Assembly (NCBI GenBank): GCA_036785375.1
Contig: JAWMAR010000603.1
Coordinates: forward strand, 682,001-746,000
DNA: 64,000 nucleotides
Direction of reading: 5' to 3'
Origin: Leucoraja ocellata
Lineage: Eukaryota
Shown: piece by piece, positions 1-64,000 of the stretch
Position numbering within the stretch: position 1 is the stretch's first letter
How the letters are laid out: every line of letters begins with the position of its first letter
The notes under the pieces: model-generated
Seen by the model: only the letters and a program-made list of their open reading frames with translations
Told to the model about the DNA's origin: nothing
Databases searched by the model: none
Translations under genes and position numbers: made by a program

Positions 1-305
1 ATGCAGAAAGTGATCTTGACTAATGAACAATGAAAATAATAATACCTCGATTAAAAAAAATGCATAACAGATCAATCATCATTTCATTAAAGGAATAATC
101 GTACATTTTTTCCTAACTAGTAACCGTAGTTAGCCTTATTGAAATTACTCATTAACACAGTTAATGCATCTTCCTGCTGTATCAAGCCAATCCTATTATA
201 AGAGACTACAGTTTCCACCTGCCATATGTGTACAACTGAATGATACCTGTGCCATAATTTAAGAACATTTCTCAGGGTAAATTACTGTATTTCATATTGT
301 TTCAG

Positions 306-427
306 CGATATAAAACTAGTATGTTCTAGTTGTCCATTTGAAGCCAGTGTTTCTGATTCAGATGATATGGCAAAACATCTTTATCAAAACAAGTTCCATG
401 TCTGTCATATTGTTTCAAAATCCAGTG
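306..427 (+). CDS. ZNF280D: ZNF280D internal exon (C2H2-like zinc finger)
   Basis: ttcag| acceptor and G|GTAAGT donor, phase 2->1. Encodes DIKLVCSSCPFEASVSDSDDMAKHLYQNKFHVCHIVSKSS (CxxC...H...H), resembling recalled human ZNF280D ITLVCLNCDF...MATHLSQHKTHTCQVV. Confidence 0.88.
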
Positions 428-1036
428 GTAAGTGGAAAAGCTTGACATTCTTGATGTTATGTTATTTTTACTTATTAGCTTCATAGGCAAAATGATATTA
501 ATAAAGATTATTATTAACTTTAAAAAATATATTTGTGATTGTAAATCTGTAAATGTGTATTCTGTAGGTATAGTTCCTTTTATTTGAAAGATAAATATTA
601 TTCAAAATGATCCTACTGGAATCATAATTCTTGTTATGGGGAGTGATATACAGAATTTCTTCAATGATAGTTGTGATTCTACTATTATTTTTCACAGCTG
701 AAGTAAATATCACAAGTATAACCTATAGTCAAATAATTAATATTTCAGATTGACAGGATAAATGAACTAATGTTTTAGTATAATTTTGGTATAAGTATAG
801 TTTTGGTTGGAGAAGAAGAAAGCAAAATTCAACACGGTTAGATTAAAAATGTAAATAAGAACAGGAAAGATAAGGTACACAATAAGTGACTTAAACATCC
901 AACAAGCCTTTTATGTGAAGATAAGGGGTTACAGTGAATCACAAACAACCTTGTTCCATGGTTGTCTTGTATCCAAGGCCACAAAAGATGGAGAGGAGAA
1001 ATCTTTTTTAAATAATTCTGGTTCTTTTTCTTTCAG

Positions 1037-1064
1037 CTTCCAGTATTATTGACAACATAGTCCA
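1037..1064 (+). CDS. ZNF280D: ZNF280D 28-nt micro-exon
   Basis: Strong acceptor ttctttttctttcag| and donor CA|GTAAGT. Phase 1->2 links exon 306-427 to the downstream exons; encodes (A)SSIIDNIV. Confidence 0.72.
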
Positions 1065-1417
1065 GTAAGTATGCTTAGTATGCTTTTTTTTTCAATATAA
1101 TTTGGACCCTTCAAATCGTTTTGAGGACATTTTTTTCTGTGAAATTGTATTTTAAACAGTTGGGATATCCCCTCAGCTGGTTTTGAGTGACTATTTCTTT
1201 CTCCATGTAAATAATTTGTAAGCAACTTAAATATTAACATGTAAATTTGGGATGGTATTTCTTCACTTTCAATACCGATTTGGAAAACTTACTGCTTATG
1301 GTTTATCGGTATATTTTTAATAAGGTTGTGCTGCAATTTGTTTAGTGTTTTGCAACCAATTATTTGGTTATGGTAGATAAATACATTCAATTCTCTTAAT
1401 TTGAACAAGAGTAGCAG

Positions 1418-1477
1418 CTTAGAAAAGGGAGACTTGTTGTCAAGCCTCAATAGCTGGCTGCTGGAAATATACAAAAG
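1418..1477 (+). CDS. ZNF280D: possible ZNF280D symmetric cassette exon (60 nt)
   Basis: AG|GTAATA donor; tandem in-frame acceptors at 1412/1415/1418; open frame LEKGDLLSSLNSWLLEIYK, phase 2->2. Acceptor pyrimidine tract is weak. Confidence 0.45.
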
Positions 1478-1859
1478 GTAATATGGGTGAACTCACAATT
1501 TGACTTATTTAGAGTAATTATATTTTGCATCCAGCAATCACTTGCACCTTAAATCTGCATTTGACAATTTGTTTTGAATATTTATCTATGACAACATTCA
1601 CAGAACAGAGTCATGGAATAGGTATTAAAATGCAATATTCTCAATATTTTCTCCCTAAACTGAAACAATGGGGCTTTTTTGTCATGTGACAATCTTTTAC
1701 AGTTGATGTAATGTCATAAAAAATGGCATTTTATATAATGTATTTTGAACATTCATCGTCGATGTAACCTAATTTGAACAGATTTCATCGTTGTTTTATA
1801 AATCATGAAAACTGTGTTAGGGTGCAGAGATAACTTAAGAAACCATGTTACTGCTTATT

Positions 1860-2420
1860 GAAGTTCTGCTCTCACCTTCCCTAATTCAGCATCAGGATAG
1901 AGTTCTACTTGTCTTCACCTTCCTGTTACCAGCTTTTACCACAGACCATCATCCACAATTTCTAACGTTCCTAATATCATGGGAACATAGACAACGTTCC
2001 CCTCCCCTCAACTCGTGAAAATTCTGGTCCACTCATTCTGTTTCCACCAACAGCCAGTTAACTTCTTAGAGTACTTTCATGTGCAACCACATTAGATACA
2101 ACATTTGCCCTGTCATTTAGGGTCTCCTTCCAGGTGAAGCAAGGATTTACTTGAACGTCCTCCATGTATTCAGTGTTTAGAAGGTGGACTGCATGGAGGA
2201 AAGTAATCATACTTTGGGTGACTGCTTTGCAGAAACTTCTGTTCAGGCCACAAGAATGACTTTGAGCTTGCACTCATGTCACTTTCCCACTGACATTTCT
2301 GCAGGATAGTGACTGTGAAATTGATGAACATGTGCTCAAGGAACAGCACCTCATCTTCCAACCAGGCATGCTATAACCTTTAAGACTCAATACTGAATTC
2401 CACATTTAATCTTGCCTCAT
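1860..2420 (+). mobile_element. old Penelope-like element fragment (GIY-YIG region)
   Basis: Diverged similarity to the Penelope copy at 46.1-47.7 kb (ccttccaggtgaagcaaggatttacttg..., gaacagcacctcatcttc). Boundaries approximate. Confidence 0.6.
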
Positions 2421-2929
2421 CTTGTATTTTCAGCATTCAATTATTTTCTAATATGGTATTCCCGATTTCATTTACCTCTTCCTGTGAACTCATCCTCCAG
2501 ATGTACCTTTATCACCCTTCTTCAGTTGGCAACACCAGCTCTCAATTTGACAGCTGTTACTAATGGGTTCCTATGTGGTATAAAATTGAGGAGCCTAAAT
2601 AGAGTAAATTATGCAGACCTGGAGAAAAAGGTGACGGAACACTAGAGGAACTCAATAGGCCAAGCAGTTCTGATGTAGTACCTTTTGCCTCTGTAGATGT
2701 TGTTTGAGCTGCTGAGTTCTTTCAGCGATGTGTGTTTTGAATCAAATATGGTCAGTCTGACAAAGAGCTCCGATCCAAACCTTGCCTATCCATGCACTCC
2801 AGAGATGCCACCTGACCTGCTGAGTTACTCCAGTACATCGTGTTTTGCTCAAGATTCCAGTATCTGTAGTTCCTTGTTTCTCCAAGCTATTGAACCAGCA
2901 GTGGAAGATGGGATTATGCTGGATAGTTC

Positions 2930-3150
2930 CTTTTTAGTTTAGTTTAGAGCATGGAAACAGGGTCCCTACACACTAGGGACAATTTACAGCAGTCAATTAA
3001 CCTACAAAATGTAAACGATGAAATTGGAGCACCCGGAGAAAACCCACACAGTCATTAGGATAACATATAAATTCTGCACAGACAACACCGTCAGAATCGA
3101 ACCCGGGTCTCTAGCACTGTGAGGCAGCATCTTTACCGTTGCACCACTGG
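2930..3150 (-). mobile_element. tRNA-derived V-SINE (HE1-like)
   Basis: tRNA-like B-box (agacccgggttcgattc on -), V-domain-like core and (CTAAA)n tail; same family as 48896-49200. Confidence 0.7.
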
Positions 3151-4149
3151 ATACCTTTTATGTCATACATTTTCAGAACATTTTGTGAAATAGGTTAATA
3201 TTATAAATTTGTCATTTAGCTGTTATCGATTAATAATAGTAAGGTTATAATGAACAAGTAATCCATACCTATATCATTCCTTCGTGCTTTTTAACATATT
3301 GGAAGATTATATTCATGATTAAGTACATTTGGGGATTCTAATTCCCTGACCCGAAAATGGCTCGAGTGTGTCATTTATTGTGTTTTGATTTTGCTTTTCC
3401 TCATTATTTTTACTTTTATTAATGATTTGTACTGCTAATTAACTGTAGGATATAATCTACCTGACAATACAGCAACAGATGTGGGTTGAGTAATTTTATA
3501 CATTTTATAATACAGCTTTGCATCATAAATCAAGCAATTTAAAATTAGCTAATGTGAATGGATGACCAAATTGCACCAAAAGGACGACTGTTTGCTGTAA
3601 ATGAAGTGAAATCATTAATGAAAGTTAACTTTATTATTCATCCATAGAGCTGATTTACAATAAATTTCAGAGGTGGGGTTAGTTTGTACTATTTTTTATT
3701 ATACTAGACATCTTACTGAGAATCCAATTTATTACCAAATTAGTGATCCAGATATTATGTTTATGCATTATTCAGGTTTCCTTGTAGATAAAATCAATGT
3801 ACCTGTTTATTATGCTTAATGTAGCAGATGGGGCAGAAAAGAGCTATCATTTAGACATTGAGGGTCATGAATCATGCAATAAATGATTAATATCTAGCAT
3901 TTATACTCTGCTCTTCTATAGTAGATAAAAATTGAAACATTGTCAACACATTCACTTTATGTTAGAATACAATTATCTTTAAATCTGTTTGTTAAATGCA
4001 ACTAATTACCATTTTTAAACTTAAATCCACAAAAGAAATCCACAGTTTTTCTTGCATTGAAAGAACATAACCATTAACTATGCTGTGTCCACAACACAGA
4101 CTTACACTGAAATATTTGTCAATAGAAAAATAAATTATGTTGGTATCCC

Positions 4150-5190
4150 TATAAACATTTCCTAGTCCTGTACCTATCTTTTAAGTGCTGTTATAGTGCC
4201 TGCCTCATCCATCTCCTGTAGCAGCTCGTTCCACAACTTTTTTTTCTTCTGAGTGAAAAGGTTGCCCACGGGTTAATTTTAAATGTTGTCCCTCTCACTT
4301 TAAATCTATGTCGTCTGCTATTGATTCCCCTTACCTGGTGCATTCACCCTATCCCCCTCATGATTTTACACACCTCTATAAGATCACCCTTCAGCCTCCT
4401 GCTCAATCTTTCCTCGTAGCTCAGCCCTTTGTCCAGGTCAGATCCCCATAGATCTTCTCTACACTCTTTCCAGCCTAATGATATCCTTCCTATAATAGGG
4501 TGACCAAAACTGAACAAAGTCTCCAAATGTGGACTCACCAACATCCTGCACAACTGTAACATCACGTCTCAACTTCTTTACTCAATACCTGGACTGATGA
4601 AGGCCCATGTTCATAAAGCCTTCTTTACCACCCTATCTATTTGTGATGCCACTTTCAGCAAACTATGTCACCTGTACTCGTAGATCCCACTGCTCTACAA
4701 CACTCCCCATAACCCTATCATTCCTGCCCTGGTTTGACTTACCAATAAAGTGACACCTCGCATCTATCTGCATTAAACTTCTTTAGCCATTCCTCAGCCG
4801 ACTAGTGTAGCCAATCAAGAGCCTGCTGTAATTTTTGATAGCCGTCTTTGCGATCTACGATACCATCCATTTTAGTGTCCAACTTATTCATCATGCCTTC
4901 TACATTTTCATTCAAATCGTTCATATAAACCACAAACAGCACCATTTCTGGGACCCTGATGCACCAGGATCCTGAGGCATACCATTCGCCACAAGCTTAT
5001 AGTCCAAAAAAAGACACGTCCGCTACATCCTCACCGGAAACCTATGTCCTTTGCTTTTTCATTCCCCTACCCTGGGAAAAAAAATGTATTGACATTTTCT
5101 ATTTTCTTCATGATTTTATACACCTCCGGAAGATCACCTCTTAGCCACCTGCTCTTAAGCACTAAAGTCTTAGCCCACCAAACCTCTCGC
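4150..5190 (-). mobile_element. CR1-type LINE 3' fragments
   Basis: ORF fragment GLSYEERL...RRLKGDLIEVCKIMRG is the typical CR1 ORF2 C-terminus; heavily decayed. Confidence 0.75.
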
Positions 5191-6184
5191 AATGGTTCAA
5201 TTAATTCAATGATTTTTTTTAATGCAGTAATGCTTACAAATTTGATTCTGTTTAATTAAAAAGTGCTTTCTTTCAGTTATTTTCCAAGCAAACGTAGAAC
5301 TTATTAGAAGCAAGAATTGAAATATATCTTTACATAATTAAGAAATAGGTAAACAATAACAGAACATTAAAACAAATACTAATTCATTTTTGTGTCATCT
5401 CTACATGACACGTAAATTGCTTTGTAAACTATGCTTATGGCTAGGGATCTCACCAATTCGATTTGTGAACTTTTTAACTGAGGAAAATTATATCAGAATT
5501 ACGTGAATGGATTTTGTACCACTTGTTTAATTTTAAGTTTGTACTTATTCAGATGATAATATCTGGCCTTGTGGAATGAACAGATTGAAAATACTTTGGA
5601 AAAACTTGCTAATTCCCAAGCCACAATTTAACAAAATGTGAATTCAATACATGCAAGAAGGAGCAATATTCTTTATAATTGGAATGTGTTTCATATTCAT
5701 TTTCTGACAAGAATCAGTAAGAAGTTTTGTGAGACTAATTATGTTAGAGAATAGGTGGAATCAGACTAAACCATTCTGGTGTGATGACTGTAACTAGTTA
5801 TTTCGTTTTCTTTCAAAGTCTTGAGTCCATTTTGATAAATTCATACAAAATCCTGACTGACAAAATTCCCAAATCAGCTGACCTATTGTAAGTAGCAAAT
5901 TTAGGAATGTACTTTCTTTCCGTTGCTGCATCTCTTAGTATGTCTCTTTTCAGCAGATCTGCTCACTTGGAACTCTTAGAATGTTAAAATTAACCAGTTT
6001 TGTAATTTAAATACATCCTTATTTCTAGGTTGATACATTTTTAATGTTAAAATTAAGAGGAAAAATAATTGGCATTTAGATGACTGCACATACTTAATAA
6101 TATAACTAGTCCATTATTTTCTTCACTTCTTCACCCATCTCCAACAGAAAGGCATTCTGCTTCACTGAATGATATTGTCTCTCC

Positions 6185-6539
6185 ATAGAGTCATAGAGCA
6201 TAGAAACAGCCCCTTCGGCCCAACCTGTACATCCTGACCAAGTTTCTTAACCGTTTCAGTTGACCAATCCATGTGCGCCTGACCCATATCCTTCCAAACC
6301 TTTCCTATTCATGTACTTATCTAAATGTTATCTCTTAAATGCTAATTCATTATACCCACCTCTATCACTTCTCTGGTTGCTCATTCCATGTATGCAGACT
6401 CTCTGTGTGAATAGGTTGCCTCTCAGGTCCTTTCTAAATCTTTCCCCTCTCACCTTAAACCTATGTCCTCTACTTTTAGACACCCATACCAAAGCTTTCT
6501 CATGTCCCATTTTTAATCTCCTGAGTTCCTTCTTAAGTA
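6185..6539 (-). mobile_element. CR1-type LINE fragment (continues at about 7257-7540)
   Basis: SRGHRFKVRGERFRKDLRGNLFTQRV is a CR1 C-terminal motif; the relic is interrupted by the GC-rich foldback element. Confidence 0.75.
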
Positions 6540-7256
6540 AATAAGCAAGTTCGGTATTCTGAAAAACGCAAGGAATCATGGGATTTGTCAAAGGTCACTC
6601 GCGATAAACACTCTCGGCAACCGTGCCACCACATGCACACCTCATCCGCAACCAGGATCGAACCTGGGTCTCCATTCCCGCAAGCACTGCCGAATCACCA
6701 CTGAACTATCTCCGTCCCCTGCCGAGTGCCCCATCCCTGTCCAGGAGCGGCCGGAGACGTCCAGGGCGACCCCGGACTGACGGGCGTCCCAAGCCCACAG
6801 CCAGCGTGGAGAAGAAACACCAACTCCAGCCCAATTCCGCCAGGCCAACCGACAGCCCTGGACTGACGGTACACTGGCCAGTCGCAGCAGCGGCCCAGGC
6901 TCAGGCCCACAACCAGCGTGGAGAAGAAGCACCAACTCCACTGCTCAGGGCTGGTGTCCCGTCAGTCCAGCGCTGTTGGTTAACCCAGCTGGACAGGCAG
7001 AGTTGAGCTGGAGTTAGCGCTTCTCCTGCATGCCGGCTGCAAGCCTGGGCCGCCACTGCAACGGGCCGGCACCCCACCAACCCAGGGTCACCCTGGACAT
7101 TCCTGTCCACCCCCGGACAGGGACGGGACACTCGGGAGCGGATGGGGGCGGCCCAGCAGCAACTCAACACTGCCGGAGACCCGACCCCGACCACGGACAA
7201 AATGCAGGTCTGCACCCATACAGCAGCACAGCCGCCGAGAGTGTTTATCTCCAGTA
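6540..7256. mobile_element. GC-rich modular foldback/MITE-like insertion with tRNA-like cassette
   Basis: GATAAACACTCTCGGC near 6603 is inverted near 7234-7249; 6713-6777 is inverted at 7081-7144; internal ~35-nt direct repeats near 6793 and 6906. Splits a CR1 relic. Confidence 0.7.
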
Positions 7257-9452
7257 CTCAAGGGATTCATGATTCAAGCTGCCCATATCTGGCATTTGCC
7301 TCCCTTTTCTTGATCAGAGCCTCAATATCTCTTGTGTCAGCCTTGGCCTTCACTATAACGGGAACATGTTAGCCTTAAACCTCGGTATTTCGTGTTTAAA
7401 AGACGCCCACTTACCAGACGTCCCTGTTAACTGCAAACACAACACCCCCATTCAACATGAAAGTTTCTGGCTAATACCATCAAAATTGGCCTTAACCCCA
7501 ATAAAATACTTCAACCTTTGGACTTGTCCTGTCCTTTTTTGTATCTTACTAACACTTCAGTCAGCTGTCCAGTCTTACTTCCCAAGAGAGGCCCTTGCTG
7601 CTCTTGTTTACGAGTTCACACAGGCATTCTCAATTATGAAATAGCTGTTCACTCGAGCTCAAGCCAGATGATGTTTCCTTCTTGGAATCATATGCTGATG
7701 GGACTGTTCTTGTGCTGTAATGTTCTATGTTCGTCTGTCAATTCACAGATCACTGAACCCATTTCCCTACTTTCCCCTCTTATCAGGTTCTACCATAGGC
7801 CAGGGTTCTGAACTCTACCCTCTACCCCATTTCAGACATTGGACTTTGTCTACAGAATTATTGCAGAAATATTCTGCACTCTGCCTATTTTCCCCTTTGC
7901 TCTACCTATTATACTAGGTTTAACTAGATTGTATTTGCGTATAGTATTATGTGATCAGATTTAGATAGCATGTCAAACAAAGCTTTTCACTGTATCTTAG
8001 AACATGTGACAATAATAAACCTAAACTCCAGTGAACTGTCATGGGATCAGTGCTGTTCATGCTCTCTCATCCAAATCTCAGAATGTGCGTCAATTCTCCT
8101 TGTAACTCAAGCCCTCAGCATCGGTGGTACTTTTGTAAAGAATATCTAGTTGTACAACATTAGGACTGCATGATGAATGAAAAAGAGGCCTGTGGCTTTA
8201 ACATTAAGAATTTTTGGCTGACTGTAGTGATACAAAAATACAATCAGGCAAAATTTAGTCTGCATTTGTACGGTACATGGCAGATTAGTCGAGAGGAAAT
8301 CTTTTTGTTGATCAGATATGAAAATGAATAGACAACAAGTTTGCTGTGGATAATCACCGGTAGTGGTTATTGGATTTGTGATCTGAGTAATGGTATCCTT
8401 TAAGACTAGGAAGAGAACTTAGCTGATCAGCAATTTAATAGGAATGAGATCATATGTGCAAACTAGGTTTTACGGAGCTAATCTCTAAGAGCACAATGGG
8501 GACAGAAAATAGAGAAAGACAGCATCCAGAGTATCTGCTTATCTGTGCCTATATGACTTGTTCAAGTTTAAATCCCTTGAAAAGTGAGCGGAAATGGAAT
8601 AGCTTAAACTGGGAATGAATGAAGATTTGATAAGAGGGGATGCAGTAGGAAATTGGGTTGGCAGCAAGGTCAGTGGATGGGAATGGTGAAAGGTTGAAGT
8701 GGTCAGAGATAGCCACCAGGTGATCAACAGCTTGGGAATAAAGAGGTCATATAAGATGATACACTTTGGTTTGTGGTCATGATAAGACTGAATTTATAAC
8801 AGCATTTTAAGAATATTTAGAGAAGACAAAACAGATATAAATCGTTCAGAATAAAGAGTCATAATGTATAGATTGGAAGAAAAAAGGCTGATATATTGAA
8901 GAGGATCTCGAGATGCTGCCTATGCTTGTTACGAGAGGAATGGGAAGCTTACAGAAGATGCCGAAGAATTGATTAAGGTGTGAGGTGGTGGACTTGTAGA
9001 TAGGCAGATGATGCAAAGTTCTGCTAAGTGCTTCAGTTGAAGTCAAAAGCCCAACATCTGTGTAGAAAATTGCTCTCCAAACCATTGGCGCCAACTTTAA
9101 CTGCCCATGTAGCATAGGGATGTTCGGGTGAAGATGACAACTTTGCATGTCAGCACTCTGAAAGGTCTGCTTTTTCTAATTTGGGGGACAAGAAGTGAAA
9201 GGAATTGAAAGTTGGCTTATCTGATCAACAGGAAAGACCAGAAGAGGAGTAAGTGGGCATTATTATACTTTTTTTTTAAATGTAGGTTTGAAGTAGCAGC
9301 CAAAATATTTAGTGATTTTTAGCCGATTAAAACTCTTAAAAATACTCATATTGTGTTGCTTTGAAAGATGATACATTTATTTAAGCTATCAGCTTCTTGT
9401 TCTCTAGCCACATTTAAAAATAATTTAAGGCAAACGTTTTTTCATCTCACAG

Positions 9453-9495
9453 GAGGAGCGAGCAAATCTCAACACTTGACGAAATAAAGACTGAG
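9453..9495 (+). CDS. ZNF280D: ZNF280D small exon
   Basis: tttttcatctcacag| acceptor and GAG|GTAATT donor. Only the phase 2->0 frame is open (RSEQISTLDEIKTE). Confidence 0.78.
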
Positions 9496-10357
9496 GTAAT
9501 TTTAATCATTTTGTATCTGTTGCATTGTATAATCAAAACCTTACAAGCTGCTAGTGAAAATTCTGTGTCTGATACATTACAAATGGTTATACCCTTCATT
9601 TAAATGGGCTCAATAGTAATGAAAATCTAAAATGACGGTTCACTACCAGGCTAAATACCGACTTGTGGAGTATTCAGAAGTGGCAACAATTCAATTATTA
9701 TTTTTTTACGCTTTACATGTATGACTGATTTATTCTTACAGCACACTGGATGAATTAAATTTTCTGGGTGCTTTAAGGCATGATTGTTCATCTTAAAGGA
9801 TGACTCAGTCATGCTTGTGATTCAGCCATTGGCAATTGCACCACATATGTACAATGGCTGAGAATCCACCTATTGGCTGGAAAATGAACATTGGAGCAGA
9901 CAGAAGATGACCCATTTTGGAAATGCCCCACCTCCAAACCCAATTTGAAGGATAAAGAAAAAAGTTAATGAGGTTGCATTAAACAGTGGCCAAGTGGAAA
10001 GTAAAGTTATATCTACATATGAGAAATATTATGGGGTAGAGAGTGCTGAGATAAACAAAAGTTATTTTAGATATTTACTTTCCACCTAAAAGGCACTAAC
10101 ATTTCTAATTTTAATCCTTGAGACTATGCAGCGTTAGCTCTTCAAAGTAAAAAAAATATTTAAATAAGCAGATTAAAGTTTTTTTGTGTTCCCCCTAGAA
10201 CTGCATAATTTGTTTTGTTTAATTCAAATTACTAAAATTGTTGTTCATTTAAAATAAACTGCATTTTCTAAATCATTTTTTTTTCTGCTCAGAATTGTAA
10301 AGCAATCATTTTTCCAATTCATTGTTCTTAAGTTTCAATTTTTGTTCAAACTTTCAG

Positions 10358-10419
10358 GCAAATCCATCTTCTGCATTACTTGCCACAGAAACATTGGAAG
10401 TTGATTTAACTGCTGATGG
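10358..10419 (+). CDS. ZNF280D: ZNF280D penultimate exon
   Basis: ctttcag| acceptor and GG|GTAATT donor; ANPSSALLATETLEVDLTAD(G); phase 0->2 fits both neighbours. Confidence 0.8.
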
Positions 10420-10559
10420 GTAATTGAAATATTTTGTATAATTTGAATAAACTGGGGGTCGGTGCTTGGATTATTGAAAATATTTTATTTATAACTAGAA
10501 AGTAAGTCTGATTGTACTTTTTAAAATTAGAAATGCCTGTTTCTCTCTCTCTCCAACAG

Positions 10560-11301
10560 AAACCAGGAGAAAACTGACCAACCTTTATTGTACAAGGCTG
10601 AGAATCCATCTGTGGAAGCTGTGCCTTCACCCAAAGGTGACAAACTAAGTGATCAACAAGACAAAACAAACTCCAATAACAATGTAGAAAGTAATCAAAG
10701 TACTGAGAATACAGCAGATGGCCCGCTGTCTGAATTGACGACTGAGAAAGACTATGATGCTGGAGAGAGAGTTCAGGATAATTCCTCCAACCAAGCACTC
10801 ACACCTTCAGATACTAACGAAGCACAAGATTTAAAATCAGTGGATAATGATGTAGAAATAGTTCAAGATGAGTTTGTGGGAATTGATACTTGTGATGAAC
10901 CTAAAGATTGCAAGACTCTTCCGGATTTAATACTGAAATGTAAACAGACAGGGAATGAGGGAATTGATAATGAAAAATGTACTGAAGAAAAGAGCAAAGA
11001 TGCAAATGTGGAACAGAATAAGGATCCCAAAGAAGATGTTTGCTTTGACCAGTTTTTCAGGAGCAAAGATGAGCCAGAAGCTGTTGGTTCTGATGTGAGT
11101 GAGCAGGGCAGCATTCAGCTGGAACCACTCACTCCTTCTGAAGTTTTAGAACATGAAGCTACTGAGATTCTGCAGAAAGGGAGTGTGGTGACGGTTACCA
11201 AGAGAAAGGGAACAGCATCAACAGAGGAAAATAATAAAGAAACTACTCCTGCTCCAATACTACTAAGCTCAGAGCATCTAGAAGAAAATGAAAAGAGCTG
11301 A
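10560..11301 (+). CDS. ZNF280D: ZNF280D terminal coding exon (acidic disordered C-terminus)
   Basis: (ct)n-ccaacag| acceptor, phase 2, long ORF ending in TGA at 11301. Contains DQFFRSKDEPEAVGSDVSEQGSIQLEPLTPSEVLEHEATEILQKGS, nearly identical to the recalled human ZNF280D C-terminal motif. Synteny with MNS1 supports the call. Confidence 0.9.
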
Positions 11302-14035
11302 AGTTTTGCATGGTACATTGATTCTCTCACTGGACTTCATTCACAGATACACATACACCAAGCACACAAGTACTTGTACTGTTAAAGGCTTTGATATTCT
11401 TATCCTGTTCACATTACAATTCACATTCCTGTCTTTGAAAAATAAACAAATGGCATGTGAATAGAAAATACTAAAATCTGTAGAATTCTGTAATAAATTA
11501 AGCACCTTTGGATGGGTGCAGTCTTGGCAAGCTCTCGGCTTACCTACGTAAACTTTCAGTGAAAGTGGAATCATTACAAAAAAAGCATAATTATGTCATT
11601 GTGCAGCTGTGCAGAAAAAATGAATCGGTCATGCACAAGACGACATAATACTGCTGTTGCTGTAACCCAGTGCATATTATTAGTTTTTGCCATAGATATA
11701 GACCGTTTAGGATGGGTTACATGGTAAACCAAAGTGCAGTTCATCCTTTCCTTTCACTGTAGAAAATAGGATATATTGTGTTAAGTAATGCTTTATTTGT
11801 ATTGGCATGTATCTTTCATTGTTCAGCAGTTTATTCTGCTTCTGGCAGTAGATGTACAACGAAGGAACTGCAGGATGTGTAACAATGGATTGTTTTTGGT
11901 AAACTGCAGTACTTCATAGTGCCAAGCTAACTGAATATATGAGGAAGAATAAAGCAGCTTAAAATTATACTTAATATTTTTTATTACATATTTGGTAAAT
12001 AGCTTCAGATACGTACTTTGGTAGTGGTTGGCAGTGGCTTGCTTTGATGTACAGTTTCTGCAGAAAACAAATTCCTATTCAGAACTTTAGACTTGATTCT
12101 TTTAGGTGGCTAATTTTACTTTGTTATAAAGGTTGTTTTATTTTATGAATACCTGATTTGGAATAGCTGATATCCCTGAAGCTGATATTTGTTCATTTCT
12201 GTTAAGTGCATTTTGCTAAAGATTAGTTAAATACAATAAAAAATAGCATGCATCAAAAGTTGATAAATCTAATTTACTGATTTTAAAATAGGATAACTAC
12301 TTTTTAAATTGCTCTTCAAAATATTCTTAGTTCTTGGGGAAAAAAACTGAAAATATTCTTCGTCCGTTTGTCAATAAAAATAATTTTTACCATTTTAATA
12401 TTGGACAGCTTTTCTTAGACTCCAGATTCAAAACCACAAAACAATATATAAAACATAAAACTCAATTCCTTTTACATTGCATAATGTATTAAACAGTTGC
12501 ACTCTCCACTCTGTAAAATGAAAACATTTCTTATTTATGTTCTTTGATTAAATTGAAATCTCCCCTATCATTGCTTAATAACATATTACCAAACCTTCTA
12601 AAGTGACAATTTTTTCATAAAATTCCAGAACTCCCTTGATATTAATATTAATTTTTGATTGGTTTATAGCAAAAAAAACTAATATACTTTTGCATGACAT
12701 TTTCTGCAGGATTTCTTAACAAATACTTCCATATCATTTCCTATACCCACACTAATATCAATCCTCTTTCCTTGGATGTTCGGGTGGGCTTGTCCTTGAT
12801 TGCCATTAATGTGCTTCTGAAATTATATCTGAATATGTTCTTGCTCATGATATTAGTTGGTTGTGGCTTTTCCTTATCCTCCTCAAAATTCTCAATTGCT
12901 GGTGATTACTCTGGCGAGTTTAAATTTCAAGTGGCTTTGGAATTAGTCAGCTGTATCCTTTTAACTATCAATTAAAACTAATTACCAGGGGGAAAAAATT
13001 GAAAATTAATGACAGTGTTTTGACACCAATGGAATATGACAAACCCATATGGCCAGTTCTGTTGACTTCATAGAAGTATTATAAAAAAATCTGTTTAAAA
13101 ACGCTATCCTAATGCAAAATTAGATATCAGATATTGAAGGTGTAAAAACTCCTCTCTATAATGAAACGCATTTGTTTTTCAGACTGGTAAAACTAATTCA
13201 TTGCAAAAAGTCCCTTATAACTTGCTCCTTTGAAATATATTTTTAAAACTTTTGGTTGTAACAAGAGACTAGGCTGTGTTTTTATTCCATGTGAAGACAT
13301 CACATGAGATTTGTTTCATTGTAGTTGCCCACAGTCTTTATAGTTTAGCATGTGCAGTCTACTTTGTATGGGAAAGGAGAAATGCAGCTCCATCTAATAT
13401 AATTTCCTTTACAGTTAATTTATAGCAGGGTTGTAAATACTTTGTGTTTTTAAAAGGATTAATTTAGAAATTGTTAGTACTTTACTTTGTCTAATCACCA
13501 TATTTGTATGTTGGAGTTATGTTAATCTTTCATTGTCGTTATACCTCTAAATTGTATATTTTCTTGTTCCACTCCAGGAGACTCGCACTTCAGTTCATGA
13601 TTTGTTCATGGTATAAGATGCAACTGTAAACAAAGCAATGTGCAACTGAATAAATATTATAGATGCCCATGCTTGTGCATCTTGGCAAATGGACAGATGC
13701 CAGATCTTAGGCTAATTTACATTATTGGACTAGACTCAGTTGTCAAGAATTTGGTCCTCTGAAAATAATAACATTGGTAGCACACAGGGCAAAGGCTTTT
13801 CCTTTCAGTGTGACTATATTTAACACTGGTTAACTTGGATGAGGAAATATGTTTCCATTGCTACCGTTGCTACTTTTAGTTCTGGAATTCAATTGATTCC
13901 AATTCAGAGTTAAATTACTGTACACAGGGAGGGGTGAAAATAATGGTTTGTATACTTTTCTTCTTGTAGAAGTTAAATGTAACTTTAATGCCAGTGCCTG
14001 CAAGCTCAAATAAAGACAATGCATCTCATGACTTG
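11302..14035 (+). other. ZNF280D: ZNF280D 3' UTR with several polyadenylation signals
   Basis: Repeat-poor AT-rich stretch after the stop codon. AATAAA at 11441, 13649 and 14009; the last is followed by a GT/T-rich element (cttgtacttctgtttccgcttgtctgtgt). Confidence 0.55.
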
Positions 14036-14662
14036 TACTTCTGTTTCCGCTTGTCTGTGTAATCTTATATCTTTCTATGGTTTCCTCTGCTGTTGGGTCC
14101 TGTCATCCTCCCGAGCTTCCCTTAATAACCATGTTTCACGTGACAACCTGAAATTTGGTAAGATATTTTATGGTGGGGTACATTTCAACTAAGTCTAATT
14201 CTGCCCAGCAGGAGATAGCAGGTGCTCGTTCTCCTCTTAACTCATTCTTCCTTCGTTTCCCACAGGCCAGAAGTATCAAAGCAAATGTTAGCACAAATCA
14301 AATGGGAAGAGTGAATCGTGATCATGTAGTAAACGACTGGCTAAATAGTACCTATACTCTGTGTCGGTTCCCAATTTATTGTGGCTATGGATTTCTGCAT
14401 TCCTGAAGTTTCCGTGTACACCTTTAGGATCGTGTCCATGCCCACCACTAATTACCCATCAATACCAATCCCAATTACCAGCACTTGATCCAATGCTACA
14501 ATGCTTTGGAAACTCATGTGCTCATTCAGCAGTTCTCAAATGGTGTGATGCTTCCACACTCTCAGGCTGTGCCTTCCAGATTGCAACCATTTGTTGAGTG
14601 AAAAACATCTTACCCAGGTTTAAAGCTATTGTGCACCATTAATCAATTGTTCTCCAGTCTTA

Positions 14663-14857
14663 AGGGCCTGTCCCACTTGGCCGTCATTTGCACATAATTT
14701 ATGCGACACGACGCACAAGTCGTGACACGCACGTGATGCGCGCATGGTGTGTGATGACATAGGCAGTGACGGGCGGCGGCGCAGGATTTTGTGATGTACA
14801 AAATCTTTGCGTGTCATCTGCGTGACGCGCAAATGACGGCCAAGTGGGACAGGCCCT
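14663..14857. mobile_element. PIF/Harbinger-type MITE (family A)
   Basis: Terminal inverted repeats AGGGCCTGTCCCACTTGGCCGTCATTTG; TTA target-site duplication at 14660-14662 and 14858-14860; CpG-rich interior. Confidence 0.85.
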
Positions 14858-15375
14858 TTAGATATATCAGCCATGGAGAAATGTTTCTTAGTACCTATCT
14901 TCTCTTGGCTTTAAATACCTCAAGTTTCCTCAGCTCCAAGGAGAATAAGCCCAGTCTATTCGGTCACATAACCGATATATTCCATTCTAGGCACGAACCT
15001 TGTGGAAAAAATGGCCAGGAAAAGTGCTGGAGTAACACAGTGGGTCAGGCAGCATCTTTGGTGAACATGGATAGGTCATTCAACATCCTCCATATGAATC
15101 TCCTACCTACTGCCTGTAGTTCAATCACATTATTTATAGTTGGCATCCAGAACTGAGCACAATTTTTTGGATGGGGTCTAACCATCCCTGATCAATCCTG
15201 GCCTTTCCAAATGGAGACCAATTCCATCCCTCTGAATGGGTGTCAGATGTTGATTTACCTGCTAAACTAGTGTTTGTGGCAATGTTGCTAAATCGGGGAT
15301 GTATTACTTTACCATGGAACAGACCATTATAGTCCATATCTATAATTATGATGAAAACCACAGAGAAGAGGTATA

Positions 15376-16684
15376 CAGTGCCGTCCATAATGTTTGGGAC
15401 AAAGACCCAGCATTTATTTATTTGTCTCTACTCCACAATTTGAGATTTGTAATAGAAAAAAATCACGTGGTTAAAGTGCACGTTGTCAGATTTTAATAAA
15501 GGCCATTGTTATACATTTTGGTTTCACCATGTAGAAATCCCTTTGTATGTAATGTCTGCTTGAAGTCTGCGATTCATGGACATCACCAGTTGCTGGGTGT
15601 CTTCTCTGGTGATGCTCTGCCAGGCCTGTATTGCAGCCAACTTTAGCTTATGCTTGTTTTGGGGCTAGTCCCCTTTAATTTTCTCTTCAGCATATAAACG
15701 GCATGCTCAATTGGGTTCAAATCGGGTGATTGACTTGGCCACTTAAGAATTTACCATTTTTTAGCTTTGAAAAACTCTGTTGCTTTAACAGTATGTTTGG
15801 GATCATTGTCTTGCTGTAGAATGAACTGTCGGCCAATGAGTTTTGAGGCATTTGTTTGAACTTGAGCAGATAGGATGTGTCTATACACTTCAGAATTCAT
15901 TATGCTACCACCATCAGTAGTTGTATCATCAATGAAGATAAGTGAGCCAGTACCAGCTAACCAGTGGTTTGCATCTTGCAGTGTAGCCTCTGTATTTCTG
16001 TTCATGAAATCTTCTGCGGACAGTGATCATTGACAAATCCACACCTGACTCCGGAAGAGTGTTTCTGATCTGTCGGACGTGTTTGGGGATTTTTCTGTAT
16101 TATAGAGAGAATTCTTCTGTCATCAGCTGTGGAGGTCTTCCTTGGCCTGCCAGTCCCTTTGTGTCTAGTAAGCTCACCAGTCATCTCTTCTTAATGATGT
16201 TCCTAACAGTTGATTTTGTTAAGCCTAAGGTTTGGCTGATGTCTCCAACTGTTTATTTCTTGTTTCTCAGTCTCGTAATGGCTTCTTTGTCTTTCATTGG
16301 CACAACTTTGGTCGTCATGTTGATAAACAGCAATAAAAGTTTCCAAAGGTGATGGAAAGACTGGGGGAAAGACTAGGTGCTGAGAGCTCTCTTATACCTG
16401 CATTAAGGAGGCAATTAAACATACCTGAGCAATTACAAATGCCTGTGAAGCCATGTGTCCCAAACATTATATTTATGGTGCCCTGAATTGGGGGGGGATT
16501 ATGTATAAACACAGCTGTAATTTCTACATGATGAAACCAAAATGTGTAAAAATGGCCTTTAATAAAATCTGACAATGTGCACTTTAACCACATGTGATTT
16601 TTCTATTACAAATCTCAAATTGTGGAGTACAGAGGAAAATAAATAAATGACGGGTCTTTGTCCCAAACATTATGGAGGGCACTG
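15376..16684 (-). mobile_element. Tc1-family DNA transposon (IR/DR type), internally deleted and inactive
   Basis: TA flanks at 15374-75 and 16685-86. Long TIRs begin CAGTGCC(G/C)TCCATAATGTTTGGGACAAAGACC, with about 160 bp matched. An inner direct repeat (GTCCCAAACATTAT) lies near 16456. Confidence 0.93.
15545..16320 (-). pseudogene. Tc1 transposase pseudogene
   Basis: Fragments KGTGRPRKTS (AT-hook), MNSEVYRHIL...FILQQDNDPKHT and W*ILKWPSQSPDLNPIEH; contains frameshifts, an in-frame stop and deletions. Confidence 0.92.
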
Positions 16685-19600
16685 TACATATAATCTTTAT
16701 ATGTGTTATGCATATGTTGTTTTTTATTTTTTACAGTCGTACTTTACTATTTAATAGGAATTCCATGGCAGAAAGTCCCAATATTTTATCCCTAGAAGTG
16801 CACTGTGAAAGGATGCAATTGGGGAGTATCACCTTTTAATGCAAATATTTTGTTTACTGGTTATAATCAGGCAGACAGAACATCTGTAAAGGGAAGTCCA
16901 GTGCTTCAAATTAAATTGCACCCCACAAGGTAATATTTTGCAGTAAATTGCTACAGCTGAATTACACAATCATATATTTTAGCCAACAGAGTAGGGAGAG
17001 TTACCATCAGTGACTGCAATATTTGACTGCATAACTCCCAAGAAAGCACAAAGCATATATGTCAGCACATAATATTAGATAATGTAGGTGTCCTTTGGAA
17101 CATAATTGCTTCCAGTCAAATGTTACCTGTTGTGCTCAGTGATTTGACACATGGATGCAGATTTATATGTGGAGGAATCTGTCTAGGGACACATTTATCA
17201 GCACCAGGCATTCATGCAACCTGCAGCTTAGAGAAACTCATTAAGTGACTGAAGCTGTAAGTCTGCTGTTCAAAACAACCAAAGTCACAAAGGGAATACT
17301 GAAAATAGCTGACATAAGATGGGCTAAACATATTTTTAAGGGTAATGCATTCTGCTGCTCTGTAATCAGAGATTTGGGGTTTCAAACATGATGCTCGAGT
17401 ATGTGGCATATTAAGAACCAGTAAATGTGATTTATGATTATAATAAACCTCTTGATAATTCTGCTTCAGAGAGACCATTATGTGTTTGCAGTTGCAGGTA
17501 ACTTAAGACAAAATGCAAAATGAAGATATTACTTGCTGATAATGCCACCAACCCCTGCAGTCTTTGCTACATATACAATCTCTTCATTCCTAGGGATGCT
17601 GGAATTTACTTTAGGTGAATAAATGGTAGTTAGTTTAATTGCTCCTTGATAAGATGTTTTCCGTGCTATTGGTGATGATCTACAGTGCCCTCCAAGTGGT
17701 AGTATTTCATTGAAATAATATGTGAAATACCATCAAAGAGACAAGACACTGGATTAAACTGCTAATATCATTTCACATTTTACGATCAGATGCCCTTGGA
17801 GTGCCAACTGTCACTTGTTTTATATGGTCTGGATGCTTTAATGATTTGTTAATAACTACATTGTGTATATGACTTTTAATTTCTTATTCTGCTTCAGGTT
17901 ATATTACATTTATTGCATATTGCATTAAAATGTATAATACTTTGGCCAATTTATACAGATGCCTCTGAATGTCTATTTTTTCACATGGAGGTACTCAAAA
18001 GGCCAGGATTCTTATTACTGCTATGTGTCAGTTAAAATAGATTGGTGCGTTTAGAATACAGAGAAAAGGACCCTTGCCTAAAATAAGCCGATAAATTACA
18101 CGCTAGTCATTGTAACTTGTTTCACATTTTTCTCCCTCAAATAGTACTGTGGACATTCGATGTAAGTCTCAATCAACAGAACACTTGAGGTTGTGAGATA
18201 ATCTTATCAACAGCAATGCACAGAACCAATCTTAGGCACACAGGAGCAGTTAGAAGTAAAAGCTCTAATTGTGTCCAAATGTTATTTGACAGCTCCCATT
18301 GTTGACAGAATCAATAGATTCTACTATGAAAAATCACACACATTTCTCTCATCACTAATTGCTGGCACGTGATTGGAGTATACAAATAGATTTATGTGGA
18401 AAATGCTACATACATTTAATAAGAGATATTTCTGATGTGAAATTATGGATCCTCCCATAGAGTATATTTACCTTAATCAGATAATGTTAAGAAAGAAAAG
18501 TCACATTTGCACAAGTATCCACCTTAAGCTAAAATTAGTGATTGGATCAACATAGGCTTTTGTTTCCCCAACAATAGCACAAATATCAACCCTCAACATC
18601 TGCAACAGTTAACATTTATGTGTTTTTTCAGATTCAAATAATAATCAGATTGCACATATCTGTAGCTCCACCTCTGTTCATGACGCAGTTATAAATTCAA
18701 ACCTGTCCAAGATAGAGAGGTTCATTCCCAATTCTGTCACACAGTCACGTGCACACACTACATTTTATCATCAGTTTTTTTTCTTCATTGAACCTGGTTA
18801 CTATGCAAAGGAACAGGCAGGATGAGAAAACAAACTACCATGTTTGCAAGATATAAGAAATACTCGAGTAAGAAACGTATAGAATTAGCAGCCATTTTGA
18901 CAAACGTGACAGATTTTGATGCTTTATATTATTTTGCAATTCATTCAAGAGGCAGGGATTTGCCGTGCACACGACTAGCTGAGATTTTGGCAGTTTCTAT
19001 GCACAACAGATGTTAATTGGTGAGAATTCACATAAATCTGAACTTGTTTTGCATAATAAATAAAGCTATAGACCAAACTGTACACCTCGGGTCTCAATAA
19101 TAATACATTGTCTAACTGCACTTTAAGCAATGTCTCAATATTAATCTGCAGGTCACCCTCTGAGTTTGCAGCTTTTGGACTAGTTTTGAGCACTCTCTCT
19201 TTCTCGAGTGTTGGCACTGTTAACCCTTTCACTAAACTAGGTCTCCTGCTTTAGAGCAACACTTGCATCTCTTGTATTTGGAAGGCAATAATCCACTGAA
19301 GATATCCCCAAATCAAAGTAGCTAAAGTTGGTTTTTCTCAATTCATAATTGAATTAGATCGATCCCAGATCTGAAAAACCATCCCAGTTAAAAAATGTCA
19401 TAAATATGTGGTGACATGCCATTTTAAAATTACTGTGTAATTATGTCGGTGATAATACATTTATCAGATTAATTAAAACAACCTTAAGGACAAGATTGAA
19501 AACTGTCATTAGGTTCCAGTTCAAGTGTCAGAGTTGGTATCTATCCTGGGATGTGGAAACGAGGAACTGCAGATGCTGGTTTACCAAAAAAGTGGTGAAG

Positions 19601-20219
19601 AAATTGAGCGGGTCAGGCAACATCCCTGGATCTCCAGAGATGCGGCCTGACCCACTGAGTTACTCTAACACTTATCCAGGGATCTAGGACAGGGAATTGA
19701 TCATTTAGTGACAATCAGTTGTGCACTTCTTTAAAATGTATATTTAATTTGTTCCATATGGTTGCAGAGAGAAAATATGTTCAGACACCATTTCTTGTTC
19801 CAAGCTGCTTTTCCAGTATCTATGGATACAAATGATAGCAAATATATTTGGTCCTGAAGTAAATTATAGGCATTTGCTTTCCAAGAGATTTCATTACAGC
19901 CCAGTGGCATTCCTCATTTCCTTGTGCAAATGAGAGCCTGTTCATAGCTAAATGATTCCAGAAGAAAAAGTGCAACCTGTTTGGCAGCTACCTTTGATCT
20001 TGTTTATTAATATATTGTTTTGCCAGCTCTCTGCCATATTTGCTGATGGCTGACAATGGGGTTCAGATATCTCCATTCAGGGATTTGTTTTTGAATCATA
20101 CAATGGTAATATGTGGAGGACATTCAACACCTGGCGTCCTGTTCCTGCACCCCACAATCTATTTTTTCTTTCAAGCATTTTTAAATTCCTGGTGGCTGTA
20201 GAGGTTTGTTTTTCAGATT

Positions 20220-20600
20220 ATAGGTTTGTTTTTCAGATTATAGCTCTGTGCCCATTGGAGTGCAGCAAGAACTGATGCTAGGTCCCCGGTTGTTACAGCT
20301 GCATAGGACATCGGTGAGACCACAGCTGGTATATTGTGTGAAGTCCTGGTTGCCACACTATAGGAAGGGTGTGATTAAGCTGGAGATGGAGTAGAAAAGA
20401 TTCACAAGGATGTTGCCAAGACTGGAGGGCTTGAGTTACAAAGAAAGACTGGATAAACTGGGATTGTTTTCCTTGGAGCGACAGAGGCTGAGGGGTGACC
20501 TTATAGAGGTTTATAAAATTATGAAGGGCAGAGACAAGGTGATGGTCACTGTCCACCATCTCAGGACGGTGTATAAAATTAACATAGGTTTAAGATGAGA
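20220..20600 (+). mobile_element. CR1-type LINE fragment
   Basis: MLPRLEGLSYKERLDKLGLFSLERQRLRGDLIEVYKIMKG. Confidence 0.85.
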
Positions 20601-20789
20601 AACTTGTTTACCATATCTGCAGCAAGCTCTCCAACCTGGATTTGATGAGCTGGGAAGCCTGTGTTATGGGCAGAGGCAAACCTTGGGACAGGTTTGAAGC
20701 TTTCAATTCCATCAAATTATAAGATGATCTTAATTTGATGTAATATTTCCAGAGATGTGCACAATATTCCGATAACCCCACAGCCTTAG

Positions 20790-21720
20790 AGCTGTACAGC
20801 ACAGAAACAGGCACTTCAGTCCAATTTGTCCATGCCCTCCAAATTTCCTAACCAAGCTATTCCTATTTACATGTGCCTGACTTATACCCCTCCAAATCTT
20901 TCCCAGTCTTCCTTCAAGCCAATTTTGTATCCAATTAGCTAGATTGCCCTGGATCCCATGATCTAATCTTCTAAATCAGCTTATCATGCAGTGCCTTGTC
21001 AAAGGCCTTGCTAAATTCCATGTAAACAATGTCTAATGCACTCATCAATCTTCTTGGTTGCCTCTTCAAAATAATTCCACACAGAAAGCCATGTTGACTA
21101 TCCCTACTCGGTACTTGCTTTTCCTCTCAGCAGATCAACAATAACTTACCAGCACTGCTGTTAGACTCGCCAGTCTTTAGTTCCTAGGCTTTTTCCTTGC
21201 AATCTTTCTTAAATGGAGGCACAGCTTAAGCCACCATCTGGTTTTCTTATCTGCAGTTGTCACTGATACAAATATCTCTGCTGGGGCTCCCGCAATTTCT
21301 TCTCTAACTTCCTACAATGTCTGAGGATACAATTGATCAGGTCCTGGGGATTTATCTATTTTTATGCAATTTAACTCCTAGCACCTCTGCCTATAATCTG
21401 GCACCCTTCAAGGCATTCACTATTTAAATTATTTTATATCATAACTTCCCCAAGTTCCCTCGCTGTCTTTCTCCACAGTAAGCTATCCATTTAACACCTC
21501 ACCCATCTCTTGTGCTTCCATATGTACTGTAATGACTTTTAAGGAGATGTTTTCTCTCCCTAGTTACTCTATTGCCCTTAATAGTAGAATTCCTTTGTAT
21601 TCTCCTTTGTCCTATCTGACAAACCTATCTCATGCCCCCTTTTGCCCTCCTGATTTCCCTGAGATTCACTTGGTATCAGCTGCCTATACCTGACATATGC
21701 CTTCTTTTTCAGTTGCACTG
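20790..21720 (-). mobile_element. CR1-type LINE fragments
   Basis: aaggcctttgacaaggc on - (KAFDKV RT motif) and GHEIGLSDRTKENTKEFY-like ORF2 remnant. Confidence 0.7.
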
Positions 21721-23552
21721 TAGATACCTCAGGAGTTCTGCCAGTGTGGCATGTGTGTGCACTGATGTCAGGCATGTTGTGGCTGTGAAATTTGCAGTGT
21801 TTCTCACTGCATCAATTCTTTTCATCGCTACTTTTCATTATAATTCCTTTTATCTTTCCATTGATGTTTCTCGCACCTTTAATGTTACTTGAGTTTTGAA
21901 AATCCTTCTTGCTCCATATTTTTCAGGCTTTGAAGCAAAAATTATAATATTTCTTATTTCAATATTTCAGAAATATATTTGTTCTTGTTTATTTCTTTGT
22001 GTGCACTACATTTGAAATGTAGTTTTACAAAGACAAACTCAATGAGCGTAGTCGGGGATATTTTGAGTCATTCTAAAAATGTGTTTGCTTTTGCAGTTTA
22101 TATCCAAAGCAAACTCATAACAGAAACATTCCCATTCCTCAGTATTAATCCTACATAAACAGTTAAAATCACAGCTGCTTTAGGACCCAGTGTGAATTTG
22201 CTCTCATCACAGTTCAACATCACAGGGAGACTCGAGGATAAGTCAACATTCTTGGTTGAAACCAGTGGCCCTGTTTACAGGGACTGTGAAGGTAAGTCAC
22301 TCCTGCCTCCAAAACATGTTGTCAGATTAATACACTTTCTCTTTTTCAAACAGGAAGACCAGTGTCCCCTCTCTTGGCCACTGCAACTCTGGTATTAATC
22401 ATATGACATAGTGCTCTAATCCCTGCATCTTTTTTCCCTGCCAGTATTTGGAAAATTAGAGCAGAGCTATTCACTTCTATTCATGTATTAAACCCTACTG
22501 AATGATTACTTCCTTCTCTTCTGTTTCTTCTATCTTTCACGTGTTATAAAGAATGCTATTTTTCGGCAGTTTAGTATCTCTAGGAATGCTACAGCATTCA
22601 GCAATTTTAACGAAGTCTATGATTTGCCTGTTGAAACTCCAATATAATTGCTCCAAATTTTCAGGTGCTGCAAGCAGCTGCTGAGGTCAACTCTTAAGTC
22701 CTTGTTGCAGCTGCTTCCAGCTGCATTTATTGTGCCACCAAATTGATTTTAAAACAAACCTATTCCTCAGCAAGTGGCCCAGAGCTTCTTGACACCTGAA
22801 ATCATAGACCCCTCCTCTATATTTTCCATAGGTTTGAGCCATACAAAACAGAAACACAGGAACATGTGCAGATGATACAAGCAGTGATCAGTTTTGAATT
22901 TACAATCTGCAGCAGTGCAAGCAAAGATCATTCTCTGCTAACACAGACCACTTGCAAGCTTAGTAAACTTATAGCGGCCTCGGTTGAAGAAAAACCTCAC
23001 AGCTAGACGTACACCTGTGTCAATTGAGCTGTAGTGAGCAGCAACATCAGTGAACCACTTCTGATGGTACCCAAGATTTTTGTTGTATGTGGGAAGTCCA
23101 TACCCCAATTCTTCATGAATAATAACAACTTGGTATCCTTATTTGGTATTCCTGAAGGCATTTGACAAAGTGCTGCATTGAAAATTATTGCACAAAATAA
23201 TATCTCACGACTTAGGAGAGTAACGGGAACAGAGAATTAGCATAAACTTTTTGTTTTGAGTATATAAATGACTTGAATGAAAGTACTAAAGCTGTGGGTG
23301 CTACATTTGCTGAAGACAGAAAGAGAGCTAGTGAAATGCAAATAAGGTGGCAACAAGATCAATTGATGAAAGATTACAAAGCTCTGAAGTGAGCTCTATG
23401 CATCCCAGTGCATGATTCACAAAAGGCTAGCATGTAGTTGTAGCAAGCAATTAGGAAATGTATATCATGTTACCATTTATTATGACAGAATGAATGCAAA
23501 AATAGGCTTTGTTTTAAAAAGACACAAAATGCTGGAGTAATTCAGCGAGTTA

Positions 23553-23765
23553 TGCCCCTGTCCCACTTAGGAAACCTGAACAGAAACCTCTGGAGACTTT
23601 GAGCCCCACCCAAGGTTTCCGTGTGGTTCCCGGAGGTTGCAGGTGGTTGCCGGAGGTTGCAGGTAGGGAGACTGACAAAAACCTCCGGGAACCTCACAGA
23701 AACCTTGGGTGGGGCGCAAAGTCTCGATAGGTTTCCGTTCAGGTTTCCTAAGTGGAACAGGAGCA
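23553..23765. mobile_element. PIF/Harbinger-type palindromic MITE (family B) nested in a Penelope-end mini-element
   Basis: Long imperfect TIR TGCCCCTGTCCCACTTAGGAAACCTGAAC...; TTA TSD at 23550-52 and 23766-68. The flanks rejoin as gctggagtaattcagcgag-TTA-ggcagcatctctggag. Confidence 0.87.
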
Positions 23766-24778
23766 TTAGGCAGCATCTCTGGAGAACATGAATATCCAAC
23801 ATTTTGGGCTGAGATGTTTTAGTATTGCAAGGCACTCGTAAAACCATGTCTGGAGCACTGTACATATAACTGACCTCCTAGTTAAAGGAAAGGTGGAAAT
23901 CCACTGGAAGTATTTCAGGTAAGGTTTAGTACCTGCCTTGTGAGGAAGGTTGGATAGCCTAGCCTTGTACTGGGGGCAAGGAGGAACTGAGAGAAGGAAA
24001 GGGTTTTTTCTGAGATAAGGATAGGCTCAGAAATAAAATAACTTTGTAATATTTATATGAAGAGTTTTATATGAATTAGATAATCACACCCATTGGTCCC
24101 CAATAGTAAACAGAATGCAAACCTAATGATGGAAATGAGAAGCTGTGGGTTCCTGGAAACATCAAAAAGAGACCACAGGAGGCAATGGTATAGGATAAAG
24201 TCTAAAGTGAACAAAGAACATTTCCAGCTTGATCTACAAGAGGCTGTGAACCAACCCTTGAATTTATGAACCCACAACATTGGGACAATCCAAAACTGTT
24301 TTTGTGGCCAATAAAGTGTTTCAGAGAGTAGATCTCATAAACAGAATTGTGGTACTGGGTGGGAGATAACATTATTTTTCAATACTCAGGGGGTACCTGA
24401 GCTGGTACAGCCATGTTGGGGGAGAATGGTACAGATATACAAGCGGCCGCTCTGATTTAAATAGAACAACATTAAGCTCTAGATCGTGATCAGGGCCTGC
24501 ATGACAAAAATGCACCCGGCTCATGGTTTATCCCAACATACTGTCTATCTCCGGGATCTATTGATTTCCCATAATTTGTGTGTAAGTGATTGGATTAGGA
24601 TAAACCTTTAATTATCTAATAATAAAGGAAGCACTTTTTAAAAAAATGGTACTCTTAGTTGTTGACAACGGTTTCCATCTCCAATGTGACATAGATCCCA
24701 AAGTCCTAAAAATAACTTAATTAAAATGGAACCAGCTTGTTCTCCAAATATTCATGGTTGTAACGCTGAAGGTTCTTC

Positions 24779-24791
24779 CGCCATCTTGTGG
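24779..24791 (-). promoter_or_regulatory. CTCF/YY1-like motif
   Basis: CCACAAGATGGCG(G) on the - strand matches the CTCF core and YY1 AAGATGGCGG. Confidence 0.45.
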
Positions 24792-26169
24792 TCAACATGT
24801 TGAATGAAACCTTGCGAGATTCATTAGAATAATCACCATTCAATCTAATATTTTCTAACTCTAGATTATAATTATGCAATTGAGAAATGTTCAATGAAAT
24901 TAGTTATGGCTTGAAGGTAAACACTATTATTTTTGCTAATTCTTCCATATTCACAGTCTAAGCCATAAAAGTACCCAACCATTGAAATGAATATGTATTT
25001 AAGTTATTATCAATAATGCAAAGATGAACATATGTCCTATTTACAACATATTAAGATTCATTTCAGGGTTTTCATGTTTCTATAAAGTAACCAAAAGCAG
25101 TGAAAGCAAAGTAATGAGAAAAGTGAATAATTTAATGAAACAAAACTAGTTTCATATAATGCGCCTGTCGCAGATACAATGGATTTAGGCTCAATGGATT
25201 TAGAATAAATCAGCTCAATGGATTTAGAATATGCAGAAATTGTACACAAGAAACCCCAGTTCAAACATAAAGTAACATCCTTTTAGTTTAGTTGGTAAAT
25301 ATGCTTACACATATATTTCTCACAGTTGCGAGAAATGAGTCTTAAGATCCAGCAGTGAGGAGCATTGTAATAAATCATCTGTGACAAGGATGGGTAACTT
25401 TGCATAATATTGACTGCAGAATTCAAAGCACCTCTCTATTCATGGAAAGGAAGTGAGACTATTCAAACAAGGATAGTCAACCAAGTCTAAACTTAAAGGT
25501 ATTTTATGGAGAAGCAGCATGCTACCACTGGAGCTATTTTTTGGACAGGTTTAAATATAGTATTTGGTCGACTATTTAAATCACTCACTTTTATTTGGGA
25601 GAAAGCCTTTTCAAAATAGAAACATAGAAATTAGGTGCAGGAGTAGGCCATTCGGCCCTTCGAGCCTGCACCGCCATTCAATATGATCATGGCTGATACT
25701 CGATCTCCTGCCATTTGCAGACTCCTTTATAAGTTTCAGTTTAGCCCACATCACCAGACTGAACAAGAGAAGCAGCTGAAAGCTACTATTTGGTCAGGAG
25801 AAAAATAAATAGTGGAAAGAAGATACATGATGGTTTTCTAACCTAGCCATTTATGGCCAACTCTAGAGTGGCATCGACTCTCAGTCTGAAGAAGGGTCTC
25901 GACCCAAAACGGCACCCATTCTTTCTCTCCTGAGATGTTGCCTGTCCTGCTGAGTTACTCCAGCATCTTGTGTCTATCTTCAAGAGAGACTGGTCAACAG
26001 CAAAGAGTGGTGGCCTTGTTTATGCTATTAGCTGACGAATTATGTTAATTAAATTTGATAAATAGATGATTATTGACCAGCAAGCTTAGACCTCACATAT
26101 ATTTTGCTGGTTTAATTTCCCATGATTTTTCCTGTTGTACTATTTCACTCTCATCCACAAACTTCCCAG

Positions 26170-27220
26170 TTGGTATTGGTTTATTATTCATGTCTACCAA
26201 AATACAGTAAAAAACATTTGTGTGCTTCCTGAGGAATTATACTATACATGATGAGTATAATCAAGCCGTACATACGTACAACTGATAGTGCAAACAAATA
26301 AAAAACACTAGAGTGTGGAACGTATTGTTACAGTGTTATGCCGTTACAATTACAGAGAAAGTGCAGATTAAAAAAGTGCAAGGTCCACAATGAATTAAAT
26401 TGGGAGATCGGGATTGGATCCTAATTTATGTGAGGACAATAGCAGGGAAGAAGCTATTCCTGAGTCTGGTGGTATGTACTTTCAAGCTTTTGCATCAGCT
26501 GCCTAATGCCCCTGTCCCACTTAGGAAACCTGAACGGAAACCTCTGGAGACTTTGCTCCCCACCCAAGGTCTCCGTGCGGTTCCCAGAGGTTGCAGGTGG
26601 TTGCCGGAGGTTGCAGGTAGTGGAAGCAGGTAGGGAGACTGACAAAAACCTCCGGGAACCACACGGAAACCTTGGGTGGGGCACAAAGTCTCCGGAGGTT
26701 TCCGTTCAGGTTTCCTAAGTGGGACAGGGTCATAAAGGGAGAGGGGAGAAGAGGGAATGACCAAAATGAAAATGGTCATTGATTATGTTGACTGCTTTCC
26801 CAAGCCAGCACAAGGTATCAATGGAGACAAAAAGCGTTGGCAGGTTTGTGAAATGGTTTGGGCTACATCCACAACTCTCAGAAATGTCTTTGGTCTTGGG
26901 TAGAACTGTTGCTGAACTATACTGTGATGCATGATGCTTTCAACAGTGCACCTGTAGAAATTGGAAAGTGTCATTGAAGACATGCCAAACTTTCTTTGGC
27001 TTCTTAGGAAGTATAGATGTTGCTTTCTTGGCCATAGCTTCAATGTAGTTGTCCAGGACAAATTGTTGGTGATATTTACATCTAGAAACTTGAAGAGCTC
27101 GATCATCTCCATTTTAGCACTATTGATGTTGGTTGGGGCATTTACACCACCTTGTTTCCCAAAGTCAATAACTAACTTCTTTGTCTTGCTGTCATTGAGG
27201 GAGAGGTATGGCACCATGTT
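26170..27220 (-). mobile_element. Rex/Babar-type LINE 3' fragment
   Basis: LNDSKTKKLVIDFGK...FKFLDVNITNNLSWT...HLYFLRSQRKFGMS...FYRCTVESI; interrupted by the MITE at 26507. Confidence 0.8.
26507..26732. mobile_element. PIF/Harbinger-type palindromic MITE (family B)
   Basis: Second copy of 23553-23765; TAA TSD at 26504-06 and 26733-35. Confidence 0.87.
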
Positions 27221-28399
27221 ACTAAACTCTTCAGAAACAACAAAGTTTCATTGCAAAAAGTGACCGAGGATAAAAGCAAGGTGCAAATCATAACACATGT
27301 ATGAGTAGCAAATGGGAAAGATTGAGGAAAGTCAGTTAAACCACGACCAAAATCCCAACTTGCATGATTCTTTGCTCTAATGTTATGGCATCTAAACTAT
27401 AATCTGTCCTAGCTTAAAATAGATACCTGAAAGAAACGCCACCAATGTGTATTAAAAGTGCCTGTAATGTTATACTATTAAGTGCCTGTAAGGAAATGTC
27501 CACTGAAGGAAACCTGCATAATTAGCTTTTACATTTAGTCCAAACCCTTATGTTCATATAAGCTTGAAATTATTTGATGGGGTTCAGAAACTCCCAGTGT
27601 GTTATTAGCAGTGCATTGACTTTTGGAAATCATGCTGGGAAAGCTGTTCTGCTCTGTCACTCTGCTAGAGGAAGCGATGAAATTATTTGCCCTGGTGAAC
27701 AATTCATCAGTCAACTGCTTGATTCACTGGTGAAGTACAGATTGACTGATATTACTGATACTCCCTATGACAGTTGGCAATGAGCCTGGCAAGGAAAGGT
27801 TCAGAGATATAGTGGCCTTGGCACTGATTGGCGACACTGATTCTGCAGTGGACATTTGCTGCAGGCTACATACAATGTTGGAAATAATGCAATTTCCTCC
27901 TTTATGAAGTAGAATCCGCAAACAATGTTAATTTCTGGTGTTTCAAAGCTAATATGCCTCTTGTAAACACTGCATAATCGGTACAAGCAGAATGTTATTG
28001 AAGCACCACAGCGGTTTTTTTCTCCCCACACAAAGAACACTAAAAATGGGGAATCTACATTGTTGAACCAATTTTCAAAATACTAAATTAAACAACTTTA
28101 CATTTGGTTAAAACTATTAATCACATAAAATAGGGTATGCCTAAAAAATAACAAATCATTTAAAGTACATTAACATTCAACAGTAAACCTGAGGAGTTAT
28201 TTTCAATGAACAACCTTTCAACACTGGCCTCCCTGCAACCCCAAATTGCACTAATGCTCCGTGTCACACAAAAAAAAACCGTAAAGGATAATTTCCCGTA
28301 AATATAGTTTTCAAATTAAGATAAACAAAATTAATAACATTTAGGTATGTACCATCTAAAATTAGCTTTGTTCCATAAAACTACTTACTTTTCCAATTG

Positions 28400-30790
28400 A
28401 TATCAGCCACTCGCCATACATAAACCTTTCCCCTGAAATCCCCTTTAAAACCTCTTAATCTCGCCCTCCATTTTTGAATAATGTACCACAGAAAATAAGT
28501 GCCTCTTATAATTTTATATGCCTCCATCAGGTCTCAGCCAGGGAAAAGAAACTAGCCTATCCCATCTCTCCCCACAACTGTCCTCCAATCCAGGCAACAC
28601 CCTGGTGAATCTGTGTAGGAAGGAACTGCAGATGCTGGTTTAAATCGAAGGTAGACACAAAATGCTGGAGTAACTCAGCGGGTCAGGCAGCATCTTCAGA
28701 CTCTTCGAAGGGTCTCGACCCGAAACGTCACCCATTCCTTCTCTCCAGAGATGCTGCCTGACCCGCTGAGTTACTCCAGCATTTTGTGTCTACCCTGGTG
28801 AATCTCCCCTGCACCCTCAATAGTGACATCATTTTCTGCCAATAGTGTGGTGACCAGAACTGTGCACGATCACCAACATTCCTGAATATCTTATATTAGC
28901 TGTAAATGTTCTATCTCTATTTGACTTCTCAAAATACTTCACTCTGCAATTGTCAGGATTAAGTTTCATCTGTCTGCACTCTGTAGCCTTAGACAACCTT
29001 CCTCACCATGCACAATATCACTAACTTTCTGCAAGTCATCTGCAAGCTCACTATTCTCCTACATTAGTTGTTAATATGGATCACAAACAACAAGGACACC
29101 AGCACCAATCTCTGCAGTGCACCACTGGTCACCGACAGGCAATCAGAAAAGCAACCCTCCACCACTACCCTTGGCCTCTTGTCACCAAGACAATTTTGGA
29201 TCCAATTAGCCTTCGATCCCATGGGTCCTAACCTTCTAGACCAGATTACCATTGGGACCTTGTCAAATGCCTTACTCTCTCGTTCATTTAGACAACTTCC
29301 ACTCTCCTGCCTTCATCAATCTTTTTATTTATCTTCTCAAAAATCTCCATCAAATCAGTGAGACGTGATTTCCAATGCATAAAGGCCCGTGCTGATGATA
29401 TTCCTGATCTGCCCCAGCTTTTACCACGATACCTAAATTCTATCACCTCTGGATTTTCTCCAACAATTTCTTAACACTGATTTCAGGTTCACCAGTCCAT
29501 AGTTATCTGGCTTCTTTCTGGTTACCAAAGATAGAAAAATGTTCATTAGGGCCCCCGCCATCTCTTCCATTGCTTCCCATAGCAACTTGGGATAGATCTC
29601 ACCTTGTACTGGGGACTATCAACCCTTATAAATCCCATGACATCAAACACCAATCCTTCATCATACTGAACTGGTCCAGATTATCTACATCCACTACCCT
29701 GAACTTCCCATCTTCCATGTCTTTCTCCTTGATGAATATAAATGAGAAATATTCATTTAGGACCTTATCCACATCGCTAGGATTACCCTTTTGGATCCTA
29801 CGGGGACCCAGTCTTTTCCCATCTACCTTCTTATTCCTAATATATTTATTAAATGGCTTATTGTCCTCCTTAATCATATGTGGCAAGGATATGTCATGCC
29901 CTACTTTTCCCCTCTTAATTTCCTGTGTTATCTCCTACACACTCTATATTCTTCATGAGAAATCCTCAATCACAGTTGCCTAGACCTACCACATGTTCGT
30001 TTTCTCTTCCTGATCAAATATCAATATCTTTTGTCATCCAAAATTCTGTCACCTTACCAAGTTTGCCTTTAAACCTTTATCGGACATGCTCGCCTGAATT
30101 CTTGCTCTCTTTTAAAAGACTCCCACTTGTCAGTTCTTGTTTTGCCGCAAGCATCTGCTCCCAGTTTACTCTCACAGGTCATCTCACATGCTATTGAAAC
30201 CATGTTCTCCTACTTCAAGAACTTAACCCGAGGACCAACCTCATCCCTTTCTATAACAACATTGACCCCCCCCCCCCCCCCAACACACACACCTCTCATT
30301 GTCCTTCCATCTACTGCCCAGTTTCATTTCTTAGGTAGAGCTTCAATACGGTCTCATCTTGAGTAATACTCTCTACATATTGTGTCAAATAAATTCCTTG
30401 CATGCACTTAACAAATTCCATCCAATCTAAGGCAATCCCAGTCAATACTGGAAAATTTAAAATTCTCCACTACCATAACCCTATCACTCTTAAATCTTTG
30501 CATGATTTGTTTACATACCAGCTGTTCCTCTCATTCACACTGTGACTATAGTATAATCCAGCAAAGTGTTTGCCTGTCGCTTTTTCCCCGAAGTTCCACT
30601 CCTACTGCCTTGTTAGATACTCCCTCCAGGATATCCTCTAACTTCCTCTGGTACCGCCATTATATTCTCCCTATAATAGTGTGAATCACTCTCTTTCCCA
30701 TCTCTCTCTTTCACACCTGAAATTTCTATGCTGTCCTTCCTTACTATAGTTGTAATAACATCATAATTCCAATACTGATCCACATCAGAT
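28400..30790 (-). mobile_element. long decayed CR1-type LINE
   Basis: WIQNCLGDKRPRVVVEGCFSDCLSVTSGALQRLVLVSLLFVIHIN (RT region) and VLNEYFSFIFIKEKDME. Boundaries approximate. Confidence 0.8.
28613..28791. mobile_element. palindromic Penelope-end mini-retroelement with 14-bp TSD
   Basis: Inverted arms (gacacaaaatgctggagtaactcagcgggtcaggcagcatct and its reverse complement) flanked by ACCCTGGTGAATCT at 28599-28612 and 28792-28805. Confidence 0.85.
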
Positions 30791-33590
30791 CAATTTTGAA
30801 AGTTGGTGTACAAGAACAAAATTAAGTTTGGAGGCTCATGCTAATGGATGCACTTTAACTATTATTGAACAAAAATCACATCTCTACCAATTTGGAAGAA
30901 CTGGTGTTTATGTAAAGTGGTGCCTAAAAAGCCAACAAGGAGAATGATTGACAAATTAAACCTACAAGTCACAAAGGTATGACTTGAATATCGGGATAGG
31001 AGTTGGCCTAATGTTGTACTGGTGATGAATGGAATATAGTTTGAAATTTAACGTTCAAAAACAACATATGTGAATCACCGAATTCAGGTTGAATTAAAGA
31101 GCTGCCGATGCTGGTAATGATATTGAACTTTTGGCATGCAAAGTTGCTTTGATCGTCCAAATGTGTAACTGAAGGAAAGTTGGCAAAGATTACCATGCAT
31201 TACCAATGAGAATTATAGGGAATTACATGTTCAACAAAACACGCAATGACTAAAATACTATTTTTTTGGTTACTGGCCAGAGAATCGGCAAGATCTCTCT
31301 TGTAACATGTCTGATTTTTCTACTTTTCAGCAACCAATGCGAATCCTTGTTCGGTGATGGTGATTTAAAAAAAAAAACATTGAGGAGCAATGGATAGATT
31401 TTAAGAGGAAAATAATAGTTTCTCATTCATGCTTAGTATTTTTTAGTCGACTTACTTACAATATTTTATATTTTAAAAATGTGAATATAAAATTCAAAAT
31501 TTAAACATTTTACCCTTAGTTGTAATATTAATAAACAAACAAGAATGTATTTCAAATGCCAGTTTTTAGTTGGAATATCTACAAGGTATAAATATTACTG
31601 TCTACAATGCACTGCTTTACTCTGTGCTCAGTTCAACTAAGATCATCATCATTAATCACATCTGGCAGTTTCTTTTCCAAAGATTACAATATGTTGAAAT
31701 GTCATTCTAGACCCATGGTGTTAGAAATATATTCCTCTAATTATTGTTGTTTATTTTTGTCACACAGCGTTCTGAAAGTCACCAGCAAAAATGTATATCT
31801 TTATTTTCATCTTGTGCTGCGTACACACGGTATCAATAGAATTGCCAATTTGTGAGTAGAGCAATACTGGAAAATAATTTAACCCATGACACCGGGTATG
31901 TGACCTGCTCATCCCTCAGACTTAATTGGATCTTTCTGACATTGCACAGTGATTTATTTCCTGTGTCCCACAGTTCAGCATCTGCAACTGTGATCTTTGT
32001 ATTGTTACAGTGCCTGAGCTACGCCGCTTTGACAGAGTTCACACAAGTCTTTAGGCATGAAAAGAATGTACCAGTAATGTTGTCCTTCATCATTGACATG
32101 GCTGGGAACTATCTGTTCTTCTGTTGGTGTGAACGTTTATAAATCTGTGTCTTGATTTTGGAAATATGAATGATTATAGTTTAAACTGTGTGATTTTGTA
32201 AGTGTAGCTTGCTTTAAATTCCAGCATATAATTGTTATAGAATCCTTAAGAAATGAAAGGGACCACTGAAAAGAATAATTCCTGGCACAGCTCTCAATGC
32301 TGTCGTAAAATGGCTTCCCCTTTACCCAAACCTCACAAACATTTTGTAACATTACTGCATGCTATATTTTTTCTCACTTCTACAGATAATGCAAACGTTC
32401 CTATTAATTTTTGTGTGTTAAACAAATATATTGTTAATAAAATATACCAAAAAATGTTTTTAATCAAAAAGACAATTCACTACATGTTCCTCTATTCTAA
32501 ATTAACTTTAATCATGCCATTTAATATCATGTTTTATTTTCTCCCTCATCTCCCACTGTGATCCAGATCCTCTCCATTTTTTTTGCTACAAATCATCCAA
32601 AATGTTGTGGTTATGTTCCTGACTCTCACCAAATCTCATTGATCTATTAATTCCATGTGTTCTAGTCCATTTGTTGGTCGATCATTGCTTTGATTTTTTA
32701 ATTCTTAACAATGTTTCCAGATCTGTGTCCCTTCTTGTTATCTCCTCCTATTCCCTGCATTATGCCTGTATTCCAGTTCTGCCTTCTAGCACTCCTCTCT
32801 TGCACACTGCAGCCTTGCTCTGGCCTTCCACAGAAGCCCTGCTCGTTTAGGATTCTAATTAAAATCTATCTAATTTAGGATTCTAATTAAAATAGATCAA
32901 GCTATCTATTTATGTAGCTGGGAGACACATTTTGTTAGATGTCAGATGAACTGTTATGTTTATTTTACTATGTCAAAGGCTACATAAAAAATGCCAGTGT
33001 TTACAATTGAAGTGAAGTGTTAGATTTTGCATATGAGCTTTACATTTTGAATTATCTGGTATCTGGAAATTAGTGAGTATACAGAGTTGTTGAGACCAAA
33101 GATATTAGAGCTCCACTATAGCATCTTTGGTTGAGACACAACCAATGACATGATTAAGAGAAAGTTAACATTGTGAATGATAAATGCAAATAATTGATAG
33201 CTAATTCTCAATTATCATATGGGGCTCAGTAAAATATACTGCCTATTAATATTTGGAAATTATCTTTCAACTTAATGAAAAGAGAGAATGCTGGAATTTT
33301 TCAGCAGGTCAGGCCACATTTGTGGGAAGAAAAATCGAGCTTACATTTCAGGTTGAAGAATGGTACAGAGTATTTCCAACATCTTTTTTAATTTTAAATT
33401 TCCACCATCTGCAGCTTATTTTGATTTTCATTCTACTTTAATTATATATTTTTCCCAATTGTCCCCATTTAGCCTGAAAGCCAGTTTATTCAAATATAAA
33501 TAAAGGGCTGTGCTCATAAAAGTGTCCAACTATTTAATCTTAACTTTCTTATTACAATAACAAATTATGTCATACTGTTCATTTTTGTAC

Positions 33591-33771
33591 CATCTGTGGA
33601 ATATATATTTTTTAAATAGTGACATTGTTTGGATAGCACTGATTTTTGAGGGAAAGTCAGCCTTGAAATTGCCTATGCTAAAGCTTAATTTGGCTGTGAG
33701 ATTTTGCAGCAAAATTAATTTCTCCTGATGCTCAAAGTATTGGCTGGGCACCACTCTTTCCTGCATGCGGT
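33591..33771 (-). pseudogene. candidate exon of an unidentified or decayed - strand gene
   Basis: Strong acceptor tttttatttccattcatag| and donor TG|GTACAA; open frame RMQERVVPSQYFEHQEKLILLQNLTAKLSFSIGNFKADFPSKISAIQTMSLFKKYIFHR. Confidence 0.35.
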
Positions 33772-36529
33772 CTATGAATGGAAATAAAAATATGGGTGAA
33801 TCCAGGGTCAGGTCAGGGGCGAGAGGGCCACATTTGGGAGCCCAGGTAGGCCCTTAAGGGTAGTGGTGGGGGCATGGGAGAGGCTACCTCGGTGACGTAT
33901 ACCTCGGGAAGAAAGGATTGATATGCACAGAGATCAAATCATTCCAAGAATGTACCTGGAGATTCGGGCCCAGAAGTCCAAATGGAGGTTGCTCAGTAAC
34001 AGGATGTTTGGTCATGAGATTGGGGATAGGCCAGTGGGTTGGTGGTGCATTCTCTTCGGTTCCCAGTATTGAAGTAAAATCAGTCCAAGGAGCAATTGCT
34101 GTGGCAGAGGGACAATTTTACAGTAACATGATTGATCTGGGAGTGCCCAATAATAGGTGCTCCTTAAAACAATATACCCTAATTCCTGATCACAAGAACT
34201 CAGCATTGGAAATTACTTTATCTTTTGGGTGATTCATCAGAAATGAAGTGCTCTTTTGAATTCATTTTGATCCATTCTAGAATTGGTGGAATTCAGAAAT
34301 ATTGAACCATGTGTTTCAATGAAGAATAGATAACACATTTTAATTCTGTCGTGATTTCTTCCCTCATATGATTTTTTTGGTGTTTATTTTTTAAGATATT
34401 TTATTTGATTACAAAAGCATTAAACAGATAGATAAAAGTTGTTGATTGTTACCAATGCAATTTTGAAAATAAATCTTGATTCAAAGTTTAAATAACCAAG
34501 TGGATTAGAATAATGAGAGCTACTCTATTTATATTGCACTTGGAATTAATGCAGGGTTCATAGAGTCATTCAAGTATTTCACCAATTTATCTTCAAAACT
34601 ATCTTTAATACTCAGAGCAATTCAAACAACTTCAATTTGTTTAAATTCTGGAATATGCACCTCGGAACATCCTATGCCCATTGTACATGAAACATAAACT
34701 GTTGATGCCTTTTGTTGCAGTAGCTATAGAGAAGGGAAGGATTACTCAAAGGATAAAGGAGAGAGTTTATGTCTAGAATCAGAAGATGTAGGAGAGGTCT
34801 TTGCATCTGTATTCACCAAGGAGAAGAACATGGAGGATAGTGCGATCAGTGTGGTGTATACCAATATGCTAGGGCAGTTTATGAGTGTGGAGGTGTTGGG
34901 TCTCTCAAAGTGTAAAGGTGGATAAAACCCCTGGACCTAGTTCCCAGTGAAGTTACTGTGGGATTTAATAGAGTTTACATATATTTACATGAACTGTTTG
35001 GTGAATACAGAGAACAGCAGGAACATGGTGGTCAAGAAAATGGGATACAATGTATTCATAGTTAAGAATATAATTACTATATTTTGCAGCAAATGTTGCA
35101 GATTGTGAAAAAAATGTAACTGTAGAAGTGAATCACAAGATTTTTAGTGCCTGGAGTGGATAGATTGTAATTTGTGGTGAAGAGTTAAGTAAACACAGTG
35201 ATCATCAACTTTATAGTTGGCTAAATTTACAAATGTATATTAATCTGAAGTTAACATCATTTGCTTTTCTGTACTTTCAATAGGGTTTAACTACATTTTA
35301 AAGAGGGAACATTGTGGTGTATTTATGTATAAATAAACCTTTTAAACTTACTATATTATGTGTGATGACTTAATACATTGTTGTGCCAGACACTGCTATT
35401 AATTGAGAATTTTCATTCCATCACTAAAATATATTCTGTTAATAGCTCTGCCCCTTTTATTTGATTTAGAGAGTGCGGTATTATTCCGTTTTTTCTAAAC
35501 CAGCAGGCCATGGTCTCCATATTTTGTAAATAAATAATTATTTACACATGGAAGCCAATCATAAATCAAATAAATGTGGAATAAAGTCATATATGTGATC
35601 ATATTTTATGCAACATGTATATTTATGTATTTCTATTGCAAAATAATAAACATTTTATCATTATGCGACACTCTTGAGGTTTCTAAGGTTTATGCACTTG
35701 GACAACATATTCTATTTGCAATTTGTTCCATGTAATGCAAGACTGTTGGCAGTTTCTTTTTTAATGTGCACTACATATGTGTTTGCAGGTTGCCGACAGC
35801 TGGGCACTGCATTTTTCTGCTCTGCACCTGCATGTATAAGTACATACATAAACAAAAATAAATTAAATCTTATGCAGAGCAGTAAAAAATCCAACCAGCC
35901 ATGAACCACAGGGGAACATGATGACAAGTGTTTAGCTGTAAACAAGCTTTAAAGGGATTTAATGTTTCTATGTTAATCCTTTTGACAAGTGCCCGTGATG
36001 GCATCTCATGCAGAGTCGGCATAAGCAGGGATTTGAGAACAAGCATCATTGAAAAATTTATTTTCAAAACAAAAACACAAACTTTTTTCCCTAAAAAGGA
36101 ATAAAATAAATAGTTTCTTTGTTTAATTATAAATATTGGGGCATTCACATATGGCATGATTTTAAATATTTTTACCAACTAATATCAAAAGAGTTAATCT
36201 TAATTAATCTACACATTAAAGCAGTAGCAAGCAGAAATAAATTGATGTGTTTCTTCCCCTATCCCCTTGATGAAGAGATTTGCTTTTGTTTTTTGAGAAC
36301 TGAAAGGAAGCAGATACAAATCAAATTGGACACATAATCATCAGAAGAAAAATCCATAAGTTTGAAATAATATTAGAGGAATTTAAACCCTCTTTCATTA
36401 ATGTCAATGCTATGTGGACCATTTATCTTTTCTGTGTCTTGTAGATTTAACCTGTGAAATTCATCATTTTCCTTCTCTTTCCCAAATGAACATTTAATAT
36501 TAACAGCTGGTGAAATTCATAAAGTGTAC

Positions 36530-36589
36530 CTGCACGTCTAACAGGACTTCATTGCTCAGATACCTGTGATGTACTTCTTCGGCTATTAC
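36530..36589 (-). pseudogene. candidate exon of an unidentified - strand gene
   Basis: ccatag|...CAG|GTACAC; only the phase-0 frame is open (VIAEEVHHRYLSNEVLLDVQ), matching the phase-0 end of 38112-38224. Confidence 0.3.
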
Positions 36590-38111
36590 CTATGGTTCCC
36601 AGAGCTTGTTTCAAAATAATTTGCATGTCAGTCCATAAAATAAACTAACCAGTGATCACCACTGCATCCTCACTCCATTGCGGCTGTTATCTGTTTTCAT
36701 CTTTGCACATCCTTTATAAAATAAAGGAAATGCCCTGCTTTTTGGAATTTAAAACATGATCAGAAATGGGAGCTATAACCAAAACAAACTGCTTCAAAAC
36801 TAAATCTGGAAAGAGGATTTCTCAAAGTCCTGTATTGTTTAAATTATATATTAGAAACTAAATCCAAAACACTTGAAAATTATTAATGGCAGAGCAAAAT
36901 TTTGAAGCAAAGACCGAGACTGCTCTCCATTCACCCTGTCGCCAATTGTCTGCAGTTTGATCAACATCTCTCTTAATTTGGTGTCTGTGATGGATTCTAA
37001 ATAAATCCATGGTATCTGAAGTCAGACTCAAGGAACTACAAATGCTGGTTTCAGGTCAAGAAACAACAAAGTTCCAGATCCAATCAGTCCAAGTCTTTAA
37101 CTACTAACTAATAGAAATCCCATATAAGGAAGCATAAAACATTACAAACATAAATTAGATTTATTGAAGCACAGAAAGTGAATATGGGAAGTAAATCAGA
37201 AAAGTAAAGGAAATAGAAAAGCCTTTTTTTTTTGCTTTTAAGTCATCAATATTAATTACCCTCTGTGGGATTGGTGCTCTGTAATTGTAATGTTAATTTT
37301 TCAGGAGCATAGAGACAGCTCAATAAGAATTATCACTTATCCTATTAGTAACTTATCCTGCAGCAACTTTATCAACAATTTTACTGCAGAACTATCTGGC
37401 AAGTAGTTGCTGTCAGTTCAGTGCAAAGATTATTGACCAGAACTGCTACAGCCCACAGTCTAGCACAGGAGGGTATCAGAAAAGTCTGGATTTATGCAGG
37501 TATAGACATCAGACTGTAAAATGTATTCAGTATTAATACTAAATGATGACAGCTTCATCAAAATTATTTCAGCAAAATCTGGCCATAATCATCATGCACT
37601 CCCAGTTATGGAGATTTAATAAAAATATTTGTTCCTCCATTATTGGGTGCATGGATGTTGTAAATTCCACTTGTTCTCCTGGAGGCAAATATGTAATCAT
37701 GAGTTAACTCTAGATCATCACAGAGAACTTTTGGTATCAATTTTATTTTGTTGTACATATACCCATGTTCCTTTGTTGCTACTAAAATATTATTTTTTTC
37801 ACATTTTCAATCGAAATGAAGGCATTGACATATACCCCAATAAACCTCATGGGTGCTAGTAACCCTCCAGTTCATGTCAAGACTGGTGAGTCTTGCATCT
37901 ATAACAATATTCATTTGCAGGATCATCACACTCAAGCTTTATCATGTCAAAATACACTTAGAAAGCACATAGTAATTATATCTATCATCTTCCTTTTCCA
38001 AACACAGATACACTGTGGACAATTCAGAAATTCAACATGCAATCTGTACACAAATAAAGCAAGCATTTGGATTAGAGACGTCTTTGGCTCAGTGACAATC
38101 AGGTTACTCAC

Positions 38112-38224
38112 CTGTTCAATTAATGCACTGCACTTTTTAAACATTGAGCTAATGTTTGGCATGCAGATTTGAATGTAACTTGAATACCAAACTGTTCCAG
38201 CTCGGTCAACAATCGCCTCCTCTG
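38112..38224 (-). pseudogene. candidate exon of an unidentified - strand gene
   Basis: Consensus donor CAG|GTGAGT; phase 1->0; AEEAIVDRAGTVWYSSYIQICMPNISSMFKKCSALIEQ. Confidence 0.4.
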
Positions 38225-38558
38225 CTTTTTGAAATGCATTGATAGGGAAGGAACCATATTTCACCACAGGTGTGATGGCTATGCTGGTTCAGATTCTCTG
38301 ACACTTACTCAACTATCATGGCAGATCATGATTTGGTGACACAGTGAATGTTAATGCTACTTTTCAGTAAGTATCAGGACCATGTCAAAGGCTTTTGCTA
38401 AATGACTCTTATTTGTCAGATGTTTGATACATTAAAAATGTCAAATGACCATTCATTCTACAGCATATAAATGTATCTCTGCTTCCTTGTAAAGAAGGGA
38501 ATAGCAATTCATATGACAACTGTTTTTCTCAAACGTTTACATATTTGGTGGTACTCAC

Positions 38559-38745
38559 CAGGATCCCTCAGAATGCCTGTGCTTTTTATTTGAGACTCTT
38601 CTTCTTCTTGCGTATGACGTGCACAGCCTAAAGTTGTAGGACAATTTGTTCTATTTGATCTTACTTGATTGTGCACGCCAGGTTGATTGCATTCGTCGAA
38701 ACAGAACGGACCACGTGAAGGTTGCAATCTCCCACCCCATTTGAG
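38559..38745 (-). pseudogene. candidate exon of an unidentified - strand gene (5' boundary uncertain)
   Basis: Consensus donor CTG|GTGAGT in phase 1, compatible with the next exon; frame ...QPSRGPFCFDECNQPGVHNQVRSNRTNCPTTLGCARHTQEEEESQIKSTGILRDP. Confidence 0.38.
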
Positions 38746-39095
38746 ACTCCAACATATTTAACAAGGTTTAATGCATAACATTATCATTTTATTTTTTCTG
38801 TCTCATATTCCCCATGATGTGCAAAGATTTTAAAATATTTTTGAAATCATTGAATTTTATTTATTGAAAAAAAGTTAATGGAAGAACGGTGGATGACCTA
38901 TTCAGGTGATTGAATAGACTTTTTTTTCTTAATCCAGTGAAGTTTAGTTGTACATTCACAAGATTCAGTATTAACAGTGAATGGTGATGTACACAAGTTA
39001 AAGTAACATTCGCGCTTCCTCCTTCCCCAAATATGTGTTTGGCTTCTGCAACATTTCTTGAGGTTACAGAACTGACTTGTCAACCAGCACTTATA

Positions 39096-39108
39096 CGCCA
39101 CCTAGTGG
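39096..39108 (-). promoter_or_regulatory. CTCF binding motif
   Basis: CCACTAGGTGGCG on - is a near-perfect CTCF core, with TGCAGT just upstream (upstream-motif-like). Confidence 0.62.
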
Positions 39109-42100
39109 GCAATTTACTGCAGCTGCTGGAAACTACCCTGGTGATTAAAGTGCTGGAGCAACTCGGCTCGTCAGGCAACATCTCCCGAGGGCAGGGATAG
39201 GCGACTTTTCAGATCAGGACCATTCATTTGAAATTATCTTGTGATTAGTCTTTTGCTCAGTGCAGGGAAAAAAAGATCCAAAAAGAAGTTGGTGACAAAA
39301 CATGGTAAAAGCAGCCAATTTTAATTATTTAAATCCACCCCCATCTCCCCAAAAAGGATCCTGTTCAGGAACCATATGCCTTAATGACAATTGGAGATAA
39401 TATTTGTTTTATCTGCAAGAGTTTTGTTTCCTAACACAGTGCAAAAAATGGAAATGAAGTTAATTTGCACTTGCTGAAAAATGAATTATGCAATCTAGTA
39501 TAATTAATCTGGTTATAGAAAGCATTTTATTATAAAGAAGTACATAAATCAGAGGAGCAGCAGGTTTAATTATTTCCCCCCAAGGACTGTGCTGAAATGT
39601 AGCCAATCACTGGGAAGCAATAGCTAAATACATTCATAAAGCAAAGACAGGCATCAGCTGCACAGTCTGGCTCCAATTTTCTAGTGGAAGGTGAAGTAAA
39701 AACTTGTCAGCCCACTATGCAACCTCTTAATCTCACTGTTTATTCCAGGCTTCATTAAAATCAATCTCCACTGTTTGGGCTGTCACTCAGGCCGAGCTCA
39801 GTGTCCTGCTGTCCACCTTCCCCTGAGAACATCCTTCATTCTGATAAATGGTCTGTTACTTGTACTGAGGCCGAGAGGAGAATGATCTTGCAATTGAGGA
39901 GATGGAAGGGGACAGCTTCCCTCAAAAGTCCCTGAGTAGAATATGATAACAGTTTGTGGAGAAAGACCTGTCAGGCAGAAATAAGTTTGGTAGCAACACG
40001 AAAATCAAATAATTGAGTCCTTCACTGCTGTAATAGTGACACAGTGAAGCAGAACAAGATGCACAGATGGCAAGTTCACTCCCAAGTTTGGTCTTGGGAG
40101 CACAGCACAGAGGTGAGATATCACGCATGAGATATATTAACAGGAAAACAAACTAACAAAAACTGAAAACTGAAAGTTTCCCTCTTGAGAAAATACAAAC
40201 TAAAATTTAAAAAGTACGGTTCTCAGATATGAAATCAATATTATTTTTGCAAACAGAAGTCAATGGCTTCTTGCTTTAATGGATTTTGTGCACAAAGTCA
40301 GCCAGAATAGTTAAATAAAAAACAGAAGATGCTAGAAATACTCAGTGGTCAGGCATTAGCTATATAGTTAATTAACTATGTAGTCAGAACCAGAATTAAT
40401 TACTCTTTGGTTGTATTGGAAAGTTACAGTCATTCAAATGTTAAGTAAGCGTAGAGACAGGGAAAGCAAAGAAGAAAGATTAAAAAGATAGGGTTGAAGA
40501 TAGAATGTTCAATTACTACAGGATAATAATGAAGGGTGTCATCTCTGAGTTCAATTGAACTGGAGTCTGGATGGCATTGCTGTTCGATTCTTCACGGAAC
40601 ATATGCTCTGGTACTTTTTTTATACAATGTGTGACAATAGCAGTGATTTTTTTGCCTCATCAAATGTGTTGTTTGCCTTTGAGACCACCAATTATCCTAT
40701 TAAATATTATATTATCAGATTAACAATAAAATTGAAAAACTGAGATACAGATAGGAACTGTTGTTAAACAGCATCTGCAAAGAGAAGATGATAGCCAGTA
40801 ATCTCATGTTCACCTTACAGATCAGGCGAAGAAAGATGAAATTAAGAGAAGGAAGCAGTGAGATACTGGAATCATATTCACTTCAGGAATGCTGAATGAC
40901 GTTTATCATAATAGCAGATTCATTTAATAGCACCAACAATTGTTTAATACCTGGGGCTGCTACATCCTGAGGTTCCACACCCTTGGAAGCAAAACCTCTC
41001 TACTACAGCCTCTGTTACATTCTCTTTCCTCTTTCTCATTTATTAATACTGTTAAGATTAATTCTTATGAATGTTCTAAATAATTTCAAATATGGCATGT
41101 TGTGTACTGTCTCTATCCTTGCACCCTCTCGGTATAGAAATCAACACTCGTTTCACTGTTTCAGCTTTCCTTAGCTCTCTACAATGCTAAACTCGTTTTC
41201 TTCAAACTTGTACATCTCCCATAAGTCTGTTTAGTATCATTAAATCATAATTAATCACTTTTACCTAATTTACTGTCCTATGAATAATTTTGATGCTTCA
41301 ACTCTGATTCATAATGTGGGAGAAACAACCTTCTGCAGAACAGAGTATTGTTATGTAAAAGTTCTGGTTTTTGTATTTGGCTCTCTTCAGAACAGAAGCA
41401 ATTTTGTCATCAATTGTTCTGAATAGTCTAATAAAACCTTAGACTTTTAGAAGACATGGAAGAATTAACATGAGTAATCTAGATAGACATTGTTTGGGTA
41501 ACTTATAAATGTCAGGCTGTGTCCTTTGCCGCCAGTCTCTAAAACTGTCCGCCACTACTTGTTCATTGGTTGAAAGTATCTGTTACGTCACAAACAATTT
41601 TGTCTCCAACAAGACTATTGATGAAATGCTCCAAATCAGGAAGAACATTACAAATTGATTAATATTACTGCATCATCCAGAAGAAAAAGCACAAGGTAAT
41701 AATAGCATTTCCCAGGAATAAAACCAGGACTGAGGAAGAAGTTTCACCATTATCTACTTTATTGGATTATCATTCATATTTTGCTCCAGAGTGAATTGTT
41801 TAGTGGGCTATGATTTCTCCTAGACTGGCACAAACCATAAGGACTACAAACTTTATGTCAATGGGAATATACTTGTTTGACTTTATTTATTTTCTTCTTT
41901 TTGCCAGCTCTTCTGACAAACAAAAGATAAAGATGCAAACAGCGATTTTCTTGTGCTATCACCAGTAGCCAACTCCTTTCTGGAAGGTGGGTCAACATTT
42001 ACTTTTAAAAATATATCTGGAATTATTTTTACATTAATTATAAAGAAATTAAATAATTTCAAGTTAAAAAAAACGCACACACAAATACCATTGATCTCAC

Positions 42101-44499
42101 ATCCTAACTCCTACCCTGCACAATAGATACAGTATCCAACAGTTGTCTTGTATATCTCAAACACATTTGCCTCTATTAATTAATACAAAGTATTTTAAGT
42201 TTTCTTTACTTCAATATACAAAACCCAGAGCATGGTTTAACAATTTGTAGCTGCAATCCACTAATCAACTTGAAATCAAACTTATATTTATTATTTTGGA
42301 ACCTCTGGACAAAAGAAACTGCACCAAGACACTCGCAGTCTGCTTTTTTTTTTCATTTCTCCCAAGTCAGTCATCATGTACAAAAGCTTGATCATTCATC
42401 TTCCAGGTCTTGCATGTCCCTCTCCAGCCATAATCGTGAGACTGACCCTAGCTTTGGTAAAAATGTAAAATTATACAAGTAATTGCATTTGAATGCAGCC
42501 TGACCACAGATCCATATTCCTTGGCCATTTTACTTTGTCTAGCAGCAATCGCAGATGTTAAATGGGGGCTCTATTTGCACTCCTGGAGATAACATCTCCC
42601 CAAACTCAAAAGTACTCATTAATTAAGGATCTTGGTGATTTATTTATTCCATTGAATACAATGCTGAACTTGTGTGCATTGGTCTATATACTAGATTTGT
42701 CTGGAATTTTGTGTCATTCTTCATGTACCTTTTATTCTTCCTAAGTATTATTTTATCTATTTATTTCACTATCAATTTCAATATAGGCAGTGTATTTCTG
42801 TAACCTGACCAAAAAGTTCAAAAGGTCCTAGTTCCAATCTATGGGCACTCTACTTGGTATATTACTACACTCCCTAATTAGTTATATCGGATTGCTTTGG
42901 ATCTATCGGATGTTTTTTTTAATTTAATTCACTTCCACAATGTCATGGAGTTTTTAAAGCTCAATTTGGATATTACATCCTCAGAAAGGTCAAGGAGATT
43001 GGTGAGACAAGTTCTATTATATCATAGATTGTTTTGTCTGTCACTTACTAAATTTGTTACACAAAGATACTCCTTATCCTTGTTCCGAATTAAATCTATT
43101 TTTACAATTCCTAATCTAAAGTTGTTTAGTATATGATCTTTCAAGAAATTGGATTTTTTTTTCAAACCAGTAAAGTTGTGTGTTCTTTGACTGTCTCAAG
43201 GTGATTCTCCTTTAGTGAATGTCGAGTATTATTCAGATTCAGAACTTTGCGTGTTAAGGCAAATTTTGGGAATGCTAATGATTTGCTGATTTAATTGTGG
43301 AAAATGTATAGAATGAGTTTTGGTTTTGATGAACTTAAATTAAACCCTTCTAATTCAAATTCTGTGGATACCAAGAGTAGTTATTTTCAGCTGCTCCTAC
43401 TTATGGTATCTTCCTGTATATTGTACATCTTTGATAGAACAGCACAACATTCCATCATAGCATAAAAGCACATAGCAACCAGTGCAAATTTAATAATGAT
43501 CTCTATTGCGTTGAAGAATATCCTGGAGTATTGAATATTTTTGTTACTATTTTTAATTGCCTGTTTTCCCTAATTGTACAGTGTCCAAATATTACCTCTT
43601 TCTTTTGTTTCTGCTTTGATATAAATAATTAAAACCAACTTCCTGCAACAACAGGTTATATTCTTGTTATGGAATGCTCAAAGGCACAATTACTCTTCCA
43701 TTTTCAATACGACTGATTACAGTTATTCAAACAACCTTATTAATTTAATCAAAGCATAGTATACACTGCATAAAGTTAAGGGACATGTTCTGTTTAGGCA
43801 AATTTCTTACTTCACACAGATTTAGATGTTACACCTTATTTTGACCTATTTGATCTTTGCAAACGAGAAAGGCGTTTTCAAGGAATCTATCGCAATTACA
43901 CACAATTGGATTAAAAATGACAAATGTTCTTAGTTTCTTTCAATAACCTTACGTCTTCTGTCATGATGTGGTACGAGCAAGGAAGTAAATACAATGGATG
44001 GTGTAAACAGAAGCATTGGCATCTGTATACAGAGAAACATAGTTTGAGAGTGATAACTTTTCTTCAGATCAAATTTACTTGAGTGAGCATGTATTGGAAA
44101 GAGTTACATAGCAATATTATCCTAAACCGGAGAAATACATTGGAACACACAGAAGGAATCCCTTCTACATCATTCATGTTGTCATTTAATCTCTCCTAGC
44201 ATTCACGTAACACCGACATTTGCTTTTGTTTTATTCTTTATTTTGTCTATTTATGCAGCCACTTGTTTAAAATTATTCGATTTACTAGTTCTGATGAAAA
44301 ATTATAGACTAAAAATATTACGTTTGATTCCCTTTCCATAGTGTCTGACCTATCTAATAGGTTCAACATTTTCTAATTTTATTACAGGTATAGGTTTTCT
44401 TTGTGCAAAGGTTTCTATTTAATGTACAAAATATCTTGAATGAAAGCTAACAAGATTCAGAATGAAACTCACTACTTTTGAGGTGGATACAAACTATAA

Positions 44500-45432
44500 A
44501 AGTCAAGTCAAGTCAAGTTTATTTGTCACATACACATACGAGATGTGCAGTGAAATGAAAAGTGGCAATGCTCGCGGACTTTGTGCAAAAAGACAAACAA
44601 ACAAACAAACAAACAACCAAACAAACTACAAACAGAATGGAACAGATCACATATTCTTTTACATATTTAATATAATGGGCGGAAGGAAAAACGGAAAAAA
44701 ACAGCACTTTTTAAAAAAGCAATAGAGTGGTACAGTAAAGTTAGTCCCTGGTGAGATAGGAGTTTACAGTCCTAATAGCCTCTGGGAAGAAACTCCTTCT
44801 CAACCTCTCCGTTCTCACAGCATGGCAACGGAGGCGTTTGCCTGACCACAGCAGCTGGAACAGTCCATTGCAGGGGTGGAAGGGGTCTCCCATGATTTTA
44901 TTGGCTCTGGAGTTGCACCTCCTGATGTATAGTTCCTGCAGGGGGGCGAGTGAAGTTCCCATAGTGCATTCGGTCGAACGCACTACTCTCTGCAGAGCCT
45001 TCTTGTCTTGGGCAGAGCAATTCCCAAACCAGATTGTAATATTTCCAGACAAGCTGCTTTCCACAGCCGCTGAGTAGAAGCACTGGAGGATCCTCGGAGA
45101 CATTCTGAATTTCCTCAATTGCCTGAGGTGGTAAAGGCGCTGCCTTGCCTTACTCACGAGTGCTGCGGCGTGTGATGTCCATGTCATATCCTCAGAGATG
45201 TGGACTCCCAGGTATTTAAAACAGCTCGCCCTATCCACAGTATTCCCATTTATCCTCAATGGTGTGTACGTCCTCGGATGATGAGCCCTCCTAAAGTCCA
45301 TGATCTGCTCCTTAGTTTTTTTGATGTTCAAGAGGAGGCTGTTGTCCTGACCAGAGTGCCAGATCAGCCACATCCTCCCGGTAGGCCTTCTCATCGTTGT
45401 CTGAGGCCCACCACCACAGTGTCATCAGCAAA
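44500..45432 (-). mobile_element. Rex1/Babar-type LINE, 5'-truncated, relatively young
   Basis: FADDTVVVGL followed by LLLNIKKTKEQIMDFRR...FKYLGVHISEDMTW...KARQRLYHLRQL...FFPEAIR*; 3' end AATAAA plus (CTTGA)n tail. Confidence 0.88.
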
Positions 45433-45454
45433 CGCTGTTCCTGGATCATATTTT

Positions 45455-45720
45455 AGTTTAGTTTAGTTTTAGTTTAGAGGTACAGCGTGGAAACAGTTCG
45501 CACCGACCAGCGATCACCCTGTACACTAATACTATCCTACACACTAGGGACAATTTGCAATTCTTACCGAAGCCAAGTAGCCTACAAACCTGTACATCTT
45601 TGGAGTGTGAAAGGAAACCAGAGCACCCAGAGAAGATCCACTCTGTCTTGGGGAAAACGTACAAACTCCATACAGACAGCTCCTGTAGTCAGGATCGAAC
45701 CCGGGCTTCGGTTGCTATAA
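45455..45720 (-). mobile_element. tRNA-derived V-SINE (HE1-like)
   Basis: B-box cccgggttcgatcctg, V-domain tgtatggagtttgtacgttttcccc and (CTAAA)n tail. Confidence 0.8.
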
Positions 45721-46094
45721 AGTAACCCAAAGTAGATATCCTGGAAAACAATTTTTTCTCTGATATTCTGCAATAATAACAAGGAAACTGTCAATGGTCA
45801 TTATTATTATGGAGAAATTGGCCTGCAACATCTAACATTTGAATGTAAACTGTAAAATAAGAAGCAGGAGTCCATAATTGAAGTTCAATTTACCTTGTTC
45901 CTCAGTTAGCTTTATTTCATCAATAATTTGCTGGTAAACTTGGTTTTGTAGTACTTTTTTAACGATTTAGTCATTCTTAGTTAGTATCATGTATGGAAGG
46001 TTTAGGCCCTGGATATTAGTCCAGTGACCTAACTACCAGTTACCCACCAAACGCAGCAGATATTTTTAAAATATCCATCCAATTGCAAGTGGAA

Positions 46095-47656
46095 TAGACA
46101 CAAAATGCTGAAGTAACTCAGCTGGACAGGCAGCATCTCTGGAGAAAAGGAATGTGTGACATTTCGGGTTGAGACCCTTCTTCAGAATAGTCAGGGGAAA
46201 GGGAAATGAGCGATGTAGACAGTGATGTAGAGAGATATAGAACAAATGAATGAAAGATAAGCAAAAAAGTAACGATGATAAAGGAAACAGGCCGTTAGCT
46301 GTTTGCTGGGTGAGAACGAGAACCTGGTGTGACTTGGGTGGGGGAGGGATGGATAGAGAGGGAATGTAGGGTTACTGGAAGTAAGAGATATCAATATTCT
46401 TATCACTGGGTTGTAAGCTACCCAAGCAAAATATGAGATGCTGTTCCTCCAATTTGCATTTAGCCTCTCTCTAACAATGGAGGAGGCTTAGGACAGAAAG
46501 GTTAGTGTGGGAATGGGTAGGGGAATTAAAGTGTTTGAAACCGAGAGATCAGGTAGGTACAGGCAGACTGAGCGAAGGTGTTCAGCGAAATGATCGTCCA
46601 GTCTACGCTTGGTCTGGCCAATGAATACGAGTCCACATCTTGAACAATGGATACAGCAGATCAGGTTGGAGGAGATGCAGGTGAACCTCTGCCTAACCTG
46701 AATGGACTGTTGGGGTTCCTGGACAGAGTCGAGGGAGGAGGTATAGGGACAGGTGTTGCATCTCCTGCGATTGCAGGGAAAGGTACCTGGGGAGGGGGTG
46801 GTTTGGGTGAGAAGGGATGAGTTAACCAGGGAGTTGCGGAAGGAACGGTCTCTACGTAAGGCGGAAAGGGGCGGAGATGGGAAGATGTGACTCATGGTGG
46901 GATCCATAGGAGATGGCAAAAATGTCAGAGGATTACGTGTTCTATGCGACGGCTGATGGGGTGAAGGTTAAGGACTAGGGGGGCTGGTCCTGTAACGACT
47001 AGGGGGAGGGGAGCAAGGGCGGAGCTACGGGGTACTGAGGAAACATGTGTGAGGGCCTCATCTATGATGGAAGAGGGGAACCCTCTTTCCCTAAAGAATG
47101 AGGACATCTCAGATGTCCTGGTATAGGACACCTCATCTTGGGCACAGATGCAGGAAAAACGGTGGGAAGAAGTGTAGTTGAGATAGTTGTGGGAGCCAGT
47201 GGGTTTGTAGTAGACAGTCTATCTCCTGTAATAGAGACTGAGATCAAGAAAGGGGAGAGAGATGTCGGAGATGGTCCAAGTGAATTTGCGTGCAGGATGG
47301 AAATTGGTGGTGAAGTTGATGAAGTCCATGAGTTCTGCATGCATGCAGGAGGGAGCACCGATGCAGTGGTCAATGTAATGGAGATAGAATTCAGGGATAG
47401 GACCAGTGTATGCCTAGTGCAGGGATTGTTCGACCTACCCTACAAAGAGGCAGGCATAGCTGGGCCCCGTGAGAGTGCCCATAGCTACGCCTTTGACTTG
47501 GAGGAAGTGGGAGAAGTCGAAGGAGAAGTTATTAAGGGTGAGGATCAGCTCTGCTAGGCAGAGGAGAGTTGAGGGAAATTGGCTGGTTCTGCGGTCGAGG
47601 AAGAAACAGAGGGCTTTAAGGCCTTCCTGGCGGGGGGTGGATATGTAAGTGGGCAT
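46095..47656 (-). mobile_element. Penelope-like retroelement (RT + GIY-YIG), 5'-truncated and frameshifted
   Basis: LILTLNNFSFDFSHFLQVKGVAMGT...PSYACLFVG (PLE RT) and FPCNRRRCNTCP...QRFTCISSNLICCIHCSRCGLVFIGQTKRRLDDHFAEH (GIY-YIG). The 3' end carries a hammerhead-like motif. Confidence 0.92.
46158..46185 (-). ncRNA. minimal hammerhead ribozyme-like motif at the Penelope 3' end
   Basis: CTGAAGA-AGGGTCTCAACCC-GAAA-TGTC on the - strand. Confidence 0.55.
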
Positions 47657-48894
47657 TGGAAATCATAAAATTCTCTCTGAAAAATGAATCCTTAAAAATG
47701 TGTAATCTTCATCTATGTATTTTTTTAAAGATGAGCTTTAAAAATTTTCTGTCGCATTTGCTACTGCCTCGCTATTCTGTTATTCTTCTTTTATTTCATT
47801 TTCTCCCATTGTTGCATAATGAATTAAATATTCAAAAATACACTTTCTGCTTTAAGCTATGTTTGACTCAGTAAGGATTTGTGTATTTTACTGGTTGAAG
47901 AGAAGGTAAGCTTTTCCTAATCACATGTCCTAGATCTCCTGTTAACTCTCATCAACAGCAAGTTATTGTCCAAAACCATAAATGTTCTGCAGCTAGCCAT
48001 AAGCATAATAAACAGCCACATCATTTGTTCACTGTTGAATACCAGATAAAGGGCTTTGCTTTTCTTTGCCTCCACACACCCACTCCCTACAAAGTGATGT
48101 AATTGCATAGTTACATCACATTACCCAACAATGTAAGTGTTGGGGGGAATTGAGTGTTTCACCTGTACCCTGAATTTGGCTTTCACATGGGGCCCCAGTC
48201 GTCTTCTTAATTATACCTCATATTGGGCACCTACAAAGAGCATCTGGTAGAGCAGTGGTAAGTTTCTTAAACATGTTGGTTTATTCTAGGCCTTATCAGT
48301 ATGTCCAGGGAAACACTCTGAGAGAACCCAAGGTGTTTCAAAGATTCCCAGCACCCATGGTCTCTTATATTCTGTGCTTCAGTGGTGACATGCAGATGTT
48401 ACATTTTGGAAATAATTCAGTAGTCATCAATGCTTCTATGTAATCATTCATCCTTGTTTTATATCTCTTAGACTAGAGTATCCTTCAACTTTGTTTCCTC
48501 TTAATTAATTAACAAAATAACATCCTCCTATTAATTTGACAAATGGGTGTAATAAACCCTTCTAATCCGCTAACCTATTGAATTACTCCAGCATTTTGTG
48601 TCTGCCTTCGATTTAAACCAGCATCTGCAGTTTTTCCTACACACTTCTAATCTCATAATTAGTTTCATTGCCCTTAGCCTTGTTAACATCATTCTGTGTT
48701 TATCTTTACTCTATCTAGGCTTTGTAGTCTAAATACATCCTAAATCTATCTATTGCTTTTCCTAAAATGATTTATCTTCATATCTTCATTTATCTTCACT
48801 CTGATGGCCCTTTTTCCCTTCATACTTCCCAATATGTATACTCTTGGGTTATACCTATTACATAATTTCCAGCATTTCCTACATCAAATCATAA

Positions 48895-49200
48895 GGGCGG
48901 CACAGTGGCGCAGTGATAGGGTTGCTGATTTACAGCGCTTGCAGCGCCGGAGACCCGGGTTTGATCCCGACTACGGGGGCTGTCTGTACGGAGTTTGTAC
49001 GATGTTCCCGTGACGGTGGGCTTTCTTCGGTTTAATCCCACACTCCAAAGACGTACAGGTTTGTAGATTAATTGGCTTGGTATAAGTGTAAATTGTCCCT
49101 AATGTGTGTAGGATAGTGTTAATATGCGGGGATCGCTGGTTGGCGAGGACCTGGTAGGCCGTAGGGCCTGTTTCTGCGCTGTATCTCTAAAACTAAAACA
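48895..49200 (+). mobile_element. tRNA-derived V-SINE (HE1-like), near full length
   Basis: A-box tggcgcagtg, B-box gggtttgatcc, V-domain-like core and CR1-like tail gggcctgtttctgcgctgtatctctaaaactaaa. Confidence 0.85.
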
Positions 49201-51385
49201 AAAACGAAAAACCTTGCTTATGGCTCTTGACCATGCCCAAGTAAGGCATATTAAATAACACCATCTAACACACCTTCTAGAAGTAATGTTGTACTGTTTT
49301 GGCGTAATTTCAGGATCACATATGCAGACATCCACACACACACGCACAGACAGAATCACACACATAGAAACAAACAAGATGAGAGTTTTAGTAATATACT
49401 AGACCAAGTGAAACCCATTGGGTCCCTGTCACACAGGCGCGCACCTCAAGATGAGAGTTTTAGTAATATATAGATAGATATTTAAAATAAGCCAGTTTTC
49501 CTCATGTTACAATTCAGCATTGTAGTCATAAACCAATAAGATTAATTGACTTTACTTTAATTTGTTGAGTAATAGTTTGTGATAATAATGCTCCTTTAAG
49601 CATCAATTAGTTTAAATCTAGAGAATTATGTTGTGTGATCATTTATTTGCTCAAAACATTACTATAACCATGCCCCATGGGGTTAGATGTAGCACGTGAA
49701 AAATTACCATTATTAATGTTAAAAAAAGCAAAGTTTATTGTAATAATTCAGCCTATTCTCCAATTTTTTTTTAGATTGTACAATTAATTAATGTACAATA
49801 TGTGACTATAATTGTTTTGAGAGTTTTATCTATGTTCCACATTGCACACTGATATTTAAACATTAGAGAAAGGAACTACCCACCATAATTATCACGATTA
49901 TATACTGTATATTTAATCAAATATGTTACTAAGAATCTCTTAGAGACTCAAAACAATTCACCCTCAAATTATTACATAATTCATCAAGTCATCACTTCAT
50001 GAGAAAATGTTTGCAGATCCCTAGTGATACAAGAGCAGAAAACATTAAGTAAGTAATATTAATAGACTATTAGCTGTTAACCAGATATTAATAGTAATTT
50101 AATTCCAGTATCTCCTGAACATCAATTACATATGAAAACAAATCTGGACTGTTTTCTGGAAAAAAAACTATTATTTCTGCTTTAATTAATTTTGGCTCTT
50201 TAGTTCAATATGTATTCTGTCTGAAGAAATAAGCACTCATAAGGCTGCCAAGCCTTCAAAACACCGCTCTCTGACACTTTTGGAAACTGGACCAGAGGTA
50301 ATTTATCTATCCTCTACCTAGACATAACTAAAACTCTGATCTTGTGCTCTTCCGGTTTATATGGTTTTTCTATTTGCGCAAATATGGTACACGATAGTGC
50401 TATGATTTTTCGCCACCTTACACACCTGTGCTGCAGTGCAACAAGTTTTGTTCCAATCGGTGTCATATTGTAAAAGTTAGCGAGGTTTAAAAATCCTTCC
50501 TTTAACAGGGTGACCAGAAACATACAAAATCACGACTTAGTTTTCCCCTCCAAAACTCCTCATGGTCTTTCTGCTTACTGGAATAATTCTTCATCTTGGA
50601 GGTCATGTGTTTGAGTCTGTTTCTGCAATTACCCCATTTGAAGCCTGATAGAATGATGGATGTTGAATAGGGCAACAGGGCTTAGAAGCAAAAGATAATA
50701 TCGATCAAGCCCCAAAACTTAATAACCACATACAGTCAAGGAATTTATAATACACTTGTATCACGTATTGTACACTTGTCTATGGCAGTGCCATGTCCTC
50801 TAACACAGTAGGTCATGGATTTAATCCCTACCCACTTAAATATTCAAGTACTTCTGAAGCCTCCTTGTAAATTAAACAAATGCTTATTTTCCACCCCATA
50901 TATTAATTTTACACTGATATTTCAGAACTGTTCAAGTTCTGGAGTGGATATTGAATTCATGATCTACTTGTTTAAAGGGCAGCGTAATGTCAAATTAGAC
51001 AAGGGAAAAAACCCTGACTTTTTGCACTGTTCATGGGATTTAAGTTCTAGGGCTTTAATATTACAGCATTAGTGTAGTACCTTATCATTGTCACTATATT
51101 TTGGGGACGGTTAAATTGGGGTCCTGAACACCTAATCAAATAGATCTAAAAAGGCAATTTCTCAAAATGTTCAGAAAAGGAATGGGTGGCGTTTCGGGTT
51201 GAGACCTTACTTCTCGATCCAAAACGTCACCTTTTCCTGCTCTCCAGAGATGCTGCCTGTCCCGCTGAGTTATTCCAGTTGTTTGTGTCTATTCTTTGGT
51301 TTCTTTAGTCAGAGGGTGGTGAATCTGTGGAATTCTTTGCCACAGAAAGCCGTGGAAACATTTAAGGCAGAGATAGATAGATTAT

Positions 51386-51628
51386 TGTGTAGGGATGAAC
51401 TGCGGGTGCTGGTTTAAAACAGAAGACAGGCACAAAAGGCAGGAATAATTCAACGGGGGGGGGAGGGGGGTCAGGCATCATCTCTGGAGAGAATGAATAG
51501 AGCAAAGGGGGGGGGGGGGGGGAAAGACTGGAGTCTGAAGAAGGGTTTCGGCCCGAAACGTTGCCTATTTCCTTAGCTCCATAGATGCTGCTGCACCCGC
51601 TGAGTTTCTCCAGCATTTTTGTGTACCT
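51386..51628 (+). mobile_element. Penelope-end mini-element, copy 1 upstream of the MNS1 promoter
   Basis: Inverted-arm structure with a hammerhead motif; inserted in a CR1 3' end with tagatagatt on both sides. Confidence 0.75.
51535..51562 (+). ncRNA. minimal hammerhead ribozyme-like motif (core intact)
   Basis: CTGAAGA-AGGGTTTCGGCCC-GAAAC-GTT; palindromic AACGTT stem III; stem I is weak. Confidence 0.6.
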
Positions 51629-51919
51629 TAGAATTAGATAGATTCTTAGTTGTGGGGAGAAGGCAGGGGAATGGGGTTAGGAGGGAGAGATAGATCAGCC
51701 ACGGTTGAATGGCGGAGTAGACTTGATTGGCCGAATGGCCTAATTCTGCTCCTATCACTTACGATCATAAAGCAGCATCTGCAGTTCAGTTCCTTCCCAA
51801 CCCAGTGCTCGGCGCCTTCTGTTGAGTCTCGTTGCTGAGCAGCAACGGAATCCGCCTTCAAAATGCCGCCCGCAACCAATCACGGGCCTTGTTACTGGAC
51901 GGTGAGCGGGGCACCGGAT

Positions 51920-51933
51920 GTTTCCAGGGTAAC
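51920..51933. promoter_or_regulatory. RFX X-box
   Basis: GTTTCC-AG-GGTAAC matches the GTTNCCATGGNAAC-type consensus, about 80 nt upstream of the ATG of a ciliary gene. Confidence 0.75.
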
Positions 51934-52014
51934 CGCCGCTGCTCTGGAATTGTCTTGGCATCGCCGTCGAAGTTAGTGATCGATAAACTATTGCCCACGG
52001 TATCACTGTCCAAG

Positions 52015-52017
52015 ATG
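52015..52017 (+). CDS. MNS1: MNS1 exon 1 coding part (ATG only)
   Basis: caagATG|GTAAGT inside the CpG island; phase 0 joins exon 2. Confidence 0.82.
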
Positions 52018-52232
52018 GTAAGTGAGGCCCGGGAGAGCGTCGGCTCGGCACAGTGGCAGCTCCTGGGAATAATCGGGACACTTGCTGGATCTTTTGGCTG
52101 GTTCCTTTTTTTGAGGGGGACTGCGGAAGAGTTCCGATGGTTGCCCTGGGTATGGGTCACAAACCCCGATGGAGAAAATGCCCACGAAGCCCTCCAGTGC
52201 CACACCCATGGACCCGGACACCTCGTGTAAGA

Positions 52233-52460
52233 TGTGTAGGGATGAACTGCGGGTGCTGGTTTAAACCGAAGACGGGCACAAAAGGCGGGAATAATTCAAC
52301 GGGGGCGAGGGTCAGGTATAATCTCTGGAGAGAATGAATAGAGAAAAGGGGAAAAAAGACTGGAGTCTGAAGAAGGGTCTCGACCCGAAACGCCACCTAT
52401 TTCTTTTCTCCAGAGGTGCTGCCTGACCCGCTGAGTTACTCCAGTATTTTTGCGTCTATT
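52233..52460 (+). mobile_element. Penelope-end mini-element, copy 2 in MNS1 intron 1
   Basis: Direct repeat of 51386-51545; hammerhead motif at 52367-52394 with GCC at the cleavage triplet. Confidence 0.75.
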
Positions 52461-53814
52461 TCCTCATGCAAGAACCGTGAGGGGCGATGTGGGGAGTGAC
52501 AGAATAGCGACAGAATTATCTCACCTTTACTCCATCATCTGCAGAAGAGTTTCAACCGTGCTAAATGGGACAGACTGAACAGATCTGAGGTCATAATTGG
52601 AAATCCACGCCATCTTGCAAAAGCCAAGCTATTCTATCTTCAACTTTTCCTATACATGCACCTGTGCATATGTCTTTTAGATATAGTTATTGTACCTGCC
52701 AACCTCTTTCCCTGGCATCTCATTCCATGTATCCACCACCCTTAGTGTGAAGATGTTTCCCCACCTGTTCGTATGAAATCTCACCTCCCCTCACCATTTT
52801 TGTGTCCAATTAGCCAGCTCTCCCTGGATTCATGCAATTTAACCTACAGAGTAACCTGTTGTGCTAAACCTTATCAAACTGCTTGCTGCAAAGAAAACTT
52901 TTACTGCCCTGTCCTTATCAACCTTTTTGGTTACCTTCTTCAAAAAATCTCAATCAAAATCATGAGACGCTATCTCCCATTCATAAAACTGTGCTGATTG
53001 TCTCTCATCAATCCCTGTCTTTCCAAATATTCCAAATAGATTGACAGCCCCTGTCAAGGAGGAGCCACTTCACGAGAGGAATCTCAGGCACAGGATATAG
53101 GGAAGGAAGCCCAAAATGTTATACAGACATTGATGAAGTACTCAGTTCGAAAATACTGAGCCTTGCTGTCTGAGGATTATCATGCTGGCTTTTGAGTTAC
53201 CCCTACTCCAACTTGTACTTGGCCACATAAAGTTGGGAACAGTGTGGACAAACTATTTTAAATGCTTGCCTGCCTGGTCCCTGCTATGTTTTTGCAGTAT
53301 GGAATGGAATAAAGTTAAAATTACACATCTATGCCATTACCAACTCTCTCCACCATAGGTTAAAAGTTTAAGAAAGAACTGCAGATGCTGGAAAAATCAA
53401 AGGTAGACAATAGGTCCACCATAGTAGACCATAGGTAGCATTTACAGAAACACTTTTTGCAGAATGTTGAATTGAGCACCAAACTGATTATTCATTCAAT
53501 GTTCCCTGCCATTTATTGCATCTTTATGCATCATCTAATAAGAGGTTTATGAACTATTTTGCTTTCTAGTTCATAAATTCTTACATGCAAAACATCATAA
53601 ACTTCTAAAACAATGAATTTCTTGACAGTTGCATCATTACCCAAGATGTGTCATGGATGATTTTTTTCTCTGTGTGAAACAGTTATTGAAGCGTATATGA
53701 AAACATGTTTGCACTGATTTGCTAAAAGTCTAAGAAAAAGATGCAATATTTCATAATTTTGCTTGTGTCAATGTTTTACAATATAATGTGCATTTTCTAC
53801 TTTTATATTAACAG

Positions 53815-54036
53815 GCTTCAATTTGCCCAAGAAAAGAAGCAGCCCTTCAGCAGGCTAGGAATATAGAGTCCCAAAATCATAGGGATGAAATTTATAAAGA
53901 ATTTCTTGAAAAATTGAGTAAAGAAAAGTCTATATTGGCAAAAGTAAGGGCTGATGAAATGGCATCACGAAAGCAATTCCAAAGAATTTTACAGGAGATC
54001 GAACAGGAAAAAATGATGGAAGAAACAATTATGAAG
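53815..54036 (+). CDS. MNS1: MNS1 exon 2
   Basis: acag|...AAG|GTGAGC; 74 codons ASICPRKE...RKQFQRILQEIEQEKMMEETIMK. Confidence 0.9.
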
Positions 54037-54559
54037 GTGAGCAAATTTCTAGATTTTGTATTGCTGTGTGAAATACACTGGAATCACAAATACATCACTG
54101 CTGTGTTTCATATTAACTTCCTTTATTACATAAGAATAGGACCTATGTATAAGAAGTGCAAAAAGTGTGACTATAGCAATAGATTTTATAACAATAGTGG
54201 TATTAAGCCATAGTAATTTTATCAAATCTTCCTCTTAAGTACATTTTACAATCCTGACCAAATTATCATTGAGTTATTTGAATTCTATTTTACCTCCCCT
54301 GACTTTTTGTATTAAGAAACTGTTGTTCTATGTTGACCTGGTTTAATATAATTAATTACATATCCAATAACATGTTCACCTTCACCTCTTGTGTGTTATT
54401 TAGTTTGATTTAATGTGGTAGTTTTTTTTAACGTACTCTTGGCCTTGATACTGCTTAAGATTGCCTTGATGCCGAGTTCCTTTCACAATATCTTGTGAAT
54501 AGAGGGCTTGAGTTGTGTTGTCAACAAATTAAGAAAGACAAAGTTGTAGCAGCAATGGG

Positions 54560-55450
54560 CAATTGGTTCATTATTGTCACGTGCTGAGATATAGTGAAAA
54601 ACTAGGTTCTGTTCTCTGTTTGTTTTTCCCGTTTGCACTATGCGATGCACCCATGTATGGTATGATTTGCCTGGATAAATAGAGAACAGAACCTAGTGTT
54701 ACAGCAACAAAGGAAAATCATTTTCGATAAAAAATCGTGGAAGACAGAATCAATGTTGCGGGGTGGGAGAAGGCTGGTTTGCGTGATGGACTGGGCTGCA
54801 TTCACAACTAACTGCAATTTCTTGGGATCTCAGGCAGAGCGGCAGAGCAGGACTCATACCAAGCTGTGTTGTATCCAAATAGGATGCATCTGTAGAAATA
54901 GAGACATTAGTGCGTTTTCTTGGCCGTAGCAATCAGGGCAAACATTTGGTGATATTTACACAAAGGAACGTGAAGCTCTAGACATTCTACACTTCAGCAC
55001 CATTCATAGAGACTAGGATATGTTCTTCACTACCTCCTGAAGTTGATAACCAGCTGCTTTATTTTGCTGGCCTTGAGGGACAGGTTGTCTTGACACCATG
55101 CTACAGTTTTGTTATTGTTTGGGAACTGACCCACTACAATGGTGTCATCAGCAAATTTGTAAATGGAGTTGTGGAGAATTTGACTGTGCAGTCGTGAGTG
55201 TATAGGGAGAATAGTAAGGGGCTGAAACTTACAATACACTGGTTTTGAAAATTCTCATTGAAGAAGTTTTGTCGCCTATCCTTACTGATTGCAGTCCGTG
55301 GGAAAGGAATCAAGGATTAATTTGCAGGGGGGGGGGGGTGTTGAGACTAAGATCCTAACATTAGGAGATCAGTTTGGTTTGATTATGGTGTTGAAAGAGG
55401 AGCATAGTCAATAAATAAGAGTCTGATGTAGGTGTCCATGTTATATGAAT
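54560..55450 (-). mobile_element. Rex/Babar-type LINE relic
   Basis: NSIYKFADDTIVVG...WCQDNLSLKASKIKQLVINFRR. Confidence 0.75.
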
Positions 55451-56445
55451 GTTATTCAGTTCTTCCTTTCTCTTCACAAAAGGTATTGGAGCAGGACTGA
55501 GTGGTGACCTGTAGGGTTCACAGAACCGAGGCACTCTTGACAGTTAATTGTAATTTCTTACAATAGCTTACAGCTTTGTGTGGAGGTTTGAAATAGTGGA
55601 CCTTCACTCACATTGGGAAATGAAATTTCATTACACTAAAATTACATAATCAATGGTTCTGCCGTTAAATATAATTTTAAAAACTTATTTCGGGTTGCAC
55701 CAGTCAAAATTGCATTAAAGATGCAACCACTGAGTATTTCTTTGGAATCACAGATGTTGTCTAACCTATTGAAGGATGGGTAATTAAGGATAATATGTTG
55801 CACTCAAAGACTGTGGTTTTACAGATGTGATGCAACAAATTCTAGACATTAGAAACAAAATAATTAGAAAAATATAAGCCTGAATTTAGATAAGTTTATG
55901 TGTTTTTTTCAGGAAAAACTGTGCATAATGCAATGAGGTGTCGTCTGTTCCAGACTTTGTATTTAGTTTATTGTCGTCACGTGTACCAAGGTACAGCAAA
56001 AAGCTTTTTTGTTGCGTGCTATCCAGTCAGCAAAAAGTCTATACATGATTACAATCAACCATCCACAGTGCACAAATACAGGATAAAGGGAATAACGTTT
56101 AGTGCAAGATAAAGTCTGATAAAAGGTAGTCTGAGGGTCTCCAATTAGGTGGATGATAGTTCAGGACCATTGTCTAGTCGGTGATAAGATGTACTGAGAA
56201 ATTGGCAAATAATCAAGAAGACCTTGTAATTAGAATGTTAATTAAGAGGCTAAATTGGATACATTAGACAAGTTTTGGATTAATTTGGTTGTATTGAGTA
56301 AAACTAATTGTAGTTCGAATTCTAAGGCTAATCTGTTAATTTGGATCAATCATTGAAAATGTTTTTTTGATGATCGGGTTTACATTGATTGACGTTCGTG
56401 ATTTCTTGTCCATTTATTGTTCTGGACATTTGATGTCTATAATAG

Positions 56446-56573
56446 GCAGAAAAGAGAAAAATACTGAAGGCCAAGCAGTTGGAACAGGAGGAAAGGATAG
56501 CCAAGGAGCTTGAAAGACTAAAGTATGAGAAACTAAAAGATGAAAAAATGAGACAGCAAGTCCGAGAAAACAG
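56446..56573 (+). CDS. MNS1: MNS1 exon 3 (GC donor)
   Basis: AEKRKILKAKQLEQEERIAKELERLKYEKLKDEKMRQQVREN; donor AG|GCAAGT. Confidence 0.92.
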
Positions 56574-57898
56574 GCAAGTTAAAGAAAGATGTCATGTTAT
56601 ATATTGTTCCATTACCTCAGTGCTGTTAATTAATTAGTTCTTGAAACATGTTTAAGAAGGCTCAGGTACTCACAACGGCATCACTGGAAATAAATACTAA
56701 AACTGATGGCCAAAAAGAATTTGTTAATAAAGAATAAACATTGAAATCCCACGTCCCAGATAAGCTGCAGTTACAAAGTGGTTTGTGGTTAAGTGTAAAT
56801 GTAAATTCTCAGATGGATAAAACAATAATTCTGTTTTTATGCACAACTCCTCCAGATCCATATTATGACTTGTCCCATTATTATCCTCACTTTGGTGCTT
56901 CTCCAGTTGTCATTTAATCACTCCTGTTTCGTATCTGACCAACCTTTTAATATTTGTTCACCTACCTTGTTTCTCTTCCTTGCTTCTGTGTTAGCTTTCA
57001 TTGTATAAACTGTAATTACAAAGAAAATGAGGCAGCGTTTCTGAGAAAACGGACAAGTTGTCATGTTTATATAGTGCTTCCATACATTCTCAATACTGCT
57101 ATTTAAAAAAGTTCTTGAGACATAGATGCTGGGCCTTGGCACAACAAACAAACTGCAGGCATTACCCAGTGGGTCAGGCAGCATCGGTGGAGGCAAAGGG
57201 ATAGTTATTTTGGGTCCAGACCTTTCATCTTCCAAAGAAAACAAGTGCAAACTGTGTTCATATCTCTCTAAAGCTATCCTATCCATGAACTTGTTCAGTT
57301 GCCTTTTAAGCATTGTAATTGTATTTGCCTCTACAGCTTCTTTGTGGCAGTTTGTTCCATTTACTCGCCATCCTTTGTGTGGAAAAAGTTGCCTCTCAAG
57401 TCCCCTTTAACATATTTTTTAGAACCCAGCCTATCCAAGTCACCTCCTATTAATTGAGGCTACGCAGATTGGGTAAGAGGTTGGAAGAATGACGAATTAC
57501 CTTATTGAGGTGCAGAAGATCCTGAAGGCATAGTAGGCAAGATGTTGAGAGGTTCTCATTAGTCAGAAAGAGTCAAATGAGGGTTCAGAGTTACGAGACA
57601 AGGGTCACCTAAAATGGAAGTGGCGAATCTCCGGTTTATTTACCCCAAAGAGTTGTAGAGGCTAGTGCATTAGAAGTATTTAAAGTGGAGGTAGATAAAC
57701 TTTAGAAAGATTAGGAAATTGTGTGTTTATGTGTGTGGGAATTAGGAAAGAGGAGCTGGGAATGGTGTAAATCAGCCACGATCGTATTGTATTGGAAGGC
57801 AGACCTCAGCGGCCGAGTCATCCTTTTGTGTTGTCTTCCTATTTCAATTAGTTATTATCTTATGATTTCTTCTTGTGTTCCTTCATTTCAAAATTTAG

Positions 57899-58001
57899 TA
57901 TTGAGCTTCGTGAACTAGAAGCCAAGTTAAAGGCTGCTTACGTGAACAGAGAAAGAGCTGCGCAGATAGCTGAAAAAGAAGCAGATCGTTTTGAGAAGAT
58001 A
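57899..58001 (+). CDS. MNS1: MNS1 exon 4
   Basis: (S)IELRELEAKLKAAYVNRERAAQIAEKE...; donor |GTAAGT. Confidence 0.94.
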
Positions 58002-58397
58002 GTAAGTATTATGCGTTAAGATGGATATTGAAATATTTAACTTTTTTGGAAATACTTTGAAATATTTAACTATTTTTATTATATTGTGCTTCCTAAAAGT
58101 ACTCCCTATATTAGATTTTTTTTCTCTTTTCCAGACATATCAGAATGTAAACTAATTTCAAAAGCTAGTACATTAGGAATATGTTGCTTGTGTTTTAGCT
58201 TAAATTAACAATGTAGCTTGACTAAAGCTATGCCTTTCATTTGCAAAATATGTCTCCTAAAATGCGTTATAGGTTGTACAGAGTTCAAAACAACTTTAGA
58301 AGTAAAAAGCTTTAGCTTTTTCAAAAAGTAAAATCGGTCTGATCAAATAAAATTCAGAACCGCTGGGGAAAATGAATAATTTGTCTTTTTAAACTAG

Positions 58398-58627
58398 AAA
58401 CGTGAGGCTGAGCTTGCTAAATTAATGAAGAAGGAAAATGAAAGAGCCATGGTAGAGCGGGCCAAGGAAGAACAGAAACGCGTTGAACAATCCGTGAGAT
58501 ATCAGAAGGATCTTGGAAAACAAGTTGATGAAAATGAACAAAGGAGACAGGAAGAATATGATGAATTCCTAAAAGATAAACTAAGGATTGATGAAATTGT
58601 AAGGAAAATCTATGATGAAGATCATAG
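58398..58627 (+). CDS. MNS1: MNS1 exon 5
   Basis: KREAELAKLM...KLRIDEIVRKIYDEDH; donor AG|GTAAGC. Confidence 0.94.
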
Positions 58628-59199
58628 GTAAGCTCTATTGCAAGTAATTACTTTCTTGAACTTTGTTTAAAAGAAGCCGTGTAATGTAAGAATATATTTC
58701 TGTGTTTGGGTAATTATCTTTCTATATCTGAAATGTCTTCCAAGATAATCTCCAGTTTCAGTCAAATGTAACATTAAATTATCTCTGGTGTTAAAGAGGT
58801 GGGATTAATGTTTTTGATCAGACATTATGGCCTCTGCCGAGTGTCATAAATTAATATCAAAGTTTTACATTTAATTCCATATCCTTTCAGATGCATTTAA
58901 AGTGAGATTGACCATTAGTCAAAATTGCTAACAAAATAGTATCAATGGGGACAGCATTTGATGTGCTTCAGTTGAACTTGATGATGGCAATATAGTAAAC
59001 AGGAAGATCAGTTGAAACGGGTGCGCCCAAGGAGTATATGCAAGTTGTCAAATATAGTAATCTAAAGGCATAATTCCCTGTGAATAGTATGGCTTGAGAC
59101 AGCACCTGTTCTGAAGCAGAATAGATTTAAATATTCTTACATTATGTATTGGACAAGGTAGATCACATGGATTCTTCAGTGTCCTTTTTTCAATAGGTG

Positions 59200-59480
59200 C
59201 TGATGATGTGGTTGTCAGTCAGAAAAAAAATCTAGAGGAATAAGCTAAAAAAGGCAGTCAGGAGGGCAAAAAGGGGACTGGAGATGGCTCTGTCAAGTAA
59301 GATTAAGAATAATCCCAAAAGATTTTATAACTACCAGTACATAGAGGGAAAAAGGGTAACCAGCGAGAGAATTTAACCCCTCAGGAATCAAAGCGGTCAA
59401 CTCTGTGGAGCCACAGGAGATGGGTAAGGTACTCAATAAGTATTTCTCTTCTGTTTTTAGAGAAAGGCACGAGGACCAAT
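59200..59480 (+). mobile_element. CR1-type LINE fragment
   Basis: aggagggcaaaaagggg...aagaataatcccaaaagattttat...gtactcaataagtatttctcttctgttttt, a CR1 ORF2 linker region. Confidence 0.65.
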
Positions 59481-59612
59481 TCACACTGCGATAGTGGATG
59501 GAGTTTTAAACATTTCATTCAAAAATTGTTAATATTTGTGTTCCGAAATTCTTGTGATATTAAAAATACTAATCTGTCCCAACTTTTATGTTAATCCACT
59601 CTTTTTGAATAG

Positions 59613-59829
59613 GGAAAGGGAGCTGAAGATGCAGAAGATGAGGGAAACTCAGAGGTATGTTGAGGAGTTCCAGAAGCAGCGAGCTGAATGGAAACAAATG
59701 GAACGGGAAAAAATGGAAGCCGAGAACAGAAAGATTTTGGAGTTTGCCAATGCACAAAAGAGCAGAGAGGATGAACGGATGGCAAGAGTTCGAGAACAAG
59801 ATGATCATAAAGAAATGCTGTACCAAAAG
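59613..59829 (+). CDS. MNS1: MNS1 exon 6
   Basis: ERELKMQKMRETQRYVEEFQK...ENRKILEFAN...LYQK; donor |GTAGGA. Confidence 0.94.
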
Positions 59830-59927
59830 GTAGGATAAATTTGTTTGCTTAGTCTGTCATGATTTACATATTATACATACTCATTTTATAAATTTCTAAC
59901 AAATAACTGGCATTTTCTTCCCTACAG

Positions 59928-60035
59928 CTTGCTGCAGAAATTGAAAAACAACAGCACGAACGTGAAGATATGGAAAATGTCCGTCAAGAATTGTACCTTG
60001 AAAAAGTAGAAGAAGCTCATAGACAGCAACAAATT
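59928..60035 (+). CDS. MNS1: MNS1 exon 7
   Basis: LAAEIEKQQHEREDMENVRQELYLEKVEEAHRQQQI; donor |GTTAGT. Confidence 0.93.
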
Positions 60036-60339
60036 GTTAGTATCAGAAAGACTTCTCACCAGTTTATTACCAAGAGTTGCATTGTTTGTGGCATTGTGCA
60101 GGTTGAAACAAGATTATTAAAATGTGCAAATATTGTATTTTTGCTGAAAGATGCCAATCAAATTGAGCCTGTTGTACTTATATATGTCCACTATGGTAAG
60201 AAACTGACCTGAGAAAGTAATTGGTAATTCTCAATGACATCATATCAAATACATCGTCACTTCTTCATTGTGCAGCAGAGGTCCAATTATACCGGATGAT
60301 AATGCAACAAGTGTAACAAGTTTATATTTGTTTTTGCAG

Positions 60340-60597
60340 GCAGAGATGGAAAAGCAAATTCGTCAACGGCTTGAATTACAGAAGACATACCAAGAGCAAT
60401 TGGCTTTCAAACAGAAGCGCCTACAGGCAGAGAAGGAGGAAGAAGATGAGCTACGGAGAAAGATGTTGGCCAAACTTGCCGAGGATGACCGTATTGAGCA
60501 GATGAATGCACAGAAACGGCGTATGAAACAGCTTGAACATAAGAGGGCTGTGGAGGAAATCCTTGCAGATCGACGCGAACAATTTGAAAATAACAGA
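60340..60597 (+). CDS. MNS1: MNS1 exon 8
   Basis: MLAKLAEDDRIEQMNAQKRRMKQLEHKRAVE, the hallmark MNS1 motif. Confidence 0.96.
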
Positions 60598-60941
60598 GTA
60601 TGTTGTGAACTTTACTTGAAATTCAATTATTACTTTGTTTCCCATTTTATAGTACATAATAATTAATGCTCCATGCAAATTGATATTGAATAATATTTTG
60701 GGGGGATTTGATTTAGCAAGATTTGAAATTCCTTTACAGAAAATCTGGACTGCACCTCCGCAGTGTAAATGTGCATGTATTCAAACCAGGGATGATGTTT
60801 TTTAAATATAAATTGTATTTCAAAGGTGTGACACTTGTCCAAATTCAGTCAGTGATGCACAACTTTCTAATTGTGAGAAAGCAAGAATCTGTTTCTGAAT
60901 AAATGGCTTTCAGTGAATTCTGATTAATATCTTCTTAATAG

Positions 60942-61067
60942 AAACGAGAACTTGAAGCACGCCAGCAAGAAGAGAAGAGGGAGGCAGCTCTTCAGGCTGT
61001 AATTGAGGAAGAAAGGCAGAAACTTCTCAAACTGCATGCCAGTAAGCTGCTTGGTTACCTTCCAAAG
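60942..61067 (+). CDS. MNS1: MNS1 exon 9
   Basis: AVIEEERQKLLKLHASKLLGYLPK; donor |GTATGT. Confidence 0.95.
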
Positions 61068-62761
61068 GTATGTCACATGAGAAATATTAGTAATTTTGAA
61101 AATGAATTGCAGTATTATGGGGATTTTGTTCTTTGGAAAATATAACTTATTAAGATATTAACAGATAGTAGCAGAGACAATTGAAGCATCATTTGATGGT
61201 GACACTCTCCCAGAGACCTGGAGTTCCTCACTACATGCAAAGATAACGCAGAAACATTTAGAAGTTATGGGAAATCTGAGCTTTTCTGTCCGCTTGCTAC
61301 CTTGTTCAAACTTGTAGAGTAATTGATGTTGATATAAGTATCTTCAATTATAAACCTATTGTTTTTCCACCACACACTGGTATAACAAAGAAGTAGGCAG
61401 GTAATTTGTACCTGTAGCTTTCTGTTTCAATTGTATAATGTCATTCTGTAAAGGAAAGGAATTATTTCCTGGTCTTTTACTACATTTTGATTTGAAACAA
61501 AACAAAAACATTTTCACTAAAGACTGAAACAAAACATTGATGAAAACAAATGCATTTGTTGCTGCAACCTCAAATTCCAGATTCATATTTTTGACGATGC
61601 ACACCCACAGTTCCCATCACTTTGAGGCTGCAGTAAATGAATACAAGGTTTCAGAAGGACTACACTTGTGGCTCTGAAGTTTTTAAGATGTAAAATATAT
61701 CTTAAGTAAGCTATAAAGCTTATTTGAAGAGCAAGGGAATTTCAAAGGATGGGTCCAATATCAATAGAGAACAAAGTTGATTATTATTGAATCGGAAGTC
61801 TGTACTTGCACCAAAGTTCTCTCACCAAAATATTCAAGTATCTTAGACAGGTCGTGATACTCTGGATTATTAATTTATGAATTATAAAAGTGGGAGGTTT
61901 ATAGAATAATTAGTTGGCAGATGAACCAGGAATATAGAGAGGGGATATTTCCAAAATAATTTTGCAAAATTTGAAATGAAGAAATCAACCTTGTGATTAA
62001 GCAACACATGACCTAGACCACTCTGTCTGAAAAAGTTCACTGACATGGAATTAGAAGTTAAGATGAGATATAATAGTATCAAGTTTTGAAAGCATTAACC
62101 ATCTACCTGTATTTTCTACTTTTTGAGACAATAACAGTTGTGTTATCAAAGCAGCTTACAATGAGGTGGAAAGGTTTTCTTGGTTAATGCAATGCTTCTA
62201 AATAGTATTGCACAGCTAAATGATAAAATAGAGGACATTTGGGATATATTAGAGAATTCTAGAAAGAGAAATCATTTGAGAAAATGTTTTCTCAACAAGT
62301 GAATTGGAATGAAGGAAAGCTGGTACTAGTCTAGATTAGTTAGCAATACTAACATCAGTTGTGGGGTGATGAGGAAGGGGGGAGGAGTCAATAAAGGAGA
62401 ATGGCAAAAAAGTGTCAACATCAAGCATATTGATAGTGCCTTTCGGACTGCGGGAGAGCATGCCTACAGATTGATGTGTGGGGTCTGTGTGCAGTTTGCA
62501 TGTTCTCCTTGTGACCACATGGGTTTATTCAGGTGCTCCAGTTTCTTTCCTCTTCCCAAAGACATGTGGGTTTGTAGGTCAATTGGCCTCTGTAAATTGC
62601 ACTTTGTGTGCAGGGAGTGGAAGAGAAAATGGAATAACATAGAACTAGTGTGAATGGATGTGTTCAAGAAGGAACTGCAGATGCTGGAAAATCGAAGGTA
62701 CACAAAAATGCAGGAGAAATTCAGCGGTTGCAGCAGCATCTATGGAGTGAAGGAAATAGGT

Positions 62762-62789
62762 AACGTTTCGGGCTGAAACCCTTCTTCAG
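62762..62789 (-). ncRNA. minimal hammerhead ribozyme-like motif (core intact), antisense in MNS1 intron 9
   Basis: CTGAAGA-AGGGTTTCAGCCC-GAAAC-GTT on -, inside a Penelope-end element at about 62660-62795. Confidence 0.58.
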
Positions 62790-63207
62790 ACTGATAGGGT
62801 CCGGCGGGCGGGCATGAACATTGAATTCTCCCAATTTTGTTAGCCCTTGCTGTCTCCTCCCCTTCCTGAGGCAGCGTGAAGTGTAGATGGTGTTCATGGA
62901 AGGGAGGTTGATTTGCGCGATGGTCTGGGCTACGTCCATAACTCTCTGCAATTTCTTGCAGTCTTGGATGCTGCTGTTCTCTAGCCATGCTGCGATGCAA
63001 CCCTATAAAATGCTTTCTACAGCATCATGTGGAAGTTAGTGAGGATAGTTGGGGACATGCCAAACTTCCTAACCTTCCAACGTAGTAGAGGCATTGGTGT
63101 GCCCTCTTGGCCACACTTCAACTGGGCTTATTGTATAAATATTATTAAGATGGTAGTGTTATTGTTGTGTTGGTTAAGCTAATTGTTTTTATACGTGTCT
63201 TTGACAG

Positions 63208-63321
63208 GGGATATTTAAAGATGAACATGACCTTGATCTGTTTGATAATGCCTTCAAAGAGACTTTCAAGAAAGGAAATGCCAATCTGTCTTCAGATGAA
63301 GGGTGGAATTGTCAGACCTGA
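63208..63321 (+). CDS. MNS1: MNS1 exon 10 (terminal)
   Basis: GIFKDEHDLDLFDNAFKETFKKGNANLSSDEGWNCQT*; total spliced CDS 1509 nt (502 aa). Confidence 0.93.
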   Translation, partial: GIFKDEHDLDLFDNAFKETFKKGNANLSSDEGWNCQT

Positions 63322-63476
63322 TCCCATTGTCGTATTACATTTCGTACAACCACAACCTACGTAGCCATCTCAAACAGCTCAGTTGCACTTGGATATAAAA
63401 TTATATTGATTCCTATTTAATCGCAGTTGAAATGTATCTGATATGAATATTGAAAGCATATATCATAAATATTATG

Positions 63477-63498
63477 AATAAAGTTTAATTACAATAAA
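63477..63498 (+). terminator. MNS1: MNS1 polyadenylation signals
   Basis: AATAAA at 63477 and 63493, about 160 nt after the stop codon. Confidence 0.6.
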
Positions 63499-64000
63499 AA
63501 TGTTTTAAAAGAAGTGAAATATAGCATAATAAATATTGGTTTTGAAGTTGATGGGGAATTACTGGAATCCAAGGAAGTTTGAAAAAAATTTCATACGTGC
63601 AATATGTTGTCTTATGGTCAACTATCAGCTTAACTGAAAGCATACAGTGGAGGAAAAATATGCACACATTCTGGACCAGTGGAGTAACAGAAGTTCGCAC
63701 TAGAGGTAGCTTAATCATTGACTTCTCTTTGAATGATCTAAATTCTCTCACATACTTTGAGTTTTGAGATCAGCATAACTAATTCCAGTTGATTATCATA
63801 ACTAATTCCATGTGTCTGCCTAGTCCAAAACATGTTAAAATTACATAAAGCAGTGCCTTGTATCTTCACACAGTGCTACAATTGTTACAAGAATTGATTT
63901 AATCTGTGAGAGGAAGAGATTTATTAAATTCAGATTGAGTCATGGCATATTGCAGCTGCTTGCATTGAAAAATTGATATGAACTGCACAACGTAGGTGAT

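Follow-up and report, generated by a model that had tools for sequence, protein, structure and literature searches.

We found that two same-orientation repeat copies on either side of the MNS1 promoter and start exon in Leucoraja ocellata are a real and rare hybrid insertion scar, and neither a retrozyme nor a new RNA system. One of them (copy 1) is a hybrid that, on a narrow balance of probability, was finished at insertion by copying about 160 nt from the other (copy 2), 850 nt away. Coordinates below refer to the window, i.e., the whole stretch of 64,000 nt that was analysed, and the features at the locus are as follows.

51173-51300, unstranded: copy 0, the oldest of the subfamily-A fold-back stubs, with its antisense arm at 51173-51213 and its sense arm at 51212-51300; divergence from consensus A about 12%
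51300-51385, plus strand: LINE 3' stub, left part, within copy 0 and interrupted by copy 1
51374-51386, plus strand: left target-site duplication of copy 1 (10 of 10 nt identical; 13 nt with 1 mismatch)
51386-51500, minus strand: left arm of copy 1, an antisense subfamily-A end with tail, 15% from consensus A
51501-51546, plus strand: centre of copy 1, common to copy 2 and ending in a 15-nt identity at 51532-51546
51532-51629, plus strand: right arm of copy 1, a young subfamily-B end that stops at the family's proximal end site
51535-51562, plus strand: minimal hammerhead core 1 (CUGAAGA, bulged A, 4-bp stem II, GAAAC, GUU triplet), with a predicted cut after 51562
51635-51647, plus strand: right target-site duplication of copy 1, pairing with 51374-51386
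51635-51766, plus strand: LINE 3' stub, right part (colinear match pairs)
51767-51800, plus strand: tail of copy 0, displaced; it agrees with the end of consensus A at 27 of 32 columns
51800-52017, plus strand: CpG-rich MNS1 promoter and first exon, single-copy (CCAAT at 51876; ATG at 52015-52017, then a GT donor)
52221-52232, plus strand: left target-site duplication of copy 2 (10 of 12 nt match)
52233-52460, unstranded: copy 2, an older subfamily-A fold-back stub in MNS1 intron 1, both arms A
52367-52394, plus strand: hammerhead core 2, with U16.1 changed to C at 52393 (GAAAC-GCC) on both haplotypes; the family base is T
52462-52473, plus strand: right target-site duplication of copy 2, pairing with 52221-52232

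The spacer between the copies has a GC content of 0.57, a CpG observed/expected ratio of 0.79 and a CCAAT at 51876. The ATG and the GT that follows it (52015-52019) are succeeded by a phase-0 exon of 222 nt at 53815-54036; this exon 2 has no match to MNS1 by phmmer, and the identity of the gene rests on a later exon downstream (E = 5.5 × 10−26). A 14-mer at 51920-51933, which a regular-expression scan did not match, we take to be X-box-like from comparison by eye with the X-box consensus. The CTGAAGA-stem II-GAAAC motifs start at 51535 and 52367, so that the first-pass annotation was correct, in coordinates and in content, in placing two cores 832 nt apart around the CpG promoter, the X-box-like site and the ATG exon. 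Elsewhere in the window, an acidic open frame of 256 aa without a Pfam match (10531-11301, plus strand) is probably an exon of the upstream gene. A 226-aa frame at 44741-45421 (minus strand) matches ALKBH8_N (PF09004), which is typical of a LINE remnant.

Contig C391 is colinear with the window's contig, with 1.07% substitutions over 92.8 kb, and carries both copies; the same figures rule it out as an independent locus, and we read it as the other haplotype of the MNS1 locus. In a genome search, the promoter spacer was found solely on these two haplotypes. Several further loci appear in duplicate in the assembly, their flanks being nearly identical; haplotypes seem not to have been collapsed, which would inflate copy counts. 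The MNS1 locus is present in four organisms, and contigs of three relatives link the promoter to the left arm of copy 2 with few differences, reaching 41-49 nt into copy 2, beyond 52262. Since a contig break at 52262 is expected in a 31-mer graph if a second identical copy is present, these contigs give a weak hint that copy 1 may be absent or diverged in the three relatives. The short-read contigs of the relatives, in which family copies swamp the signal (about 240,000-320,000 records per run), showed neither an empty site nor a deletion among the joints listed (15, with 3,486 more).

By its sequence, the repeat is the end of a Neptune-type Penelope-like element (PLE). An 809-aa frame (L167 4485-7160, minus strand, in G000:C32) matches RVT_1 (E = 5.9 × 10−6) and GIY-YIG (E = 0.027), both below the Pfam cut-offs, and a subfamily-B end at 97% of the consensus lies 113 nt downstream of it; the proximity of this end to a frame that is still open indicates that subfamily B is recent. 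In the same frame, the CCHH GIY-YIG domain is preceded by CNRKRCNTC, equivalent to the extra CX2-5CxxC motif in the RT-EN linker by which PMC8557442 defines the Neptune clade. A decayed Penelope with RT and nuclease remnants and a subfamily-A end (46186-46083) occupies 46083-47620 (minus strand) of the window and is also on the other haplotype. The decayed nuclease frame upstream of that end has at least 150 scored relatives in the genome, and at 4 of the 10 nuclease loci listed, a near-full A end follows the nuclease match at about 350-520 nt on the same strand. These RT and GIY-YIG frames with A or B ends bear out the Penelope origin that had been proposed for the hammerhead cores.

Consensus sequences were built from 122 A and 16 B copies. 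In a sample of 1.544 Mb containing 622 arms and 130 head-to-head hairpins, subfamily A is the older (median divergence 12%, 391 arms) and subfamily B the younger (median 4%, 82 arms, only 3 of which lie within 1.1% of the consensus). Family ends fall at two preferred sites about 35 nt apart, left arms ending at consensus position 134 and right arms at 95-99, which yields a tail of 30-40 nt; no systematic left/right asymmetry was seen in 36 hairpins of the family (287 vs. 275 mismatches). Copy 1 is the one clear A/B hairpin among the 130 (20 others, with an intermediate or unclassed arm, are left uncounted), and none of 36 further hairpins at other loci is mixed. The hairpin at G000:C603:774141, initially a candidate for a second A/B case, dropped out in a 17-site test and resembles an intermediate subfamily; it spans 774141-774386, its centre (about 60 nt) is foreign and its duplication is 18 nt long. 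Two other hairpins may be recorded here: one at about 2017723-2017960 of G000:C175, whose two arms have 12 derived variants in common, and a young A hairpin in the window (28612-28792), with both arms 2% from the consensus and a target duplication that is perfect over 14 nt.

Copies 1 and 2 are, on the evidence of their structure, two separate fold-back insertions, each with its own duplication; no duplication surrounds the whole 1.07-kb unit, the outer flanks of which are unmatched. The duplication of copy 1 is strong (its score is reached by 0.2% of 500 random flank pairs), and that of copy 2 is weak when taken alone (6.4%). Copy 1 sits in a LINE 3' stub, which itself splits copy 0 and is presumably of CR1 type, given the protein motif that we recognise in upstream frames of such copies; elsewhere this LINE piece is uninterrupted, with 27 colinear match pairs carrying both flanks together. 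The right arm of copy 1 matches consensus B at 97 of 98 positions on the window haplotype and at all 98 on C391, whereas the left arm is 85% identical to consensus A and 77% to B, and the switch from copy-2 type to subfamily B takes place within the 15 identical nucleotides at 51532-51546. Both ends of copy 1 coincide with the family's two common end sites. In copy 2, the antisense arm (52233-52341) is 16% from the consensus and the sense arm (52364-52460) diverges by 5% on the window haplotype and 8% on C391; the difference between left and right arms, 12 vs. 4 changes, is borderline (p = 0.058). Same-subfamily arms, a more decayed duplication and a right arm diverged by 5-8% indicate that copy 2 is older, and copying would therefore have run from copy 2 to copy 1.

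Comparison of 52233-52455 with 51386-51624 gives 82% identity over 239 columns, with a tract of about 160 nt common to both copies and a longest perfect run of 33 nt, on both haplotypes. The first-pass annotation had described same-orientation mini-elements starting at 51386 and 52233 that share private variants, and this description holds: a diagnostic 24-mer has 3 exact matches genome-wide, all at the MNS1 locus or its C391 counterpart; a diagnostic 27-mer, searched with at most 1 mismatch, has 4 exact matches, all local, and 2 one-mismatch matches without the other variants; and a 20-mer from the centre has 3 matches genome-wide, all local. The left arms of copies 1 and 2 have 12 derived variants in common and 6 differences in 101 columns, and they are the top pair among the 64,395 A-arm pairs in the 1.544 Mb sampled (window included), i.e., each other's closest relatives there. 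Among 550 pairs lying 250-5000 nt apart, they are also the sole pair with more shared variants than differences. The local-only diagnostic k-mers, together with this rank, rule out a common genome-wide subfamily as the source of the shared variants and uphold local copying. Of 466 candidates, 40 were scored, and outside the locus the closest of these to the left 144 nt is about 80% identical over most of the arm, with one 68-nt piece at 88%; the searches for a non-local donor scored part of the candidates, which leaves room for a rare distant donor. The spectrum of the private variants is mixed, and A-to-I editing is unsupported as their source. The shared tract stops at 51546/52378, the front edge of the hammerhead, and the stem II loop, stem III and the cleavage triplet are outside it. 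The G runs of copy 1 (51459-51470 and 51504-51522) differ widely in length from one haplotype to the other and exceed those of copy 2.

The history of copy 1 that we favour, if only slightly, is completion from copy 2 during insertion. A young subfamily-B particle would have cleaved the LINE stub, and priming would have begun on the right, at the usual internal start; the B cDNA would have run leftwards on the minus strand to the front edge of the hammerhead and, rather than joining its own second arm, would have paired there with copy 2 through the common 15 nt, whereupon the plus strand of copy 2 would have templated the centre and the left arm of copy 1. The product would have been joined at the element's normal end, leaving the duplication of 10-13 nt; the exact stop at the terminus could mean that the left end, with its own start, annealed the patch or that it was primed on antisense copy 2 RNA. 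Insertion-time patching is supported by the single duplication that flanks the hybrid inside a LINE stub uninterrupted in 27 match pairs elsewhere, by the contrast between the arms (97-98 of 98 to B on the right, 85% A vs. 77% B on the left), by the 12 variants shared with copy 2, by the status of copy 1 as the only A/B hairpin of 130 and by its ends at the family end sites, as in the tail signature described in PMC11167929. According to the same source, the enzyme extends both strands. Three observations count against patching at insertion: the extra changes in the left part, a site matched by haplotype (51430/52276) and the report in PMC3846280 that cross-mobilisation was not seen among Penelope types. 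About 3-4 fixed changes are peculiar to the left part of copy 1 (about 130 nt), which also shows growth of the G runs, vs. none in 98 nt of the right arm; this hints that the right arm may be younger than the left part, although the difference is not significant (Fisher p = 0.14-0.26).

As for the donor of the left part, we tentatively consider copy 2 DNA a possible source, and an RNA source is possible at a somewhat fainter level of confidence; the RNA could have been nascent MNS1 pre-mRNA, a possible template in that it would have the same polarity as the plus strand of copy 2, or antisense copy 2 RNA on which the left end was primed. DNA and RNA donors would give the same sequence outcome, and sequence cannot separate them. 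It is improbable, in our estimate, that the Penelope RT, while inserting next to an active germ-line promoter, left its own RNA for nascent MNS1 pre-mRNA at the front edge of the hammerhead and so copied the intronic fossil copy.

Two other histories of copy 1 have to be weighed against patching at insertion. In one, which we regard as rather doubtful, a normal B/B hairpin was inserted and its left arm and centre were later overwritten from copy 2 DNA, either through ectopic gene conversion or through template switching in replication, possibly triggered by a break of the near-perfect palindrome. Such a history would dispense with a special transcript and would start from the norm, since B/B accounts for 15 of the 16 hairpins that have a B arm and could be fully classed as A/B or B/B. 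It is also in keeping with site 51430/52276, at which both copies have G on one haplotype and both have A on the second, suggesting either a later exchange between the copies (with a very short conversion tract) or repeated mutation; a fixed difference between copies 1 and 2 is 2 nt away from this site, and the change is found in 14 of 205 other arms. However, the conversion tract would have to extend to element base 4, leaving zero B-type bases, between arms that are just about 77-85% alike, and no other converted neighbours were found among the 550 near pairs. GC-biased conversion is unsupported as the source of the private variants, and its signature is absent (9 weak-to-strong vs. 7 strong-to-weak, p = 0.24). 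A promoter hotspot arising through loss of PRDM9 was also dropped: PRDM9 is reported in cartilaginous fish (PMC5519329), and no skate-specific paper was found.

In the second history, copy 2 was re-copied whole into the LINE stub with a target duplication, and a young B element later replaced, or was re-inserted in, the right arm. Cutting in the element's own pLTR has been proposed in PMC11167929, and the greater number of own changes in the left part of copy 1, as well as the one mismatch in its left duplication, would fit this order of events; we nevertheless hold it to be unlikely, because it requires two rare events at one site, there is no A-type remnant to the right of the B arm (only 5 nt, then the duplication), and the age difference between the arms is not significant.

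The first-pass annotation further suggested a retrozyme-like unit, with a hammerhead-like motif in each copy and pairing of two palindromic stem IIIs. An RNA circle requires two cuts. In the geometry of a hammerhead dimer, site 1 would be open to cutting by core 2, but site 2 would be a poor target for core 1. The GCC triplet of core 2 would allow one cut at most. Core 1 has an intact triplet and the features of a minimal type I PLE hammerhead as given in PMC4209133, namely CUGANGA, an extra base before stem II, G10.1-C11.1, GAAA, the palindromic 15.2-16.2 and UH. Copy 2 has no ACGT palindrome, no A15.1-U16.1 and no NUH triplet on either haplotype; the annotation had overlooked this, as it had the end of the shared tract ahead of the stem II loop. 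Stem I has 2 contiguous bp in all four strand combinations, vs. the 4-5 bp used as a criterion; the D. virilis variants in PMC4209133 likewise have a 2-bp helix I. Forcing the active fold on the RNA of 51380-52470 costs 21.4 kcal/mol over the minimum-energy fold, with a pair probability of about 4 × 10−10 for stem III, in a folding model that has neither tertiary contacts nor a known-active control. No Rfam match was found in the window, and 2 same-strand core pairs within 1 kb were seen in the sample vs. 1.24 expected, i.e., the level of chance. Another pair of same-strand cores, 617 nt apart and with both triplets intact, lies at about 5017470-5018090 of G000:C1 and, to judge from its triplets, is a better dimer candidate than the MNS1 locus.

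It is thus very improbable that the pair works as a double hammerhead that makes two cuts and releases a linear or circular RNA of about 830 nt, or that it regulates MNS1. CUGANGA, the bulged base, G10.1-C11.1 and GAAAC are kept in both cores, and the predicted fold joins the two copies by pairing left arm 1 with right arm 2. Minimal hammerheads are described as acting as dimers and may be protein-assisted (PMC4209133, PMC11167929), the Anolis Penelope hammerhead being one that, in PMC11167929, cleaves only with protein. Against these points stand the GCC triplet on both haplotypes, the 2-bp stem I and the cost of the active fold, the lack of Rfam matches, the chance level of the layout, a spacer that is single-copy and a unit without a flanking duplication, in which each copy has its own duplication and the hammerhead arms come from different subfamilies. 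Since the likely start site is between the copies, the broken copy alone would be part of MNS1 pre-mRNA. The hammerhead motifs are predicted to be passengers, with no circle expected.

Retrozymes, as described in PMC7229834 and bioRxiv 10.64898/2026.07.22.740005, resemble the locus in having two same-strand cores, each within one of two direct repeats that enclose a spacer of some 800 nt, and, for non-LTR retrozymes, a hammerhead of Penelope origin. However, non-LTR retrozymes need at least two consecutive tandem units with complete hammerheads, whereas here about 600 nt of unrelated DNA intervene and one core is broken; the LTR retrozymes of plants are mobile units with type III hammerheads in LTRs and a 4-bp duplication, whereas the cores here are of type I and the outer flanks are unmatched. 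The spacer here, unlike that of a retrozyme, is a single-copy host promoter on two haplotypes, and one of the two cores has an intact triplet. Units in which solo pLTRs enclose captured host DNA that is mobilised in trans (PMC3846280) likewise have host sequence between direct pLTR pieces, but a single duplication flanks them at their new site; at MNS1 the promoter is native and each stub has a duplication.

The closest parallels are with insertions. Inverted-pLTR insertions of EN+ PLEs, such as Pen2a_Av (PMC3846280, PMC8557442), are described with head-to-head arms, a one-sided tail of 30-40 bp, a duplication of 10-13 nt, a minimal hammerhead in the pLTR and a master frame with RT and GIY-YIG, all as found here, and the tail of the stubs matches two RT start sites given in PMC11167929. 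They differ from copy 1 in that its arms come from two subfamilies, one of them traced to a neighbour 850 nt away, and in that the stub has no reading frame. For L1, PMC11702581 describes nine insertions from two RNAs, with opposite orientation explained by extension of the two ends on different templates, and templated insertions; a single target site, two sources and short homology at the joint are common to these and copy 1, whereas here a Penelope RT with a GIY-YIG nuclease acts in the germ line, and the second source is an older family member close by. Judged by titles, we found no paper on local two-source Penelope stubs, which is not proof of absence.

As a by-product of these insertions, a direct repeat of 160 nt surrounds the promoter and start codon of the cilia and sperm gene MNS1, and the shared tract is an incidental deletion risk for this promoter. 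The annotation had expected recombination in the tract to delete the promoter and the ATG exon; this holds as geometry, but neither of the two assembled haplotypes carries a deletion allele. For the family, the scar bears on how Penelope insertions are closed, for which self-priming fold-back (PMC3846280) and extension of both cut strands (PMC11167929) have been put forward. Two traceable sources under one target duplication favour separate completion of the two ends together with local templating, and a genome-wide collection of hybrids would make the question of a DNA or RNA donor testable. If the jump onto pre-mRNA were true, Penelope integration would draw on local host transcripts for its patches, and a hybrid stub would be a record of the genes that were transcribed at the site of insertion.
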